A stretch of 64,000 bases of DNA from an uncultured Actinomycetes bacterium (GCA_963723985.1 CAVRTC010000017.1:94108-158107), one strand, 5' to 3'. Positions 1 to 64,000 are shown, numbered from the stretch's first letter. A program made the numbers and translations. Notes: generated by a model from the letters alone, not told the origin.

Positions 1-701
1 CCCCGCCGGGATCCCCCGTCCCTGGGAGCGCGGGCCGCAGCACGTAACCCTCGCCGCGTTCGGTGTGGACGAGGCGCCCCCCGAGCGCTTCGAGTTTCCT
101 CCGCAAGGCGCTGACATGGACCTCGACGAGGTTGCCCTGGTAGCCGTCGAATCCCCAGACGAGCGACAGCAACTGCGTCTTGGAGAAGACCCGTCCCGGT
201 TCCCGGGCGAGTACCACGAGCAACTCGAATTCCGTCTTCGTGAGAGCGAGATCCGTGCCGGCGCGCCGGGCGTTGCGGTTCGCCTCGTCGATGAAGAGGT
301 CGAACACCTCGTACGTAGGGGAGGTCAGGCGGCCCGCCCGGCGGAGCACCGCCCGCACCCGGGCCAGCAGCTCGGCGACGGCGAACGGTTTGACCAGGTA
401 GTCGTCGGCTCCGACTTCGAAGCCCCGCAGACGGTCGTCGAGATTGTCGGCGGCAGTCACGAACACGATCGGAAGATCGGCCATGGCCTTCAAGCGGGCG
501 GCCAGGGCGAATCCGTCGTCCCCCTCGGGGAGCCGGACGTCGAGGATGGCCATGTCGGGATGGAACTCGGCAACCGCGCCGGCGAGGCCGGACCCGTCGG
601 CGTCGGCCCACACCTCGTAGCCCGCCTGCCGCAGTGTGACGGTGACGGCCTCCCGCAGCGACGGGTCATCCTCGATGAACAACAGACGCGGGCGCGGTCA
701 T
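1..701 (-). CDS. OmpR/PhoB-family DNA-binding response regulator (runs off window edge; probable indel near start)
   Basis: Minus strand reads LLFIEDDPSLREAVTVTLRQAGYEV...ADDYLVKPF...RGEGYVLRP; the + ORF 65..709 is its antisense shadow. Confidence 0.9.
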
Positions 702-712
702 CCCCATAGACC

Positions 713-1277
713 CTATCCGCCTCTCCGGTTGGAGCGACCGGCGCCGACGCAGAGGCCGCCGAGGTGAAGAAGGCACCCGCCAGCGACCGCGGCGGTCACA
801 CCGCCGGTCGCCGGGAGGCGGCCGGACGGCGGTGGGGGCGGGTTGGGGCCCGGGCGGTGTGCGGTGGGCTCGTCTCCGGCGGCGCATGGCACCTCCGGTT
901 CGATCACGGGAGCCGGTTCGGGTATCGCCGGCGGTAGCGGCTGCGGAACGGTGCCTCGCCGGGTCTCCCGGAGACGGGCACTGCGCCGTCGGATGACGGG
1001 CCGTTGCCGTCCGGTTCGGCGACCGGAGCGGCGGGGAGGGGGCGGGCACCCGAGACCGGCGCCTCGCCGCCTCCGGATGACGGCGCATCGTCGGTTGGCA
1101 CCATCGTTGACGGTCGACAACCGCCAGACAGCCGCTGGCACCGTGAGACGTACACGCCGTCGCCTCGCGGAGGTCGGACAGTGGTGGCCGCAGCGGGCTC
1201 GGGGCCGAACGAGGCAGGCCCGACCAGGGCCAGGTGGGTGGTGGATCCGGCGGTTCAGCATCCCGGTGGAGGTTCAC
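713..1277 (-). CDS. Pro-rich surface protein with LPxTG-like sorting signal (frameshifted)
   Basis: C-terminus LPATGG + hydrophobic stretch + basic tail (RSNRRGG); N-terminal part split over frames. Confidence 0.5.
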
Positions 1278-1323
1278 GCAAGGAATCTCCGAGTCCTGCC
1301 CCCGAGTCGTCTTTCGTGTGATT

Positions 1324-1339
1324 CATCAGGTTTCTTCAG
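1324..1339. promoter_or_regulatory. Tandem direct repeat CATCAG-N4-CTTCAG, putative response-regulator box
   Basis: Same 10-bp-period repeat also at 5066-5081, 5233-5248 and 6363-6378, all intergenic. Confidence 0.5.
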
Positions 1340-1408
1340 CGAGGAGTTCTGTCCGGGACGCGGTATTTGATCGGGTGAAGACCGACATCGGACCTGCCCG
1401 TCGGGAGG

Positions 1409-2681
1409 ATGGACCGTGACGTTCACTTCATGCCAGCCGTTCGCGTCGTTCGTCGATCACGGCGGCGGCCCTCGCCGGCTGCCGTGACCCTGTCGGGATT
1501 CTCCCCGGCGAGCGCCGCGCCCGGCGTGTCCGTTCAGGCCGACGGCGGGACGTGGGGGACAGGCCCGGCGCCGAACGGCCGGGCGCAGCTCGCCACCGCG
1601 GTGGTCGAGACAGGCGGCCGGGCGTACATCGGCGGGGCCTTCACCAAGATGGTGCCGCCCGGCGGCGGCAGCAAGCGTGACCCGCAACCGCCTCGCCGCC
1701 TTCGACGTGAACCGAAAGACGCTCCTGCCCTGGAATCCCAGGGCCAACGGCGCCGTCCGCGCCCTGGAGCTCAACCGCTCGAAGACGGGCGGTGTACGTC
1801 GGCGGCGATTTCAGCGCCATCGGGGGGAAGTCCGTCCCGAAGCTCGCGCTGGTGGATCTGGCCTCCGGCCGGGTCGACCCACGGTTCCGGCCGGCGGTGA
1901 AGGGCCGCGTCCGCAGCATCGCCCTGGCCGGCGACCGCCTGTACGTCGGCGGCGACTTCACCCGCGTGGGCAGCTCGGCCCGGGCCAAGGTCGCCGCCCT
2001 CGATCCCGACGACCGGGGCGGTACTCGATGGGCAGCCGCCGGTGCTGGGCGCCGGCCGCTACCTCGGCCAGACCGGTGTCCCGACAGCCGATGCACCGGC
2101 CGGTCACGTGTACGGGCTGGCCGTGACGGCGGACGGCCGCCGCGTCTACGTCGGCTGGCAACTTCACCGACTTCGCCGGGCAGGGCGGCCTGGTGGTCCT
2201 CGACGCCGCCACCGGCGCGCCGCTGCCCAAGCAGTGGAAGGTCGGGCGCCCGATCTTCGACCTTACAGTGTGGCCCGGCGACGGGCAGACCGTCTTCGCC
2301 GCCGCCGGCGGACCCGGGGGACGGCTCTACGCCTTCGATCCGGACCGGCCGACGAAACCGAAGTGGCAGGCCGCCGTCGACGGCGACGCCGTGGGCGTGG
2401 CCGCCTCGACCACCCAGGTCTTCCTGTTGGGCCACTACGACTACATCGTCCCCAAGGGATCGACCTGCTACCAGTACTGCCCGAACGGCACGAGCCGGCG
2501 CCACCTGGCCGCCTTCGACGCTGCCACCGGAGCACTGGACGGCTGGAACCCTCGGGCCAACACAAGTACCGGGCCCTGGGGGGCAGCGGTAACCGCCGAC
2601 CATCTGCTCGTGGTGGGAGAGTTCACCACCATCAACGGCCAGCGCCGGCCGGGCTACGCCCAGTTCGCCCGGAGTTCGTGA
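1409..2681 (+). CDS. Secreted beta-propeller repeat protein (frameshifted)
   Basis: Repeated YVGGDF / LAAFD..TG..W.P blades across ORFs 1409, 1677, 1792, 2042 and 2193. Confidence 0.75.
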
Positions 2682-2682
2682 A

Positions 2683-4975
2683 CTACGAGCGGCCAGCGGA
2701 GGTCGCCGCCCGCAACGCTCCCTCGAGCTCATGACCGAGGTCCACGGCGTCGAGCGGTTCTGTGGCCGGTCCGAACCGGACGACGAGCGTCATCCCGCTG
2801 GGAAACCGCAATGAGCCTCCGTATCCCACCGACTGGCCAATGGCCGCATACTGCCTCACCCCGTCGGCGCTAGTGCCGCAGGGACAGAAAGGCCACATCG
2901 ACAGCGCCATGTTCTTGTCGTCCAGGGTGGTGAGCTGGCGCACATCCGCCGCCGGCAGAACCCGGCCCGGCGTGAACAACGCGTCACCCCAGCGGGCCAG
3001 ATCGTGCAGAGTCGAGATGATCCCACCGGAGGAGAACCCCGGCCACCCGGGCCCGCCGGGACCCGAGCCGCGTACTGCGGAGCCCCTGGGCCCGGAAAAC
3101 GCCGGCGAGGAGGTCTGCGTAGGACCGGCCGGTGACCTCCTCGAGGAGCAGCCCGAGATAGTGGAAGTTGCTGTTCGAGTAGTGCACCTCGGCGCCGGGC
3201 GCACTCTGGAGCCCGGCGCCGAGGGCCAACTGGACCGCCTCCCGGGCGTCGAGCGGCCGGGACCCGTCGAAGCCGGGCGCAGCGCTGTACTCGACAAGCC
3301 CCGACGTGTGTTCGAGAAGCTGGCGGATGGTGATCCGAGCCGCGTCACCGGTGGGGTGGAGTCCGTCGAGGGGAGGTACTGGCCCGTCCAGCGAGAGCCG
3401 ACCGTTCTTGACCTCGTGGAGGACGAGTGCCGTCGTGAACGTCTTGGTCATGCTGAGCGCGCCGAACTCCTCGTCCGGCATCAGCCGGGCTGCGGAGCCG
3501 TCCGTGTGAGCGCTGCCCGTCCAGATCCGACCGTGGATGGCGACGCCCACCGACACGGCGTCGACGCCGGTCTGACCGGCCAGCCAGCGCTCGAGCGTCT
3601 CCTCCAACCGGGCTTGCGCAGGGTCGACGCGCCCCAGTGGGGCGAACTCGCCGGCCGGCACCCGCCGGGCCGCGAACGCGTCGTTGGCCAGCGCCGCCCG
3701 GAAGGAGGGCGGTCGCGGTGGGCTGAAGATCGAGGCGGCCCCCGCCGGGTCGCCGTCGGCCACCGGAACCACCAGCGACGGCGCCATCATGGCCAGCGCG
3801 GTGGCGACCGACGGTACGACGGCCGCCAAGCCGGCCGCTCGTGTACGAACCTCGCGGGCGCCTCGGCCGCGCCCGCTCCGGGCGGTAGGTGAACGGCGTG
3901 CCGCCAGGTCCTCGACCCACCCCAGCGCGGCGACGGCGATGATCGTCGAGGCCGCCGTGAGCGCAATCACCAACACGGCCGGGACCGGCCACTGCTGCAC
4001 CACGCTCATCCTAGGGAACCGGTCCGAACCCTTGAGCACGGCGTAGGCCATCACGATGGCGGCAGGATGCCACAGGTAGATGGTCACGGCCCGGCGGGTC
4101 ACCGCCGCCGTCAACCGGCGGGTGCGTGGCCGTTCGGCGAGGCGGCGGATCGGCCCCTCCGCCGCGCCGGCGGCCAGCAGCCAGGTGACGCCGGTCAACG
4201 CCACGACGCCGTAGGAGTCGTTCACTCCTCCGGCCGGCAGTCCGGCGAAGACTACATAGAGGATGGTGGCGGCGCAGGCGGCGGCGGCGCCGGCGGCCAG
4301 CAGGCGGACGGGAGGGCGGACACGGCGGCGGCGATACACCATGCCGAGCACCACGAAGCCCCCGTAGGTCAAGGCATCTCCCACCAGGACACCCGTCGTA
4401 CCGGAACCGACGATGGGGACGTGGGCCCGATCGCACACCTCCAGAGCGACGATCGCCAGACCGAGGGCCGGGAACGTCCGAGCCGCCCGCCGCGCCAGGA
4501 CGGCCAGTACGGGGACGAGCAGGAGAATCCACAGGTAGGCCCGCAGGTACCACAGATGGGTCGACAGCCATCCGCCGTGCCACTCCGCCCAGGCTGGGTC
4601 GACGAGCGGAACGATCCACGTGACAGCGTTCCCCAGCGCGGCGGGGGCCGACGAGAGCGTGTGCCAACCGGGAGGCTCCCGCAGGAGGCCGGCGGCGGCG
4701 ACCACGGCGCCATAGACCCACAGCGGGAGCAGCAGCCGGCGGGCCCGGCGCCGCACGAGCGCCCGGTGCGACGCTGCTCCCGAGGGCGGTTCGAGGAGGG
4801 TTCCGGCCACGAAGAACATGACCGGCATCGCAGCGAAGAACGTCATCCACGAGGCGGCGAAGGCATGCCATAACAACACGCGGCCGAGGGCGACGGTGCG
4901 CAGCAGGTCGAGTGCGTCGTCGCGACGGATGTCTGCGGCGGGACGCGACGGAATGACGGAGGGATCCAGTTCCAT
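2683..4975 (-). CDS. Acyltransferase-3 membrane domain fused to beta-lactamase-fold (SxxK) serine hydrolase
   Basis: N-terminal RDDALDLLR, MPVMFFVAG, HLWYL, TIYLWH; C-terminal SMTK, LLEHTSG, YSNSNF; one indel near 3045. Confidence 0.85.
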
Positions 4976-5065
4976 GAGTTCATCGGCGGGCGAAACGCCG
5001 CAGCGGCGGCAGGCGCCCGCCGATGAAGCTAACAAGCCGGGGGACCGCCTCGGTGTTCACCAATC

Positions 5066-5081
5066 CTGAAGTGTGCTGAAA
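5066..5081. promoter_or_regulatory. Tandem direct repeat CTGAAG-N4-CTGAAA
   Basis: Copy of the box family at 1324, 5233 and 6363. Confidence 0.5.
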
Positions 5082-5134
5082 AAGCTCCCTGATCGGTGCG
5101 GTGGATCAGAGCCGCCGCAGACGTTTGGTGTGGC

Positions 5135-5177
5135 GCACCGAGCCACGGCGGGCAGGGGGGATTGCGTGGCTCGGTGC
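5135..5177 (-). other. 13-bp stem hairpin with C-rich loop (terminator or 6C-like sRNA)
   Basis: GCACCGAGCCACG / CGTGGCTCGGTGC; loop on the minus strand contains CCCCCC. Confidence 0.45.
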
Positions 5178-5232
5178 TCCACCACCTGGTAGTTCGACAG
5201 GATGAGCCATCCGGCCCTTGCCGTGTTGGTTC

Positions 5233-5248
5233 TTTCAGCGAGATTCAG
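5233..5248. promoter_or_regulatory. Tandem direct repeat TTTCAG-N4-ATTCAG
   Basis: Copy of the box family. Confidence 0.45.
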
Positions 5249-5266
5249 CCGGGACGTCTGGTTGCC

Positions 5267-6310
5267 TCAGCGAGGAGCGTTGTGGAACCAGGGATCGTGG
5301 GCCAAGTTCCTGGAGGCCTCGAGGGCGGACTCTGACGTGGTCAGCCGCCAGTCGTAGTCCTTGTTGCTGTTGAAGTAGACGATGGCTCGCAGCCGGGGGA
5401 AGTCGGTCTTGATCGCGTGCCGGGCGTCGGCGATCCATTGTGCCTTCTCGCCCGGATGGCGCTCCTGGACGCCGAACTCGCCGATCATGATCGGCTTGTC
5501 GTGGAGGGTCGCCCAGGCGTAGAAGCCGCCGAAGATGTCCTTGAACGATCGGTAGTCGTCTCCCGGGCGGCCAGGCGCCCAGTTGTAGCCGTCGGCACAC
5601 GTCCAATCGACGAAGTCGTCACCCGGATAGAACTTCTGGGCCTCGCCGTCGTTGAAGGCCGATGCATTGGGGCACCAGACCCAGTCGACATTGTCGGCGC
5701 CTCCGGCCCGGAACAGGGTGACGATACGTCGCCAGGCCGCGACGTAGTCGCCGGGCGCGCCGGCGAAGTCCGCCTTCTTGTTGCCGTCCATCTCCCAGAA
5801 CCAGCGGATGAGGACGGGCCGACCGAGCGCCCTGGTGTCGCGCGCCCGTTGTCGGATCAGGCTGTCATGACGGCCGGCAGCGATGGCGGCTGTCGTCACG
5901 TCCCGGCCGTTCCAGCTGATCAGCGGGATGCGGCCCGCCTCGAGGTCCCACCGCTCGGTCTCGGTCGGAAATGGCTCATCCCAGGGATAGAAGTTGTGGT
6001 TGATGTCAAGCGTGCGGCCGAGTCTCTGCTCGAGCTCTTCGACCACCAATCTCTCCGCCACCGAACCGCGACGGTCGGGACTGGTGCTGGCGCCGAGGAG
6101 GACACCTTGTCCTCGTGCGGCGGGCGCGGTCGTCGTCGTCGTGGTGGCCGTTGTGGGTGCCGCGAGGGGCGGTTCAATGGGGAGGTCGGTATCCTGGGAT
6201 GTCTTCGGCGCCATGAGGACCGCGCCGAAGAGGCCGACCGTAAGGATCACCACGGCAGCGCTGGACGCGCTCCGGCCGGACGCGTCAGATCGATTCCGGT
6301 TCCACCGCAT
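5267..6310 (-). CDS. Glycoside hydrolase family 26 (mannanase-like), membrane-anchored/secreted
   Basis: IRWFWEMDG (acid/base Glu), YPGDDFVDW, ADGYNW, IMIGEFG (nucleophile Glu). Confidence 0.9.
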   Translation of the reverse strand: MRWNRNRSDASGRSASSAAVVILTVGLFGAVLMAPKTSQDTDLPIEPPLAAPTTATTTTTTAPAARGQGVLLGASTSPDRRGSVAERLVVEELEQRLGRTLDINHNFYPWDEPFPTETERWDLEAGRIPLISWNGRDVTTAAIAAGRHDSLIRQRARDTRALGRPVLIRWFWEMDGNKKADFAGAPGDYVAAWRRIVTLFRAGGADNVDWVWCPNASAFNDGEAQKFYPGDDFVDWTCADGYNWAPGRPGDDYRSFKDIFGGFYAWATLHDKPIMIGEFGVQERHPGEKAQWIADARHAIKTDFPRLRAIVYFNSNKDYDWRLTTSESALEASRNLAHDPWFHNAPR

Positions 6311-6362
6311 GTCACTCTGATCTTGACGGTGGCGGCTCCCGCACCTGCGCGAAACCGGAAGT

Positions 6363-6378
6363 CTTCAGGTCTCTTCAG
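6363..6378. promoter_or_regulatory. Tandem direct repeat CTTCAG-N4-CTTCAG upstream of GH26
   Basis: Perfect copy of the box family. Confidence 0.55.
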
Positions 6379-6566
6379 TCAGCCCGGACCTCGACGCCGG
6401 TCGCTGGAATCTTCGGTGACGCCATCCAGGCGGTGTCCGGCGATGCCAGGGGTTCCCCGCCACGACGTCGTCACGCCGGGGTCCAGGTCGCGAATCGATC
6501 GCGGTTTGGTCACAATCCGCCCCCGATCCTCCAGTCGGTCGGGAATCGCCTCCGATACGTCGAAGA

Positions 6567-6595
6567 GGTTTCTCGTACCCGGAACGACAGGGCAC
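6567..6595 (+). promoter_or_regulatory. Possible SigB/SigF-type stress promoter
   Basis: GGTTT-N18-GGGCAC upstream of RBS GAGGAGG; spacer slightly longer than usual. Confidence 0.35.
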
Positions 6596-6614
6596 CCACC
6601 GAGGAGGGCGAGAC

Positions 6615-6815
6615 GTGACTACGACGAGAGGCCCGTCCCACCTGGGTGAGCTCGAAGGCCGACAGGTCAGCGTGGCGCTCGATGACGGGTCACGGATCGT
6701 CGACTGCCAGCTGGTCTCGTTCGGGCGGCACAACGTGGCGACCGTCTGGCTCGTCGCCGATGGCGCCGACGTGTTCATCCCTGTCGACCGGGTGGTCGAC
6801 ATTTGGGAGGTGTAG
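6615..6815 (+). CDS. Small hypothetical protein, possible Sm-like fold
   Basis: Good RBS, 66 aa, stop 2 nt before the next ATG; pattern LEGRQVSVALDDG...LVS...WL...VFIP..RVVDIW. Confidence 0.75.
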   Translation: MTTTRGPSHLGELEGRQVSVALDDGSRIVDCQLVSFGRHNVATVWLVADGADVFIPVDRVVDIWEV

Positions 6816-6817
6816 CG

Positions 6818-8208
6818 ATGCCGGCGATGCAGGACGTTGCGATCACACCCCTGCCGATCGACTGGCTCGGTGCCGTCATCGGAACCGACCGCCTCAGGGG
6901 CGTCCGGCGTTCCCTCATGCGCCTCCGGCGTCTCCTCGGCGACCGAACCGTGTGGACGGTCAACTCGACCGCGACCGGGGGAGGCGTGGCCGAAATGCTG
7001 CCCCGGGTCCTCGGCTATCAGTGGGCGGCCGGGATCCGCGCTCCCTGGATGGTGATCGGCGGCGACGAAGCGTTCTTCACCCTCACAAAACGGGTCCACC
7101 ATTGCCTGCCCGGCACTACCGCAACGTGATCGCCGCCAACGCCGAGACGCTCCTCGGCCGCGTCCGCCCGGGCGACATCGCTGTCCTCCACGATCCGCAG
7201 GTCGCCGCTTTGGCCGGGCCGCTGCGGGCGGCCGGCCTGACCACGATCTGGCGGTGCCACGTCGGGGCTGATGTGCGCAACGATTACACACAGGCAGCCT
7301 GGGACTTCCTGAGGCCGTATCTGGAGCCGGTCGACGCCTTCGTCTTCTCCCGGCCGGAGTACGCACCGGTTCCCCTGCACGACGGGCGAGTCCGGATCTG
7401 CCCGCCGACCATCGACCCCCTGTCGCCCAAGAACCAGCCACTCGCATCGCACGAGGTGATCGGTATCGCCTCCCGGATCGGTTTGGTGGCGGCCGACGAC
7501 GCGGCCGGCGCTGCCCAGTCGGCTGCCATGCGGCGGATCCGCGGCGCGGCCAGCATCACCCGGCTCGGAGCGCCGATCCCCACCGACAGCCCACTCATCG
7601 TCCAGGTGTCCCGCTGGGACCCGCTCAAGGATCCGATCGGTATGATTGACGCGTTCGTCCGCCTCGACCTCGACCGCCACGGCTGCCACCTGGCGCTGGT
7701 CGGCCCGGACGTATCGGGCGTCACGGACGACCCCGAGGGCCAAGCGGTGCTGGCGGCGTGTGTCGCCACCTGGGAAGCACTTCCGCCCCGGGAGCGGGCC
7801 CGCATCCACCTCGTGTCCCTGCCCATGGACGACCCCGTCGAGAATGCCCTGATGGTCAACGCCATTCAGCGCCACGCCACCATCGTCGTGCAGAAAAGCC
7901 TCGCCGAAGGGTTCGGGCTCACCGTCACGGAGGCGATGTGGAAAGCCCGGCCGGTGGTCGCCAGCGCCGTCGGCGGGATCCGGGACCAGATCGACGACGG
8001 CGTCCACGGGTACCTGCTGCACGACCCGGCCGACCGCGACAAGCTCGCCGCCGTACTCACCAGCCTGCTCGACGCGCCTCGAGCCGCGACGGACCGCCTC
8101 GGCCAGCGGGCGAAGGCCCGCGTCCGGGCCGAGTTCCTCGACGACCGCCAGCTGCTCGACTGGGCGGAGCTACTGGACGTCGTCCTCGCCGGCCACCAAG
8201 CCGCCTGA
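6818..8208 (+). CDS. treT: Trehalose synthase-like glycosyltransferase (GT4, TreT-like), frameshifted near 7100
   Basis: VNSTATGGGVAEML, LHDPQ, IWRCH, QVSRWDPLKDP, QKSLAEGFGLTVTEAMWK. Confidence 0.85.
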
Positions 8209-8385
8209 GCAGTCAGGGCCCCGCGGCCAGGTTGCGGGAAAGGGAGCTCGATCCCGGCGTCGTCGAAGGCGCGCTTCAACCGGTGGCGCAGTCTCCACGC
8301 CCCACACCTCCGGTGGGGTGAGGATCCGGTCACTCCAGTCGGGATCAGCTGCCATGCCGTCCGCCACGGTCTGTATCAAGGCCAT
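8206..8385 (-). pseudogene. Remnant of MscS-family channel C-terminus
   Basis: DPDWSDRILTPPEVWGVE joined out of frame to LRHRLKRAFDDAGIELPFPQ; TM region and internal segment absent. Confidence 0.65.
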
Positions 8386-8427
8386 GACCCCCGACAGATC
8401 AGCGGCTACCGGGCCGAGGGTTCGCCG

Positions 8428-8736
8428 TCAGGGTCGCTCTGCCGCTCGCCTCCCGGCGTAGGCTCGGAGGACCGCCTGCCGACCGGTCCGGCCTTCGGCC
8501 CGGAGGGTGACCCGGTCCAGTGCCCGCCATGCCGGCCGTCGAAAGAGCAATAGTGCTGCGGCTTCCGGTGTCATGGATTCCACGGCGTCGAGATCAATGC
8601 GGACCGCATGGCCGTCGTTGGCGGCAGCGGCGGTGAAGTGGAGCAGATTCAGCGCCGCCGCTTCGTCCAACGGACCCCACACCTCGAGGATGGAGACGGA
8701 GCCTTCCATCCGCACCCGAAACTGGACCCTACCCAC
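8428..8736 (-). CDS. STAS-like domain protein (copy 1)
   Basis: LEVWGPLD...VRIDLDAVESMT; GTG overlaps upstream stop by 8 nt, as in copy 2. Confidence 0.75.
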   Translation of the reverse strand: MGRVQFRVRMEGSVSILEVWGPLDEAAALNLLHFTAAAANDGHAVRIDLDAVESMTPEAAALLLFRRPAWRALDRVTLRAEGRTGRQAVLRAYAGRRAAERP

Positions 8737-9028
8737 GACCGATGCTCCGACAGCGACGACACGGGTCGCTGTGGAGTGAGACCCGGAGCAGCCGGGTGCC
8801 ATGAGGGTCCAGCTCGACCGTGAAGGAGGAGCGGGACTCGTCGAGCTCGAGGCGGTGGTACTCCGCCCACAGCGCGGGAACCGCCAGGCTCACCGGTGCA
8901 CCATGTGGCACGCGCCGGAATCGGTGCGAGGCCCCGTCGAAGATCCAGGTCGACGAACAGGATTCCAGCACCTGGAGTCCCGCCATGTCCGTCCGGCCGG
9001 AAAGCGCCGACCCCACATTCTCGATCAT
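8729..9028 (-). CDS. Unknown Cys/His protein (copy 1)
   Basis: ESCS.WIFDG...LH.DPCxxC; paralog at 12159. Confidence 0.8.
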   Translation of the reverse strand: MIENVGSALSGRTDMAGLQVLESCSSTWIFDGASHRFRRVPHGAPVSLAVPALWAEYHRLELDESRSSFTVELDPHGTRLLRVSLHSDPCRRCRSIGRG

Positions 9029-9076
9029 CCATGTCTCCGATGTAGGCGGACCTCCGAAGAGAATCCACCTTCCGCT

Positions 9077-9115
9077 CCGCGAACAGGACTCCGTTTCCTT
9101 GCAGTTCGATGACGA
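9077..9115 (-). promoter_or_regulatory. 39-bp conserved upstream box, copy 1
   Basis: TCGTCATCGAACTGCAAGGAAACGGAGTCCTGTTCGCGG. Confidence 0.75.
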
Positions 9116-9158
9116 CTTCTCTCCGAGCGGTAGTGCCCGCTGCTAGCTTTCGGGTGGC

Positions 9159-10109
9159 GTGCCGGGAAGACTGGTCGGCGAAGGTCTGACGCGGAGGTCC
9201 GTCGTGCCGGTCGTGTCCGTCCCGGACATCGTGGTCGAAGCGAGGCAACTCACCAAGCACTTCGGTCCGGTTGTGGCCGTTGACGACCTCACCTTCGACG
9301 TCCGCCGTGGCGAGGTCTTCGGCTTCCTCGGCCCGAACGGGGCTGGAAAGACGACCACGATCCGGCTCTGTCTTGATCTGGTGAGGCCGACCTCCGGTTC
9401 GGTACGAGTCCTTGGTGGAGCCGGGCGAGACCTGAGGGTGCGCCGCCGGATCGGGTACCTGCCCGGCGATCTCCGGCTCGATCCCCGCTACACGGCAACC
9501 GAGGTGATCGCCTTTTTCGGCGCTCTTCGCGGTGGAGTTGACGAAGCGACCGTCAGGCAGCTCCTCGATCAGTTCGACCTCGATCCGACGCGGCCCCTGG
9601 GAGAGCTCAGCACCGGTAACCGGCGCAAGGTGGGTATCGTCGCCGCCTTCGCCCACCGTCCCGACCTGCTCATTCTCGACGAGCCAACGGCGGGCCTGGA
9701 TCCGTTGCTGCAATACGAGTTCCAGCAGGTGCTCCGCCAGGCGGTGGAGGGCGGCGCCACGGTGTTTCTCTCCTCGCACATCCTCCCCGAGGTCGAAGTG
9801 CTGGCCGACCGGGTCGGGATCCTGCGTCGCGGTCAGCTCGTCGCCGTGGCTGGCATCGATGAACTCCGGGCGCAAGCCCGGCAGCGGATCGACTTCCATG
9901 TCGCAGGTACGGCCGATCCCACCGCCTTCGGCGGCCTCCCCGAGATCGTGTCGCTCACCACCGCCGACGGCCTCGTGCGGGTCGTCGTCGAAGGGAGCGT
10001 CGACCGGGTGCTCAAGGCTGCGTCCGACCTTGAGGTACGGCGGATCGTGACCCACGAAGCCGACCTGGAGGAGGTATTTCTCGGCTACTACCGGAACGAC
10101 GTGACATGA
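9159..10109 (+). CDS. ABC-2 type exporter ATP-binding protein
   Basis: GPNGAGKTT, LSTGN signature variant, LILDEPT, SSH. Confidence 0.95.
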   Translation: MPGRLVGEGLTRRSVVPVVSVPDIVVEARQLTKHFGPVVAVDDLTFDVRRGEVFGFLGPNGAGKTTTIRLCLDLVRPTSGSVRVLGGAGRDLRVRRRIGYLPGDLRLDPRYTATEVIAFFGALRGGVDEATVRQLLDQFDLDPTRPLGELSTGNRRKVGIVAAFAHRPDLLILDEPTAGLDPLLQYEFQQVLRQAVEGGATVFLSSHILPEVEVLADRVGILRRGQLVAVAGIDELRAQARQRIDFHVAGTADPTAFGGLPEIVSLTTADGLVRVVVEGSVDRVLKAASDLEVRRIVTHEADLEEVFLGYYRNDVT

Positions 10110-10912
10110 GCGGCGTCGTGATCGCTAGATTCCTGCGCGACACGCGCCGATCAACGGCGTGGTGGGCATTGGGCATGGTCGCGCTCGTCGTCTTCACCGT
10201 GGCGTTCTATCCCAGCGTGAAGGGCAACGAGGCCTTTGACCAACTCTTCGAGGACCTTCCCCAGGCAGTGCGGGCGCTGGTCGGCGCCCAGGAGGGCATC
10301 CCCCTGACGTCACCTCCTGGCTACCTTCACGCGCGGCTGTTCTCCGTGATGGTCCCGGTGCTGCTCATCACGTTGGGGATCGGGCTCGGCGCCCGGGCCA
10401 TTGGCGGAAGCGAAGGTGATGGAACGCTCGAGTTGCTGCTGGCTCAACCTGTCACCCGGTTGCGGGTCGTCACCGAACGTTACGGGGCGGTGGTGGCCGT
10501 CCTCGCCGCAGTGAGCGCCACCCTCACCGTGTCACTCATCGCGCTTGGCCCGATCGTAGGTCTGCTTGACGGCATCGCGATCGGTGCTCTGCTCGCGGCG
10601 ACTGGCGCCGCGTTCTGTCTGGCGTTGATGCACGCCACACTGGCGTTCGCCGTCGGATGCGCCACCGGACGCTCGGGGCCCGCAGTGGCGGCCGGCACGT
10701 CGGTTGCAGCCGGGGGTTACCTCCTTCAGGGCGTGGTCGCCGCGAGCGGCGGGCGGCCGGTTGTTGAAACGCTGTCGCCCTGGCACTGGTACTTGGACCG
10801 CAACATCCTGATCGACGGCCTGGCGCTCCTGGCGGTGATCGGCCCCGTTGTCGTCGGGGCTCCTCTTTTTGTCGCCGGTTGCTGGCTGTTCAACCGGCGA
10901 GACCTGCACTGA
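10106..10912 (+). CDS. ABC-2 type exporter permease
   Basis: Six TM segments, GTLELLLAQP, C-terminal RRDL; ATGA overlap. Confidence 0.9.
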   Translation: MSGVVIARFLRDTRRSTAWWALGMVALVVFTVAFYPSVKGNEAFDQLFEDLPQAVRALVGAQEGIPLTSPPGYLHARLFSVMVPVLLITLGIGLGARAIGGSEGDGTLELLLAQPVTRLRVVTERYGAVVAVLAAVSATLTVSLIALGPIVGLLDGIAIGALLAATGAAFCLALMHATLAFAVGCATGRSGPAVAAGTSVAAGGYLLQGVVAASGGRPVVETLSPWHWYLDRNILIDGLALLAVIGPVVVGAPLFVAGCWLFNRRDLH

Positions 10913-11084
10913 TTGCTGTTCCTCACCACGTGGAACGTCGCGCCATTCGGCCACGGCGGGCTGCTGCCGTTCCGCGTCATCGTCATCGGATCGCGACCGG
11001 GCGGCCACGGCGACGCGATCCGTGTTCGCCAGACTGCGGTGGGAGCCTTGCTAGGGATCACTGCGCATCCGGGAGATTGTTGAC

Positions 11085-11387
11085 GTGTTCGAATTGACCA
11101 GCCGTGCCGCCGCCGCCCTCACCGAACGCCGTGTCATGAACGGCCTCGCCGAGTCGATCGCCATCCGGATCTCAACGTCGGACTCTGACAACGGCTCGGG
11201 CCCCGGGTACAAGCTGCGCTTCGCCTCTCATCCGTTGCCTGACGACCTCGAGCTGGAGAGCAACGGGACCAAGGTCTTCCTGGCCGCCGGGCTTGCCGAA
11301 CCGCTCGGGGGTTCCGTTCTCGACGTGGTGGACACGCCGAAGGGCCCGCATCTCGTCCTCAAGCACGGGCCCTTGACCGAACGCTGA
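11085..11387 (+). CDS. HesB/IscA-fold protein lacking cysteines
   Basis: LTSRAA...IRI...YKLRF...PDD...NGTKVFL...L...VLD pattern. Confidence 0.7.
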   Translation: MFELTSRAAAALTERRVMNGLAESIAIRISTSDSDNGSGPGYKLRFASHPLPDDLELESNGTKVFLAAGLAEPLGGSVLDVVDTPKGPHLVLKHGPLTER

Positions 11388-11399
11388 GGGCGATCGCGA

Positions 11400-11437
11400 C
11401 CGGATCGCGATCTTGGCGTCATCAGATCGCGATCCGG
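11400..11437. terminator. 14-bp stem hairpin between convergent genes
   Basis: CCGGATCGCGATCT / AGATCGCGATCCGG. Confidence 0.6.
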
Positions 11438-11445
11438 CCGGGGAT

Positions 11446-12030
11446 CTAGTGGTTGGCGAAGAAGATTGGAGTTGCCGACTGTCGGGCGCAGATGTGGTAC
11501 CGGCCAGGGTCGAGCAGCATCTCCCGGGTGAACATCCGGCCCGGGCTGGCCGCCATCTCGCACAGGAGCCGGAACTCCGTGCGGGTCAGGTGGACGTCCT
11601 CGCCATTGCGGCGCACCAACCCCTCGTCGGGGAGGACTTCGAGGTCGCCGCCGAGCCGGATCACCGGCGACGGCGCTTCCATCCCCCGAGCCCGGCGGAG
11701 CAGGGCCCTGATGCGGGCGGCGAGCTCCTTGGGCTGGAACGGCTTGGTGACGTAGTCGTCGGCCCCAGCCTCGAGGCCGGCCACCACATCGAATGTGTCC
11801 GACCGAGCGGTGACCATGATGATGGGGACGGTGCTCCGCCGGCGGAGCGACCGGCAGACTTCAAACCCGCTCTGGTCGGGCAGCATGAGGTCGAGGAGGG
11901 CGCAATCGGCCGGGTGGCGCTGAAAGGCCTGCAGCGCCTCCTCGGCGGTGGCGGCCTCGTCGACGAGGTAATCCTCGTCCTCGAGGCCACCGTGCGGAAC
12001 TCGTCGTCACGAAAGACGGCGGATACGCCG
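11446..12030 (-). pseudogene. OmpR-family response regulator, C-terminally truncated
   Basis: LLDLMLP...GADDYVTKPF...LTRTEFRLL...TREMLLD, then unrelated sequence; recognition helix and wing missing; N-terminus also damaged. Confidence 0.75.
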
Positions 12031-12054
12031 TGCCACCGATCCAGTCGGGAACGA

Positions 12055-12093
12055 TCGTCATCCAACCGCAAAGAAACGGAGTCCTGTTCGCGG
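12055..12093 (+). promoter_or_regulatory. 39-bp conserved upstream box, copy 2
   Basis: TCGTCATCCAACCGCAAAGAAACGGAGTCCTGTTCGCGG (36/39 to copy 1). Confidence 0.75.
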
Positions 12094-12158
12094 TTCCTGA
12101 AGCCCATCCTGTCCTGGGCTTCGGATCGCTGAAGCTCGAATCGAGAGAGGGTAGATTG

Positions 12159-12626
12159 ATGAACGACCCGTCCCAGGTGATGCCCGGCCGGGCCAACATC
12201 CAGGGGCTCCAACTGCTCGAATCGTGCTCGTTCTACTGGATCTTTGACGGAGCGACGCGCCGGTTTCGACGGACGCCACGCGATGCCGCGGTCTGGCCCG
12301 AATCCTCGGAGGCCTGGACGGAGTACCACCATCTCGAGATCGACGACGCACGGTCGTGCTTCGTCGTCGGGCTCGACGAGGCGGGCAGCCGGGTCCTGCG
12401 GGCCTGGCTGCATACCGATCCCTGCCACCGCTGCGGCCGGGACGTGAGATCGACCGATGAACTGCAACTCGGGATCCTGGCGTGGAAGGGCCGGCTCCGG
12501 GTTCAAGACCATCGCTTCGCCCGGTCCCGTGACGGCGGACGGCATCCGCTGCGACCGTTCGGCGGATGGGGCCCGTCGCGTATGGGCACGATCACCGTGA
12601 GTGAGCGGAGGACCGGCTGTGGCTAG
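12159..12626 (+). CDS. Unknown Cys/His protein (copy 2, longer C-terminus)
   Basis: 45/78 identical residues to 8729..9028 in a hand alignment of the core. Confidence 0.8.
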   Translation: MNDPSQVMPGRANIQGLQLLESCSFYWIFDGATRRFRRTPRDAAVWPESSEAWTEYHHLEIDDARSCFVVGLDEAGSRVLRAWLHTDPCHRCGRDVRSTDELQLGILAWKGRLRVQDHRFARSRDGGRHPLRPFGGWGPSRMGTITVSERRTGCG

Positions 12627-12931
12627 GAGCGAGTTTCGGGTGCGGATGAACGGCGCCGTCTCGATCGTCGAGGTGCGAGGTCCGCTCGACGAGGAGGCGG
12701 CGGCGCATCTATGGAGCTCGCCGCCGCTGCCGCCACCGCCTGTCCGTCCGTCGAGATCGAACTCGACGGCGTCGAGTCCATGACCCAGGAGGCCGCCGCG
12801 CTTCTCCTCTTCCGGGACGCCCCCTGGCGGGCGCAGCCCGAGAAGATCACCCTCCGAGCCGGCGGCCGGCCTGGTCGTCAGGCCGTCCTCGCGCCTACGC
12901 TCGAAGGCGTGCCCGGATCCAGACGGCCTGA
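12619..12931 (+). CDS. STAS-like domain protein (copy 2, two indels)
   Basis: FRVRMNGAVSIVEVRGPLDEEAA...IELDGVESMTQEAAALLLFR; RBS GGAGG. Confidence 0.75.
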
Positions 12932-12938
12932 TGCGGGA

Positions 12939-12982
12939 GGCGGCCGGCACATCGTGTCGATGCGGACCATGTGCCGGCCGCC
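12939..12982 (+). terminator. 14-bp stem hairpin after STAS copy 2
   Basis: GGCGGCCGGCACAT / ATGTGCCGGCCGCC. Confidence 0.6.
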
Positions 12983-13022
12983 CCAGTTCGGTCTCGACGA
13001 CTCACGCTCTTCAGGCTGACGC

Positions 13023-14393
13023 ATGGCTCGATCCCGCCGCCTCCGGCTCCGGTCCCGGCTGCTGGCCGCGTTCGTCGGCGGTGCTCTCGTCCTCGTGGCT
13101 GGCGTCGCGCTCCTGAGCTACGGCCTGACGCGCCGGTATCTGCTGACCCAGCGGGAGACGTCGGCTCAGCGGCAGGCCCAGGCCAACGCCCGGCTGGTCG
13201 GAGGGGCGCTCCGCTCGGACAGCGACCTACCGCAGCTGCTCGCATCTCTGCAAAGCCCAGCCGGATCCAGCACGGTCGTGCTCCTCCATGATGGCCGGTG
13301 GTTCGCCGCTTCCTTGGACATCGGTCGGGACGCGATCCCAGCCCCGCTGCGACAGGCGGTGGTCGACGAGCAGAGCCGGGCCCGGCAGCGCTATGACCTC
13401 GATCACGTTCCGCGGCTGGCCGTCGGACTGCCGCTCCCAAACGGGGACGCTTACTTCGAAATCTTCCTTCTCCGGGAGCTCGACCGGACGCTGCGCACCC
13501 TGCGGGTGGCTTTGACCACCGCGGCGGCTGCGGCGATGATCGGCGCCGCCGGCCTCGGGGTGTGGGCGAGCCGCCGACTCCTCGATCCACTGGCGGAGAT
13601 CGGGGCCACCGCCACATCGATCGCCGGGGGGAAACTCGACGCCCGACTTGATGTGGGCAGCGAGGTAGAGCTCTCGGCCCTGGCCGACAGCTTCAACCAG
13701 ATGGTGGCCAGTCTTCAGCAGCGAATCGAGCGCGACGCCCGATTCGCCTCGAACGTGAGCCACGAGTTGCGCTCGCCGCTGACCGCACTCCGGTCCGCCG
13801 TGCAGAACATGGAGACACGTCGTGCCTCGATGGACGAGCGCACCGCCCGTAGTCTCGATGTCCTCTCCCGAGAGGTCGATCGCTTCGAACAGCTCGTTCA
13901 GGATCTCCTCGAGATCTCCCGGTTCGATGCCGGTGTCGTCCAGGCGTCCACCGAGGAGGTGTTCCTCGGTGAACTGGTCTTCCACGCCGTGGAGGCTCTC
14001 CCCGACCGAGACGTGCCGGTGGAGGTGGCCGCATCGGCGACTGACGCCGTCGTCCTGGCGGACAAGCGCCGCCTCGTGCAGGTGATCTTCAACCTCGTGG
14101 CCAACGCCCGCCAACACGGCGGCGGCGTCGAGCGCCTCCGGATCGAAGCCGACCAGGACACTGTCCGAATCGTCGTAGAGGATCGCGGGCCGGGCGTGCC
14201 GCCCGAAGACCGTGAACGGATCTTCGAGCGCTTCTACCGGGGCCGGCAGACGGGCCGCGCCACTGGTGGCGTCGGCCTGGGACTCGCCCTGGTGGCTGAA
14301 CATGCCCGGCTCCACGGCGGGCGGGCCTGGGTCGAGGGACGCGATGACGGTGGTGGCGCCCGTTTCGTGGTCGAGCTCCCGGTGGTCCGGTGA
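13023..14393 (+). CDS. HAMP-domain sensor histidine kinase (MtrB/CseC-like)
   Basis: 2 TM, HAMP, SHELRSPL, NLVANA, DRGPG, GVGLGL. Confidence 0.95.
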   Translation: MARSRRLRLRSRLLAAFVGGALVLVAGVALLSYGLTRRYLLTQRETSAQRQAQANARLVGGALRSDSDLPQLLASLQSPAGSSTVVLLHDGRWFAASLDIGRDAIPAPLRQAVVDEQSRARQRYDLDHVPRLAVGLPLPNGDAYFEIFLLRELDRTLRTLRVALTTAAAAAMIGAAGLGVWASRRLLDPLAEIGATATSIAGGKLDARLDVGSEVELSALADSFNQMVASLQQRIERDARFASNVSHELRSPLTALRSAVQNMETRRASMDERTARSLDVLSREVDRFEQLVQDLLEISRFDAGVVQASTEEVFLGELVFHAVEALPDRDVPVEVAASATDAVVLADKRRLVQVIFNLVANARQHGGGVERLRIEADQDTVRIVVEDRGPGVPPEDRERIFERFYRGRQTGRATGGVGLGLALVAEHARLHGGRAWVEGRDDGGGARFVVELPVVR

Positions 14394-14979
14394 GGCCCAA
14401 CGGCCGATCCCCGGCGGCCCTCGTCCTGGTTCTGCTGACCGTGGTCACCGTCGGCTGTGGGATTCCTCGTGATCAGGAGCCGATCAGGACACCGGGGGGT
14501 GTCGTGCTCCCAGCAGTGGCGCCGAGCGATTCGCTGCCTCCGGTCGGTGCGGCCGTACCGGAGACGGACGTCACGGTCTTCCTGGTGCGGGCTGAGCACC
14601 TCGTCAAGGTGGTCCGGAGCGCCCGCCGCGCCGACTTGACCGGGGCGCTCAACGTGCTCCTCGCCGGTCCGACAGAGCCCGAGCTCGGCGCCGGGCATAC
14701 GGACGGCCATCAGCCCCCAGACCGATCTCCGCTCCGCCCACCTCGAGGGTGACACGGCGGTCGTCGACCTCGAGCGCGGCCTTCGTTGAAGTCGGCGGCC
14801 AGGAACAGATCCTGGCCGTTGCCCAGGTCGTCCTCACGGCCACTGCCGTCGCAGGAGTCGGCCGCGTGCGGTTCCTGCTCGAAGGCCAGGGCGTCGAGAT
14901 TCCGCGGGCCGACGGCACCCTGAGCTCGGAATCCCTCGGACCGGCCGACTACCAGGGGCTGCTGACCACCGGTCCCTGA
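14390..14979 (+). CDS. GerMN-domain lipoprotein (frameshifted)
   Basis: Lipobox TVGC, LLAGPT, VDLS, AVAQVVLTAT; GTGA overlap with kinase. Confidence 0.8.
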
Positions 14980-14980
14980 C

Positions 14981-15517
14981 TCAGCCGACGTCGATGACGA
15001 CCCGGGGCGGCGAGCGCAATGTGGTCACCCGGAACGGGCGGCGGCGGTCGACGCCGATCGCCCATTTGACCGTGGCCTCGAAGCTACTCACATGACGGAC
15101 TTCGACGATCCGCCTGCCGCCATACGGCTCGACAGACTCAGGGCCCTGGTACGTCGATCTCGGGCGTCCGGTGTCGCGATGTCGGTGTCGCGAGCGGGGG
15201 AGAGCCTGACCACCAGGAATGCCTTGCCCCGGATCGGAACCGGCCGGCCGGAGCCGTCTTCGCGAATCGGGGCCGCCTCGTAGGCGACCCGATAGCCCCG
15301 GTGCTCCAACCCCCGAGGTCTGGAACTCGAACGTCGCCCGGTCGAAGCAGCGATGCGCCCCTGCCCTCACGTCGGTCAGGAACCGGACCGGTCGTGGTCG
15401 GTCCGGTTCCGAAGGGCCGAAGCCCACGGAATTCGCAGGACCGAGCCGCACCAGCCGGCGACTCGATCGCCAGCGCGGCAGAAAGCGCAAGCGCCCTGTA
15501 GTCGAATGATTCCGCAT
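14981..15517 (-). CDS. AMIN-like domain secreted protein (frameshifted)
   Basis: LTDVRAGAH.CFDR.TFEF...GYRVAY...DGSG...FEATVKWAIGV...PPRVVIDV. Confidence 0.75.
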   Translation of the reverse strand: MRNHSTTGRLRFLPRWRSSRRLVRLGPANSVGFGPSEPDRPRPVRFLTDVRAGAHRCFDRATFEFQTSGVGAPGLSGRLRGGPDSRRRLRPAGSDPGQGIPGGQALPRSRHRHRDTGRPRSTYQGPESVEPYGGRRIVEVRHVSSFEATVKWAIGVDRRRPFRVTTLRSPPRVVIDVG

Positions 15518-16194
15518 AGTTGTGGTCCAGAGGCATCGTCCCAACTGGGGACCGGCACGGGACGCGACCGGTCGCGATCTGATGAAGAAGGCGATAGAGG
15601 AAGGTGACGCCCCCAAGACCGGTAAAGAAACGTGCGTCCGTTTCAGGCAGGGGGTTTCGTCCATGATTTCAGGCTCTTCTGCCCCGAGGAACCGGGTCGT
15701 ACTCGTCGCCGCCTTCGGCAGCCTGCAATGCCGAAGCTGCCGCCCGTTTCCTGAGCGACCGGGGTGTACCGACCAAAGCGATCGGGTTGAGCAAAGCGGC
15801 GGCGGATTCGTCGTATGGCCCGGGAGGCACCGGAGGGTCGCACGACCCGTCATCTTCGCCGTCTTCGGCGGTGTTCTGACTGGGCTCGTCGGGAACATCC
15901 TGTGGAGCGCATTCGCTCCTGAGTTCCTGACCGCAGGTTGGAGGGTGATCGGCTTCCGTCCTCGTGGGCGCCATCGCTGCGGGCAGTATTGGGGTCGCGG
16001 TCGACAGCGGCCTCGATATTCCGTTGCAGGATGACCGGGCCGGACAACGCGCCGTCAACCCGTCGAGGAACGATGGAGCGCGCCGTTGTCGCTGTCGAGG
16101 AGTTCCACGTTGAGCGCGCCGCCGGGCTTCTCCGCCGCATTGGAGTCGGCAGGTTGCTCGTCGGGGGCGATGCCCACTGACGATGAAGCCGTGA

Positions 16195-16233
16195 TCGTTA
16201 CTGAACAGTAAAGAAACGGAGTCGTGTTCGCGG
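16195..16233 (+). promoter_or_regulatory. 39-bp conserved upstream box, copy 3
   Basis: TCGTTACTGAACAGTAAAGAAACGGAGTCGTGTTCGCGG (32/39 to copy 1). Confidence 0.7.
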
Positions 16234-16276
16234 GTTCTCGCGGCGCATGCTCGGTAGCAGGGAAGGATGAGGCGCT

Positions 16277-16504
16277 GTGACGACCTATCTGCACCGGTGC
16301 GGCGATTGCGGGGCGGCGTTCGAAACAAGCCGCCCAACCTCGGGCGCATACAGCTGCCGCACGCCGGGATGCAGCGGCCGTCCGGAGCGAGTCCTAGGTG
16401 TGGTGCTGTACCGGTCACGCCGAGCATCGGTCGTCGATGACGACGACTGTGGTAAACAAGTGCTGAGCTGGGGCGCTCGAGGCTGCAAGCTGGGGCATCG
16501 CTAG
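16277..16504 (+). CDS. FmdB-like zinc-ribbon protein
   Basis: MTTYLHRCGDCGAAFE...CRTPGC...ERVL. Confidence 0.7.
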   Translation: MTTYLHRCGDCGAAFETSRPTSGAYSCRTPGCSGRPERVLGVVLYRSRRASVVDDDDCGKQVLSWGARGCKLGHR

Positions 16505-16534
16505 GCTGCAAATCGCTGGGCTGACGCTCCCATT

Positions 16535-17112
16535 TTGAAGGCGCGGGTTCCCCGCCGTCGGGGATTCCAGGGGAGGTCAAATTGCTCCGTCGACCGCGCC
16601 TTTATCACCCTCGCCGTGTCCGGCAGTTTGCTGGTCGGCGTGGCCCGCCCCGCTGCAGCGGAAGCGGACTTGGTACAGAAGAAGAGCATCCGGGGGCCGC
16701 ACGGCCGATCCGGCAAGGTCTTGCGGTACGTCGACCGCAAGGATGGCGATATCTTGAACTATCCTGAAGATCGTGGCCGAGGACTCGGATGGCGGCGGGG
16801 GGAAGTGCACCGAGACATGGATCGACTATGCGACAAAGCCGCACCGGCACTTCAATCCAGGACTGCTCGTGAACTGCTCAGGGGGAACTCGACGGCTCTC
16901 GAAGGTGTTTCGCACCCCCTACGAGGGGATCTCCGGCGTTCAAATCGTCGTGTGCGAAGTGCCGAATACGTCAGGCACGGATCACGCGCAACGGCGGTAA
17001 TTGCCGCGGCAATCTCTCAGGCATCTACCTCCACTCGGGTCGCCGGTACCGGGACTTCCGCGTCGACGCGATCCAATGGCCGAGCGGCGTGAAGATCTGG
17101 AGGTCTCGCTGA
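16535..17112 (+). CDS. Secreted hypothetical protein (frameshifted)
   Basis: Signal-like ITLAVSGSLLVGVARPAAA; continues in ORF 16773 and a third frame. Confidence 0.5.
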
Positions 17113-17325
17113 TGGCCTGACGGACCAGGACCGCGTATTCGTCGGCGCGGCAGAGGGCGCATGGATCGACGGCCCCTGCGATGCAGCGGTTGGCGGAGGC
17201 CGCGTGTGTCGCGCACGTGCCATCGGGGTCCCGGCCGGGGACGAAAGTGAGGGTCAGTCAGCAGGGACCTTCGCCTTCCTCGTCGGTTCTGCGAAACCCT
17301 GTACAGCGCTTCAGGCCCTGGATAG

Positions 17326-17745
17326 TCAGTTGGCTGTTCCGCGCTGGACAATCCATTTGTGCGGCTGGCCGGTGAGGCCGGCCACCGCCTCGAAGTCGGC
17401 GTCGTAGTGGAGCACGGTCAATCCCCGGGCCTCGGCGACGGCGGCGACGAGGGCATCGACGAGGGAAAGCCTTCGGTGCTGACTGTCTTCGGCCAGCATC
17501 TGCTGGACTTCCAGTGCTCGATGATGGTCGGCGTCATTGGTGGGGCTTCGGTCATAGGCGGCGAGGCCGTCCATCAGGGTGCGGTAGTCGTCGGGGCTGC
17601 GGGCCGTGACGCCCAGCTCGAAGACGACTGGGGCGCAGAGGGCGATCTCCCCGGCGGCGGCGAGCGGGGTGAACACCTCGGCCACCCCCGCCTTGCCCAG
17701 GCGGGTCAGGACGCTGCTGTCGACGAGGTAGGTGGCGCGACCCAC
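17326..17745 (-). CDS. vapC: VapC PIN-domain toxin
   Basis: YLVDSS, VFEL, DALVAAVAE, VLHYDADF. Confidence 0.92.
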   Translation of the reverse strand: MGRATYLVDSSVLTRLGKAGVAEVFTPLAAAGEIALCAPVVFELGVTARSPDDYRTLMDGLAAYDRSPTNDADHHRALEVQQMLAEDSQHRRLSLVDALVAAVAEARGLTVLHYDADFEAVAGLTGQPHKWIVQRGTAN

Positions 17746-17964
17746 TTATCGGTCGGCCAGGTCGTCGCCACCCCAGGCGTGGTCGACGAGCTCGAAGTCG
17801 AAGCGGTCTTCCTGGGAGAGGAGATCAATGAGCGCGAGGCGCTGTCGAGCCCGCACGACCTCCCGCAGCGCAGCGTCGATGGTCGCCCTGAGTGTCGTCG
17901 TCCCCAGGATGGCCGCCGCCTCTCGTACGATATCGGCGTCTACTTCGACAGATGTCTTCGCCAT
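17746..17964 (-). CDS. vapB: VapB antitoxin (RHH)
   Basis: MAKTSVEVDAD...LGTTT...TIDAALREV; directly upstream of vapC; leaderless (TATCAT). Confidence 0.9.
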   Translation of the reverse strand: MAKTSVEVDADIVREAAAILGTTTLRATIDAALREVVRARQRLALIDLLSQEDRFDFELVDHAWGGDDLADR

Positions 17965-18067
17965 ACCAAGATGATATCCGCTTGTCGCCTCGAAGGAGCA
18001 AATCGGCGTCGCGGCCCTGCCAAGGTTCGCGCTTCAGGTCCGGCAGATTTGTGCCGATAGCTCCCAT

Positions 18068-18286
18068 ATGGAGAATCCGTTCGTCCTCGCCAGCGTCCAG
18101 ACCGACACCGTGGCCACCATCGCCGATCTCGTTGTCGACCCCGACCGCTGTGAGGGCGCTGTCATCTTCCACCAGAACCGCCGGGTGATGTGCTTCCCCG
18201 CCGGCCACCAGCCGATCCTGGCCCGCAGCCGGGCCAAAGAACTGGCCACGGTGGAGCTCTACCTCCCGCTCGGGTCCGCCAACTGA
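18068..18286 (+). CDS. Hypothetical protein
   Basis: 72-aa ORF with host-like codon bias. Confidence 0.6.
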   Translation: MENPFVLASVQTDTVATIADLVVDPDRCEGAVIFHQNRRVMCFPAGHQPILARSRAKELATVELYLPLGSAN

Positions 18287-18316
18287 TCTGACGGCTTGCG
18301 CCTGCATACTGGGTTG

Positions 18317-18586
18317 ATGTGAAGGGATCTCCTGGTCGCTCCCGGTCTGGCGCTGCTGGCGGCTGTGGTGGCGGTCTTCCTGCCGGTCCAGCAGACGGTC
18401 ATCTCCCAGTCCGGTCCGGGGCCCCTGCAGACCACCGAACTCGAATTCGCCTACCGCAGCCTCCTCCAGACGGAGGGGGCCTCGGTGCTGGTGGCCGCCG
18501 GCCTCCCTGTGCTTGTCGCTCTGCTGCCGCTCGCCTTCGCCGCCATCCTGATCGCTCGCCGATCCTCAACCCCCGGGCCGGCCTGA
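18317..18586 (+). CDS. Small membrane protein
   Basis: Two hydrophobic segments; CATACT 6 nt before ATG; indel near start. Confidence 0.55.
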
Positions 18587-18650
18587 CCAGCGACCGTCCG
18601 GTGAAGGCGGGGGTAGTCTCACGCCCCTGGGCTCGGCCGGAGGGCGAGGG

Positions 18651-20005
18651 GTGCACCCGAAGACGAGGTACGCCAAGAGCGGTGGGGTGAGCATCGCCTA
18701 CCAGGTCGTGGGTGACGGCCCTCTCGATCTCGTCTTCACCCAGGGATACGTCTCGAACGTCGAGTTCTGGTGGGAGATGCCGAGTGCGCCGCGGGCCCTC
18801 GAGCGCCTGGCGTCCTTCTCCCGCTTGATCCTGTGGGACAAGCGGGGGACCGGCCTGTCCGATCCGGTCGTTACGGGTCCCGACCCTGGACGAGCGGGTC
18901 GAAGACCTGCGGGCGGTCATGGACGCGGCCGGCTCGGAGCGGGCCGCCTTGCTTCGGGATCTCCGAGGGTGGGCCGATGGGGATGCTCTTCGTCGCCAGC
19001 CCATCCCGAGCGGACATCGGCCCTGATCCTCTACGGCGTCTACCGCCAAGTTCAGTATGGGCCCGGACTGGCCATGGGGCTGGAGCCCCGGAGATGCTGA
19101 GCGGCTGGCTGGAGAGGTCGAGCGGTACTGGGGCGAGGCGGGCCATCGACCTGTTCGCCCCGAGCCGGGCCGACGCCGAGGCCTCCCGCCAGGTCCTGGG
19201 GCCGGTTCCAGCGGACCGGGGCGAGCCCGGCCATGGGCCGGGCCGTGCTACGAGGCGCTGGACGAGGTCGACTGCCGCGACATCCTGCCGGCCGTTCGCG
19301 TCCCGACGCTCGTCGTCCACCGCACTGGCGACCTCGTGGTGCGGGTCGAAGCGGGCCGCCACATGGGCGAGAAGATCCCCGGGGCCCGGTTCGTCGAGTT
19401 CCGGGCGACGATCACAACTACATGATGGGCGACTGCGACGCCATCATCGACGAGATCGAGGAGTTCCTCACCGGCGTCCGTCCGGAACGGGTGCGCGACC
19501 GCGTGCTCGCCACCGTGCTCTTCACCGACATCGTCGGCTCGACGGAACGGGCCGCCGAGCTCGGCGACCACCGCTGGCGGGAGCTCCTGGCGGCCCACGA
19601 CGCCCTCGTCCGTCGAGAACTGGACGCGCTACGGTGGCAGCGAGGTCAACACGACCGGCGACGGTTTCCTGGCCACCTTCGTCGGGCCGAGCCGGGCCAT
19701 CGAGTGTGCCTGCGCCGTGCACCAGGCCGTGCGCCGAGATCGGGATCGAGGTCCGGATCGGGCTGCACACCGGCGAGTGCGAACTCATGACCGGTGGGCA
19801 GGTCGGGGGGCTCGCCGTCCACATCGGCGCCCGGGTGGCGGCCCTGGCCGGGCCGGGCGAGGTTCTGGTGTCGAGCACCGTGAAGGACCTCGTGGCGGGA
19901 TCGGGAATCCGGTTCACGGATGCGGGCGCGCACCTCCTGAAGGGAGTGCCCGGCCAATGGCAGCTGTTCGCCGCCTCGCCCGGTACCCGCCTCGCCACCC
20001 GGTAG
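18651..20005 (+). CDS. Alpha/beta hydrolase - class III adenylate/guanylate cyclase fusion (LipJ-like), frameshifted
   Basis: [54 protein letters not shown]. Confidence 0.9.
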
Positions 20006-20107
20006 CCCCCGCTGGGCGCAACCCCGGGGGCACTCGTCGCCGTCTGCTTGATTCGCTCCGTGGTCGCCTGGTAAGCGGTGAGTGACACAACGGCCAGGGG
20101 GAGTCGA

Positions 20108-21619
20108 TGAGCGACACCGTCGTCGGGGCCGGACTGGGGGGACTTACCAGCTGGGGGTGAGCCGTCCGCCGCTCGAGGTGGCGGATCTGCCGACGCCGGA
20201 GGAGGTGTGGGGGGTCCCCGGGTCGGGCGCAAAGAGGCGTTCAAGTTCGCCGTCGGCCCGAGCTTGATCGCCCTCGGCGCGGCGATCGGCAGCGGGGAGT
20301 GGCTCCTCGGCCCCCTGAGCGTAGGGAAACGGGGCTTCACCGGCATCGGCTGGATCATCACCGTCTCGATCCTGCTCCAGGTCATCTACAACATCGAGTG
20401 CTCCCGCTACGTGGTCGCCACCGGGGAGGTCCCGATCGTGGGCTTCGCCCGCGTGCCTCCCGGGCGCCGGTTCTGGGTGCCGTTGTCGCTGTTCCTCATC
20501 TTCTTCGCCTACATCTGGGGCGGGTGGGCCAAGGGCGCGGCCGACGGGCTGTTCGCCCTCATCAAGGGCCGGGTCCCGACCCCCGACGACAAGGGCACCG
20601 TGGAGCTCCTGGCCATCCTGCTGCTGGCCGCCATCCTGGGGATCACGGTCGGCTTCCGGCGGATCACCCGGGGCCTCGAATTCGTCAGCGGCGCCATCGT
20701 CGCGTCCGTGGTCCTCTACCTCGTGGTCGTCTCGGTGGCGATCGTCCCGCTCGACGTCTGGTGGGACGGGATAACGGGGTTCCTCACCCCGGCCATGCCG
20801 CCCAAGGGCGTCACGGCCACCGAGATCGGTTCGCTGGCCGGGTTTGCCGCTCTGTTGTCAGGGTTCAACTGGCTCTTCCTGAGCCACTACCGGGACAAGA
20901 GCTACGGGATGGGTCAGCGGGTCGGCTACCTGGCCGGATTCCGGGGGGAGCAGCGCAAGGTCCTGGGCAGCGGGTTCACGTTCCCCGACGACGCCAGGAA
21001 CGCCTCGGTGTGGAAGCGTTGGATGCGGTTCCTGTATCTGGACATGTGGGGCGTGTTCCTGACGGGGGCGATTGTCGGCATGCTCGTGCCAACTTCGCTG
21101 ATGCGCCACCTGGCGCTCAGCTCCGGCCGCCAGCCCGAGCGGAGCGACGTCACCACCTTCGCCGCCGATGTGCTCGGCAACCAGTACGGCCGCTGGATCT
21201 TCTACACGACATTGCTCGTCGGGTTCCTCATCCTGTTCTCGACCCAGCTCGGCATCTTCGAGGTGCTCGTCCGCAACGCCACCGACGCGGCCAACATCAG
21301 CCCCCGCGTCCAGGAGGTCATCGGCGGGGACCCGCGCCGGTTCTACTTCTCGTTCATGGTCGTGCTGCTCGTGACCGTCGGAGTCGTGCTCCACTTCTTC
21401 CAGCCGACGGAGCTGATCCAGATCTCGGCCAACATGTCGAACCTCGGGGCGATCATCTACCCGTTCGTCTTCATCTACCTGAACCGGCGCCTGCCGCAGG
21501 CGGCCCGGCCGACCAAGTGGGCCTACGCCGGACTGCTGGCCAACGTCGTCTTCTTTGGCTTCTTTTTCCTGAACTTCGTGGTCGAAAAAGTGAGTGGGGA
21601 CCCGCTGGTAACCTTCTGA
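20108..21619 (+). CDS. Nramp-family (YcsG-like) transporter
   Basis: GPSLIALGAAIGSGEWLLGP, about 11 TM; main ORF 20207..21619, probable indel upstream. Confidence 0.8.
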
Positions 21620-21639
21620 GACACGCAGGGAGGTGGTCG

Positions 21640-21927
21640 ATGAGTCGGCGTCATCGTGTCTCCGAGAAGGACACGGCCGTTCGGAAGGCGGATCGGGAGG
21701 CCGAGCACCGCCGGGCGCGGCGGGCGGCCCGGCAGAAGATCGACGTCGTCGAACCCGACGCCGCCGTCCTTCCCGGGGAAGGGCCCGGACACCTGCACGC
21801 CCACCGGCCGACTCAGCTGGAGAAGCAACGGCCCCGGCACTGGAAGCTCCCCTTCTGGAAACGCCGGCGGGCGGCGCGGGCCGAGAAGGTGCTGGCCGAA
21901 CGCCGGCTGGCCGACGAAGAGGACTAG
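21640..21927 (+). CDS. Small Arg-rich hypothetical protein
   Basis: Strong RBS GGAGGT; MSRRHRV...RHWKLPFWKRR. Confidence 0.7.
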   Translation: MSRRHRVSEKDTAVRKADREAEHRRARRAARQKIDVVEPDAAVLPGEGPGHLHAHRPTQLEKQRPRHWKLPFWKRRRAARAEKVLAERRLADEED

Positions 21928-23936
21928 CTCCGGCTCAGGCCGGGCGGGCTGAGGCCCCGCCGCTGCAGGAGCGGTTCGACCGACGGTTCTCGGCCGGTGA
22001 GGGTGCGGAGGGCGGCGATCGGGTCGACGACGGCGCCCCGGGAGAGGAAGGCGTCGCGCAGTCCCTGGCCGTTGGCCCGGGTCAGGCCACCCTGCTCGTC
22101 GAGCCACTGCGCCGTGATCGCCTCGAGGAGCGCCGACCACAGGTACGAGTAGTGCATCCCCGGATAATGGCCGTCGAAGATGTGGGGGAAGAACGTCGAG
22201 TAATTGTGCAGGGCGACGGCGGGGAGATCGAGGCCGTAACGCCCGAGCACGGCCGCTTCGAAGGCGTCGACGTCACCGGCCGCCACCGTCTCACCGGGTG
22301 CCAGCCCGTGCCAGGCCTGGTCGAGCAGCGACTGGGCCGCCCCCCGGGTTGAGTTGTAGGGGGCGCCGTCGCGCTCGACGGCACGGAGGGCGGCCACGTC
22401 GGCGTCGGGCAGCGGTGCGCCGGTGGCGTAATGCCGGGCGTAGCGGCTGAGGACGTCGGGGTGCACGGCCAGCGCCTCATGCAGCTTCGACGGGAACTCG
22501 ACGACGTCGGCGGCCACGTTGATGCCGGCGATCCGCGGGTACCGGACGTCGGACAGGAACATGTGCAGCCCGTGGCCGAACTCGTGGAAGAGGATGCGGA
22601 CATCGAGCGGCGTCAGCAGCGCCGGCGCGCCGTCGCCGGGACGGACGGCGTTGAGCGTCAGGTACACGACCGGTCTCCGGCCGAACAGCGGCGCCGGCTC
22701 GGCGTAGGCATCCATCCAGGCCCCGCCGGCCTTGCCGTCCCGGGCGTAGGGGTCGATGTAGAGAAGGCCCCGGTCGGCGCCGTCGTCATCGGTCACGGCC
22801 CAGACGCGCATGTCGGGGTCGGGCCGGGGGACGTCGGGCCGGGGGGCGAACCGCAGGCCGTAGAGGGAGCCGGCGACGGCGAAGAGCCCGTCCTCGATGA
22901 CCCGGTCGAGCACGAAGTACTCCTGGAGGCGGACCTCGTCGGCGGCGTGGCGGGCCTGTCGCTCCCGGGCGGCGTAGTACGGCCAGTCCCACGGTTGGAG
23001 CGGCCCGGTGTGATCGTCGGCGTGGAGGGCGGCGGTGTGGCGCTCGGCCTCGGCCCGGGCCGCCTCCGCCGCGGTCGTCCCCACCGTGGTCAGCAGCTCG
23101 ACGACGGCGTCGACCGAGCCGGCCGTCTGGTCGGCGATGGCGAACTCGGCGTGCGAGTCGAAGCCCAGCAGCCCGGCCCGCTCCGCCCGCAGGGCGGCGA
23201 TCTCGGCCACCGTGGCCCGGTTGTCATGCTCGCCGCCCCGGCGACCCCGGGCGACCGACGCCCGCCAGAGCCGTTCCCGCAGACCCCGGTCGTGCAGGTG
23301 CTCGAGGGCCGGTTGCGTCGACGACAGGGAGAGCTTGAACAGGAAACCGTCGCCGCCTCCGGCCCGGGCGGCGGCGTCGACCATGGCCGGCGGCAGACCG
23401 TCGAGCTCCGCCACCGACTTCACCCGGACGGCCAGCGCTGCCGTCTCCTCGTGGAGGTTGCGCCGGAACTCGGCCGTGAGGGCCGAGAGTCGCTCGTTGA
23501 TCTCCCGCAGTCGCCCCTGGTCGGCGGGCCCGAGGGTCGCGCCTGACCGGACGAGGTCCCGGTGGTAGCGGTCGAGTACGCAGGCCTGCTCCTCGTCGAG
23601 CCCCAACTTCTCTTCCCGGGCCGCCAGGTCGACGATCCGGGCGAAGATCCGGGGATCGAGCCCGACGGCGTCGCGGTGGCCCGCCAGCCGGGGCAGCATC
23701 TCCGCCTCCAGTTCCCGCACCGCGGGCGTCGACCGGGAGCCTGACGTGTCGAGCAGCAATCGCTCGGCCAGGTGCAGCCGCCCGCCGGCCCGCTCCAGTG
23801 CCTCGACCGTGTCGACGAACGTCGGCGGCCACGGCCCCGCCGCGATGGCCTCCACCTCGGCCCGGTGCTCGGCCATTCCCGCCTCGAGCTCGGCCCGGAG
23901 ATCGGCGTCGAAATCCGGCAGGGTCCAGGAGGACAT
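21924..23936 (-). CDS. dcp: M3 metallopeptidase (peptidyl-dipeptidase Dcp-like)
   Basis: HEFGH zinc motif, KAGGAWM, VEFPS, HIFDG, YSYLW. Confidence 0.9.
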   Translation of the reverse strand: MSSWTLPDFDADLRAELEAGMAEHRAEVEAIAAGPWPPTFVDTVEALERAGGRLHLAERLLLDTSGSRSTPAVRELEAEMLPRLAGHRDAVGLDPRIFARIVDLAAREEKLGLDEEQACVLDRYHRDLVRSGATLGPADQGRLREINERLSALTAEFRRNLHEETAALAVRVKSVAELDGLPPAMVDAAARAGGGDGFLFKLSLSSTQPALEHLHDRGLRERLWRASVARGRRGGEHDNRATVAEIAALRAERAGLLGFDSHAEFAIADQTAGSVDAVVELLTTVGTTAAEAARAEAERHTAALHADDHTGPLQPWDWPYYAARERQARHAADEVRLQEYFVLDRVIEDGLFAVAGSLYGLRFAPRPDVPRPDPDMRVWAVTDDDGADRGLLYIDPYARDGKAGGAWMDAYAEPAPLFGRRPVVYLTLNAVRPGDGAPALLTPLDVRILFHEFGHGLHMFLSDVRYPRIAGINVAADVVEFPSKLHEALAVHPDVLSRYARHYATGAPLPDADVAALRAVERDGAPYNSTRGAAQSLLDQAWHGLAPGETVAAGDVDAFEAAVLGRYGLDLPAVALHNYSTFFPHIFDGHYPGMHYSYLWSALLEAITAQWLDEQGGLTRANGQGLRDAFLSRGAVVDPIAALRTLTGREPSVEPLLQRRGLSPPGLSRS

Positions 23937-23982
23937 GGCCCGCCAGCGTATGCGCCGTGGCATGCCCCGCCTACACTCCCGG

Positions 23983-24508
23983 CATGGGGGCAACGCGTCG
24001 GGCAACTGGAGTCTTTCTCGCGCTGTTCGCGCTACTCGGCCTTCCCGGTGCGGTGCAGCCCGCCGCCGCCGTCGAGGGGGCGCGCTGCACGGGTACGTTC
24101 GTCATCCTGCTCTCGCCGGGGCTCTCGGTGCAGCCCAGCACCGGAACCCACCGGTCCGAAGCCCCGGCGGTGCTCCACTGCGACGGCGCGGTCGGCGGCC
24201 GCGCCATCACCGGCCCCGGGACCCTGACCGACGAGGGGCCGTACGGGACCGAGGACCCGGACAGCTGCATGGCCGGCACCGAGGGCACCGGGCTCGATCG
24301 CATCGTTGTCCCCACCGCCGATGGGCCGCAGACATTCGACAGCCACTACGCCTACACCGCGTCGAAGCTGTCGAACGGCGGTCCGTTCAACGGCGAGTTC
24401 CAGGGCAACCACTACTCGGGGACGTTCGAGTTCACGGTCCTCGAGGGCGACTGCGTGTCGAAGCCGATCACGAAGGTCGAGCTGCGGATCGAAGGGATCC
24501 TTCGCTGA
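23983..24508 (+). CDS. Secreted hypothetical protein
   Basis: Signal peptide, 4 Cys; TACACT 5 nt before ATG. Confidence 0.75.
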
Positions 24509-24523
24509 CCGGAGGATGTTCCC

Positions 24524-25339
24524 CTAGATCTTGAAAAACAGGTTGCGGAAGCGGTCGATCAGAGCGGGGTCGCCGCGGGACGTGCCGCCGTTCATCCGCT
24601 GGTAGGCGGTGAGGATGAGCGTCCCGGGGTCGAACTCCAGGATGGCCGGGCAGCCGCTGATGTCGGCCGGTTCGAAGGCGACGCCCTCGGGGCCGACGCT
24701 CATCTTCGTGTCGCCGGCGTTGCGGCCACTGACCCGGATGCCGACTTCGAACGGCTCGGTATCGGGCCCACAGTTGTGGATGGCGCTCCAGAGGATGAAG
24801 TTGAGCGGCACCAGCAGGTCGGCGGCGTCGCCGGACAGGCCGTGGTTGATGCCCCGACCCTCGCGGATGTCCCAGGCGTGGAGCGCGTAGTCGACCAGCT
24901 GGAAAATCGGGTAAAAGAAGGCCGGCAGCGGGCCCATGTAACCGTGAGGGGCCATCAACCCGCCCCACTCGTCGTCGCTGAGCCCCTCGAAGATGTCCAT
25001 CATCTTGGAGTTGTCGGTCTGGAGCCGGTCGATGAGCTCGCCCTGCGACACCCCCCGGAACGCCTGGGCGCCGGCGTCGACGTGCTGGTCCATCCCCCGC
25101 ACGCCGAGCGCCTCGGGGGCCGACCCCGAACCCCGGGCGGCGTCGAAGCTCTTGAAGTAGCCCTCGGTGCTGTCGACGAGGTGCCCGACGATGTCGCGGA
25201 CCTGCCAGTGGCCGGCGGCGGTGGGGGCCTCCCACACGCCCGGCTCGGATGCCAGGGTCAGCAGGGCGGCGGCCTCCTCCCGCACCACCCGCAGCAGGTT
25301 GTCCTTGGAGTCGGCGTCCATGAAGTTCCACTCGCTCAT
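24524..25339 (-). CDS. Mycothiol-dependent maleylpyruvate isomerase / DinB-like protein
   Basis: WEAPT..HWQVRDIVGHL, LHAWDI. Confidence 0.85.
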   Translation of the reverse strand: MSEWNFMDADSKDNLLRVVREEAAALLTLASEPGVWEAPTAAGHWQVRDIVGHLVDSTEGYFKSFDAARGSGSAPEALGVRGMDQHVDAGAQAFRGVSQGELIDRLQTDNSKMMDIFEGLSDDEWGGLMAPHGYMGPLPAFFYPIFQLVDYALHAWDIREGRGINHGLSGDAADLLVPLNFILWSAIHNCGPDTEPFEVGIRVSGRNAGDTKMSVGPEGVAFEPADISGCPAILEFDPGTLILTAYQRMNGGTSRGDPALIDRFRNLFFKI

Positions 25340-25433
25340 CGGAATCCCCCCGGTTTCCTCGTTCGGTGGACGAAGCCGACCCTCTGCTTAGGCCCCGCAG
25401 CGGTGATGCGCAAGGGCAGACTGCCGAAGCTCC

Positions 25434-25688
25434 TCACGTGCGGTGGAGGGGGCTCGCCGCCCAGACGTTCTCGAACGGGACGCCGGCGGTGCGGTACACC
25501 CGGCGGACGGCCTCGGCGTTCTCGGCCTCGTAGACGCAGACGCAGCGGCTGCCGTCGCTGGCGATGTAGGAGCTGAGCCAGGTGACGTCGTAGACCGGTA
25601 GGCAGGGCGAGACCTTGTCGGCCACCGGGCTTCCCGAACTGAGGTCAATCGGCGGGTCGAACCGCTCCTCGACCATGATCACCGCCAT
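25434..25688 (-). CDS. DUF4242 / SCO4226-like small metal-binding protein
   Basis: VTWLSSY..SDG.RCVCVYEAENAEAVR...AGVP. Confidence 0.8.
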   Translation of the reverse strand: MAVIMVEERFDPPIDLSSGSPVADKVSPCLPVYDVTWLSSYIASDGSRCVCVYEAENAEAVRRVYRTAGVPFENVWAASPLHRT

Positions 25689-28600
25689 CTGCCGCCCCCC
25701 TTGTCGTCTGTGCCGTCTCACGGGCGTTGACGAGGGCTTCAGCCTCCCGGCGCAGCCCAACCACGTGGTGGGGGAGTCGGCCCTCGTCGCCCGCCACAGC
25801 TTGGAGGTGCGCCTCCGCCTCGTCAAACGCCGCCCCGTTCGGCGCAGAGACAGGCGAGGAGCATCCGTGCCCGCGCCACCTCCGACGGCCGGCCCGTCGT
25901 CCGGGCGAGCTCGAAAGCCCGGGTGGCGTGGGCGGCGGCCGCCACCGCGTTCCCCGCCCGGAACTCCGCCTCGGCCGCGATGCCGAGAAGATCGGGAGCG
26001 AGGAAGGCGGCGTCGATCCGCTCGAGTTCGGCGATGGCCTGGTCGAACGCCGTCGCCGCTCCTGCCTCCCGATCCACGACGGAGGCGAGCGCGGCAATCG
26101 CCTGGGAATAGGCCGCCTCGCTGCCCCGGGTTCCCAGCCGGACGGCCAGGGGGCCCAGCATCGGGCACCGGAGCCGGGCGGCGGCAAGGTCGCCGGTTTC
26201 GAGCTCGAGGATCGCCAGACGGGCAGCACATTCGAACGCTCCCCAGTGGTCGCCGCCGGCGGTGGCCAGGTCGATCGCCGTTTGCAGGGCCACCCGGGCC
26301 TCGATCAGCTCTCCGGCCCAGGCCCGGACCAGGCCAAGGCCCCACTGGTACTGGAGCGACGTGGTGGCCAGGTCCTCGAGACCGGCGAGCTGCTCGAACA
26401 GCTCGTAGGTGCGTTCCATGTCGATCTCGAGGTAGGCCATGCACCGGGCTCCTTCGAGGAGCGGCTCCAGGTCGGGCTGCTCCGCCGCCTCGAGCAGCTT
26501 CATCGCTCGCAGCATCAACGCCTTCGCTTTGGGGAGGTCACTCCACCCCAGTGGTAGATGCGGGCCAGCACGGGCAGCGCCAGGGTCAGGCTGGCCGTGT
26601 CGCCGAGGCGCTGCGCCGAAGCGACGAGCTCGGTGGCGTCGCGGACGAGGTCGCCGGGTTGACGGAGGCGCAGTCCCGGGTGGAGGAGCACGTGGATGAG
26701 CTGGGATTCGAGCGTCACCCGCTGCCCGGGGTGCAGGCGGCGAGCGTGGGTCCGCCCCAGCTCGATGAGTTCCTCGGCGTCGTCGTAGGCGACCAGCCTG
26801 AGGCAGCGACGGGCGGCCCGGATGCAGGCGGCGGCGCAGGTGGCGCTGTCGTGACCGGCGTCGGCGTGGCGGGCGGCGTCGGCCGCGAGGTTGTCATCGG
26901 GGTCGGGTGTCTGGTTGAGGACGCAGCCGATCCGGGCGTGGAGCATGGCCCGGCGCGGCGTCGAGATCCGCTCGTAGGCCGCGGACCGCACGAGGTCGTG
27001 GGCGAAGCCGTAGCCGCCGTCGGTCCCCGCCCGCAGCACGCCGTGGCGCTCCAGCTCGCCCAGCGGGTCGAACAAACCGGCGATGTCACGCTCGACCGCC
27101 TCGGCGAGCACCGCCGGGTCGATGCTCCTCCCGAACGCTGCCACCCAGGGCACGAGCTGGGCGGCCTCCTCGCCGAGGCGGCCGAGCCGGTCGCCGATGA
27201 GGGCGTCGAGCCGGCGGGTCAGGGGTTCGTCGCCCCGGGCCAGCGCCCGGGCCATCTCCAGAGCCAGCAACGGGTTGCCGTTGCTGGCTTCGGTGATGCG
27301 GGCCGCATCAGCGTCCGGGGCGATCGGGCGGGTCAGGTCGGCGATGGTCGACGCCTGCAGCGGCCCGACGACCAGGTCCACGAGCAGGTCGTCCCGGCGG
27401 AGAGCCTGAATGACCCGCCGCCAGGCGACGTTGTCCTCCAATTCGGCGGAGCGGGCAGTGACGACGAAGGCGACGCCGGCGTCGGCCAGATGGCGGACGG
27501 CGAAGTGGAGCAGGGCTGCCGAAGGCTCGTCCAGCCACTGGAGGTCGTCGAGCAGGACGGCTGTCGGCGCGGTCGTCGCCAGGTGGGACAGCAGAGCCAC
27601 GACCGCGTCGTAGAGGCGGCCGGGATCGTCGAGGTCGACCCGGTCCGCCCCGAGCTCAGGCAGGAGCGGCGTCAGGTCGCTGCGCACCGCCTCGGGGAGC
27701 GGCGGGAGCGGCACCGAGCGGAGGGCGTCGACCCACGCGCCGTAGGGCCGGCCCAGCTCGGCCTCGAAGCCCCGGCCGAAGGCCGCCACGCCACCGCCGT
27801 CCTCGACGTGGGCCCGGGCTTCCTCGAGGAGGCGGGTCTTGCCGATGCCCGGCTCGCCGACCAGGAGGAACAGCCCGCCCTTCCCCGCCGTCCGGGCGGT
27901 GTCGAGGAAACCGACGAGGGCGGCGCGCTCCTCGACCCGGCCGACCAGCGGTCCCGTTCGGCGACGACCCGGCTGCACCGGCCTGGGCGGCGGCGCGGCG
28001 GGGACGGTTGGAGCGCTCGGCCCGCCCGGCGTCGGCGGAGGGGTTCGGAACGAGCAGGTGATCCAGCGCCGGGTCCTGGCGGAGGATGGCCGCCTCGAGA
28101 TCCCGGAGTGGGGCGCCCGGATCGAGACCGAGCTCGTCGCGAAGGAGGCCGCGGGCCTTCTGGTAGGCCCGCAGCGCGTCGGCCTGGCGGCCCGATCGGT
28201 ACAGGGCCAGGATCAGCAGCCACCACAGCCGCTCGCGCAGGGGATGCTCGGCCAGGAGCGCTTCGAACCGGCCGATCACCTCCCGGTGGCGGCCAGCAGG
28301 CGATCTCGGCCTCCAGCTCGGTTTCGACGGCGACGGCCCGCAGCTCGTCCAAGCCGGGCGATCTCGGCCTGCGCGAAGCGCTCCCCGGCCACGTCAGCCA
28401 GCGCCGGACCCCGCCACAGCTCGTGCGCCCGGCGCACGAGGTCGGCGGCGCCCGTCGGATCGCCGCCCCGAGCGCGCCTCGGGCATCCTCCACCAACCGC
28501 TCGAAGCGGACCGCGTCGACGTCGCCGGGCTCGACCTCGAGGGCGTAGCCGGGCCCGCGGGTGACCACCACGCCCGTCCCCAGGGCCTTGCGCAGCTGGG

Positions 28601-28800
28601 AGACGTAGTTCTGCAGGACGCCGAGCCCGGTCGAGGGCGGGCTGCCGGCCCAGAGGTCTTCGATCAGCCGGTCGCGGGAGACCACCTGGCCGTGGTGGAC
28701 GAGCAGGTTCAGGAGCAGGGCGCGCTGCTTGGGGCTGCCCGGTTCGACCGCCTGGCCGTCCCGCACGCACCTGCAAGGGCCCGAGGATCCGGAAGTCCAC
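25645..28800 (-). CDS. Large SARP regulator (OmpR-HTH, BTAD, AAA ATPase, TPR), frameshifted
   Basis: FRILGPL, KQRALL, LQNYVSQLRK, HPLRE, ALYRSGRQADAL, GEPGIGKT, LDDLQW, GNPL. Confidence 0.9.
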
Positions 28801-28842
28801 GGCAACGAAGCGTAGGGCGGCCGTTCCCGGGCCGCCGGGCCG

Positions 28843-28896
28843 GTGAGCGGGCCTGAAGCGTCCCGAGAGTGGTCCTGAAGCGGGGCCTCGCAGGAT
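28843..28896 (+). promoter_or_regulatory. SARP-type heptamer array plus -10
   Basis: GTGAGCG, TGAAGCG, GAGAGTG, TGAAGCG at 11-bp period; last heptamer 8 nt before CAGGAT. Confidence 0.65.
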
Positions 28897-28952
28897 GACC
28901 GGCATGCGGTGCGGGCAAGGTGCCCGCCGCCCGAGAAGCAAGGAGAGCCGCC

Positions 28953-29310
28953 ATGGCCGAGGCCAAGAGCATCGACAACGCCACCGAGGTCCGGGAATTC
29001 CGACAAGGGCCGGGTGGAGGTCGTCACCGTGGGCAGCACCACCCTCACCCGCTCGACGATGCAGCCGGGCTGGCGCTGGTCCGACTGCGTGAAGCCAATC
29101 GCCGGCACCGACACCTGCCAGGTGCCCCACAACGGCTACTCAATCTCCGGCCAGCTCCAGGTGCGGCAGGACGACGGCACCGAGATCGAGATCAACCCGG
29201 GTGACGCCTACTCGATCGCTCCCGGACACGACGCCAGCGTCGTCGGCGACGAGCCCTGGGTGGGCGTCGACTTCTCGCCGGCGATGGCCGACTACGCCAA
29301 GCCGCAATAA
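28953..29310 (+). CDS. Cupin-domain protein (one indel)
   Basis: QPGWRWS..VKPIAGT..CQVPH.GY.ISG, PGD, PGHDA; RBS AGGAG. Confidence 0.85.
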
Positions 29311-29337
29311 GCCCGATTCCGAACAGGAGACAGAGCC

Positions 29338-29898
29338 ATGACCATCACGCAGACTCCCGTCGACAACGGCGTCAACCTCCAGGCGTTGCTCGACGCCCGC
29401 GAGGCGCTGAGCGCCGACCCCACCGCCGCCCAGTTCCAGTGGCGGGCTACCAGCACCTGGCGCAACGGCACCCACAGCCACTCCACCGTCGAGGGTTTCG
29501 GCGGCCTCGGCGGCGAGCAGTCGCACAGGACCGAGTTCGGCTTCGACGTCGACCACCCCGAGTGCTTCGCCTCGGAGGACCACGGCGCCACACCGGTCGA
29601 GTTCGTGCTCGTCGGCCTGGCCGGCTGCCTCACGGCCGGCGTGGCGGCTGTGGCCCAGATCCGCGACATCCAGCTGCGGTCGGTCACCGCCACGCTCACC
29701 GGCGACATGGACCTGCTCGGCGTGCTCGGCGCCGATCCCGACGTCCGGAACGGCTTCGAGTCGATCCGCGTGCACTTCACCATCGACGCTGACGCCTCCG
29801 CCGACGACATCGCGGCGCTGGTCGCCCAGTCGCAGAAGCGCTCCGCGGTCTACGACATCATCACCAACCCGACCAACGTCACCGTCGAGGTCAACTGA
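29338..29898 (+). CDS. OsmC-family protein
   Basis: DHPE, TPVE, LAGCLT, RSAVYD. Confidence 0.9.
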   Translation: MTITQTPVDNGVNLQALLDAREALSADPTAAQFQWRATSTWRNGTHSHSTVEGFGGLGGEQSHRTEFGFDVDHPECFASEDHGATPVEFVLVGLAGCLTAGVAAVAQIRDIQLRSVTATLTGDMDLLGVLGADPDVRNGFESIRVHFTIDADASADDIAALVAQSQKRSAVYDIITNPTNVTVEVN

Positions 29899-29933
29899 CC
29901 ATCGACGACACGACGACATCCAGCGGACCGGAC

Positions 29934-31166
29934 ATGCACACCACCACCGTCATCGTCGGAGCCGGCCACGCTGGGCTGGCCATGAGCCGCCGCCTGACCG
30001 AGCGCTCCATCGACCACGTCGTCCTCGAACGCGGCAACGTGGCCAACTCCTGGCGCACCGAGCGCTGGCCCGGCCTCCGGCTCCTGACCCCCAACTGGCA
30101 GACCCGGCTGCCCGGCTTCACGTACCAGGGTGACGACCCTGACGGTTTCATGCCGGTGGGGGAGGTGGCCCGGCTGATCGGTGCGTACGCCACCGCCATC
30201 GACGCCCCGGTGCGGACCGGCACCACCGTGCGGTCACTCCAGGCTGCACCGGCCGGGTACCGGATCGACACTGACCAGGGAACCTGGACGGCGGCCACCG
30301 TCGTGCTGGCCAGCGGGACCTGCAATCTCCCGCTGATCCCGGCGGCCGCCGCCGGCCTTCCGTCATCGTTGGTCTCGTTCACCCCAATGGACTACCGCGG
30401 CCCCGACGACCTCCCCGACGGCGGCGTCCTCGTGGTCGGCGGCTCGGCCACGGGCGTGCAGCTGGCCGACGAGATCCGTCGTTCAGGCCGGCCCGTCACG
30501 CTCTCGATCGGCGAGCACGTCCGGCTTCCCCGCCTCTACCGGGGTCGAGACATCTTCTGGTGGATGGACGCCGCCGGTGTGCTCGACGAGCGCTACGACC
30601 AGGTCGACGACCTGGTGCGAGCCCGCCACGTCCCGTCCCCCCAGCTGGTCGGCACCCCCGGACGCACGACCCTCGACCTCAACTGGCTCGTCGACAGGGG
30701 CGTGCGTGTCGTTGGCCGGCTCGGCCGCATCACCGACTCCGTGGCCTACTTCTCCGGCTCACTGGCCAACGTCTGCGCGCTCGCCGACCTCAAGATGAAC
30801 CGGCTCCTGGCCACCCTCGACGAATGGGCCGACGCCAACGGAGTCAGCGCCGAGGTCGATCCACCGCAGCGCTTCGAACCCACCCGGGTCGACCGCAACC
30901 CGCCCCTTCAGCTCGACCTCGCATCCGGCGAGATCGCCACCGTCGTCTGGGCCACCGGGTACCGACCCGACTACTCCTGGCTCGACCTGCCGATCCTCGA
31001 CCGCAAGGGGTACATCCGCCACGATGGCGGGATCGTGACCGACGCGCCGGGCTTGTATCTGCTCGGCACGCCCTTTCTCCGTCGACGCCGGTCCAGCTTC
31101 ATCAACGGCGCCGCCGCCGATAGCGAGGATCTCGCTGCCCACCTGCACGAAACCCTCGGCCGCTAG
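29934..31166 (+). CDS. Flavin-containing monooxygenase-like oxidoreductase (CzcO-like)
   Basis: GAGHAG, GGSATG, WATGY. Confidence 0.9.
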   Translation: MHTTTVIVGAGHAGLAMSRRLTERSIDHVVLERGNVANSWRTERWPGLRLLTPNWQTRLPGFTYQGDDPDGFMPVGEVARLIGAYATAIDAPVRTGTTVRSLQAAPAGYRIDTDQGTWTAATVVLASGTCNLPLIPAAAAGLPSSLVSFTPMDYRGPDDLPDGGVLVVGGSATGVQLADEIRRSGRPVTLSIGEHVRLPRLYRGRDIFWWMDAAGVLDERYDQVDDLVRARHVPSPQLVGTPGRTTLDLNWLVDRGVRVVGRLGRITDSVAYFSGSLANVCALADLKMNRLLATLDEWADANGVSAEVDPPQRFEPTRVDRNPPLQLDLASGEIATVVWATGYRPDYSWLDLPILDRKGYIRHDGGIVTDAPGLYLLGTPFLRRRRSSFINGAAADSEDLAAHLHETLGR

Positions 31167-32364
31167 GACCTCCCGCCTCATCCCTCCGGGGCGCGGGTGC
31201 CTCCGGAGGCTCCGGCGCGCTCGGAGGCTCCGGCGGGACGGACGGCGGCTTCGGCGGCGTCTGCGGCACGAACTGCAGCGGTGACAGCGGGATCGGCAGG
31301 CCCCGGACCGCCGGCTTGGCCGAGGCGGCGTCGAGGAACGGGCGAGGGTCGGGCGTGAACCAAGGGTCGTTGGCCATGTCGCGGAAGGCCGCCAGGGTCT
31401 CCGGCGAACTGGTGACCCGCCAGTCGAAGTCCTTGTTGGCGTCGAAGTAGACGACGGCCTTGATCCCCGGGAACTCGGTCTTGAGGGCCTCGCGGGCCTC
31501 GGTCAGCCACTGCGCTTTCTCGCCCGGCGCCCGCTCCTGGGCGCCGTACTCGCCGACCATCAGCGGCTTGCCGCGGGCGATGCCCCATTCGTAGAAGTGC
31601 TCGTAGATGCTGGCGAAGCTGCGCCACTTGTCCTTCTGCCGGCCGGGGGCCCAGTTGTAACCGTCGGCGCAGATCCAGTCGACGTACTCGTCGCCCGGGT
31701 AATAGGCGGGGGCGTTGCGGTCGTCCTCGCTGCGGAAGGCGGTGGCGTTGGGGCACCACACCCACTGCACGTTTGTGGCGCCCTCTTCGGCGAAGAGGTC
31801 GTGGATGCGCCGCCAGGCGGCGACGTAGAGGGCGGGATGCCGGGTGTTCTGGGCCTTCTGACGCCCGTCCATCTCCCACATCCAGCGGATCATCACCTTG
31901 GCGCCGAGCGCCTTGGTGGCTTGGGCCCGGGTGCGGATGAGCTCGTCGTACTGGCCGAGGCCGATAGCCAGGTTGAGCGTCTTGCCATTCCACGAGATCA
32001 GGGGGATCCGGCCATCGCGCAGGTCGGCCTCCTCCCGCGCCGTCGGGAACTCCTTGTCCCACGGATAGAAGTGGTGGTCGATGGCCAGGCGCCGCCCGAG
32101 GTCGCGCTCGCGCTGCTCGACCGCCGCCATCTGCACGTCGTGGTCGTCGCCGGGCGCCTGGACGTAGGCGCCGAAGAGGGCACCCGGCTGGCCGCCGGTC
32201 GGCGCCGTCGGTGACGACGGAAGGGCAGGAAGGCCGGGAAGCGCCGGCTGCAAATCAGCGCTGCTGCCACTCACGTTGACTGTCGCCACACTGGAAACAA
32301 GCACCACGAGAGCGGCGATCGTGCGGCGGACAAAGGACCCGGGAGAAGTGGGATTCGCACACAT
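31102..32364 (-). CDS. Glycoside hydrolase family 26, second paralog (true stop may be 31178 if a tail indel is present)
   Basis: IRWMWEMDG, YYPGDEYVDW, ADGYNW, LMVGEYG. Confidence 0.9.
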   Translation of the reverse strand: MCANPTSPGSFVRRTIAALVVLVSSVATVNVSGSSADLQPALPGLPALPSSPTAPTGGQPGALFGAYVQAPGDDHDVQMAAVEQRERDLGRRLAIDHHFYPWDKEFPTAREEADLRDGRIPLISWNGKTLNLAIGLGQYDELIRTRAQATKALGAKVMIRWMWEMDGRQKAQNTRHPALYVAAWRRIHDLFAEEGATNVQWVWCPNATAFRSEDDRNAPAYYPGDEYVDWICADGYNWAPGRQKDKWRSFASIYEHFYEWGIARGKPLMVGEYGAQERAPGEKAQWLTEAREALKTEFPGIKAVVYFDANKDFDWRVTSSPETLAAFRDMANDPWFTPDPRPFLDAASAKPAVRGLPIPLSPLQFVPQTPPKPPSVPPEPPSAPEPPEAPAPRRDEAGGPSGRGFRAGGQRDPRYRRRRR

Positions 32365-32459
32365 TTCACCCAGAACGTTACCGCGACCACGCCCGGTGGC
32401 AACAGCACCCCCGCCTGCCCCTGGAATGATCCGCCGTACCCTCCCTGCATAATCGTCCG

Positions 32460-33947
32460 GTGAACTTCACCCCGGTCGACTGGGCGATCGTCGTCGGGTA
32501 CCTCGTCGTGACGGTGGCCGTCGGCCTCATCGGCAAGCGGTTCGTCGGCAGCGTCTCGCACTACCTGGTGGCGGGGCGCGAGCTCGGCCTCTACGTCGGC
32601 ATCGCGACGCTGGCGGCGACCGAGATCGGCACGATCACCTTCATGTACAACGGCGAGTTCGGCTACAAGTACGGGTTCGCCGCCTTCGCCCCGGCGCTCA
32701 TCTCGGGCCTCGTGATGATCTTCGTCGGCCGCACGGGGTTCGTCATCCGTCGCTTCCGCGATCTCAAGCTGATGACGGTGCCCGAGTACTTCGAGGTCCG
32801 CTTCAGCCGGGGCCTGCGCATCGTCACGGGCGTGCTCGTGGCGGTCGGCGGCATCCTCAACATGGGCGTGTTCCTCAGGATCGAGGGCGAGTTCCTCACG
32901 ATCGTCAGCGGCATCGACTCGCGCCATCTCGTGGCCGTGATGACCGTGATCCTCCTGCTCGAGCTCGTCTACACCGTGCTCGGCGGCATGGTCTCGGTCG
33001 TCATCACGGACTTCATCCAGTACGTGCTGCTTTCGGTGGCGACGATCCTCGTCTCGATCTACGCCGTGACGTTCGCGGGGTGGGACAACATCGTCTCGAA
33101 GGTCACGACCGTGATGGGTGACGGCGGCTTCAGTCCCATAGAAAATCCGAAGTTCGGTATCACGTTCCTGGTGTGGCAGACGCTGCTGTGGCTCTCGCTG
33201 CACACCTGCTGGCAAACGACGGCGATGCGCGTCTTCTCGACCAAGAGTGCCGAGACCTCCAAGCGCGTGATGACCTGGACGGGCTTCATCTTCCTCGGCC
33301 GGGGCATGCTCCCGATGCTGTGGGGCATCGCGGCCCTCACGCTCTACGGGACGGGCGCGCTCCAGGGCGGCGTTCCGCAACCGGTCGTCGACGGACAGAC
33401 GCTGGCGCCGATCGAGGCAATGCCCGCCATGCTCGCCGACATCCTCGGCCCCGGCGTGCGCGGCGTCGTCGTCGCCGGAATGCTGGCGGCGACGATGTCG
33501 GTCAACAGCTCGTACCTGCTCGGGTGGAGCGCGGTCATCTCCCAGGATGTCGTCCTGCCGGTCCGCCAGGCACTCGGCAAGGGGGCCCTCAGCTCGCGCG
33601 CCCAGATCTTCGTCAACCGGATCGCGAACCTCTTCGTCAGCCTGTTCCTAATGTTCTGGGGGCTCTATTACACGCCGCCCGGCGCGGTCTATCTCTACCT
33701 GAACATCACGGGCACGATCTTTCTGGCCGGCGCGTTCGTGTGCGTCGTCGGCGGCTTGTACTGGAAACGGTCGAACACCCTCGGGGGGTACGTCGCGATG
33801 CTGGCGGGCGCCGCCGGGGCGATCGTTCCCTTCTTCTTTCTCGAGTGGAACGAGAACGTGACGGGGTTCGCGGCGTTCGGGCTCGCGCTGTGCGGCCTCG
33901 TCGTCGGGTCGCTGCTCGGACGCCGATCAGCGCGGAGGGCGAGATGA
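32460..33947 (+). CDS. Sodium:solute symporter (SSS) family
   Basis: YLVAGR, TVPEYFE.RF, YTVLGG..SV.ITD, AATMS; CATAAT 6 nt before GTG. Confidence 0.92.
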   Translation: MNFTPVDWAIVVGYLVVTVAVGLIGKRFVGSVSHYLVAGRELGLYVGIATLAATEIGTITFMYNGEFGYKYGFAAFAPALISGLVMIFVGRTGFVIRRFRDLKLMTVPEYFEVRFSRGLRIVTGVLVAVGGILNMGVFLRIEGEFLTIVSGIDSRHLVAVMTVILLLELVYTVLGGMVSVVITDFIQYVLLSVATILVSIYAVTFAGWDNIVSKVTTVMGDGGFSPIENPKFGITFLVWQTLLWLSLHTCWQTTAMRVFSTKSAETSKRVMTWTGFIFLGRGMLPMLWGIAALTLYGTGALQGGVPQPVVDGQTLAPIEAMPAMLADILGPGVRGVVVAGMLAATMSVNSSYLLGWSAVISQDVVLPVRQALGKGALSSRAQIFVNRIANLFVSLFLMFWGLYYTPPGAVYLYLNITGTIFLAGAFVCVVGGLYWKRSNTLGGYVAMLAGAAGAIVPFFFLEWNENVTGFAAFGLALCGLVVGSLLGRRSARRAR

Positions 33948-34090
33948 ATCTCTGGCTGATCTTCTGGACGCTGATGTTGGTCGTCGCGGGCGCATCGTTC
34001 GCAACGATCACGCTCGTCGTGTCGGTGCGGGGCGTGCGCGACCTACGGCAGTGGTTCGCGAGCCTGAGCCGGCAAAACACCGATCCGTAG
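33944..34090 (+). CDS. Small single-TM partner of the symporter
   Basis: ATGA overlap; MNLWLIFWTLMLVVAG...GVRDLRQWF. Confidence 0.75.
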   Translation: MNLWLIFWTLMLVVAGASFATITLVVSVRGVRDLRQWFASLSRQNTDP

Positions 34091-34103
34091 GGGGCGGCAA
34101 CAC

Positions 34104-34136
34104 TTATCCACAAGATGTTCCACCTGTTGATCCACA
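34104..34136 (+). promoter_or_regulatory. Three tandem DnaA-box-like nonamers
   Basis: TTATCCACA (perfect), TGTTCCACC, TGATCCACA at 12-bp period. Confidence 0.7.
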
Positions 34137-34160
34137 GGGCTTCAGGCGTACCGTCGTCCT

Positions 34161-34442
34161 ATGGAGAGTCCCGTGGTGTTCGAGGTGTCCTTGTCTGACG
34201 GTGAGACACAAGTGGTCTGTGGTGCGAACGCCTACGTCCAGGAGGGTCCGCTCACCACCTTCTTCTCCTCACCGAGGAGCCGGGCCCAGATCGACTCCCG
34301 GTCGGAGCGGCTGGGCAGTTTCCGTACCGCCGACATCCGCCGGATCGTCCGCCGCGACGTCGAGGAAGTCGGTCTCCGGGCCGTCCCCGACGGCGCCGAC
34401 GACGGTTACGGCCACTACGTGTTCGGGACGGGCCGGGCCTAG
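34161..34442 (+). CDS. Small hypothetical protein, leaderless
   Basis: TACCGT 6 nt before ATG; 93 aa. Confidence 0.75.
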   Translation: MESPVVFEVSLSDGETQVVCGANAYVQEGPLTTFFSSPRSRAQIDSRSERLGSFRTADIRRIVRRDVEEVGLRAVPDGADDGYGHYVFGTGRA

Positions 34443-34930
34443 CCCAGCGGCCCCGGAGCGTCGTCGCCCGGCTGAGGTTCACCGTCGGCATCCTCCGCCA
34501 TGCGGTCGGCGTAGTGATGCGCTTCGAGCCGGTTGAGGACGGGCAGGTGCCGCAACTCCAGATCGAGCAAGGTCAGCAGGGTCACGAAGACGGCCAGCCA
34601 GGGGTGGCCGGTGCCGGCCACGACGCCGATGCCGGTGGCGGCGAAGATCGCCGCGGCGGAGGTGACACCGCGGATCATGCCCATGCCGCCCCGGAGCACG
34701 AGACCGGCGCCGATGAAGCCGACGCCGGTGACCACGCCGCCGATGGCCTGGGGCGCCGGGCCAACGGTCACCGCCGTTATGGCCGCGGCCGCCGTGCCGA
34801 CCAGCGAGAACGTGCGGTCACCGGCCGCCGCGCCCCGCAGCGCCCGTTCGAAGCCGACGGCGTAGCAGAGCAGGAAGGCCAGCCCTACCCGTCCGAAGAG
34901 GACGAGATCTTCGTGGCTCACGGTCGCCAT
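34439..34930 (-). CDS. MgtC/SapB family membrane protein
   Basis: GFER...AG.RTF, VVTGVGFIGAG, GVTSAA. Confidence 0.9.
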   Translation of the reverse strand: MATVSHEDLVLFGRVGLAFLLCYAVGFERALRGAAAGDRTFSLVGTAAAAITAVTVGPAPQAIGGVVTGVGFIGAGLVLRGGMGMIRGVTSAAAIFAATGIGVVAGTGHPWLAVFVTLLTLLDLELRHLPVLNRLEAHHYADRMAEDADGEPQPGDDAPGPLG

Positions 34931-34984
34931 CGCATGGGCCCGATTGAACCAGCCCGGGAAGCCGGGGCGGTGGACCCGAGTGCC

Positions 34985-35650
34985 TCACCCAGGCGGGCTG
35001 GCGCCGAAGATGGCGAAGACCGTGCGAAGGATCGGGTCGGCGAGGTCGGGTACCTCGGCTGGGCCCCGGGTGCGGATGCAGTCCCGGACGAGCTCTTCGA
35101 GGCCGGCGGCCAGGGTGGTGAAGACCTCGTCGGGGAGTGGCGGGAGCGCGGGGTCCTCGGCCCGGGCCCGCTCGTGGACGTTGCGCCACACACCGCTGAA
35201 CATGGTGAGCATCCCGGCCCGCCGGTCGAGGGCGGCGGGGCCGGCGGTGAGGATCTCGACCTGGAGGGCTCGGGCGAAGGCGGGTTCGGAGGCCAGGAGC
35301 GCCAGGAAGGCCTCCACCCCCGAACGGGCCCGCTCCCGCCATCCGGCATCGGCGTCCGCCTCGGCCGCCTGGCGGATGTGGGCCAGGACCGCGGCCAGTC
35401 CGGCGTCGTAGGCGGCCAGGAAAGAGGCCTCCTTGTCGGCGAACTGCTCGTAGAACGTGCGCCGGGAGACCCCGGCCCGCTCGACCACGTCGGCCACCGT
35501 GGTGGCGCCGTAGCCCTTCTCGGCCACGATGTGGGCCATGGCGTCGATCAGGCGGGCCCGTTGGGAGGCGGCCACGGCCTCGCGGGTCAGGCCGTGCCGT
35601 CCGCTCGGGAGGCGGCTGGCCGGCTCGGGCGGGATCTGACCGGGCGTCAT
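34985..35650 (-). CDS. TetR/AcrR family regulator
   Basis: LPSGRHGL, TTVADVVERAGVSRRTFYEQF. Confidence 0.93.
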   Translation of the reverse strand: MTPGQIPPEPASRLPSGRHGLTREAVAASQRARLIDAMAHIVAEKGYGATTVADVVERAGVSRRTFYEQFADKEASFLAAYDAGLAAVLAHIRQAAEADADAGWRERARSGVEAFLALLASEPAFARALQVEILTAGPAALDRRAGMLTMFSGVWRNVHERARAEDPALPPLPDEVFTTLAAGLEELVRDCIRTRGPAEVPDLADPILRTVFAIFGASPPG

Positions 35651-36988
35651 CGGACACCTCCGGGGAGGCCGGCGACTTCAGCCGTCGGAGGAATCGGCGG
35701 CGCGGACGTGCCGCCCCCGCGGTTTGTGTCACAGCCTGTTCGTAGGATTGGCGGGTGAGGTTTCGGCTCTATCCGACGCCTGCCCAGGAGGAGTGTCTGC
35801 GTGGGCATTGCGCTCAGGCGCGCTTCGTGTGGAACCTGGCTTTGGAGCAGGCCAATTGGTACCGGCCGGAGTGGGGGCCGACCCCGGGTTACGTCGCCCA
35901 GAGCGCCCAGCTGACCGAGGCGAGGGTGGCCAACGGGTGGCTCGCCTCGGGGTCGTTCACCGTCCAGCAGCAGGCGTTGCGGGACTTCGCCCAGGCAATG
36001 AGGAACTGGTGGGCGGGTACTCACCGCCGGCCGACATGGCGCAAGAAGGGCTGCCACGAGGGGTTCCGGATCGTGGCGGTGAAGGCGGGACATCTCCGTC
36101 GCTTGAACCGCCGGGGCGCCGAGGTGTTCGTCCCCAAGGTCGGCTGGGTCCGGTTCCGGCTGACCCGGCCGCTTCCCGCTGGGGTCAAGTCCTACCGGAT
36201 CAAGCTCGACCGGGCCGGCCGCTGGCACCTCGCTCTGGCGCTGAAACCCGAGCCGGTCGAGCGGATTCCCACCGCGGCGATGATCGGTATCGACCGAGGG
36301 GTGGCCAACACCCTGGCCACCAGCGACGGGCAACTGCTTCACGCCCCAGTGCCGACGCCGGCGGAGCGGGCCCGCCTGGCCCGACTCCAGCGCCGTCTCG
36401 CCCGCCGCAAGAAGGGGTCGCGGCGCCGGGAGCGGGCCCGGATGGCGGTCGCCCGTCTGCGGGCCCGGGACGCCGACCGGGCCAAGGACTGGGTGGAGAA
36501 GACCACGACCGGCCTGGTGCGGGACTACGACCTCCTCGCCATCGAGCGTCTGCAGGTGAGGGCCATGACCCGCTCCGCCCGGGGCACCATCGAGGCGCCG
36601 GGCCGCAACGTGGCGGCCAAGTCGGGGCTGAACCGGGAGATCCTCGCCCGGCGCTGGGGCCTCTTCGCTCGCCGCTTGTGTGAGAAGGCCGCCCTGGCGG
36701 GGGTGGTGGTGGTGAAGGTGGACCCACTGAACACGTCGAGGCGATGCCACGCCTGCGGCCAGGTCGCCGCCGAGAACCGTAAGAGCCAAGCGGTCTTCGG
36801 CTGCGTCGCCTGCGGGCATGTCGCCCACGCCGACGTGAACGCCGCTCTGAACATCCTGGCCGCCGGACGGGCGGTGACCGCGCAGGGAGAGGCTGTCGTT
36901 GTGGCCTCGATGAACTGCGAACCTCAACACGCACCTCCCACAGCTGCGTAGTTGGAATCCCACGGCTTCGGCCGTGGGAGGACGTCAA
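35651..36988 (+). mobile_element. IS200/IS605-family element, TnpB-only (IS1341-like)
   Basis: Left hairpin 35669-35688 preceded by GAGG; right hairpin 36959-36978 preceded by GAAT and ending 10 nt later in TCAA; inferred target TCAT at 35647-35650; no tnpA, no target duplication. Confidence 0.85.
35755..36951 (+). CDS. tnpB: TnpB RNA-guided endonuclease
   Basis: FRLYPT, GIDRG (RuvC-I), IERL (RuvC-II), CHAC/CVAC zinc finger, ADVNAA (RuvC-III); TAGGAT 6 nt before GTG. Confidence 0.95.
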   Translation: MRFRLYPTPAQEECLRGHCAQARFVWNLALEQANWYRPEWGPTPGYVAQSAQLTEARVANGWLASGSFTVQQQALRDFAQAMRNWWAGTHRRPTWRKKGCHEGFRIVAVKAGHLRRLNRRGAEVFVPKVGWVRFRLTRPLPAGVKSYRIKLDRAGRWHLALALKPEPVERIPTAAMIGIDRGVANTLATSDGQLLHAPVPTPAERARLARLQRRLARRKKGSRRRERARMAVARLRARDADRAKDWVEKTTTGLVRDYDLLAIERLQVRAMTRSARGTIEAPGRNVAAKSGLNREILARRWGLFARRLCEKAALAGVVVVKVDPLNTSRRCHACGQVAAENRKSQAVFGCVACGHVAHADVNAALNILAAGRAVTAQGEAVVVASMNCEPQHAPPTAA

Positions 36989-37004
36989 CGATCCCTAGAG
37001 TACG
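36830..37004 (+). ncRNA. Predicted omega/reRNA of TnpB (5' boundary approximate; guide = flank from 36989)
   Basis: Inferred from known TnpB biology: scaffold overlaps tnpB 3' end and the right end, guide derives from flanking DNA. Confidence 0.55.
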
Positions 37005-37009
37005 GAAGC

Positions 37010-37633
37010 GTGACCTACGTCGACTCTGACCATCCCGCCGTCGTCGCCTTCGCCGAGCAGGCGACGGCCGGTGCCAGCACCGACCGGGACAGGGCCGTGG
37101 CGCTCTACTACGCCGTGCGGGACGGGATCCGGTACGACCCCTACACGATGTCGGCCGATCCCGAGACCTACCGGGCCAGCACGGTGCTGCGGAGCGGAGT
37201 GTCGTACTGCATTCCCAAGTCGGTGCTGCTCTGTGCCGCGGCCCGAGCCGTCGGTCTCACCGCCCGGCTCGGTTTCGCTGACGTCCGCAACCACCTCAAC
37301 ACCGAGAAGCTCCGGGAACGCATGGGGGGGTCGGATCTGTTCGTCTGGCATGGCTACACCGAATTCCTGCTCGACTCGCGCTGGGTCAAGGTCACGTCGG
37401 CCTTCAACATCGAGCTGTGCCAGCGGTTCGGGGTCAAGGCCATGGAATTCGACGGCGAGCACGACGCGCTGCTGCACCCCTACACGGTCGACGGACGTCA
37501 CCACATGGAGTACGTCCAGGAGCGCGGCAGCTTCGACGAACTGCCGTACGACGAGATCATGGCCGACTTCCGTGCCGCCTACCCCTTGATGTTCGAGGTC
37601 GCCGCTCCCTCCGACGTCGCCTTCCGTCCATAA
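37010..37633 (+). CDS. Transglutaminase-like superfamily protein
   Basis: DSDHP, AVRDGIRYDPY, YCIPKS, FADVRNHL, WHG; TAGAGT 8 nt before GTG. Confidence 0.88.
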   Translation: MTYVDSDHPAVVAFAEQATAGASTDRDRAVALYYAVRDGIRYDPYTMSADPETYRASTVLRSGVSYCIPKSVLLCAAARAVGLTARLGFADVRNHLNTEKLRERMGGSDLFVWHGYTEFLLDSRWVKVTSAFNIELCQRFGVKAMEFDGEHDALLHPYTVDGRHHMEYVQERGSFDELPYDEIMADFRAAYPLMFEVAAPSDVAFRP

Positions 37634-37701
37634 GCAAACCCTGATGGGTTGACGGCGGAAACTCCATAGACAGCCGATGGGTGGCGCGGGACCATCGGTC
37701 G

Positions 37702-38763
37702 ATGAACGGGACAGACGTCCGGGTCGCCATCAACGGCTTCGGACGGATCGGCCGCCAGGTCCTCCGCCAGATCTCCCGGTCGGCCCAGGGCCTCGACGTG
37801 GTGGTGGTGAACTCGGTGCGGGCCAAACCCGACCTGTGCGCCCACCTGTTCAAGTACGACTCGGTCTTCGGCCGGTTCCCCGGCTGCGTCGAGCACGACG
37901 CCGACCATCTCGTCATCGACGGCCGTCCCGTGCGGATCACCGCCCAGGCCGATCCGCTCCTGTGTCCCTGGCACGCCTTCGACGTCGACGTGGTCATCGA
38001 GGCCACCGGGCGGTTCACCCACCGCGACGAGGCCGTCGCCCACCTCCGGGCCGGGGCCCGCAAGGTGCTCATCACCGCTCCCGCCCGGTACGAGGATCTG
38101 ACGGTCGTCATGGGAGTCAACGACGCCAGCTACGACCCCGACCGGCACCACGTGGTGTCGGCCGCGTCCTGCACCACCAACTGCCTGGCCCCGGTGCTGT
38201 CGGTGCTGCACGACTCGTTCGGCGTGTCGGGCGGGCTGATGACCACCATCCATGCCTTCACCCGCGACCAGGAGCTGCTCGACGGCACCAACGGCGACCT
38301 GCGCCGGGCTCGGGCCGCCACGCTCAACATGACCCCGACCAAGACCGGTGCGGCTCGCGCCATCGACAAGGTGATGCCCCACCTGGCCGGGCGGATCGTG
38401 GGGATCGCCGTGCGGGTGCCGATCCCCGACGTCAGCCTGGTCGACCTCTCGGCCACGTTCGACGCACCGGCCACCGTCGAGGAGATCAACGACGCGTTCC
38501 GCGATGCGGCCGGCGGGCGCCTGCGGGGCATCCTCGACGTGACCGAGGAGCCGCTGGTGTCGGGCGACTTTCACGGCGACACCAACTCCGCCGTCATCGA
38601 CCTCGTTTCCACCCGGCGGGGTCCGGGCACCCAGGCCAAGGTGCTGGCCTGGTACGACAACGAAGCCGGCTATTCGGCCCGGGTGATCGACCTCTGCCGC
38701 TTGCTCGGGGCAGGGAGCTCGACACTGACCCGTGTCCCGCTGCCCACCGCCGAGGTGAGCTGA
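37702..38763 (+). CDS. gap: Type I glyceraldehyde-3-phosphate dehydrogenase
   Basis: INGFGRIGR, ASCTTNCL, TGAA, WYDNE. Confidence 0.95.
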   Translation: MNGTDVRVAINGFGRIGRQVLRQISRSAQGLDVVVVNSVRAKPDLCAHLFKYDSVFGRFPGCVEHDADHLVIDGRPVRITAQADPLLCPWHAFDVDVVIEATGRFTHRDEAVAHLRAGARKVLITAPARYEDLTVVMGVNDASYDPDRHHVVSAASCTTNCLAPVLSVLHDSFGVSGGLMTTIHAFTRDQELLDGTNGDLRRARAATLNMTPTKTGAARAIDKVMPHLAGRIVGIAVRVPIPDVSLVDLSATFDAPATVEEINDAFRDAAGGRLRGILDVTEEPLVSGDFHGDTNSAVIDLVSTRRGPGTQAKVLAWYDNEAGYSARVIDLCRLLGAGSSTLTRVPLPTAEVS

Positions 38764-39853
38764 AGTCGGGCGCCGACCAGTTCGGCCCGCTCCCGCATGC
38801 CGACCAAACCGTAGGCCGGATCGGCTCGCTGGCTCCGGTCCGTCCCGGCCGGATCGAAGCCGCGGCCGTCGTCCTCCACCACGAGGTGCACGGACCCGTC
38901 AGGCGTCGTGAGCCGGACGCTCACCCGGTCGGCGTCGGCGTGCTTCATCACGTTTTGCAGCGCCTCCTGGGCGATCCGGTAGAGGGCCACCTCCACGTGG
39001 GCCGGCAGCCGACAGGGAACGACGTCCACCTCCACTTCGGGCCCGGCCACGGTGCGGGCCAGGCTCTCCAGGCTGGGGCCGAGGCCGAGGTCGTCGAGCA
39101 GCGACGGGCGCAGCCCGGCGATGGCCACGCGGGCTTCGTCGAGGGCGGCACTGGTGAGCTCCTTGGCCACGCTCAGCTCCCGACCCGCCACCTCCGGGTC
39201 GGACACGAAGGCCTCGGCCGCCTGGAGGCGGTACCAGAGGCTGATGAGCCGCTGGCTGATCCCGTCGTGGATCTCGCCGGCCAGGCGGCGGCGCTCGTGC
39301 TCCTGGGCGTCGACGGTGCGGGCGGCGAACTGCTCCAGCATCCGCTCCCGCTCCGCCAGGCGCTCGTAGAGGCGGGCGTTCTCGATGGTGCGGGCCATGA
39401 GGTTCCCCACCTGGGTCAGGAGGGCGACGTCGTTGTCGCCGTAGCGGCGGGGCGTGCGGGAGTGGACGTTGAGGGCCCCCACCACCTTCTGGCCCCGACC
39501 CAGCAATGGCACCGACACCAGGGACTGGTAGTCCTCTCCCCGCAGGGCGGGGATGTAGACGTAGCGGTCGTCCTTCCACTTGTCGGGGACGACGGCCGGC
39601 TCGGCGTGGAGCGCCACCCACCCCGCCACACCCTCTCCGAGGGCCAGCTCGACCGTCCCCGACAGGTTCGTGAATGGCGGAGTGGCCCCCATGAGCACCA
39701 GGCGCTGCCGGGCGTCGTCGAGTACATGGACAAAGCACACGTCCGAGCCCGTGGCCTCGGTGACGAGGACGGCAACCTGGTCAGCCACCTCCCGCAGGTT
39801 GAGGTCGGACGAGGTGACCTCGATGATCCGGCGTAGGAGAACGGTGTCCTTAA
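38670..39853 (-). CDS. Soluble GAF-domain histidine kinase (HisKA_3)
   Basis: GEGVAGWVA GAF, EIHDGISQ, QEALQN, DDGRGF, GLVGMRER; start probably coupled to the regulator stop. Confidence 0.9.
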
Positions 39854-40560
39854 TGGAAGATGCCCTCGCGCAGGGCGACGGCGATGGCCTGGGAGCGGTC
39901 GCCGACGTCGAGCTTCCGGTAGATGGAGCGGCTGTGCGTCTTGACCGTCTCCTCGCCGATGTAGAGCTGCTGGCCGATGGCCCGGTTGGACAGGCCCCGG
40001 ACGATGAGCTGGAGCACCTCGCTCTCCCGCTGGGTGAGGCCGAGGTGGGCGCCGGGCCAGAATTCGCCGCTCTGGAGGCGGGCGGCGGTGACCGCCACCC
40101 GGCCGGCCAGGGCCGGGTCGATGGTGACCTCCCCGCCCATGACCCGCTCGAGGTGCCCGGCCAGCTCCCCAGCCGTGGTGCGCTTGAGGAGGAAACCCGA
40201 CGCCCCCACCCGCAGCGCCTGGAACAGGTACTGCTCGTCGTCGTAGACGGTGAAGAACACGACCTTGACCTGCTGGTGGCGACGGGTCAGCTCCTGGCAG
40301 ACGTCGAGGCCGCTGGCGCCTTTCAGGCGGACGTCGAGGAGGACGACGTCGGGCTGGAGGTCGGCGGCCATCCGGAGGGCGGCGTCCGGTTCGGTGGTGA
40401 CGCCGACGACGGAGACCCGGTCGCGCTCCGAGGCCAGCATCGACACCAGCCCCTCCAGCACCACCTGGTGGTCGTCGACGAGCAGGAGGCGGACGGGCCC
40501 GGCGGCGCTCTGACCGGGGCCTGAGGCTTTGGACGCGCGGGGATCCACCTTCTGTTCCAC
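39850..40560 (-). CDS. NarL/LuxR-family response regulator
   Basis: LVDDH, LLDVRL, LTQRESEVL, ETVKTH. Confidence 0.93.
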   Translation of the reverse strand: MEQKVDPRASKASGPGQSAAGPVRLLLVDDHQVVLEGLVSMLASERDRVSVVGVTTEPDAALRMAADLQPDVVLLDVRLKGASGLDVCQELTRRHQQVKVVFFTVYDDEQYLFQALRVGASGFLLKRTTAGELAGHLERVMGGEVTIDPALAGRVAVTAARLQSGEFWPGAHLGLTQRESEVLQLIVRGLSNRAIGQQLYIGEETVKTHSRSIYRKLDVGDRSQAIAVALREGIFH

Positions 40561-40607
40561 CGGGGAAGTCTCCCACCGTTGGAAGCCCCGCAACATCCCC
40601 CGCGGGT

Positions 40608-40624
40608 GTCCCCCGAGGGGGGAC
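40608..40624. promoter_or_regulatory. 7-3-7 inverted repeat upstream of prk
   Basis: GTCCCCC-GAG-GGGGGAC, centred about 44 nt before the ATG; -10 TACCGT at 40646. Confidence 0.5.
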
Positions 40625-40659
40625 GATCCCGGACCGGCCGAGCCGTACCGTCCGTCCCT

Positions 40660-41643
40660 ATGCCCGACAAGCAGATGGCCATCCAACATGCCTGGCGCCG
40701 GAGGAACGAACCGGACCGGCCGATCATGGTCGGTATCGCCGGCGACAGCGCCTCCGGGAAGACGACCCTGACCCAGGGCCTGGTCGACGCGCTGGGCGCC
40801 GATCGGATCACGGCCATCTGCGTCGACGACTACCACCGGTTCGACCGGGTCGAGCGCAAGGGGTTGTCCTTCACGCCGCTCCATCCGGCCTGCAACTACG
40901 TCGAGGTGATGGAGCAGCACCTCCAGCTGCTGGCCCTGGGCCAGCCCGTCCTCAAACCGGTCTACAACCACGCCACCGGCACCCTCGACCGGCCGGTGCT
41001 GGTGGAGCCGTCGGAGTTCGTGATCGCCGAGGGGTTGCTGCCGCTGCACACCCGCTTGGCCCGGGCCTGTTTCGACGTGACCGTGTACCTCGATCCGCCT
41101 GAGGAGATCCGCCGCCGCTGGAAGGTCCGGCGCGACACGGCCAAGCGGGGCTACTCGGACGAGGAGGTCGTCGCCGAGCTGGGCCGGCGGGAGCCGGAGT
41201 CAGCCGCCTACATCCGGCCGCAGCGGGCCCACGCCGACATCGTCGTCCGCTTCGCTCCGATCGAGGAGCGGGGCGAGACGATCGACGACCCCCTGTCGGC
41301 CTACGTGATGCTGCGTCCCACGATCGCCCACCCGGACCTGTCCGGTGTCATCAGCGACGACACCCGCAAGGCGGCCCACCTGAAGCTCCTCCGGGACGAG
41401 GACGGCAAGCCGGTCGACGCCCTCCACGTCCACGCCTACGCCGAGCGGTCGCTCACCGACCAGGTCGAGCTGTCACTGTGGCGGGAGCTGCAGGAGCCGG
41501 CGGCGCTTCCCGGCGGGCTGGGCCGGATCGGGGCCGAGGGTCGCAGCGAGCCGCTGGCGGTGGTGCAGCTCCTCCTGCTGTTCCATCTCTTTCAGGCGCG
41601 GGGCCCCGAGCGGGCGATGGCGGCGGCGTCAGTCCCCAGGTAG
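40660..41643 (+). CDS. prk: Phosphoribulokinase
   Basis: IAGDSASGKTT, DDYHRFDR, TPLHP, KPVYNH, EGL, WKVRRD..KRGY, YIRPQR..ADIV. Confidence 0.88.
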   Translation: MPDKQMAIQHAWRRRNEPDRPIMVGIAGDSASGKTTLTQGLVDALGADRITAICVDDYHRFDRVERKGLSFTPLHPACNYVEVMEQHLQLLALGQPVLKPVYNHATGTLDRPVLVEPSEFVIAEGLLPLHTRLARACFDVTVYLDPPEEIRRRWKVRRDTAKRGYSDEEVVAELGRREPESAAYIRPQRAHADIVVRFAPIEERGETIDDPLSAYVMLRPTIAHPDLSGVISDDTRKAAHLKLLRDEDGKPVDALHVHAYAERSLTDQVELSLWRELQEPAALPGGLGRIGAEGRSEPLAVVQLLLLFHLFQARGPERAMAAASVPR

Positions 41644-43154
41644 GACTCCACGACCCGGGGGTGAGACAGAACCTCGGCGGGGGTGCCCCGGGCGATCACC
41701 GCGCCGAGCTCGAGGGCGATGACCTCGTCGGACACGGCGGCGATCAGCGGCATGTCGTGTTCGATCACGAGCATTGAACAGCCGGTGTAGGCCTGGACAC
41801 GACGCAGCAGCGGGCCGAGCGCCTCGGTCTCCCGCTGGGCCACCCCGGCCGACGGCTCGTCGAGGAGGACGACGGCCGGGTCCTGGGCGAGGATGCAGGC
41901 CAGCTCGACGATCCGCCGGCTCCCGCTGGACAGCTCCCCGAGGAGCTTGTCGCGGAAGGCACCGAGACCCATGAGCTCGATGAGCGCCTGCACCCGGGCG
42001 GCGAGGTCGGTCTCCGACTCGTACGACGCTGGCAGATGGAGCGCCGCCGCCACCATGTCCCTGCTGGTCAGGTGGCGCTCGAAGGCGATGGCGATCGTCT
42101 CCCAGGTGGTGAGCGACGGATAGAGCAGCGCCTCCTGGAAGGACCGGCCGAGGCCGGCCCGGGCCCGCTCGTGGGGCGCCCAGCCGGTGACGTCGCGTCC
42201 CCGGAGCTCGACCCGACCGGCGTCGATGGGAAGGAACCCGGAGATGCAGTCGAACAGCGTCGTCTTGCCGGCGCCGTTCTGGCCGATAAGGCCCAGGATC
42301 TCCCCCTGCCGCAGGTCGAGGTCGACCTCGTCGACGGCGTGGATGCCGCCGAAGCGCTTCACGATGCCCCGGCAGGACAGCAGAACGGGCGACTTGTGAC
42401 CGGTCGGCGGTCCTGAGACGTCGACCGCCCTCGGGCCCTGGCGGATGAACACCGACCGGAGGAGGTCGGGCCGCTCCAGCAGGTCGGCGGTCGGACCGGT
42501 GAAGCGCACCTCGCCCTTCTCCATGAACACCGCTCGTTGAGCCAGCGTGAGGGCGATGTTGACCGACTGTTCGACGATCACGATCGTCGTACCGGCGGCG
42601 TGGACGGTGCGGAGCACGTCGAGGAGATGCCCGACGACCGTCGGCGCCAGGCCGAGCGACAGCTCGTCGACCATCAACAACCGGGGCTTCGTCATGAACG
42701 CCTGGGCCAGCGCCAGCATCTGCTGCTCGCCGCCGGAGAGGTAGCCGGCCGGCTGGGTACGGCGCTCGGCCAGGATCGGGAACAGCTCGAGGACCTCGGC
42801 CCGGGCGGCTTCGATCCGGGCGCTGTGCTTGCGGAACGTCCAGGCGGCGAGACGGAGGTGCTCGTCGACGGTGACCGTCGGGAAGATCCCCTTGCCGCCG
42901 GGCATCAGCGAGACACCCGCCCGGGTGACGGCTTCGGCCTCGCGGCCGGTGATGTCCTGCCCGTCGAAGAAGACCTTGCCGGCCGTGGGGTCGATGAGGC
43001 CGGACACCGCTTTGAGCAGCGTCGACTTGCCGGCGCCGTTGGTGCCCAGCAACGCCACGATCTCGCCTTCGGCGACCTCGAAGTCGACGCCGAAGAGCAC
43101 CTGCACCGGCCCGTAGGCGACGTCGAGGCCCTTGCATTCGACAAGGGCGCTCAA
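41592..43154 (-). CDS. Double ABC ATPase (LivF-LivG fusion)
   Basis: Two Walker A motifs (GTNGAGKST, GQNGAGKTT), LSGGEQQM, DELSLGLAP. Confidence 0.92.
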   Translation of the reverse strand: MSALVECKGLDVAYGPVQVLFGVDFEVAEGEIVALLGTNGAGKSTLLKAVSGLIDPTAGKVFFDGQDITGREAEAVTRAGVSLMPGGKGIFPTVTVDEHLRLAAWTFRKHSARIEAARAEVLELFPILAERRTQPAGYLSGGEQQMLALAQAFMTKPRLLMVDELSLGLAPTVVGHLLDVLRTVHAAGTTIVIVEQSVNIALTLAQRAVFMEKGEVRFTGPTADLLERPDLLRSVFIRQGPRAVDVSGPPTGHKSPVLLSCRGIVKRFGGIHAVDEVDLDLRQGEILGLIGQNGAGKTTLFDCISGFLPIDAGRVELRGRDVTGWAPHERARAGLGRSFQEALLYPSLTTWETIAIAFERHLTSRDMVAAALHLPASYESETDLAARVQALIELMGLGAFRDKLLGELSSGSRRIVELACILAQDPAVVLLDEPSAGVAQRETEALGPLLRRVQAYTGCSMLVIEHDMPLIAAVSDEVIALELGAVIARGTPAEVLSHPRVVESYLGTDAAAIARSGPRA

Positions 43155-45261
43155 CGGCGACCTCCGGACAGCGCACCGTCCAGCAGATCGACCTCGTCCT
43201 CGGGGTGGTCGTCGTCGGGCCCGGTGTGCTCCGGCGCGTGGCGGGCGTCGGCCACGAGGCTCGGCACGAGAACGCGGCGCCGCTTGGCCACCAGCTTCAG
43301 GAACCGGTCCCGCACGTTGAAGGCCACCTGGCCGAGCCCGCCCGGCACGACCAGCAGCACGGCCAGGAGGCTCGTGCCGGTGACCAGCAGCCGGTACTTG
43401 GCGTCGACATTCTGGAGCGCCCGCAGCGAGACCACGCCGAGCAGCACCCCGCCGACCGAGCCCAGGCCGCCGATCACCGCCATGGCGAACACTTCGAGGC
43501 TGTACACCGGTTGGTAGCTCCCGATGCGGGCGCCGTGGAGCAGGACCACGTGGAGGCCGCCGGCGATCCCGGCCAGCACCCCGGAGAACACGAAGCCCGA
43601 CAGGATCACTCCGGTGGTCGGCACCGAGGCCGCCTCGGCCGCCCGACGGTTGTCCCGCGAGGCGATGAGCACCCGGCCGGCCCGGGACCGACGCACCCCC
43701 CGGGCCAGGAAGATCACGAGCACCAGGAAGCTCAAGCATAGGAAGTACATCGTCCGGGCCCGCTCCAACGGCCACCGCTCCCAAAGGTTGGGCCGTTCGA
43801 ACTGGCTGGGGATCCACTCGTTGAAATACGTCGGGTTGAGGAAGTAGCTGTCGAGGGCCACGGCGAAGGCCAACGTGGTGACGGCCAGGAACAGCCCTCG
43901 GATCCGCAGCGCCGGCAACCCCAGCAGGAGGGCCACGACGCCGCCCGTAACCCCGGAGACCAGGAGCGCCACGAACAGGTCGGCATCGAGTTCGTGACCA
44001 TGTTCCCGGCGGTGACCGCCCCCACGCCCACGATGGCGAACTGGCCGAGGCTGATGTGGCCGCCCCAGCCGGTCAACACGACAAGCGACACGCCGACCAT
44101 GCACCAGACCAACGTGAGCGACAGCGTGAGAGTGGTGCTCGACCCGTACACGAACGGAGCGGCGATGGCCGCGCCGGCCACCAAGAGGTAGAGCACCGCC
44201 TTACCGATCCGGACTTCCGGCAGGCGGCGCAGCTCGAACGGCACCGGACGGGCGACGGCGGTGTCGGTCCACGAGCTCGCCGTGTCGGACAGGCGACCCA
44301 TGCGGTCACGGCGGAACAGCAACCCGGCCAGGATCACGAGGAGGAACACCACGTCGGCCGCCGAGGGGACGTTCCCGTTCCAGAAGACCAGCTGCTCCAA
44401 CGCCCCCAGTGCGGCCGCGGCGAAGAAGGCCACCGGCAGCGACTCCATGCGGGCCAACACGGCGGCGGCCAGGGCCGGAAGCAGCAGCCCGGGCCCGGCC
44501 AGGCCGGAGGGGACCGCGCCCTTGCTCGGAACGGTGAGCACGTAGGTCAGCGCCGAGAGCCCACCGCCCACGATCCAGACCATCGTCGACAGCCGGGCCA
44601 CCGGGATGCCGAGGAGGCGGGCCCGGTCGACGTTCTCGGCCGCGGCCCGCATGGCGATACCGGCGTCGGTGCGGCCGAGGAACCAGGCCAGGGCGCCGAT
44701 CACCAGCGGCACCACGGCCAGGATCAGGATGTGGTCGCCGGTGAAGACGACCGGTTCGATCTCGAACACCTTGCCGTTGATCGGCGAGCGGAACCCGCCC
44801 AGCGGCCCCCCGCTGGCGTCGAACAGAGTCGGCAGCAACAGCTCCATGCCGCCCAGCACCTGGGCCAACCCGATGGTGGCCACGGTGAGCACGAGCCGGG
44901 ACTGGCCGGCGAAGCGCCGGATGACGAGGAACTCGACGATGCCTCCGAGGGCCAGGCCTAGGGCCACGGCGACGGCCATGGCGGCGAAGTAGTTCCAGCC
45001 GGAGGCAAGGTACAGCTCGACGCCGAACAGGCCGGCGACCGAACCGAGTGAGCCGTAGGCGAAGTTGACGATCCGGTTGGTGCGGTAGATCAGGATCAGG
45101 CCGATGGCCAGGAGCCCGTTGGCTGTGCCGAGGACGATGCCGGTCAGCACGATGCCGACCGGCGCGCCCTGAGGCAGCAGGCCGGCCGCCAGCGGCCAGA
45201 CGAGGATGAGCAGCGCGGCGACCGCGAAGCCCGCCGCCACCCCCCGGAGGCGGGCGATCAC
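43151..45261 (-). CDS. Double ABC permease (LivH-LivM fusion), one indel
   Basis: IVNFAYG, GIAMRAAAEN, GHISLGQ, PALRIRG. Confidence 0.9.
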
Positions 45262-47030
45262 CGCTCGGGGATGGCCGGGTCGGTCGTGGGCCACTCACCG
45301 GGCTTGTACCGCTTGCCCGGGTTGGGATCGATGTAGGAGCCCTTCTCTTTGTTCTGCGGCGAGGTGGCGTTGCGGTCCCAGTAGATCTCCCGGGCATCCT
45401 GCGTCGGCGTGTAGCGGCCGGGGGTGAACTTCCAGGTCCCGGCCGGGCCCGACCCACCGGGCCAGGCGTACATGCCCCGCTCGAACGTCTCCGGCGTGAG
45501 GTGTGGGCCGGCGTGCTGCACGCCGATGGCCAGCAGGTACATGTTGTAGTAGAGGATGTCGACGAGCACCGACGGCTCTTCGTTGGGCCGCACCGCCTTG
45601 AAGGCGTTGTAACCGGTGGTGGCCCGCAGCGGCTGCAACGGGCCGATGAAGCTCACGCCGAGCGACCGTGACCACTGGTCCTGTTGGTAGAGCTGGCCGA
45701 GGACGTCGAGGTCGATGAACCCGGCTCCGGTGATGATCCACTCGGGGAAGTAGCCCTGCTCCTGGGCCTTCGACGTGAGGAAGATCGGGATGGCCGGGTC
45801 GCAGCCGCAGATGACCGTGGTGATCTTCTCGCTCTTGAGCTTGGCGATGATGCTGGCCGCCTGGTTCGACAAGGTGTTGAAGTCGAGCTTGTAGGCGATG
45901 CGGGCCTGGTAGGGGTGACCGGCCGCCCGGGCCACCTTCTCGCCGGCCTCGACGCACTGCTGGTACCAGGGGTTCTCGGGAGCGAGGATGGCGGTGGTGC
46001 GGGTCTTCCCCTTCAGGTCACCGCCGGCGTACTTCGCCGGCCGCCCGGCCAGCCGCTTGTTGGAGTAGTCGCTGACCGATTGCTGGATGAAGGTGCAGTC
46101 GGTCGTGGGGCTCCAGGCGTAGGGCCGCCGGGCCGCCAGCCATTCCTGCGACATGTACGGCGCTCCGAACGACATCAGGCCACGGCGGGCGAGGGCGTCG
46201 GAGTACGGCGCGCTGATGGCGATCATGTCGCCGAAGGCCTTGATCTCCTCGGCGGCCTTGACGGCGTCGGCCTCCACCGCCTCCTGCCCACCGCCCTGGA
46301 GTTCGGTGTTGAAGTTCCCCTTGCCGTCGAAGAAGACCATCTTGAGCTTGCGCCCGTAGAACTGGAACCGGCTGTTGAAGTACTCGGCCAGGCCCTCCAG
46401 GGTGCGCTTGATCTCCTCGGGCTTGATCGAGAATGAGGCGGCCGGGCCGCTGTCGCTCGGGGCGGCCGAGAAGTCGGGCAGGCCGGCCAGCCGGACCGAC
46501 ATGATGATCTCGCTCGGGGTCACCCCGCGGTAGGTGGCGCCCCCGTTATCTCCCGAGAATGCGATACAGGGCGGGGAGTAGGGGTCGTTCGGCACCTGTG
46601 CCTTGCGGTTGGCGCAGCCGCCGATCTTGGGGGCGGCCGCCTGCTTCCCGCCGGCACCCGCACCTGCCGCGCCGCCGGCCGCTCCACCGCCGCCGCCGGA
46701 GGAGCCGGCCGCGGTGCCGCTCCGCCCGCCGGCCGCCGCCTTGCCGCGGGCCGCCGGGCCGGAGGCCGCCGTCGTGCCCCCAACCCCGTTGTCGCCGGTT
46801 GTCTCGCCGGGCGCGGCGGAGGCGTCGCCGCCGATGGGACTGCCGTCGCCGGCCGTGGGCCCGCCGCCACCGGGACCGGCCACGGTCACCGTCTTGATCT
46901 CGGTGCCCACCGTCGGCACCAGGGCGGCCATGAGCATGAACAGCACGGCGAAGCCGAACAGCGGGCCGTAGCCCCGCATCAGGCGGGTGGCGGGGGACGG
47001 CGGTGGGGACGCAGACGACGGAAGGCTCAC
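45258..47030 (-). CDS. Membrane-anchored Liv-type substrate-binding protein
   Basis: TM + Gly-rich linker, DPYSPPC, GDNGGAT.RGVT, YGRK. Confidence 0.8.
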   Translation of the reverse strand: MSLPSSASPPPSPATRLMRGYGPLFGFAVLFMLMAALVPTVGTEIKTVTVAGPGGGGPTAGDGSPIGGDASAAPGETTGDNGVGGTTAASGPAARGKAAAGGRSGTAAGSSGGGGGAAGGAAGAGAGGKQAAAPKIGGCANRKAQVPNDPYSPPCIAFSGDNGGATYRGVTPSEIIMSVRLAGLPDFSAAPSDSGPAASFSIKPEEIKRTLEGLAEYFNSRFQFYGRKLKMVFFDGKGNFNTELQGGGQEAVEADAVKAAEEIKAFGDMIAISAPYSDALARRGLMSFGAPYMSQEWLAARRPYAWSPTTDCTFIQQSVSDYSNKRLAGRPAKYAGGDLKGKTRTTAILAPENPWYQQCVEAGEKVARAAGHPYQARIAYKLDFNTLSNQAASIIAKLKSEKITTVICGCDPAIPIFLTSKAQEQGYFPEWIITGAGFIDLDVLGQLYQQDQWSRSLGVSFIGPLQPLRATTGYNAFKAVRPNEEPSVLVDILYYNMYLLAIGVQHAGPHLTPETFERGMYAWPGGSGPAGTWKFTPGRYTPTQDAREIYWDRNATSPQNKEKGSYIDPNPGKRYKPGEWPTTDPAIPER

Positions 47031-48616
47031 GAGATGCTCCGGGACGCTCGACGAAGGTGGAAGGCGTCGGCCGCCGCCAGGGCGCCGACGGTGAGGAGGG
47101 CGAGGGCGGCGACGGCCAGGGCCCGCCCTCCCTTGCTGCCGGGTTCGTGGCGCGACGGCGACCCGAGGAGGGCGGAAGGGTCGAAGAGCCCGAGCTCGTC
47201 ACCGGCCGGGTTGGTGCCGGCCGTGGCGTCGGCGCCCGGAGCGGAACCCGAGGATGGGCGGCCCAGGTTGCCGCCCAGCGGCTCTCCCAGGTCACCACCG
47301 GTCAGCCCGCCGTCGGTCGGGTCGGCGAACGCCGTGGACGGGGCCGGGGCGGCGGAGAGGTCGGGCAGGCCGGGGACGTCGGTGCCGTCGCCGAAGCCGC
47401 CGTCATCCAGGCCGCCGCCGTCGCCGGTGCCACCGTCGAACGGGTTGTCGTAGAGCTCGCCCTCGGTCGTGGCGCTGACGCCGCCGAAGTCGAAGCGGAT
47501 GCCGCCGGTGCCGGTCAGGACACCGGCCGCGACGTCGGCCACCGTCACCGCCGCGCCGAAGTCGCAGGAGATGGCCAGCAGGCCGCCGACCACCGCCTCG
47601 CGGAACGGCTGGAGGCTGGTGACCAGCGGGGCGAAGAGAACCCCGCCGAGCGGCGAGTCGGCCAGGCGCAGGGTCATGGGCGACACCCGGACCACGCCTC
47701 CGGCGGTGTCGAGGCGGGGCGATTCGACGGCCAGGCCGCTGGGGGCGATCGCCGTGTTGAGGACGGTTAACGGGTCGGGCAGCGGGGGAGCTGACCCTCC
47801 GGGCACGACGGCGGGCGGAGCCGGTGGCGCGGGCAACGGCTTGCCCTGGAGGAGCACCGAGCCCACGGTGAAAGTTCCGTCGGCCAGCGCGCCTTCACCG
47901 GTGCGCTGCGTCGCTTCCCAGCGGACGTCGATCAGGCTGATGGCCCCGCCGGCCAGTTTGAGCCGGTCCATGGTGGTCACGGCGTGGGCCACGCGGGTCT
48001 TGCGGTCCACGACGCCGGTGGTGGCCTCGGTGCGGCCGTTGACGACCTCGATCAGCGGCCCGAAGGCGAGGGCCCCGCTGGTGGTCGCCGCCCAGGCGGA
48101 CGGGTCGGCCGTCGCCTTGACCTGCTGGTGTTCCAACCGTCCGCTGATCGGGCTGCCGGCGGGGAAGGCCCCCTGGTCGATCTGGCGGCCCTTCTCGGCG
48201 TCCTTGTCGCCGGTCGAGACCGACAACGTCGACACGAAGGGGAACTGCGTGGGGCTGCTGCCGCCGCCGGGCTTCGGGGGAGCAGGGGCGCCTCCGCCAC
48301 CGCCTCCGCCTCCGCCGCCGGGCGGTTGGGGTTGGCCGCCACCGCAGTCGCCCTCGGCGGCCTTCTGCTCCGGGGGCTTCACCCCGCCGCTGGTGGCCGT
48401 GGCCGAGTTGCCCTGGTACGTGACGAGCGCCTTCCCGAAGTTGATCGGGATCTCGAGGCCGCCCGTCCTCGGGATGATCTCGAACAGGTTGGCCCGCGCC
48501 CGGCCGCTTCCGGCCACGAATTTTTCTTGGGGGGAGACCCCCCCGACCCCCCCGTCAGGGTCGGCGCCGGCACCCGTCCCCAGGGGTACGACAGCCAGGA
48601 TCGTGACCCCGACCAA
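47027..48616 (-). CDS. Secreted, C-terminally anchored protein heading the ABC operon
   Basis: Signal-like N-terminus, Gly/Asp-rich linker, C-terminal TM and basic tail; start uncertain. Confidence 0.7.
   Translation of the reverse strand: MVGVTILAVVPLGTGAGADPDGGVGGVSPQEKFVAGSGRARANLFEIIPRTGGLEIPINFGKALVTYQGNSATATSGGVKPPEQKAAEGDCGGGQPQPPGGGGGGGGGGAPAPPKPGGGSSPTQFPFVSTLSVSTGDKDAEKGRQIDQGAFPAGSPISGRLEHQQVKATADPSAWAATTSGALAFGPLIEVVNGRTEATTGVVDRKTRVAHAVTTMDRLKLAGGAISLIDVRWEATQRTGEGALADGTFTVGSVLLQGKPLPAPPAPPAVVPGGSAPPLPDPLTVLNTAIAPSGLAVESPRLDTAGGVVRVSPMTLRLADSPLGGVLFAPLVTSLQPFREAVVGGLLAISCDFGAAVTVADVAAGVLTGTGGIRFDFGGVSATTEGELYDNPFDGGTGDGGGLDDGGFGDGTDVPGLPDLSAAPAPSTAFADPTDGGLTGGDLGEPLGGNLGRPSSGSAPGADATAGTNPAGDELGLFDPSALLGSPSRHEPGSKGGRALAVAALALLTVGALAAADAFHLRRASRSIS
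48529..48553. repeat. REP-like G6-N3-C7-N2-C7 element inside a CDS
   Basis: GGGGGGAGACCCCCCCGACCCCCCC. Confidence 0.35.
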
Positions 48617-48819
48617 TGCCGGGGCACGGCGCCGCCATCTTCTCGTCGTGGGCCTGATGGGTGAGCTCCCCCCGCTCGATCCCGGCTGGTCCGGTATGGC
48701 CGGGCCCGTCCAGTCATGCTACCCAGCCAAGTTACCGGTGAGAAACGCGGGGCCGCCGTCCCGATTCGCGCAGATCGTCCGCCGGAAGAACCTGGCACTG
48801 ACGGTACCCTCCTTAGAGC

Positions 48820-51800
48820 ATGAGGGCACCCTCTGAGCGAGATGTCCAGGCGCTGGCCCGCCAGATCGCCCAGGCGGGCGGGGAGGACAAGGCCCGGCTC
48901 TTCCGGGGCTCGTGGTGGAGCGAGCAGCTCCTCGAGTGGTCCATGGCCCCCGGGGCCTTCAAGACGCAGCTCTTCCGCTTCGTCGACGTCTTCCCCGGCT
49001 GCCGCGACGACGACGACGTCATGCGCCACCTCCAGGAGTATTTCGAGGGTGACACCACCCCGGCGCCGTTGCGGCTGGGCCTGGGTCTCGGCGGCAAGGT
49101 GCCGTTCGGCGCCGGCGTGTCGGCGGCCACCGCCCGGCGCAACATCCACTCGCATGGCCCGGCAGTTCATCGCCGGGGAGACGGCCGCGGAGGCCCTGCC
49201 CCGGCTGGAGGCGCTGTGGTTGGCCGGTGAGGCGTCGACCGTCGACCTGCTGGGGGAGAAGACGCTGACCTCGGCCGAGGCCGACCGCTACGCCGAGCGG
49301 GTCGGCGAGGTGCTGGAGACGGCTGGCGATGGCCACGGCGGTGTGGCCGGCGCAGCCGCTGCTGGAGTCGGATCCGTGGGGGCCGATGCCCCGGGTCAAC
49401 ATCTCGGTGAAGGCGACGGCGCTGGCGCCGCGGCTCGGCGCCCCTGACCCGGGCCGAGGGCATCGAGGAGGCCCTGGGCCGGCTGCGGCCGATCCTGCTG
49501 CGGGCCCGCGAGGTGCCGGCCACGATCCACATCGACACCGAGCACGACGACGTGAAGGACCTGACGTTCGAGCTCGCTCCGGGCGCTGGGCGACGAGTTC
49601 CCCAGCGGGCCCGCAGCTGGGCTGTGTGGTGCAGGCCTACCGGAAGGACTCCTACGCCGATCTGCGCGACCTGGTGGCCTGGTCCAGGCGGGCCCTGCAG
49701 GTTCCCCTGCAGATCCGGCTGGTGAAGGGCGCCTACTGGGACTACGAGACGGTCGTGGCCAAGGCCGAGGGCTGGCCCGTGCCCGTGTTCGAGGAAAGGC
49801 CGAGACCGACGCCAACTACGAGCGCTGCGCCCGCTACCTGGTCGAGCACGCCGGCGTGGTGCGGCCGGCCTTCGCCAGCCACAACCTGCGGTAGCCTGGC
49901 CTACGGGCTGGCCGCGGCCCGGGCCGGCGGGCCTGCCCGACGGGGCGGTCGAGCTCCAGCTGCTCTACGGGATGGCCGAGCCCGTCCACGCCGCCCTCCG
50001 CGCCCTGGGGCAGCGGGTGCGGATCTACGCCCCGGTCGGCGAGCTGGTCCCGGGCATGGCCTACCTGGTTCGGCGGCTGCTGGAGAACACCTCCAACGAG
50101 TCGTTCCTCCGGCACCGCTTCGCCGAGGGCCGGGAGCTCGCCGAGCTGCTCCGCCCCCCGGAGGTCAGGAGCGGGACCTGCCCGACGCCGGGCCGGACGC
50201 GGCGCCGCGGCCCGCCGACCGACCCGGCCCGACCCCGGGCCGTTCGTCAACGAGCCGCCGGCCGAGTTGCGCCGGATCACGGCCCCGGGCCCGCCTGGTG
50301 GCGGCGGTGGGCGCCACACCGGCCCGGCTGGGCTTCGAGGCGCCGGTGCTCATCGACGGGAGGCCCGTCCGCACCCGGGAGCGAGATCGTCTCGGTCGAC
50401 CCGGGCGCCTACTCGACGGTGGTGTGCCGCAGCGGCCGGGCCGGCTCCGCCGAGGTCGAAGCCGCCGTGGGCGCAGCGTCGGCGGCGGGCCGGGAGCTGG
50501 CGCGCGCGCGGGCTTCTCCGGACGGGCGGCCGTGCTGTTCCGGGCGGCGGCGCTCATGCGGGCCCGGAAGGCGGAGCTGGCCGCCCTCATGGTCTTCGAG
50601 GCGGGCAAGCCGATCAAGGAGGCCGACGGCGACGTGGCCGAGGCCATCGACTTCTGCGAGTACTACGGCCGGGAGGCGCTGCGTCTCGGCGCCGGCGTGC
50701 CGATCCTCCAGGCCCCGGGTGAGACCAACACCTACCGCTATCAGCCCCGGGGGATGGGCGTCGTGATCGCCCCCTGGAACTTCCCGCTGGCCATCCCCTG
50801 CGGGATGGTGACGGCCGGCGCTGGTGACGGGCAACACCGTGCTGTTCAAGCCGGCCGAGCAGACGCCGGGCATCGCCTACCGGCTGGTGCAGATCCTGCT
50901 GGAGGCCGGGGTGCCGCCCGGGGCGCTGGCCTTCCTGCCCGGGGTGGGCGAGGAGGTGGGCGCCGAGCTGGTGGCCCGGCCCGAGGTGTCGTTCGTGACG
51001 TTCACGGGCTCGGTGGCGGTGGGCCTGTCGATCATCGAGCAGGCCGCCGTCCACCAACCCGGCCAGGGCCACGTCAAGCGGGTGGTGGCCGAGATGGGCG
51101 GCAAGAACGCCATCGTGGTCGACACCGACGCCGACCTCGACCAGGCCGTGCCCGCCATCGTGGCCAGCGCCTTCGGCTACGCCGGCCAGAAGTGCTCGGC
51201 CGCCTCCCGGGTGATCGGTCTCGGCCCGATCTTCGACGAGCTGGTCGACCGGCTGGCGGGGACCACGGAGCTCGTGCTGGTGTCGGCCACCCCCGGGAGC
51301 TGCGCACGTCGGTGGGCCCGGTCATCGACGAGGACGCCTGGAAGCGGGTCCGCCGCTACCAGGAGGCGGCCCGGGTGGAGGGCGAGGTCGCTGGCGCAGC
51401 GCAACGACCTGCCCGACGGCGGCTGGTACGTCGGGCCGACGGTGGTGGTGACCGACGATCCCGGGCTGCCGGGTGGCCACCGAGGAGATCTTCGGGCCGG
51501 TGCTGGTGGCCCTGCGGGCCGACGGCTTCGACGAGGCCCTGGCGCTGGCCGGCGCGACCGACTACGCCCTCACCGGCGGGCTCTTCTCCCGCTCACCGGC
51601 CCGGATCGCCCGGGCCGCCGAGGAGTTCCGGGCCGGAAACCTCTACATCAACCGGGGCATCACCGGCGCCCTGGTCGGGCGCCAGCCCTTCGGCGGCTTC
51701 GGCATGTCGGGCGTGGGCTCCAAGGCCGGCGGGCCCGACTACCTGCTGCAGTTCGTGGAGCCCCGGGTCATCACCGAGAACACGATCCGCCAGGGCTTCG

Positions 51801-51820
51801 CCCCCAGCGAAGGCACCTGA
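48820..51820 (+). CDS. putA: Bifunctional proline dehydrogenase / P5C dehydrogenase (many indels)
   Basis: LFRFVDVFP, DLLGE, RLVKGAYWD, ASHN, YLVRRLLEN, PWNFP, FTGS, EMGGKN, GQKCSA, EEIFGP. Confidence 0.92.
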
Positions 51821-52008
51821 GGGGCATTTTGAAGGCTCGGGGGACCGGGCGTTCTGCCCTATCCCTCCAACGAGAACAACGCTGGACACTTCGGATCATG
51901 ACGCCCGGTCGTCACAATTTCTTCGTGTGACCTTGAACTTCTCTTATCGGTCTCTTTGGACAGTGCCTGACGTTCCGGACAGTCCGGACGTTTTGGCCCC
52001 AGACGCGC

Positions 52009-52106
52009 CTCACCGCCTCCGACGGGCTCGTTGGGCGGGCTGGGGACCGTCCGGCGTGCTCTCGTCTGTCGAGGCGGTGAGTCGTTCCTGCGAGGCGGTC
52101 GCAGGA
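52009..52106. other. Two stable stem-loops in an ORF-free intergenic region
   Basis: About 18-bp stem 52009-52081; 8-bp stem 52086-52106. Confidence 0.45.
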
Positions 52107-52143
52107 GGCACGTTCATCACGATAAGGATTTCGGGCTGAGCCC

Positions 52144-52203
52144 ACCATCCCGCCACCCGGCATCTCGGGGGTAGGGCCACCCCCACCCCCTCGATCGCGC
52201 TCG
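52144..52203 (+). repeat. About 60-bp direct repeat, copy 1
   Basis: ACCATCCCGCCACCCGGCAT...GGGGGTRGGGCCACCCCCA...GATCGCGCYCG. Confidence 0.85.
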
Positions 52204-52209
52204 GCCTCA

Positions 52210-53430
52210 TCAGTCTCTCGACGACTGGCGACCCCGACGACCTGCCCGGGCGGCGAACCGATCGAGAGCGTCGATCACCTCGGGGGTTCGCCAGAGCTGG
52301 TTGCGCTTGCGGTCGGTGAACTCGACGAGCACGTCAGCGTCCACGAGCCGCCGGAGCGATCGGTAGGTGTTCTGCGGGGCGATGCCGAGCTCGGAAGCGA
52401 CGAGCGGGGCGTTGACGACCGGGTGGCGGAGCAGCAGGTCGGCGATCCGCCAGGCGTTCGCCCCGCGGCGGGCTCGGACGTGGTCGTCCCAGCCCCGGCG
52501 GATGGCGCGCAGGTCATCGACGAGCCGGCGCCCGTTGCCGATGGCGGCGAACGCCGCCCGGGCGAACTGCTCGACGATCGGAACTGGATCCCCGTCCCGG
52601 TACCGGGTGAGGGCGGCGAAGTAAGCGTCAGTGTCGGTAAGGAGCCCGGCTGACACGGGGACCGTCACGTTCCGGGTCAGGCCCTTGTGCCGGAGGTAGG
52701 CGTGCACCAGGGCCCGTCCGACGCGGCCGTTGCCGTCGGGGAAGGGGTGGATCGTCTCGAACTGGGCGTGGGCCACCGCGGCGTGGGCGAGGACAGGGAT
52801 GTCGTCCCGGTCGATGAAGTCCACCAGATCAGCGATCGCCGCCGGCACCCCGGTGTGGTGGGGCGGGATGAACAGGGCGCCGCGGGGGCCAAGGTCGTCA
52901 CCACCGATCCAGACCTGTTCGGTCCGCCACCGACCGGCGATGACCGGGTTCGTCCGCTCGAGCAGGGCTGCATGCATGGCCAGGACGGCGACGGCGTCGA
53001 GGCGCTCGGCCAAAGCGATAGCGGCCGTCATCGCCCGCTCATTGGCGACGATGAGGGACGCGTTGCGGTCGGCGTGGGCGTGCAGCTCCGCCTCGGCGAT
53101 CGCCCGGGCCGACGCCGTGAGGTTCTCGATCTTCGATGAGGCGGCCGACTCTGAACGCAGGAGGACCGCGGCGAAGGGAGCGATCTCATGCCCGAGCTCG
53201 GCGTCGAAGCGTGCGACTTCGGCAGCGGCGTCGTCGACCAGCGCGCCGGTCTCCGGCGGCAGAGGCAGAGGCAGGGTGGCGATCTCGGGTACGACCGCCG
53301 CCCGATACGGGCCCCGCTGGCGGCGCCGGGCGGCCCGGGAGGCCGGTAGCGTCGGATCGCTCTCCCAGGACCACTCCTCGTACCCCACGGCGGGCCACCG
53401 AGCCTGACCGACCGAGTCGGCATCCGACAC
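52210..53430 (-). CDS. Fic-domain protein (class II) with C-terminal wHTH
   Basis: HPFPDGNGRVGR; inhibitory SSKIEN; RBS GGAGG before GTG. Confidence 0.92.
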   Translation of the reverse strand: MSDADSVGQARWPAVGYEEWSWESDPTLPASRAARRRQRGPYRAAVVPEIATLPLPLPPETGALVDDAAAEVARFDAELGHEIAPFAAVLLRSESAASSKIENLTASARAIAEAELHAHADRNASLIVANERAMTAAIALAERLDAVAVLAMHAALLERTNPVIAGRWRTEQVWIGGDDLGPRGALFIPPHHTGVPAAIADLVDFIDRDDIPVLAHAAVAHAQFETIHPFPDGNGRVGRALVHAYLRHKGLTRNVTVPVSAGLLTDTDAYFAALTRYRDGDPVPIVEQFARAAFAAIGNGRRLVDDLRAIRRGWDDHVRARRGANAWRIADLLLRHPVVNAPLVASELGIAPQNTYRSLRRLVDADVLVEFTDRKRNQLWRTPEVIDALDRFAARAGRRGRQSSRD

Positions 53431-53446
53431 GAACCACCTCCCGTAC

Positions 53447-53471
53447 GTATCACTTGTACAACAAGTGATAC
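53447..53471. promoter_or_regulatory. Perfect 11-3-11 palindromic operator upstream of fic
   Basis: GTATCACTTGT-ACA-ACAAGTGATAC. Confidence 0.7.
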
Positions 53472-53512
53472 TAATGTTTCTGGCTTTCCAGGCGGCAACC
53501 CGGGCGTGGCCA

Positions 53513-53571
53513 ACCATCCCGCCACCCGGCATGAATGGGGGTGGGGCCACCCCCATTCCGGATCGCGCCCG
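53513..53571 (+). repeat. About 60-bp direct repeat, copy 2
   Basis: Matches 52144-52203; contains hairpin GAATGGGGGTG-GGGC-CACCCCCATTC. Confidence 0.85.
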
Positions 53572-53608
53572 ATCGGTGCCGCGTCCTCTACGATGAGCCG
53601 TTCCCAGC

Positions 53609-53680
53609 GGGCGGTTAGCTCAGGGGTAGAGCACCTCCTTGACGCGGAGGGGGTCAGAGGTTCAAATCCTCTACCGCCCA
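53609..53680 (+). tRNA. tRNA-Val(GAC)
   Basis: GGGCGG/CCGCCC acceptor, CCTCC-TTGACGC-GGAGG anticodon arm, GGTTCAAATCC T-arm; CCA not encoded. Confidence 0.97.
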
Positions 53681-53741
53681 CAGGTAAAAGAGCAGGTCAG
53701 GGGCACTTTCGGGTGTCCCTGATTCGCGTCCGGAACGCTGT

Positions 53742-53774
53742 CGTGCCACGAACGTGCCACAACGAAATGGCACG
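53742..53774. repeat. Probable integrase arm-type sites
   Basis: CGTGCCAC twice at 11-bp period plus inverted TGGCACG. Confidence 0.55.
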
Positions 53775-53779
53775 AGCGG

Positions 53780-54943
53780 TCATTCCGGGCTCCTGGAGGC
53801 CACTCCGGGAAGCTTCCGCACCTCGGCTTGGGAGGGTTTCGCGGGGGCCGTGTAGCCCGCTTCGAGGCGCTCCATCACTGTCCCCTCGTGCCCGGGGAAG
53901 AGATGGCCGTAGCGGTCGAGCACGACAGAGACGGACGTGTGCCCGGCCCAGGTGGCGATCTGCTTGGGACTGCCTCCCTGGGCGATCCAGAGGGCAACCG
54001 CGGTGTGGCGCAGGTCGTGCGGCCGGAGGGGCGCCAGATGGGCCTCGACGATTGCCGGCGCCCAGTGCCGGGCCCGCCATTGCCGGGCCCGCAGCGCGCC
54101 CCCGTCCGGGCCGGCGAAGACGAGCGCGTCGGGTTCGGGCGCTACAAACCGCTCGAGGTGGATGGCGAGCTCCCCGGCGACCGGGCGGGGGAGCGGCACC
54201 TGCCGCCGCCCAGCTCTGGTCTTCGGCCCTCCAGCCATCAGCTCACCCCGCACTTCGACCATCTTCTCGACCACATCAATGCGGGAGCGGAGCACGTCGA
54301 CCCGGCCGCGGCGCAGCCCGGCCATCTCGCCGATGCGGAGGCCGCCGTACCCGCCGACGAGAACCAGGGCCCGGTAACGAGGGTTGATCACGGACGCGAG
54401 CTGCGCGAGGTCGGCGGGGGAGAGGAATCGCATCTCCCTGTGCTGCACCTTCGGCAGCGGAACGTTGCGGCATGGCGAGATGGCGAGCAGCCCGGCGTCG
54501 ACGGCGGCAGCGAGAGCCTTCGAGAGCACCTGATACGCCTTGTGGACCGTGTTGGGAGCGAGACCGGCTGCTGTGAGGTCGGCGACCCAGGACCGGACGT
54601 CCAGCTGGCCGATGTCGGCAATGGCGGCGGAGCCGAAGGCCGGGAGGATGTGCCCTCGGAGGAGCCATTCGTCGCGCACCCGGGTCGTAGGCGCCAGGTC
54701 GGTCGTCGTCGCCCACCACTCGTCGACCCAGTCGGACAGCTGGCGGCGGCCGAGCGCCGGGCTGGCCCACTGGCCGCGCAGGCCATCGGTGATCGCGATG
54801 GCGACGGCGCGGTCTGCGTCGGCTTTGGCGGCGAAGCTCCCCAGGGACTCGAGCCGGTTGGTGCGGGGGTCGCGAATCCGGGCCTGCCATCGCCCGGAGG
54901 GCAGGCGCCGGACACTTCCTGCGGTCCGCCGTCGTGTGGGCAT
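53780..54943 (-). CDS. Tyrosine integrase
   Basis: GSVRRLPSGRWQAR, GLRIGE, HDLRH, AGH, DRYGH. Confidence 0.95.
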   Translation of the reverse strand: MPTRRRTAGSVRRLPSGRWQARIRDPRTNRLESLGSFAAKADADRAVAIAITDGLRGQWASPALGRRQLSDWVDEWWATTTDLAPTTRVRDEWLLRGHILPAFGSAAIADIGQLDVRSWVADLTAAGLAPNTVHKAYQVLSKALAAAVDAGLLAISPCRNVPLPKVQHREMRFLSPADLAQLASVINPRYRALVLVGGYGGLRIGEMAGLRRGRVDVLRSRIDVVEKMVEVRGELMAGGPKTRAGRRQVPLPRPVAGELAIHLERFVAPEPDALVFAGPDGGALRARQWRARHWAPAIVEAHLAPLRPHDLRHTAVALWIAQGGSPKQIATWAGHTSVSVVLDRYGHLFPGHEGTVMERLEAGYTAPAKPSQAEVRKLPGVASRSPE

Positions 54944-55103
54944 GTGAGACCTCCATCAGTCTCTGGTCCGTTTTGGACCCAGCTGCGCTCCCAGAACGCA
55001 GCCGGACGGTGGGACCAACTCTAAGGCCAGGGAGCGACAACCGGCCTTGGCCGGAGTGGACTGCACAACGTCCACCCCGGCCGGCTCGGTTCGGGTCTGA
55101 GGA

Positions 55104-55313
55104 TCAGGCGGGTCGTCGCCGACTGGCATCGAGCCACTCGCCGATCTCGTCGGGATCGAAACGCAGCAGGTGCCCCCACTTCACATAGGGGATGCGGCGC
55201 TCGGCGACGAGCCGGCGGACGTGCCGCTCGCTCACGGCGAGATGCTCGGCCACGCCGGCGATGTCGAGGAGCCGCGGCAGGCGACGACTGCTCAGGTTGT
55301 CCGGGTTGGGCAT
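55104..55313 (-). CDS. Excisionase-like HTH protein
   Basis: LLDIAGVAEHL.VSERHVRRL...IPYVKWG..LRFD; RBS AGGAGG. Confidence 0.9.
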   Translation of the reverse strand: MPNPDNLSSRRLPRLLDIAGVAEHLAVSERHVRRLVAERRIPYVKWGHLLRFDPDEIGEWLDASRRRPA

Positions 55314-55651
55314 GCACACCTCCTTTCTCACTTGCACCTATGCGCGTCGAGGAGGCCGTTTCCGACACGCGACACACGAATTTCTTGCCGGAAGGCGCCG
55401 GTCGGGCGCGAGGAACCTCCACCCATAGAACTGGGCGCCGGAGCCGAAACGGACCAGAACTTCTCCGCGGAGCCCCAAGATTGGCCCCTGGAGGCCATGC
55501 CAGCCGCAGAGCTTCAACAGCCCCAGATGCCGTTCTTCCTTCGCCCACCAGTCACCTCCACTCGAGAGGACTGGCGCGCGGGACGGTGGTTCGCGACAGG
55601 GCAATCGAATTTGGCGCCGGGTGTTGGAGCCCCGTCTAGTAAATTAGGCAG

Positions 55652-56059
55652 ATGACGAGCCAGACCCTCATCCGGATGCTGACCGGCCGTCGGTTCAAGG
55701 TCGTTGTCCGCCGGGACCCCGAGGATTCCAAGGCTTGGCTGGTGAACGTCGCCGGCGAGTCGGGCGCGCACACGTTCGGTCGTTCCTTGGCCGAGGCCAA
55801 GCGTCACGGCATCGAGGTCGTAGCGCTCTGGTTCGAGCTTGAGCCCGACCAGTTCGAGATCGACTGGGATATCCGTCTCGGTGATCTGTCGAAACCCGTC
55901 AACCAGGCAAGAGCTGCGATCGCACATGCCGAAGCCGACCGGCAGCGCCGGGACGACGCCGTCCGAGCGCTCACCGCTGCCGGGATGAGCTACCGAGACG
56001 TGGCTGAACTGCTTGGGCTCTCCCACCAGCGGGTCGCTCAGATCGCTCGGGCGTCATGA
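55652..56059 (+). CDS. HicB-like antitoxin with C-terminal HTH
   Basis: WLVNV...AHTFGRSLAEA; GMSYRDVAELLGLSHQRVAQI. Confidence 0.8.
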   Translation: MTSQTLIRMLTGRRFKVVVRRDPEDSKAWLVNVAGESGAHTFGRSLAEAKRHGIEVVALWFELEPDQFEIDWDIRLGDLSKPVNQARAAIAHAEADRQRRDDAVRALTAAGMSYRDVAELLGLSHQRVAQIARAS

Positions 56060-56351
56060 CCGAACGGGAGGCGGGCGCAACGTAACGCCCGGCGCCCAGG
56101 GCGCCGACGACGGACCGACATCGAAGCGCTCGTCGGCACGAGGGATACAGCGCCTGTCCTTCGGCCCGCCGGTGCCGTGCCGGAAGTCCCTTCCTACGAA
56201 CGATTACGGCATATGCCGTACCTGTCCGTCAACGCCCGTGACGCCTCTTCAGTACTGAATCGCGACCGCTACTCCCACTGATTATCCGTAAATCACCGAC
56301 TACCAAATAACCTTCCCAAGCCTCTATCCAGTCGCCCTGAGTCATGATTTC

Positions 56352-59300
56352 ATGACCGTCAAAGAGGACACCCCTGCACCGGGGGTGCGGCAAGGGGGCG
56401 GGCACACTCTGAACGGGTTGGTCCCGATGATGTCGGGCAGCTGGGAGTACTACGACCACGAGGTCTCGGTGGACGACTACTACGCCGGCCACGGTGAGGA
56501 GGCCGGTCAGTGGGTCGGCTCCGGCGCGGCGCTGCTCGGCTTGTCGGGGACAGTCGAGGACGGCCAGCTCGCCCCTCTGTTCGACGAGGGCCGCCACCCG
56601 GTGACCGGGGTACCGCTGGGCTTGCCTTACCGCCACGACTCCAAGCGGAGAGTGGTGACCGGATTCGCGCTGTCGTTCTCTCCGCCGAAGTCGGTGTCCC
56701 TCCTCGGCGCCTTTGGCAGCGAATCGGTGGCGCAGGAGGTGAACGCCGCGCATGACGCTGCTGTGCACGCGGCACTGAACTTCCTGGAGGAGCATGCGGC
56801 GTTCTCTCGTACCGGGCGGGGTGGCTTCGTCCAGGTGGACACCGAGGGGTTCGTGGCCGCGGCCTTCAAGCACCGGACCTCGCGGGCCGGCGATCCCCAG
56901 ATGCATTCGCATGTCCTCGTGGCCAACAAGGTCCGCTGTACTGACGGTCAATGGCGGTCATTGGACGGGCGTGAATTATTCGCCTTTCAGAAGGCCTCCG
57001 GCATGCTCTACAACGCCGCGCTACGAGTTGAACTGTCAGCTCGACTCGGCGTCGCTTGGAAGCCGGTGGACCGTAACGGCCAGGCCGACATGGAGGGAGT
57101 CCCGCGCACCCTGATCGAACTATTCTCGAAGCGCCGCCATGATGTGGAACGACGCGGGACACAGCGCATCGCCACGGCCGAGGCCGGACTCGGGCGGACG
57201 TTGACAGACGACGAGCGCGCCGACCAGTTCCAGCGCGCCACGTACGAGACCCGTCCGGACAAGACCCACGAGGACGAGGAGACCCTCGGCGGACGGTGGC
57301 GGACGGAAGCGGACGCCGCCGGATGGGATCCCGGCCGGTGGCTTTCGGACACCCTCGGCAGGGAGCACGGCGCCTCGCCCATGTCGATCGGTCCGGCAGA
57401 CCCGGGCGTTGTCGCCGACATCGTGGCCGAGCTCAGCGAAGGGCGCTCGACCTGGAGTCGGGCCGAAGTCGCCAAGGCCGCCGCCCGGTGCCTACCGCCA
57501 GGCCTTGGCGAGAGCGCAGAGGCCGGCCGAGCCTGGATCGAGGAAACGTGCTCGGCTGTGCTCTCCAACCCAGAGATCATCACGCTGGCCTCGCCGCTGT
57601 CTGCAGACGTCCCGGCGGGACTGCGCCGCCGGGACGGACTCGCCGGGCACGAGCGCCATGGCGCTACCCGCTTTACCACCCGGCAGACCCTGGCCCGGGA
57701 GGCGACGGTCCTCGATGCTGTCGTGCGGGGCCGCGAACGCGGCTGTGGCTACGGCGGGGACCGCTCAGGTTCGGGCGATCGCCCGGGCTCACGGCCTTGC
57801 ACCCGACCAGACCGTTGCGCTGCGGCGCGTCTGCGAGGGCGGCGAGCGGATCGTCTGCATCGTCGGGCCTGCCGGGGCGGGCAAGACGCGCCTCGTCGCC
57901 GCCGCCCGGGACGTCTGGGCTGCGAACGGCGTGCCCGTCCGGGGACTCGCCGTCTCGGCGGTGGCGGCCGGCGTACTGGCCCAGGAGACCGGCATCGCCT
58001 CGGACACGGTGGCGAAGTTCCTCTACGACCGGATGCGGGGGAGCGACGCGTCAGGCGGACTCCGCCCGGGTGAAGCCGTCGTCGTCGACGAGGCCGCCAT
58101 GGTTTCCACCGCGGATCTCGCCGGCCTAGTCGAAGCCGTCGAGGCGGCAGACGCCAAGCTCGTGCTCGTCGGCGATCACCGCCAACTCGGCGCGGTCGAG
58201 GCTGGTGGCCTCTTCCGCCTTCTCGTCACCGACAGTCGCGCTGCCGAGCTCCACAACATCCACCGGTTCGCGTCCGGGTGGGAGGCCGCGGCCAGCCTGG
58301 GGCTCCGCAACGGGGACGAGTCGGTCCTCGGCGACTATGACGCCCACGACCGCATTCGCGGCGGGACCAGGGAGGCGATGCTCGAGAATGCCTTCGGCGC
58401 CTGGCGGGCCGCTCGGGCCGCCGGAGAGTCCATCGTGGTCCTCGCCCCGGATCACGCCACGGTCGACGCCCTGGCGCTGCGGGCCCGGGCCGAGCTGGTT
58501 GCCGCCGGTGAGGTGGAAGCGGGCGGGATCACGGTTGGAGTCCAGACCGTCGGCCAGGGGGATGAGATCGTCACCACCCGCAACGACCGTCGGTTCATCA
58601 CCACCGACGGCCTCTGGGTTCGCAACGGCGACCGCTGGCACGTCGACGCCCGCCGGGACGACGGTGCCCTGGTCGTCTCGCGCCTCGACGGCGCAGGCCG
58701 GGTCGTCCTTCCGGCGGACTACACGGCCGAGCACGTCACGCTGGCCTACGCCCTCACGGTCCATAAGGCCCAGGGCGTCACGGTCGACCGGGCCGTCCTC
58801 CTAGCCGACTCAGCCACCACCGCTGAGCACCTCTACGTCGGAATGACACGAGGCCGGTTCGAGAACCGGGTCTGTGTCATCACCGACGCCGCCACTACGG
58901 GCCACGGCGGTCATCGCCCGGATGAGCCCACGGAGGTCCTCGCCAAGGTGATGAGGCGCTCGTCGGCGGAGACGTCCGCCACCGAGAAACTCCGGAGAGA
59001 ACTCGCCGACAGCGAAGATCCCGTCGTCCTGCGCCGGCTCTGGGAACAAGCCCGGACCTTCATCGAGGTCGGCGCCGGCCCGAACCGGCTCCCCGAACTC
59101 CGCCGCCTCGAGAAGCTCCGGGACGATCTTCCGATCCTCGAAGGCATCGCAGCCGTGAAGAAGGAACAACTCGACGGGACGGAGCAGGCCATTGCCGCGA
59201 CCCGCCAGGACCTGGCGGCCGCCGGAGCCCGGCTCGAAACCTTGATGCGACGACGCTTCTTCCGACGGCCCGATCACGAAGCCGTCGACAGGCTGACGCT

Positions 59301-59763
59301 GGGAATTCAAGCGCGGAGAAGCCGCCTCATCGAACTCCAGCACCAACGCAACGCCCAATCCGCCGACCTGCGACGCAGCGAACGGCGGCTCGCCGACGCC
59401 CAACGGAACATCGAGCGCATCCCCGAGGTGGAGGCGGCCGTCTCCCGGCGGAAGGACTGGACGTCCGAGCACACCGCCGAACTCGACTGGGAAGCCGATC
59501 TCCGTTCCCGTCTCAGCCGAGACGTCGATCACGACGACCCCGCCCCTCCCGAGCAGATCCAGCCCGACCGGCAGCGTGAATACGATCTCGGCGACTTCGA
59601 CATCGACCTGCGCACCGTCAACCTCTGGAGTCGCGGCAGCGGATCCGGCCTCCAACGCCGCCTCGAAGACGCCCTCGGCCCCGCCCGTTTCCGCAACGGA
59701 CCCGACGTACCGCATCCCACTCTTCCTGGCCACGGCCTCGACGGGCCGGACTTCGGCCCGTGA
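56352..59763 (+). CDS. MobF (TrwC-like) relaxase-helicase, one indel near 57745; start may be near 56410
   Basis: EYY...DYY, FSPPKSVS, HRTSRAGDPQMHSH, FSKR, GPAGAGKT, VDEA, GDHRQL, YALTVHKAQG. Confidence 0.93.
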
Positions 59764-59952
59764 GGGCCCGTGCCTTGTCCGGCCAGTGGGACGAGCCCGA
59801 CAGGACGACCTCGGGCGGCGAGCGGCCGGTTGGTTCGCAGTTGGCAGCCCTTGGGCTGCTCAAGGTATTCGCCGTGTTCCCGGCGCAGCGCCCTTCCTAG
59901 CGCTGGGCCCATCCCACAAGACCGGGGCGCAATCTGCGAGGCTCGGAACCCC

Positions 59953-60150
59953 ATGGACGAGAGAAGAGAGCCGCCGAGGCAGATCTGGTACGACCTCGAC
60001 GAGGCGATCGACCTTCTCGCCGTCCTGGAGGATGCCCAGCTGACCGCGCTCGACGCCGGGGCCCTGGCCCTCGTGATGGTCCTCGAACACCAGATCGAGC
60101 TCCTCCACCGTAAGCTGGAGATAGGCGACGCAGGAGGAGCAGATGCCTGA
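59953..60150 (+). CDS. Small helical hypothetical protein
   Basis: 65 aa, overlaps next gene. Confidence 0.6.
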   Translation: MDERREPPRQIWYDLDEAIDLLAVLEDAQLTALDAGALALVMVLEHQIELLHRKLEIGDAGGADA

Positions 60151-60340
60151 CGAGACGGCGGCCCATGAGGCTCATGCTCTTGGGGCCCTGACGATGGCGG
60201 AGGCCGCTCGTCGCATCGGCGTCCCGACCCGGGAAATCGTCGAGGCCGTCGTAGAGCGCCGGATCCGCTTCATCATGGTCCGCGGCATCGCCCACATTCC
60301 AGAAGATGCACTGCAGGACTATCCGGCCAAGGCGTCCTGA
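60143..60340 (+). CDS. Small HTH (excisionase-like) protein
   Basis: LTMAEAARRIGV...RRIRF...IPEDAL; RBS GGAGG. Confidence 0.75.
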   Translation: MPDETAAHEAHALGALTMAEAARRIGVPTREIVEAVVERRIRFIMVRGIAHIPEDALQDYPAKAS

Positions 60341-60503
60341 GCCGGGCGTTCGTAGGAGACCCCGGCTACCCGGCGAGGTAATCGGCCCGCATTCGCTGAT
60401 ACCGAGCGGTTCGGCGGCGGCGGTCGGACGCCAAGAACCCGACCTATAACGAGGCACGTTCGCGCCAGCCAAGTCGACCCGGGCCGACTGATCGTCGCTC
60501 GAT

Positions 60504-60517
60504 GTTATGGGTGGTTC
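60504..60517. repeat. 14-bp inverted repeat, left copy
   Basis: GTTATGGGTGGTTC. Confidence 0.7.
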
Positions 60518-60583
60518 CACTGGTTACCTGGCGGGACCGATTCGTCGCTATGTGCGCCGAGCGCTCGCCCTTCGCTTCTGGAC

Positions 60584-61015
60584 TCAGAGCAAGTCGACTT
60601 GCCTCAACACGGTCGCATGGTCCCAATAGATCCGCTCGCAGGCGATGCGGTCGTCTCGGAACTGGACGACGACAACAAAGTCGACCTCTACCTTCCGGTT
60701 CGTCGGCGAAAGGCCGGGCAGAAACCAGTCCATCTGTTTTGTGTGGGTGAAGCTGGCGTGGAGTTCGTCGACGAGCTGGTTGTCTCCGACGACGCGGTTC
60801 ACCGGCAGCATCTGCTGATCGTCGGGCCATGAAGGGATGAAGACGTCACGATAGAAAGCGCGCAGTTCTTCCTTGCCCCGGCCGCCGGTGTTCACGGGCA
60901 TGTGCTTGATGTACGCGTCATCGACCATGGTGGCGAGCGTGCCCTCCACATCCTTGGTTCCGAACTCTCCTTCGAGGTGTTCGGACCAGAGGCGCTCCAT
61001 TTCCTTGGGCTCCAT
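60584..61015 (-). CDS. SnoaL-like / ester cyclase family protein
   Basis: EF.TKDVEGTLATM, P..TGGRG, LVDE, FTHT..MDWFLPG, ERIYWD. Confidence 0.85.
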   Translation of the reverse strand: MEPKEMERLWSEHLEGEFGTKDVEGTLATMVDDAYIKHMPVNTGGRGKEELRAFYRDVFIPSWPDDQQMLPVNRVVGDNQLVDELHASFTHTKQMDWFLPGLSPTNRKVEVDFVVVVQFRDDRIACERIYWDHATVLRQVDLL

Positions 61016-61123
61016 GAGCACACCCCCGCTCTCGGCTGCGCCCCAGCATCGCATGCCTACTACGAGCCACCCATACTCGTCGATCGGGAACTGCCGGCTA
61101 CGTAAGCGGGCCCGAGGCCGCTC

Positions 61124-61137
61124 GAACCACCCATAAC
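61124..61137. repeat. 14-bp inverted repeat, right copy
   Basis: GAACCACCCATAAC. Confidence 0.7.
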
Positions 61138-61227
61138 CGCCACCATGCGCTGCGTCGCCAACGACCGGTCTGCGCCGAGGATTAGTCTGGGCCCGGCCGA
61201 ATCCTTCTGCCCGTCCTCGGCCTTAGC

Positions 61228-62140
61228 TTAGGCGCCGGCGCGGCGGTACTGATCGGGCGGGTAGGTTCCAGCAGCGACGCAGGCTGACGACCAAGTGTTC
61301 AACTTCTCGATGACCTCGTTGATGGCGGCGCCGAGAGCGGCGACGACGGGTTCCTCGAGCGCATCCGTTTGCGCCTCGATGGTTTCGCGGACCTCGAGGC
61401 CCCGAGCGGTGAGCTGTTCGTCGGCGACCAGACCCTTTGCCTCCAGCCCGGCGACGCAGTCAGCGATGTCGCCGGGCGACCACCCGTAGATGCCGGAGTG
61501 GGAGCCGAGGGGCGTGCCCAGCCAGAGTTCCAGCAACGTGTGCATCTCCAGTGGCTTCAGCCCGGCGATGGTGTAGACGGCGAGGTGACCGTCGCCCCGA
61601 CGCTCCCGCAGCGCCTCGCACGACCGCCACAGCACGCCGATCGGCTCCTTAGGCCATACGAGAGCCCGGATCCCGGAGAAGAGGGGTCGGCAGGTGCCAT
61701 CGACGGCGTCGACCGCCTGCCGGAGGGCGTCGGCGACCGGAGCAACCTCCTCGTCGGCGACGCCGAGCACCTTTGTGAGGCTCTCGATCACCGACGACTG
61801 GCGGGCGGCGAGCAGGCGGTCCCGCCCGCAGGCCTTCCGCCCCGCCTCGTGGAGCGCGGTGAGCAGCTGCGGTTCCCAGGTGCCGAAAGTGGCCAGCACG
61901 ACCGCCGCCGGCGGGTCACCGAGGGCGGCGGCCCGGCCCCAGACCAGGCCGGGGAGGAACTCCAGCCCGACGTCGGCCAGGGCGTCGACGACGTGGCGGG
62001 ACCAGACGGTGTGCTGGCCGATGGGTTCCATGGCGTCGCGGAGGCGCCGGGCCGGGCTGGCATCCACGGTGGGAGGCGGGCGGCGGGGCGTCGTCGGGCA
62101 TGAGGTGGAAGAGGCCCGTCACCGCATCGTCGTAGTTCAC
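61228..62140 (-). CDS. SCO6745-family protein
   Basis: RRLRDAMEP, GRAAALG, RPLFSG, LRERRGDGH, GWS, RETIEAQTD; GTGA overlap; indel near 62070. Confidence 0.8.
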
Positions 62141-64000
62141 GTGTCCTCCTTGCCGTTCCACGATGACCAGCCACCCGACAGGCCGGCGAGGGCTTCGGCG
62201 ATCGCCGTGTCGGTCGAAGCGGCCCGGCCGTAGGCCACTTGTTCGGCGAAGCGCTTCGAGCCGAGCAGTTCCTCGGCCTCCGCTCGGCACCGGCGCACCT
62301 CTGCCGCCACCACCCGCACGCCGCCGAGGGTCTCGCCCAGCGCTTCCCGCAACGCCGTCGCCGCCCCGAGCAGGCGGGCCGTCGGCTCGCCGGCGTGGTC
62401 CTCGAAGGCCACGACGGCGGCGATCTCCAGGGCGTCGGCCATCCAGCGCCGGGCCTGGAGGTCGCGCAGGAGGGCCAGCAGCTCGGCCAGCGTCCGAGCG
62501 GCGTGGCGCTGGTTCCCGACGACGACGTCGGCCTCGGCGGCGCGGGCGAGCGCCATCGCCAAGATCATCCGTCCCGGCAGCGAGCGGGCGCTGCGAACAC
62601 CCTCCTCGGCCAGCACCTGGCCCCGGTCGGGATCAGAGAGGGCGACGAGCGGGGCCGCCCCGGCCAGGACATGGGGTGTGAGCCACTCCCAGAGGCGGCC
62701 CTGTCGGGCGAACTCGATGATCCGCTCGAAGTGTCGTTGCGCCCGGTCGAAGTCTCCCTCGGCTACGGCCACCCAGCCCAGGTCCTGGTGACACCAGCCG
62801 ATGCCGTCGGGGTCGCCAGTCCGTTCGAACTCGGCGGCGGCCTCCTCGATCAGGGACCGGGCCACGCTCACCCGGCCGAGTGTGAGCAGGAAGGCGCCGA
62901 GGTTCCAGCGGGCCAAGGCCAGTGCGGTCGGGTCGTCGTGGGCGGCGGCCACCCGCACGGACTCCTCGAACAGCGCCTCACTGGTCTCGGGACCGGCCCG
63001 ACCGAACGTCTGCAGCAGCATGCCGAGGGCGGCGAGTATGACCCATGGCACCGGGACGCCGAGCCGTTTGGCTTCGGCCACAACGCGTTCTGTCCAGTCG
63101 CACCCTTCGAAATGACCGCCCCACAACCAGAACATCGACTGGGCGGATATGAGGCTCAGGGCGGCGGCGAAGTCGCCCTCGCGCCACGCCCATTCGAGCG
63201 CAGCGCGGAGGTTCTCCTGCTCCGAAGCCACGAGCCGGAGCGGCCAGTTGAACTCGGCCGTCACCAGGGTGCGCCATTCGCCGACCACGGCCAGGTAGTG
63301 GTCGTGATGGCGGCGGGTCGCCTCGGCCGCCTCGCCCTCGGCCGCCAGCTTCTCGCCGGCGTACTGCCGGACCGGTCTCCAGCAGGCGGTAGCGGCACGT
63401 CGTCGTCTTCGTCGACGACGACCACCAGCGACTTGTCCACCAGCCGGGAGAGGAGGCTCGACGCCGTCGACGGCCGACCCCGGCTGCCTGCACCACACCG
63501 CTTCGGCCGCGTCGATGTCGAAGCTGGCCGGGAACACCGCCAGGCGGCGGAGGACGGCCTGCTCGTCGGCGGCGAGCAGCTCGTAGCTCCAGTCGATCGC
63601 GGCCCGCAGGGTCTGGTGCCGGGAGACGGCGGTGCGGGCCCCGCCGGTGAGGAGCCGGAAGCGGTCGTCGAGCCGGGCGCGCCACCTCGTTCGGCGCCCA
63701 GGACCCGCATCCGGGCGGCGGCCAGCTCGAGGGCCAGGGGGATGCCGTCGAGGCGGCGGCAGATCTGGGCCACGGCGGCGGCGTTCCGCCGGGTCAGCTC
63801 GAAGCCGGGTCGGGCCGCCCGCGCCCGCTCGCAGAACAGCGCCACCGCGTCGGACCCGGCGAGATCGGCCACGCGCCGGCCGGCGTCGCGGGGGCAGGGA
63901 CAGCGGTGGCACCCGCCAGGCCATCTCGCCCGGCAGGCCCGAGCGCCTCCCGGCTGGTGGCCAGCACGGTGAGGTCGGGGCAGCCGCGCCAGCAGGGCGT
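62137..64000 (-). CDS. STAND-type ATPase/TPR regulator, C-terminal part (frameshifted)
   Basis: [54 protein letters not shown]. Confidence 0.9.

Follow-up and report, generated by a model that had tools for sequence, protein, structure and literature searches.

A tnpB-only IS200/IS605 element at a tetR start codon in an uncultured Actinomycetes bacterium, and the gene-boundary sites of its relatives

The element and its surroundings

The window analysed here, a 64,000-nucleotide stretch from an uncultured Actinomycetes bacterium (GCA_963723985.1 CAVRTC010000017.1:94108-158107), carries an IS200/IS605-family element between divergent tetR and transglutaminase-like genes (Table 1). A first-pass annotation, made from the sequence alone, had described a TnpB element with IS608-type ends. 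Our analysis confirms that the feature is real and that it is a tnpB-only IS200/IS605 element with IS608-like ends, as seen from the HTH, RuvC (OrfB_IS605), and zinc-ribbon Pfam domains of its protein, the homology to ISDra2 TnpB, and the GAAT/TCAA right end. Residues 3-370 of TnpB align to the solved structures of ISDra2 TnpB (8bf8, 8exa, and 8h1j; E about 8e-31), and an AI-designed nuclease (9yyg) outscores these structures as a match. D180, E264, and D360 and four Cys residues are invariant in the three aligned copies, and we take the former to be catalytic and the cysteines to be zinc-binding. There is no tnpA inside the element, and PF01797 (Y1 transposase) has no match in the source assembly, which is 61% complete. 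A missing tnpA is the defining trait of the non-autonomous tnpB-only type, and autonomous relatives with tnpA and tnpB and a nearly identical right end are present in the sister genomes G007 and G009. The assembly holds a single copy of the element, and a single-protein scan of the genome contigs returned one relative only.

Table 1. Features of the tetR/transglutaminase interval, in positions of the window
Feature	Position	Strand	Remarks
tetR-family regulator gene	34985..35650	-	221 aa; ATG 35650-35648; Pfam TetR_N
Target and left cleavage tetranucleotide TCAT	35647..35650	+	Stays in left flank; ATGA on the tetR strand
IS200/IS605-family element, tnpB-only (IS1341 type)	35651..36988	+	1,338 bp; target duplication absent
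Left-end palindromic stretch ACCTCCGGGGAGG	35656..35668	+	Last four bases GAGG, presumed left guide
Left subterminal imperfect hairpin, then AGGAATC	35669..35688	+	One mismatch, one G-T pair
TAGGAT, -10-like hexamer, leaderless-type layout	35743..35748	+	6 nt 5' of tnpB GTG; kept in G003:C248
tnpB, intact	35755..36951	+	398 aa; Pfam HTH_OrfB_IS605, OrfB_IS605, Cas12f1-like_TNB, all above cut-offs
Presumed omega-RNA scaffold region, tnpB 3' end through right end	36887..36988	+	By analogy with TnpB elements
Right end with GAAT as guide, a mismatch-free 8-bp hairpin, a 6-nt linker, and TCAA as cleavage tetranucleotide	36955..36988	+	
Right flank, would-be TnpB guide	36989..37009	+	TAGAGT at 36996-37001, -10-like hexamer of the transglutaminase-like gene
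Transglutaminase-core gene	37010..37633	+	Pfam Transglut_core, E 1.5e-17; GTG 37010 aligns with the orthologues' ATG

The hairpins are subterminal and there are no terminal inverted repeats. At the right end, GAAT (36955-36958) stands immediately 5' of a hairpin whose arms (36959-36966 and 36971-36978) enclose a TTCG loop and which folds as DNA at -12.3 kcal/mol (z -4.0; 2 of 200 shuffles were equally good), and TCAA follows at 36985-36988. The first-pass annotation had placed 10 nt between this hairpin and TCAA; the parts it listed are all present, but the linker measures 6 nt and reaches 10 only if TCAA is counted, the cleavage point being 10 nt from the hairpin foot. Across 264 genomes of the order, the right-end pattern occurs 12 times, in 5 genomes that all belong to one family, and it is also kept among metagenomic relatives. 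At the left end, the predicted guide GAGG is indeed read at +15..+18 (35665-35668), directly before the hairpin. Folded alone, this hairpin is not distinctive (z -0.85); it is homologous in sequence and position to those of the metagenomic loci L124, L125, and L154. The reverse complement of 35656-35661 is GGAGGT, so that a Shine-Dalgarno-like sequence stands 5 nt before the tetR ATG, as had been annotated. These bases lie within a short palindrome, guide included, which itself is a structural element of the left end.

The right boundary coincides with the end of the matches to G003:C248 and G008:C177, whereas the left boundary was set from homology to left ends that are bounded by empty sites in relatives. 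It rests on homology since no empty allele of the same species was found: contigs of four public runs show filled junctions only and no 35650/36989 joint, contigs being silent on absence, and in three of the public runs the filled junctions recur in contigs without differences. Against a simple insertion stands the right flank of the window, which differs from the sequence after TCAT in relatives; either a further deletion took place or the lineage is a different one.

In leaderless actinobacterial promoters, a TANNNT hexamer stands some 6-7 nt ahead of the start codon, where transcription begins. By this layout, the TAGGAT hexamer may be the tnpB promoter, and TAGAGT in the right flank is a putative leaderless promoter hexamer of the transglutaminase-like gene; the would-be TnpB guide holds this putative hexamer of a neighbouring gene, much as the first-pass annotation had it. 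A consensus scan of both strands from 35400 to 37200, of a kind that covers actinobacterial promoters poorly, returned neither a sigma-70-type promoter nor an intrinsic terminator, and the same scan together with a reading of the strands gave no outward promoter-like site in the element. By analogy with other TnpB elements, an omega-RNA would come from the element's 3' end, the presumed scaffold. The Rfam match to HgcC at 36887-37001 is sub-threshold (21 bits, E 0.033), and the region from the tnpB 3' end to the right end is retained in a 147-nt mini element and in truncated remnants. An antisense ORF of 438 aa, running from 36963 down to 35647, was rejected as evidence of antisense translation, being the usual shadow frame of GC-rich DNA.

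The tetR product matches the TetR helix-turn-helix (PF00440) near its N-terminus (residues 34-79, E 7.5e-13), and its start is homologous to those of the G001 and G002 orthologues, in both of which, by eye, 12 residues precede RLPSGRHG. The gene is intact. The window lacks a conserved tetR-proximal motif that each of the five tetR orthologues carries, which bears out the proposal that the insertion separated tetR from its native upstream DNA and suggests that the native promoter/operator region was lost; tetR expression may be affected.

Insertion sites of the relatives lie at gene boundaries

Among sister genomes, all five assessable copies of the subgroup, the window copy included, abut ATGA starts, and four are confirmed by empty sites. 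These are the G008:C177 copy (empty site in G009:C12), the G003:C248 copy (G004:C3, G007:C212, G009:C7, G008:C101, and G006:C94), the 147-nt mini element in G009:C7 (G008:C93 and G007:C170), and an internally deleted copy in G009:C3 (G008:C27). In all four comparisons the element separates TCAT from the bases that come directly after it in the empty allele, demonstrating insertion 3' of a fixed tetranucleotide without target duplication; the window copy probably inserted in the same way. The recurrence of a start codon at the target in independent copies argues against chance. In two of the five copies the ATGA is an overlap of a stop with a start, and the upstream ORF has come to end in NNT TGA. 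Two candidate left ends were discarded: an 'ACAT' junction in G009:C7, where relatives show mostly native DNA and the true insert is the 147-nt mini element, and G008:C101, where a 5'-truncated remnant that lacks a left end, and is not assessable, lies upstream of dnaK.

The metagenomic set comprised 80 loci. Our junction rule presupposes a TCAY 86-165 nt before tnpB, and the 12 loci without one were dropped; three of them were short of upstream sequence, and in L126 and the duplicates L166 and L167 the homologous tetranucleotide is CCAT. It is TTAT in L122, a locus that was kept and scored as 'not start'. After the further removal of five loci that were too short and 13 duplicates, 50 unique loci could be assessed on the left flank, 43 of them on the right as well. 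At 30 of these 43 loci the target is start-codon-like, compared with 130 of 626 control TCAY sites on the same contigs (Fisher p 5e-11); the upstream gene ends at the TGA in 24 of 43 loci vs 35 of 626 controls (p 9e-17); and an in-frame internal codon is hit in 1 of 43 loci vs 252 of 626 controls. These counts come from a two-flank test that excludes in-frame continuation. It replaced a statistic based on the coding frame being in phase with the target RTG, which 33-50% of control TCAY sites pass and which is misleading since in-frame GTG-A is frequent as a codon pair where genes are GC-rich.

Collapsed to 38 distinct sites, the set contains 13 with both a start and a stop, 13 with a start only, 6 with a stop only, 5 with neither, and 1 internal. 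An ATG or GTG start is therefore hit at 26 sites, 13 of which also carry the upstream TGA stop, and 12 sites lie off any start codon. The placement of Pfam profiles indicates that the flanking genes have real ends there: in four of seven left-flank proteins (Aldedh, Thiolase_N, Peptidase_C26, and ADH_N) the profile begins at its positions 1-6 within the first 4-27 residues, the other three comprising one protein without a match and two with a first domain at residue 42 or 92, and in three of three upstream proteins (adh_short_C2) the profile ends at 234-235 of 236, 4-8 residues before the stop. Element length modulo 3 is spread over the three classes (18/16/14 over 48 loci).

The target rule of the first-pass annotation, TCAC or TCAT, held across the relatives (TCAT at 22 of the 38 sites, TCAC at the other 16), and so did its expectation that such targets would fall on start codons; in the window, TCAT (35647-35650) gives the tetR ATGA on the opposite strand. 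In elements of this family, a guide tetranucleotide pairs with the cleavage site. Where hairpins could be called cleanly in relatives, the fourth guide base is A with TCAT and G with TCAC, and in a tnpA-bearing subgroup the guide CAAG accompanies the target TGAC in three of three copies, a pattern that suggests co-variation of guide and target. Simple pairing of GAGG predicts TCAC, so that TCAT in the window needs a G-T pair, an exception shared with G008:C177 and L185; in G008:C177, where empty sites establish the boundary, the same TCAT lies 18 nt 5' of the left hairpin.

The sequence left behind by insertion preserves both neighbouring ORFs. The downstream ORF keeps its start codon because the target stays on the left, and the upstream ORF gains a new in-frame TGA because the element ends in TCAA, which is TTGA on the other strand. 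This regeneration of a stop by the terminal TCAA goes beyond the first-pass annotation; at 7 of the 38 sites the right end is CCAA and no stop is rebuilt.

A model for the distribution and its alternatives

The most likely explanation for these data, to which we assign a probability of roughly 0.78 as a whole, is a TCAY-targeting tnpB element that is mobilised in trans and whose copies come to lie at gene boundaries. By the mechanism of the family, the element would transpose as single-stranded DNA, relying on a Y1 transposase encoded elsewhere. This enzyme would read the subterminal hairpins, and the cut sites would be found by pairing with the four bases 5' of each hairpin, GAAT selecting the right cut site TCAA, as in IS608, and GAGG the left cut site, that is, the target TCAT; under this guide rule, the element would insert without duplication 3' of TCAT or TCAC. 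On the other strand such a target reads ATGA or GTGA and holds both a start codon and a TGA stop, and surviving copies accordingly lie at gene boundaries: at start codons, at TGA stops, and most typically at 4-nt stop/start overlaps inside operons, where the upstream ORF changes in the third base of its last codon only. We infer that the distribution combines TCAY specificity with loss of the insertions that break ORFs. In the window, the insertion would have struck the start of tetR, which is the first gene in a divergent pair, and brought the left-end GGAGG to 5 nt before the ATG. More tentatively, the clade may be a 'gene-junction' transposon in which the RTGA target and the terminal TCAA are co-adapted. 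Both frames would be kept at a coupled-gene overlap, host transcription would pass antisense through the element, GGAGG would re-initiate downstream translation in the window subfamily, and an element wedged in this way would escape sloppy deletion and so persist; this extension is possible, with the odds against it.

Selection after insertion may not be the main cause, if the elements actively prefer gene junctions beyond the 4-nt target, either through accessible single-stranded target DNA at initiation or coupling sites or through re-seeding by TnpB homing. In the window's genome, overlaps make up about 1% of RTGA sites (456 of 43,255) and are outnumbered by the other intergenic sites, whose count of 8,397 is too high, yet they account for 13 of the 38 occupied sites compared with 5 of 38 that are neither start nor stop, and the same junction is occupied in the diverged contig pairs L110/L164, L147/L157, L165/L173, and L136/L138. 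However, the background shares are rough and derive from crude gene calls (3,584 genes, 77% coding, half with GTG starts), the shared junctions may be plain inheritance, and generic intergenic insertions may harm more than assumed. We consider such a preference unlikely, if a serious contender.

The model that came with the first-pass annotation was a different one: the element would have split a 21-bp bidirectional leaderless promoter, and its left end would be adapted to supply a Shine-Dalgarno sequence by which the genes it hits stay translatable, so that leaderless genes become leadered. Its sequence readings are accurate. Removing 35651-36988 leaves CAT, 21 nt, and GTG, with TAGAGT and, on the other strand, TACTCT each 8 nt from a start codon, and GGAGGT stands where a Shine-Dalgarno sequence would before tetR. 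In addition, ACCTC(C/T) is kept in the three intact left ends of the family and in type-I metagenomic left ends, and TCCCTAGAGT, which contains the transglutaminase-side hexamer TAGAGT, is kept in three empty alleles of relatives, 6 nt from the ATG there and 8 nt from the GTG in the window. A near-leaderless tetR is also plausible, given TATNGT-like hexamers 9-10 nt before the ATG in three of five orthologue alleles (by eye). The 21-bp spacer is nevertheless not supported as the ancestral allele: the three empty tetR/transglutaminase alleles of relatives have spacers of 56, 56, and 99 bp, the tetR-proximal motif of the five orthologues is missing from the window, and at the minus-strand hexamer relatives read CACTCT. 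Shine-Dalgarno donation did not generalise either, as 6 of 50 unique metagenomic left ends have an SD-like core placed usably, at 3-11 nt from the start codon of the host gene, and such a left end is limited to one subfamily; moreover, the SD-like bases belong to the palindrome that includes the guide, and the element offers no outward promoter-like site. We therefore regard promoter splitting with adaptive Shine-Dalgarno donation as improbable. It is far less credible still that the left end lies further right, with CGGACACCTCC being tetR's own leader with its native Shine-Dalgarno sequence and the contact with the start codon an accident. Native Shine-Dalgarno regions can resemble a left end, as in G009:C7 and G008:C101, and the tetR orthologue in G003:C360 has ACCTCC directly after CAT, but the first 18 nt of the window element align with the G008:C177 left end at 12 of 18 positions over the same length, the stretch aligns with eight type-I metagenomic left ends that all have 18 nt from TCAY to hairpin, and four of the five tetR orthologues have unrelated sequence at this place.

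The usual view is that insertion sequences persist either between genes or by disrupting genes that the host can spare. In the trans-mobilised, TCAY-targeting element proposed here, one tetranucleotide target spells both a start and a stop and the last bases of the element rebuild the stop, so that a transposon moving as a single strand would have thousands of sites at which ORFs are preserved, even in compact GC-rich genomes with few AT-rich targets. The abundance of tnpB-only elements in soil Actinomycetota could in part be explained in this way, and the model predicts operon-internal insertions that annotation pipelines take for ordinary gene neighbours. For genome editing with TnpB, a TCAY TAM would place natural guides on promoter and ribosome-binding regions. 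In the window itself, a TetR regulator seems to have been cut off from its promoter/operator, and the insertion may have released whatever tetR controls.

Comparison with known systems

A search of openly accessible article texts brought up nothing relevant on the targeting of start codons or stop/start overlaps by IS200/IS605 elements or TnpB. The nearest mechanistic parallel is IS608 of Helicobacter pylori, in which CL TTAC lies 19 nt 5' of IPL and CR TCAA 10 nt 3' of IPR, with GL AAAG and GR GAAT, according to the available passages of two sources (PMC3201880, PMC5934647). As described there, IS608 resembles the window element in its subterminal hairpins, in the presumed guide tetranucleotides 5' of each, in the lack of target duplication, and in a left cleavage site located beyond the element's end, at 18-19 nt 5' of the hairpin; GAAT as right guide and TCAA as right cleavage site are literally identical (PMC3201880, PMC5934647). 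The two differ in target, TTAC for IS608 and TCAT or TCAC for the window clade; the window element also lacks tnpA and is hosted by a high-GC actinobacterial lineage. Copies of the window clade lie at start and stop codons, whereas IS608 is not so described in those passages (PMC3201880, PMC5934647).

Among TnpB proteins, the closest natural solved relative is ISDra2 TnpB from Deinococcus radiodurans, whose guide, in work of 2021 attributed to Karvelis, reportedly comes from the DNA flanking the right end. ISDra2 uses TTGAT as target and TAM and is autonomous with tnpA, in contrast to the window element with its TCAT and without tnpA. AmaTnpB from Alicyclobacillus macrosporangiidus recognises the TAM TCAC, one of the two targets of the window clade, and the consulted part of the source does not state where its copies lie relative to genes (PMC10278001).

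Two further comparisons concern the RNA and the host gene. IS1341-type tnpB-only elements are described, in the portion of the source available, as having a 3' non-coding sotRNA/omega-RNA (PMC4615843); the 3' region of the window clade is kept in mini and truncated copies, the RNA being predicted here, with a sub-threshold Rfam match. IStrons and bacterial group I introns are likewise presented, in the accessible sections of the sources, as mobile elements rendered harmless to the host gene (PMC3984707, IStron preprints). The analogy stops there, as those elements remove themselves from the RNA by splicing, whereas the window clade preserves ORFs through its choice of site and its terminal bases.

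Ends and target of the element

Empty sites in related genomes (G numbers, with C for the contig) are available for four sister copies of the window's subgroup. In one (G008:C177) the element is flanked by TCAT on one side and, on the other, by the sequence that comes after TCAT in the empty G009:C12; this TCAT is part of the start region (ATGATGA) of an ECF-sigma-like gene. A copy with a decayed left end (G003:C248) sits in the ATGA stop/start overlap of two co-directional genes, a site empty in G004, G006, G007, G008 and G009. The 147-nt mini element of G009:C7 (L052:304-450, minus strand), made up of the left end, the tnpB 3' region and the right end, occupies the ATGA overlap before a lipoate-ligase-like gene and is missing from G007:C170 and G008:C93. 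An internally deleted copy (G009:C3) adjoins the ATGA start of a secreted-protein gene, the site being empty in G008:C27. ATGA starts are thus adjoined by 5/5 assessable subgroup copies, window included; a sixth (G008:C101) was left out of this count as a 5'-truncated remnant. This remnant (L088, about 13630-13844) comprises the last ~215 nt of the element, upstream of dnaK and beside a CTTGAGT-type inverted repeat; judging from G011, G007:C438 and G009:C7, its left end seems to have been lost along with native DNA on that side. The unpublished genomes G010 and G011 show the same empty sites, and no claim is based on these alone.

The first 18 bases of the window element align at equal length with the G008:C177 left end and eight same-type metagenomic left ends, the distance from TCAY (TCAT or TCAC) to the hairpin being 18 nt in all of them. 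Direct reading of the window recovered every sequence detail of the first-pass annotation: the target is the reverse complement of the tetR ATGA, GGAGGT stands 5 nt ahead of that ATG on the tetR strand, and the right cut point is 10 nt from the hairpin foot because 6 nt and TCAA intervene. On folding, the right hairpin is distinctive (z -4.0) and the left is not (z -0.85). Residues 3-370 of TnpB align to the solved ISDra2 TnpB.

Features of the element and its neighbours (window coordinates)
Feature	Position	Strand	Basis
TetR-family protein gene, 221 aa	34985-35650	-	ORF + Pfam
Target TCAT	35647-35650	+	
Left-end GAGG, immediately 5' of imperfect hairpin	35665-35668	+	
Left-end imperfect hairpin	35669-35688	+	read from sequence
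tnpB, 398-aa TnpB, three usual Pfam domains	35755-36951	+	ORF + Pfam
Right-end GAAT	36955-36958	+	read from sequence
Right-end hairpin, perfect 8-bp; 6 nt follow	36959-36978	+	read from sequence
Right cleavage tetranucleotide TCAA	36985-36988	+	read from sequence
Transglutaminase-core protein gene, next after tnpB		+	ORF + Pfam

The tnpB start is of leaderless type (TAGGAT, 6 nt, GTG; 35743-35757), an arrangement kept in the G003:C248 copy. A sub-threshold Rfam match to the HgcC family RNA (RF00062; 36887-37001, plus strand; 21 bits, gathering score 50, E 0.033) spans the tnpB 3' end, the right end and 13 flank bases, the place expected of an omega-RNA. An antisense ORF of 438 aa (35647-36963, minus strand) covers the whole element and ends at the TGA of the tetR ATGA. 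The target TGA is in phase with tnpB codons in 31/42 metagenomic loci, target-tnpB distances stepping by 3, and element length itself has no such mod-3 bias; both the ORF and the phasing are probably shadow-frame and shared-ancestry effects.

The window's assembly (61% complete, 20 contigs) holds one copy of the element and two distant tnpB genes, and no Y1 transposase was found in it. The closest copy elsewhere is in a contig labelled Acidimicrobiia MAG, and contigs of three public runs contain the filled junctions with zero differences from the window. A right-end pattern search of 264 genomes of the order gave 12 matches, all from one family, in two subgroups: tnpA+tnpB, and the window's tnpB-only type. 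In the former the left guide is CAAG and 3/3 copies adjoin TGAC, which would fit the same guide-target pairing rule. Members of this sister subgroup (L049, L051, L057 and L002) lie 3' of TGAC, 18-21 nt from the left hairpin; L002, on G000:C7 of the window's own genome, is 14 nt ahead of an enoyl-CoA-hydratase-like start.

Occupied sites at gene boundaries

A scan of metagenome contigs with a three-TnpB alignment yielded 403 relatives, of which 80 loci (54-83% identity) were kept. Their right ends are conserved and their left ends fall into type I (window-like), with a CCTCCGGRG palindrome, and type II, the majority, without it. Junctions were set at a TCAY 86-112 nt, otherwise 113-165 nt, ahead of tnpB. 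Excluding 13 duplicates, 12 loci without TCAY in range (three without upstream sequence; L126 and the duplicate pair L166/L167 with CCAT at the homologous place) and 5 with <35 flanking codons left 50 loci, 43 with a usable right flank as well. L122, which reads TTAT, was kept among the 50 and scored 'not start'. A statistic based on the frame of the flanking gene was discarded: in GC-rich genes GTG-A often occurs as an in-frame pair, and 33-50% of control TCAY sites therefore satisfy it.

Sites were called start-like by a two-flank test (the coding frame is in phase and does not continue in frame across the element). As the first-pass annotation had proposed, the target overlaps a host start codon more often than background, in 30/43 occupied sites against 130/626 control TCAY sites of the same contigs (Fisher p 5e-11). 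An upstream gene ends at the TGA in 24/43 versus 35/626 (Fisher p 9e-17), and the target is an in-frame internal codon in 1/43 versus 252/626. Collapsing related loci leaves 38 distinct sites: 13 on both a start and a stop, 13 on a start alone, 6 on a stop alone, 5 on neither and 1 internal. Their targets are TCAT in 22 and TCAC in 16, junctions being set at TCAY by rule, and their right ends TCAA in 31 and CCAA in 7. The flanking ORFs are genuine gene ends by Pfam: in 4/7 left-flank proteins the match begins at profile position 1-6 and no later than the first 4-27 residues (of the other three, one has no match and two have a first domain from residue 42 or 92), and in 3/3 upstream proteins it reaches 234-235 of 236, 4-8 residues from the stop.

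Since the element terminates in TCAA, its right junction reads TTGA on the host-gene strand. In both overlap cases (G003:C248, G009:C7) the upstream ORF, natively NNA TGA, now ends in NNT TGA; the last codon changed from GTA to GTT (Val to Val) in one and is CAT versus CGA in relatives in the other. The downstream ATG is kept because the target remains on the left.

By our own crude gene calls, which make the splits rough, the 43,255 RTGA sites (the reverse complement of TCAY) of the window's genome divide into 456 stop/start overlaps, 576 sites on a stop alone, 5,225 that are start-like by a lenient criterion, 8,397 in other intergenic DNA (an over-estimate) and 28,601 within genes. Gene-boundary sites are therefore a small minority of possible targets and a large majority of occupied ones. 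Most of this excess is probably due to the loss of insertions that broke an ORF. The predominance of overlaps over plain intergenic sites among occupied targets could stem from greater harm when promoters are hit, from protection against deletion, or from true targeting. At some gene junctions (L110/L164 and L158; L147/L157/L185; L165/L173; L136/L138), for example a thiolase-like gene start beginning MTDVAVVGFAQSP, different metagenomic contigs carry diverged elements; these may be old insertions passed on by descent or the outcome of repeated homing.

The region upstream of tetR

The first-pass annotation proposed that the insertion had split a 21-bp bidirectional leaderless promoter and cut tetR off from its promoter. 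tetR has indeed lost its native upstream DNA: five orthologues (L009, L010, L011, L053, L054) share a conserved GGTACG-N6/7-GTTTC motif at 20-30 nt from their ATG, perhaps an operator or promoter site, and the window lacks it. Three of these are empty tetR/transglutaminase alleles, and two are the tetR genes of G003 and G004, with a different neighbour; in L011 (G004:C16), which lacks the transglutaminase gene, tetR is directly followed by a homologue of the window gene at 37677. Start-to-start spacers in the empty alleles are 56 bp (G001:C292, G002:C259) and 99 bp (G001:C312). Their sole part in common with the window is the TCCCTAGAGT block beside the transglutaminase gene, 6 nt from ATG in relatives and 8 nt from GTG in the window, and the window's minus-strand TACTCT is CACTCT in relatives. 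Given these longer spacers, the missing motif and CACTCT, the 21-bp spacer is not the ancestral state seen in relatives. Either some 35-80 bp beside the right end was lost after insertion, or the window's lineage already differed before it.

Donation of a Shine-Dalgarno sequence is not supported as a general property: only 6/50 unique metagenomic left ends, all type I, place an SD-like core 3-11 nt ahead of the host start, so that it would at most be a trait of a subfamily. A sigma-70-type consensus scan of 35400-37200, which covers actinobacterial promoters poorly, showed no outward promoter.

Comparison with known systems

In IS608 (PMC3201880, PMC5934647), TTAC precedes the left hairpin by 19 nt, TCAA follows the right one by 10 nt, and the guides are AAAG and GAAT, which matches the arrangement that the first-pass annotation gave. 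The window element is alike in mechanism and differs in left guide and target. TCAC, one of the two targets in its clade, has been described before as the TAM of AmaTnpB (PMC10278001). Searches of freely accessible articles, apart from supplementary tables, turned up no account of start codons or stop/start overlaps as the sites of IS200/IS605 or TnpB elements, nor of a stop codon being restored by a terminal TCAA. We therefore rate the element itself as ordinary and limit what is new to its systematic gene-boundary niche and the regeneration of the stop codon.
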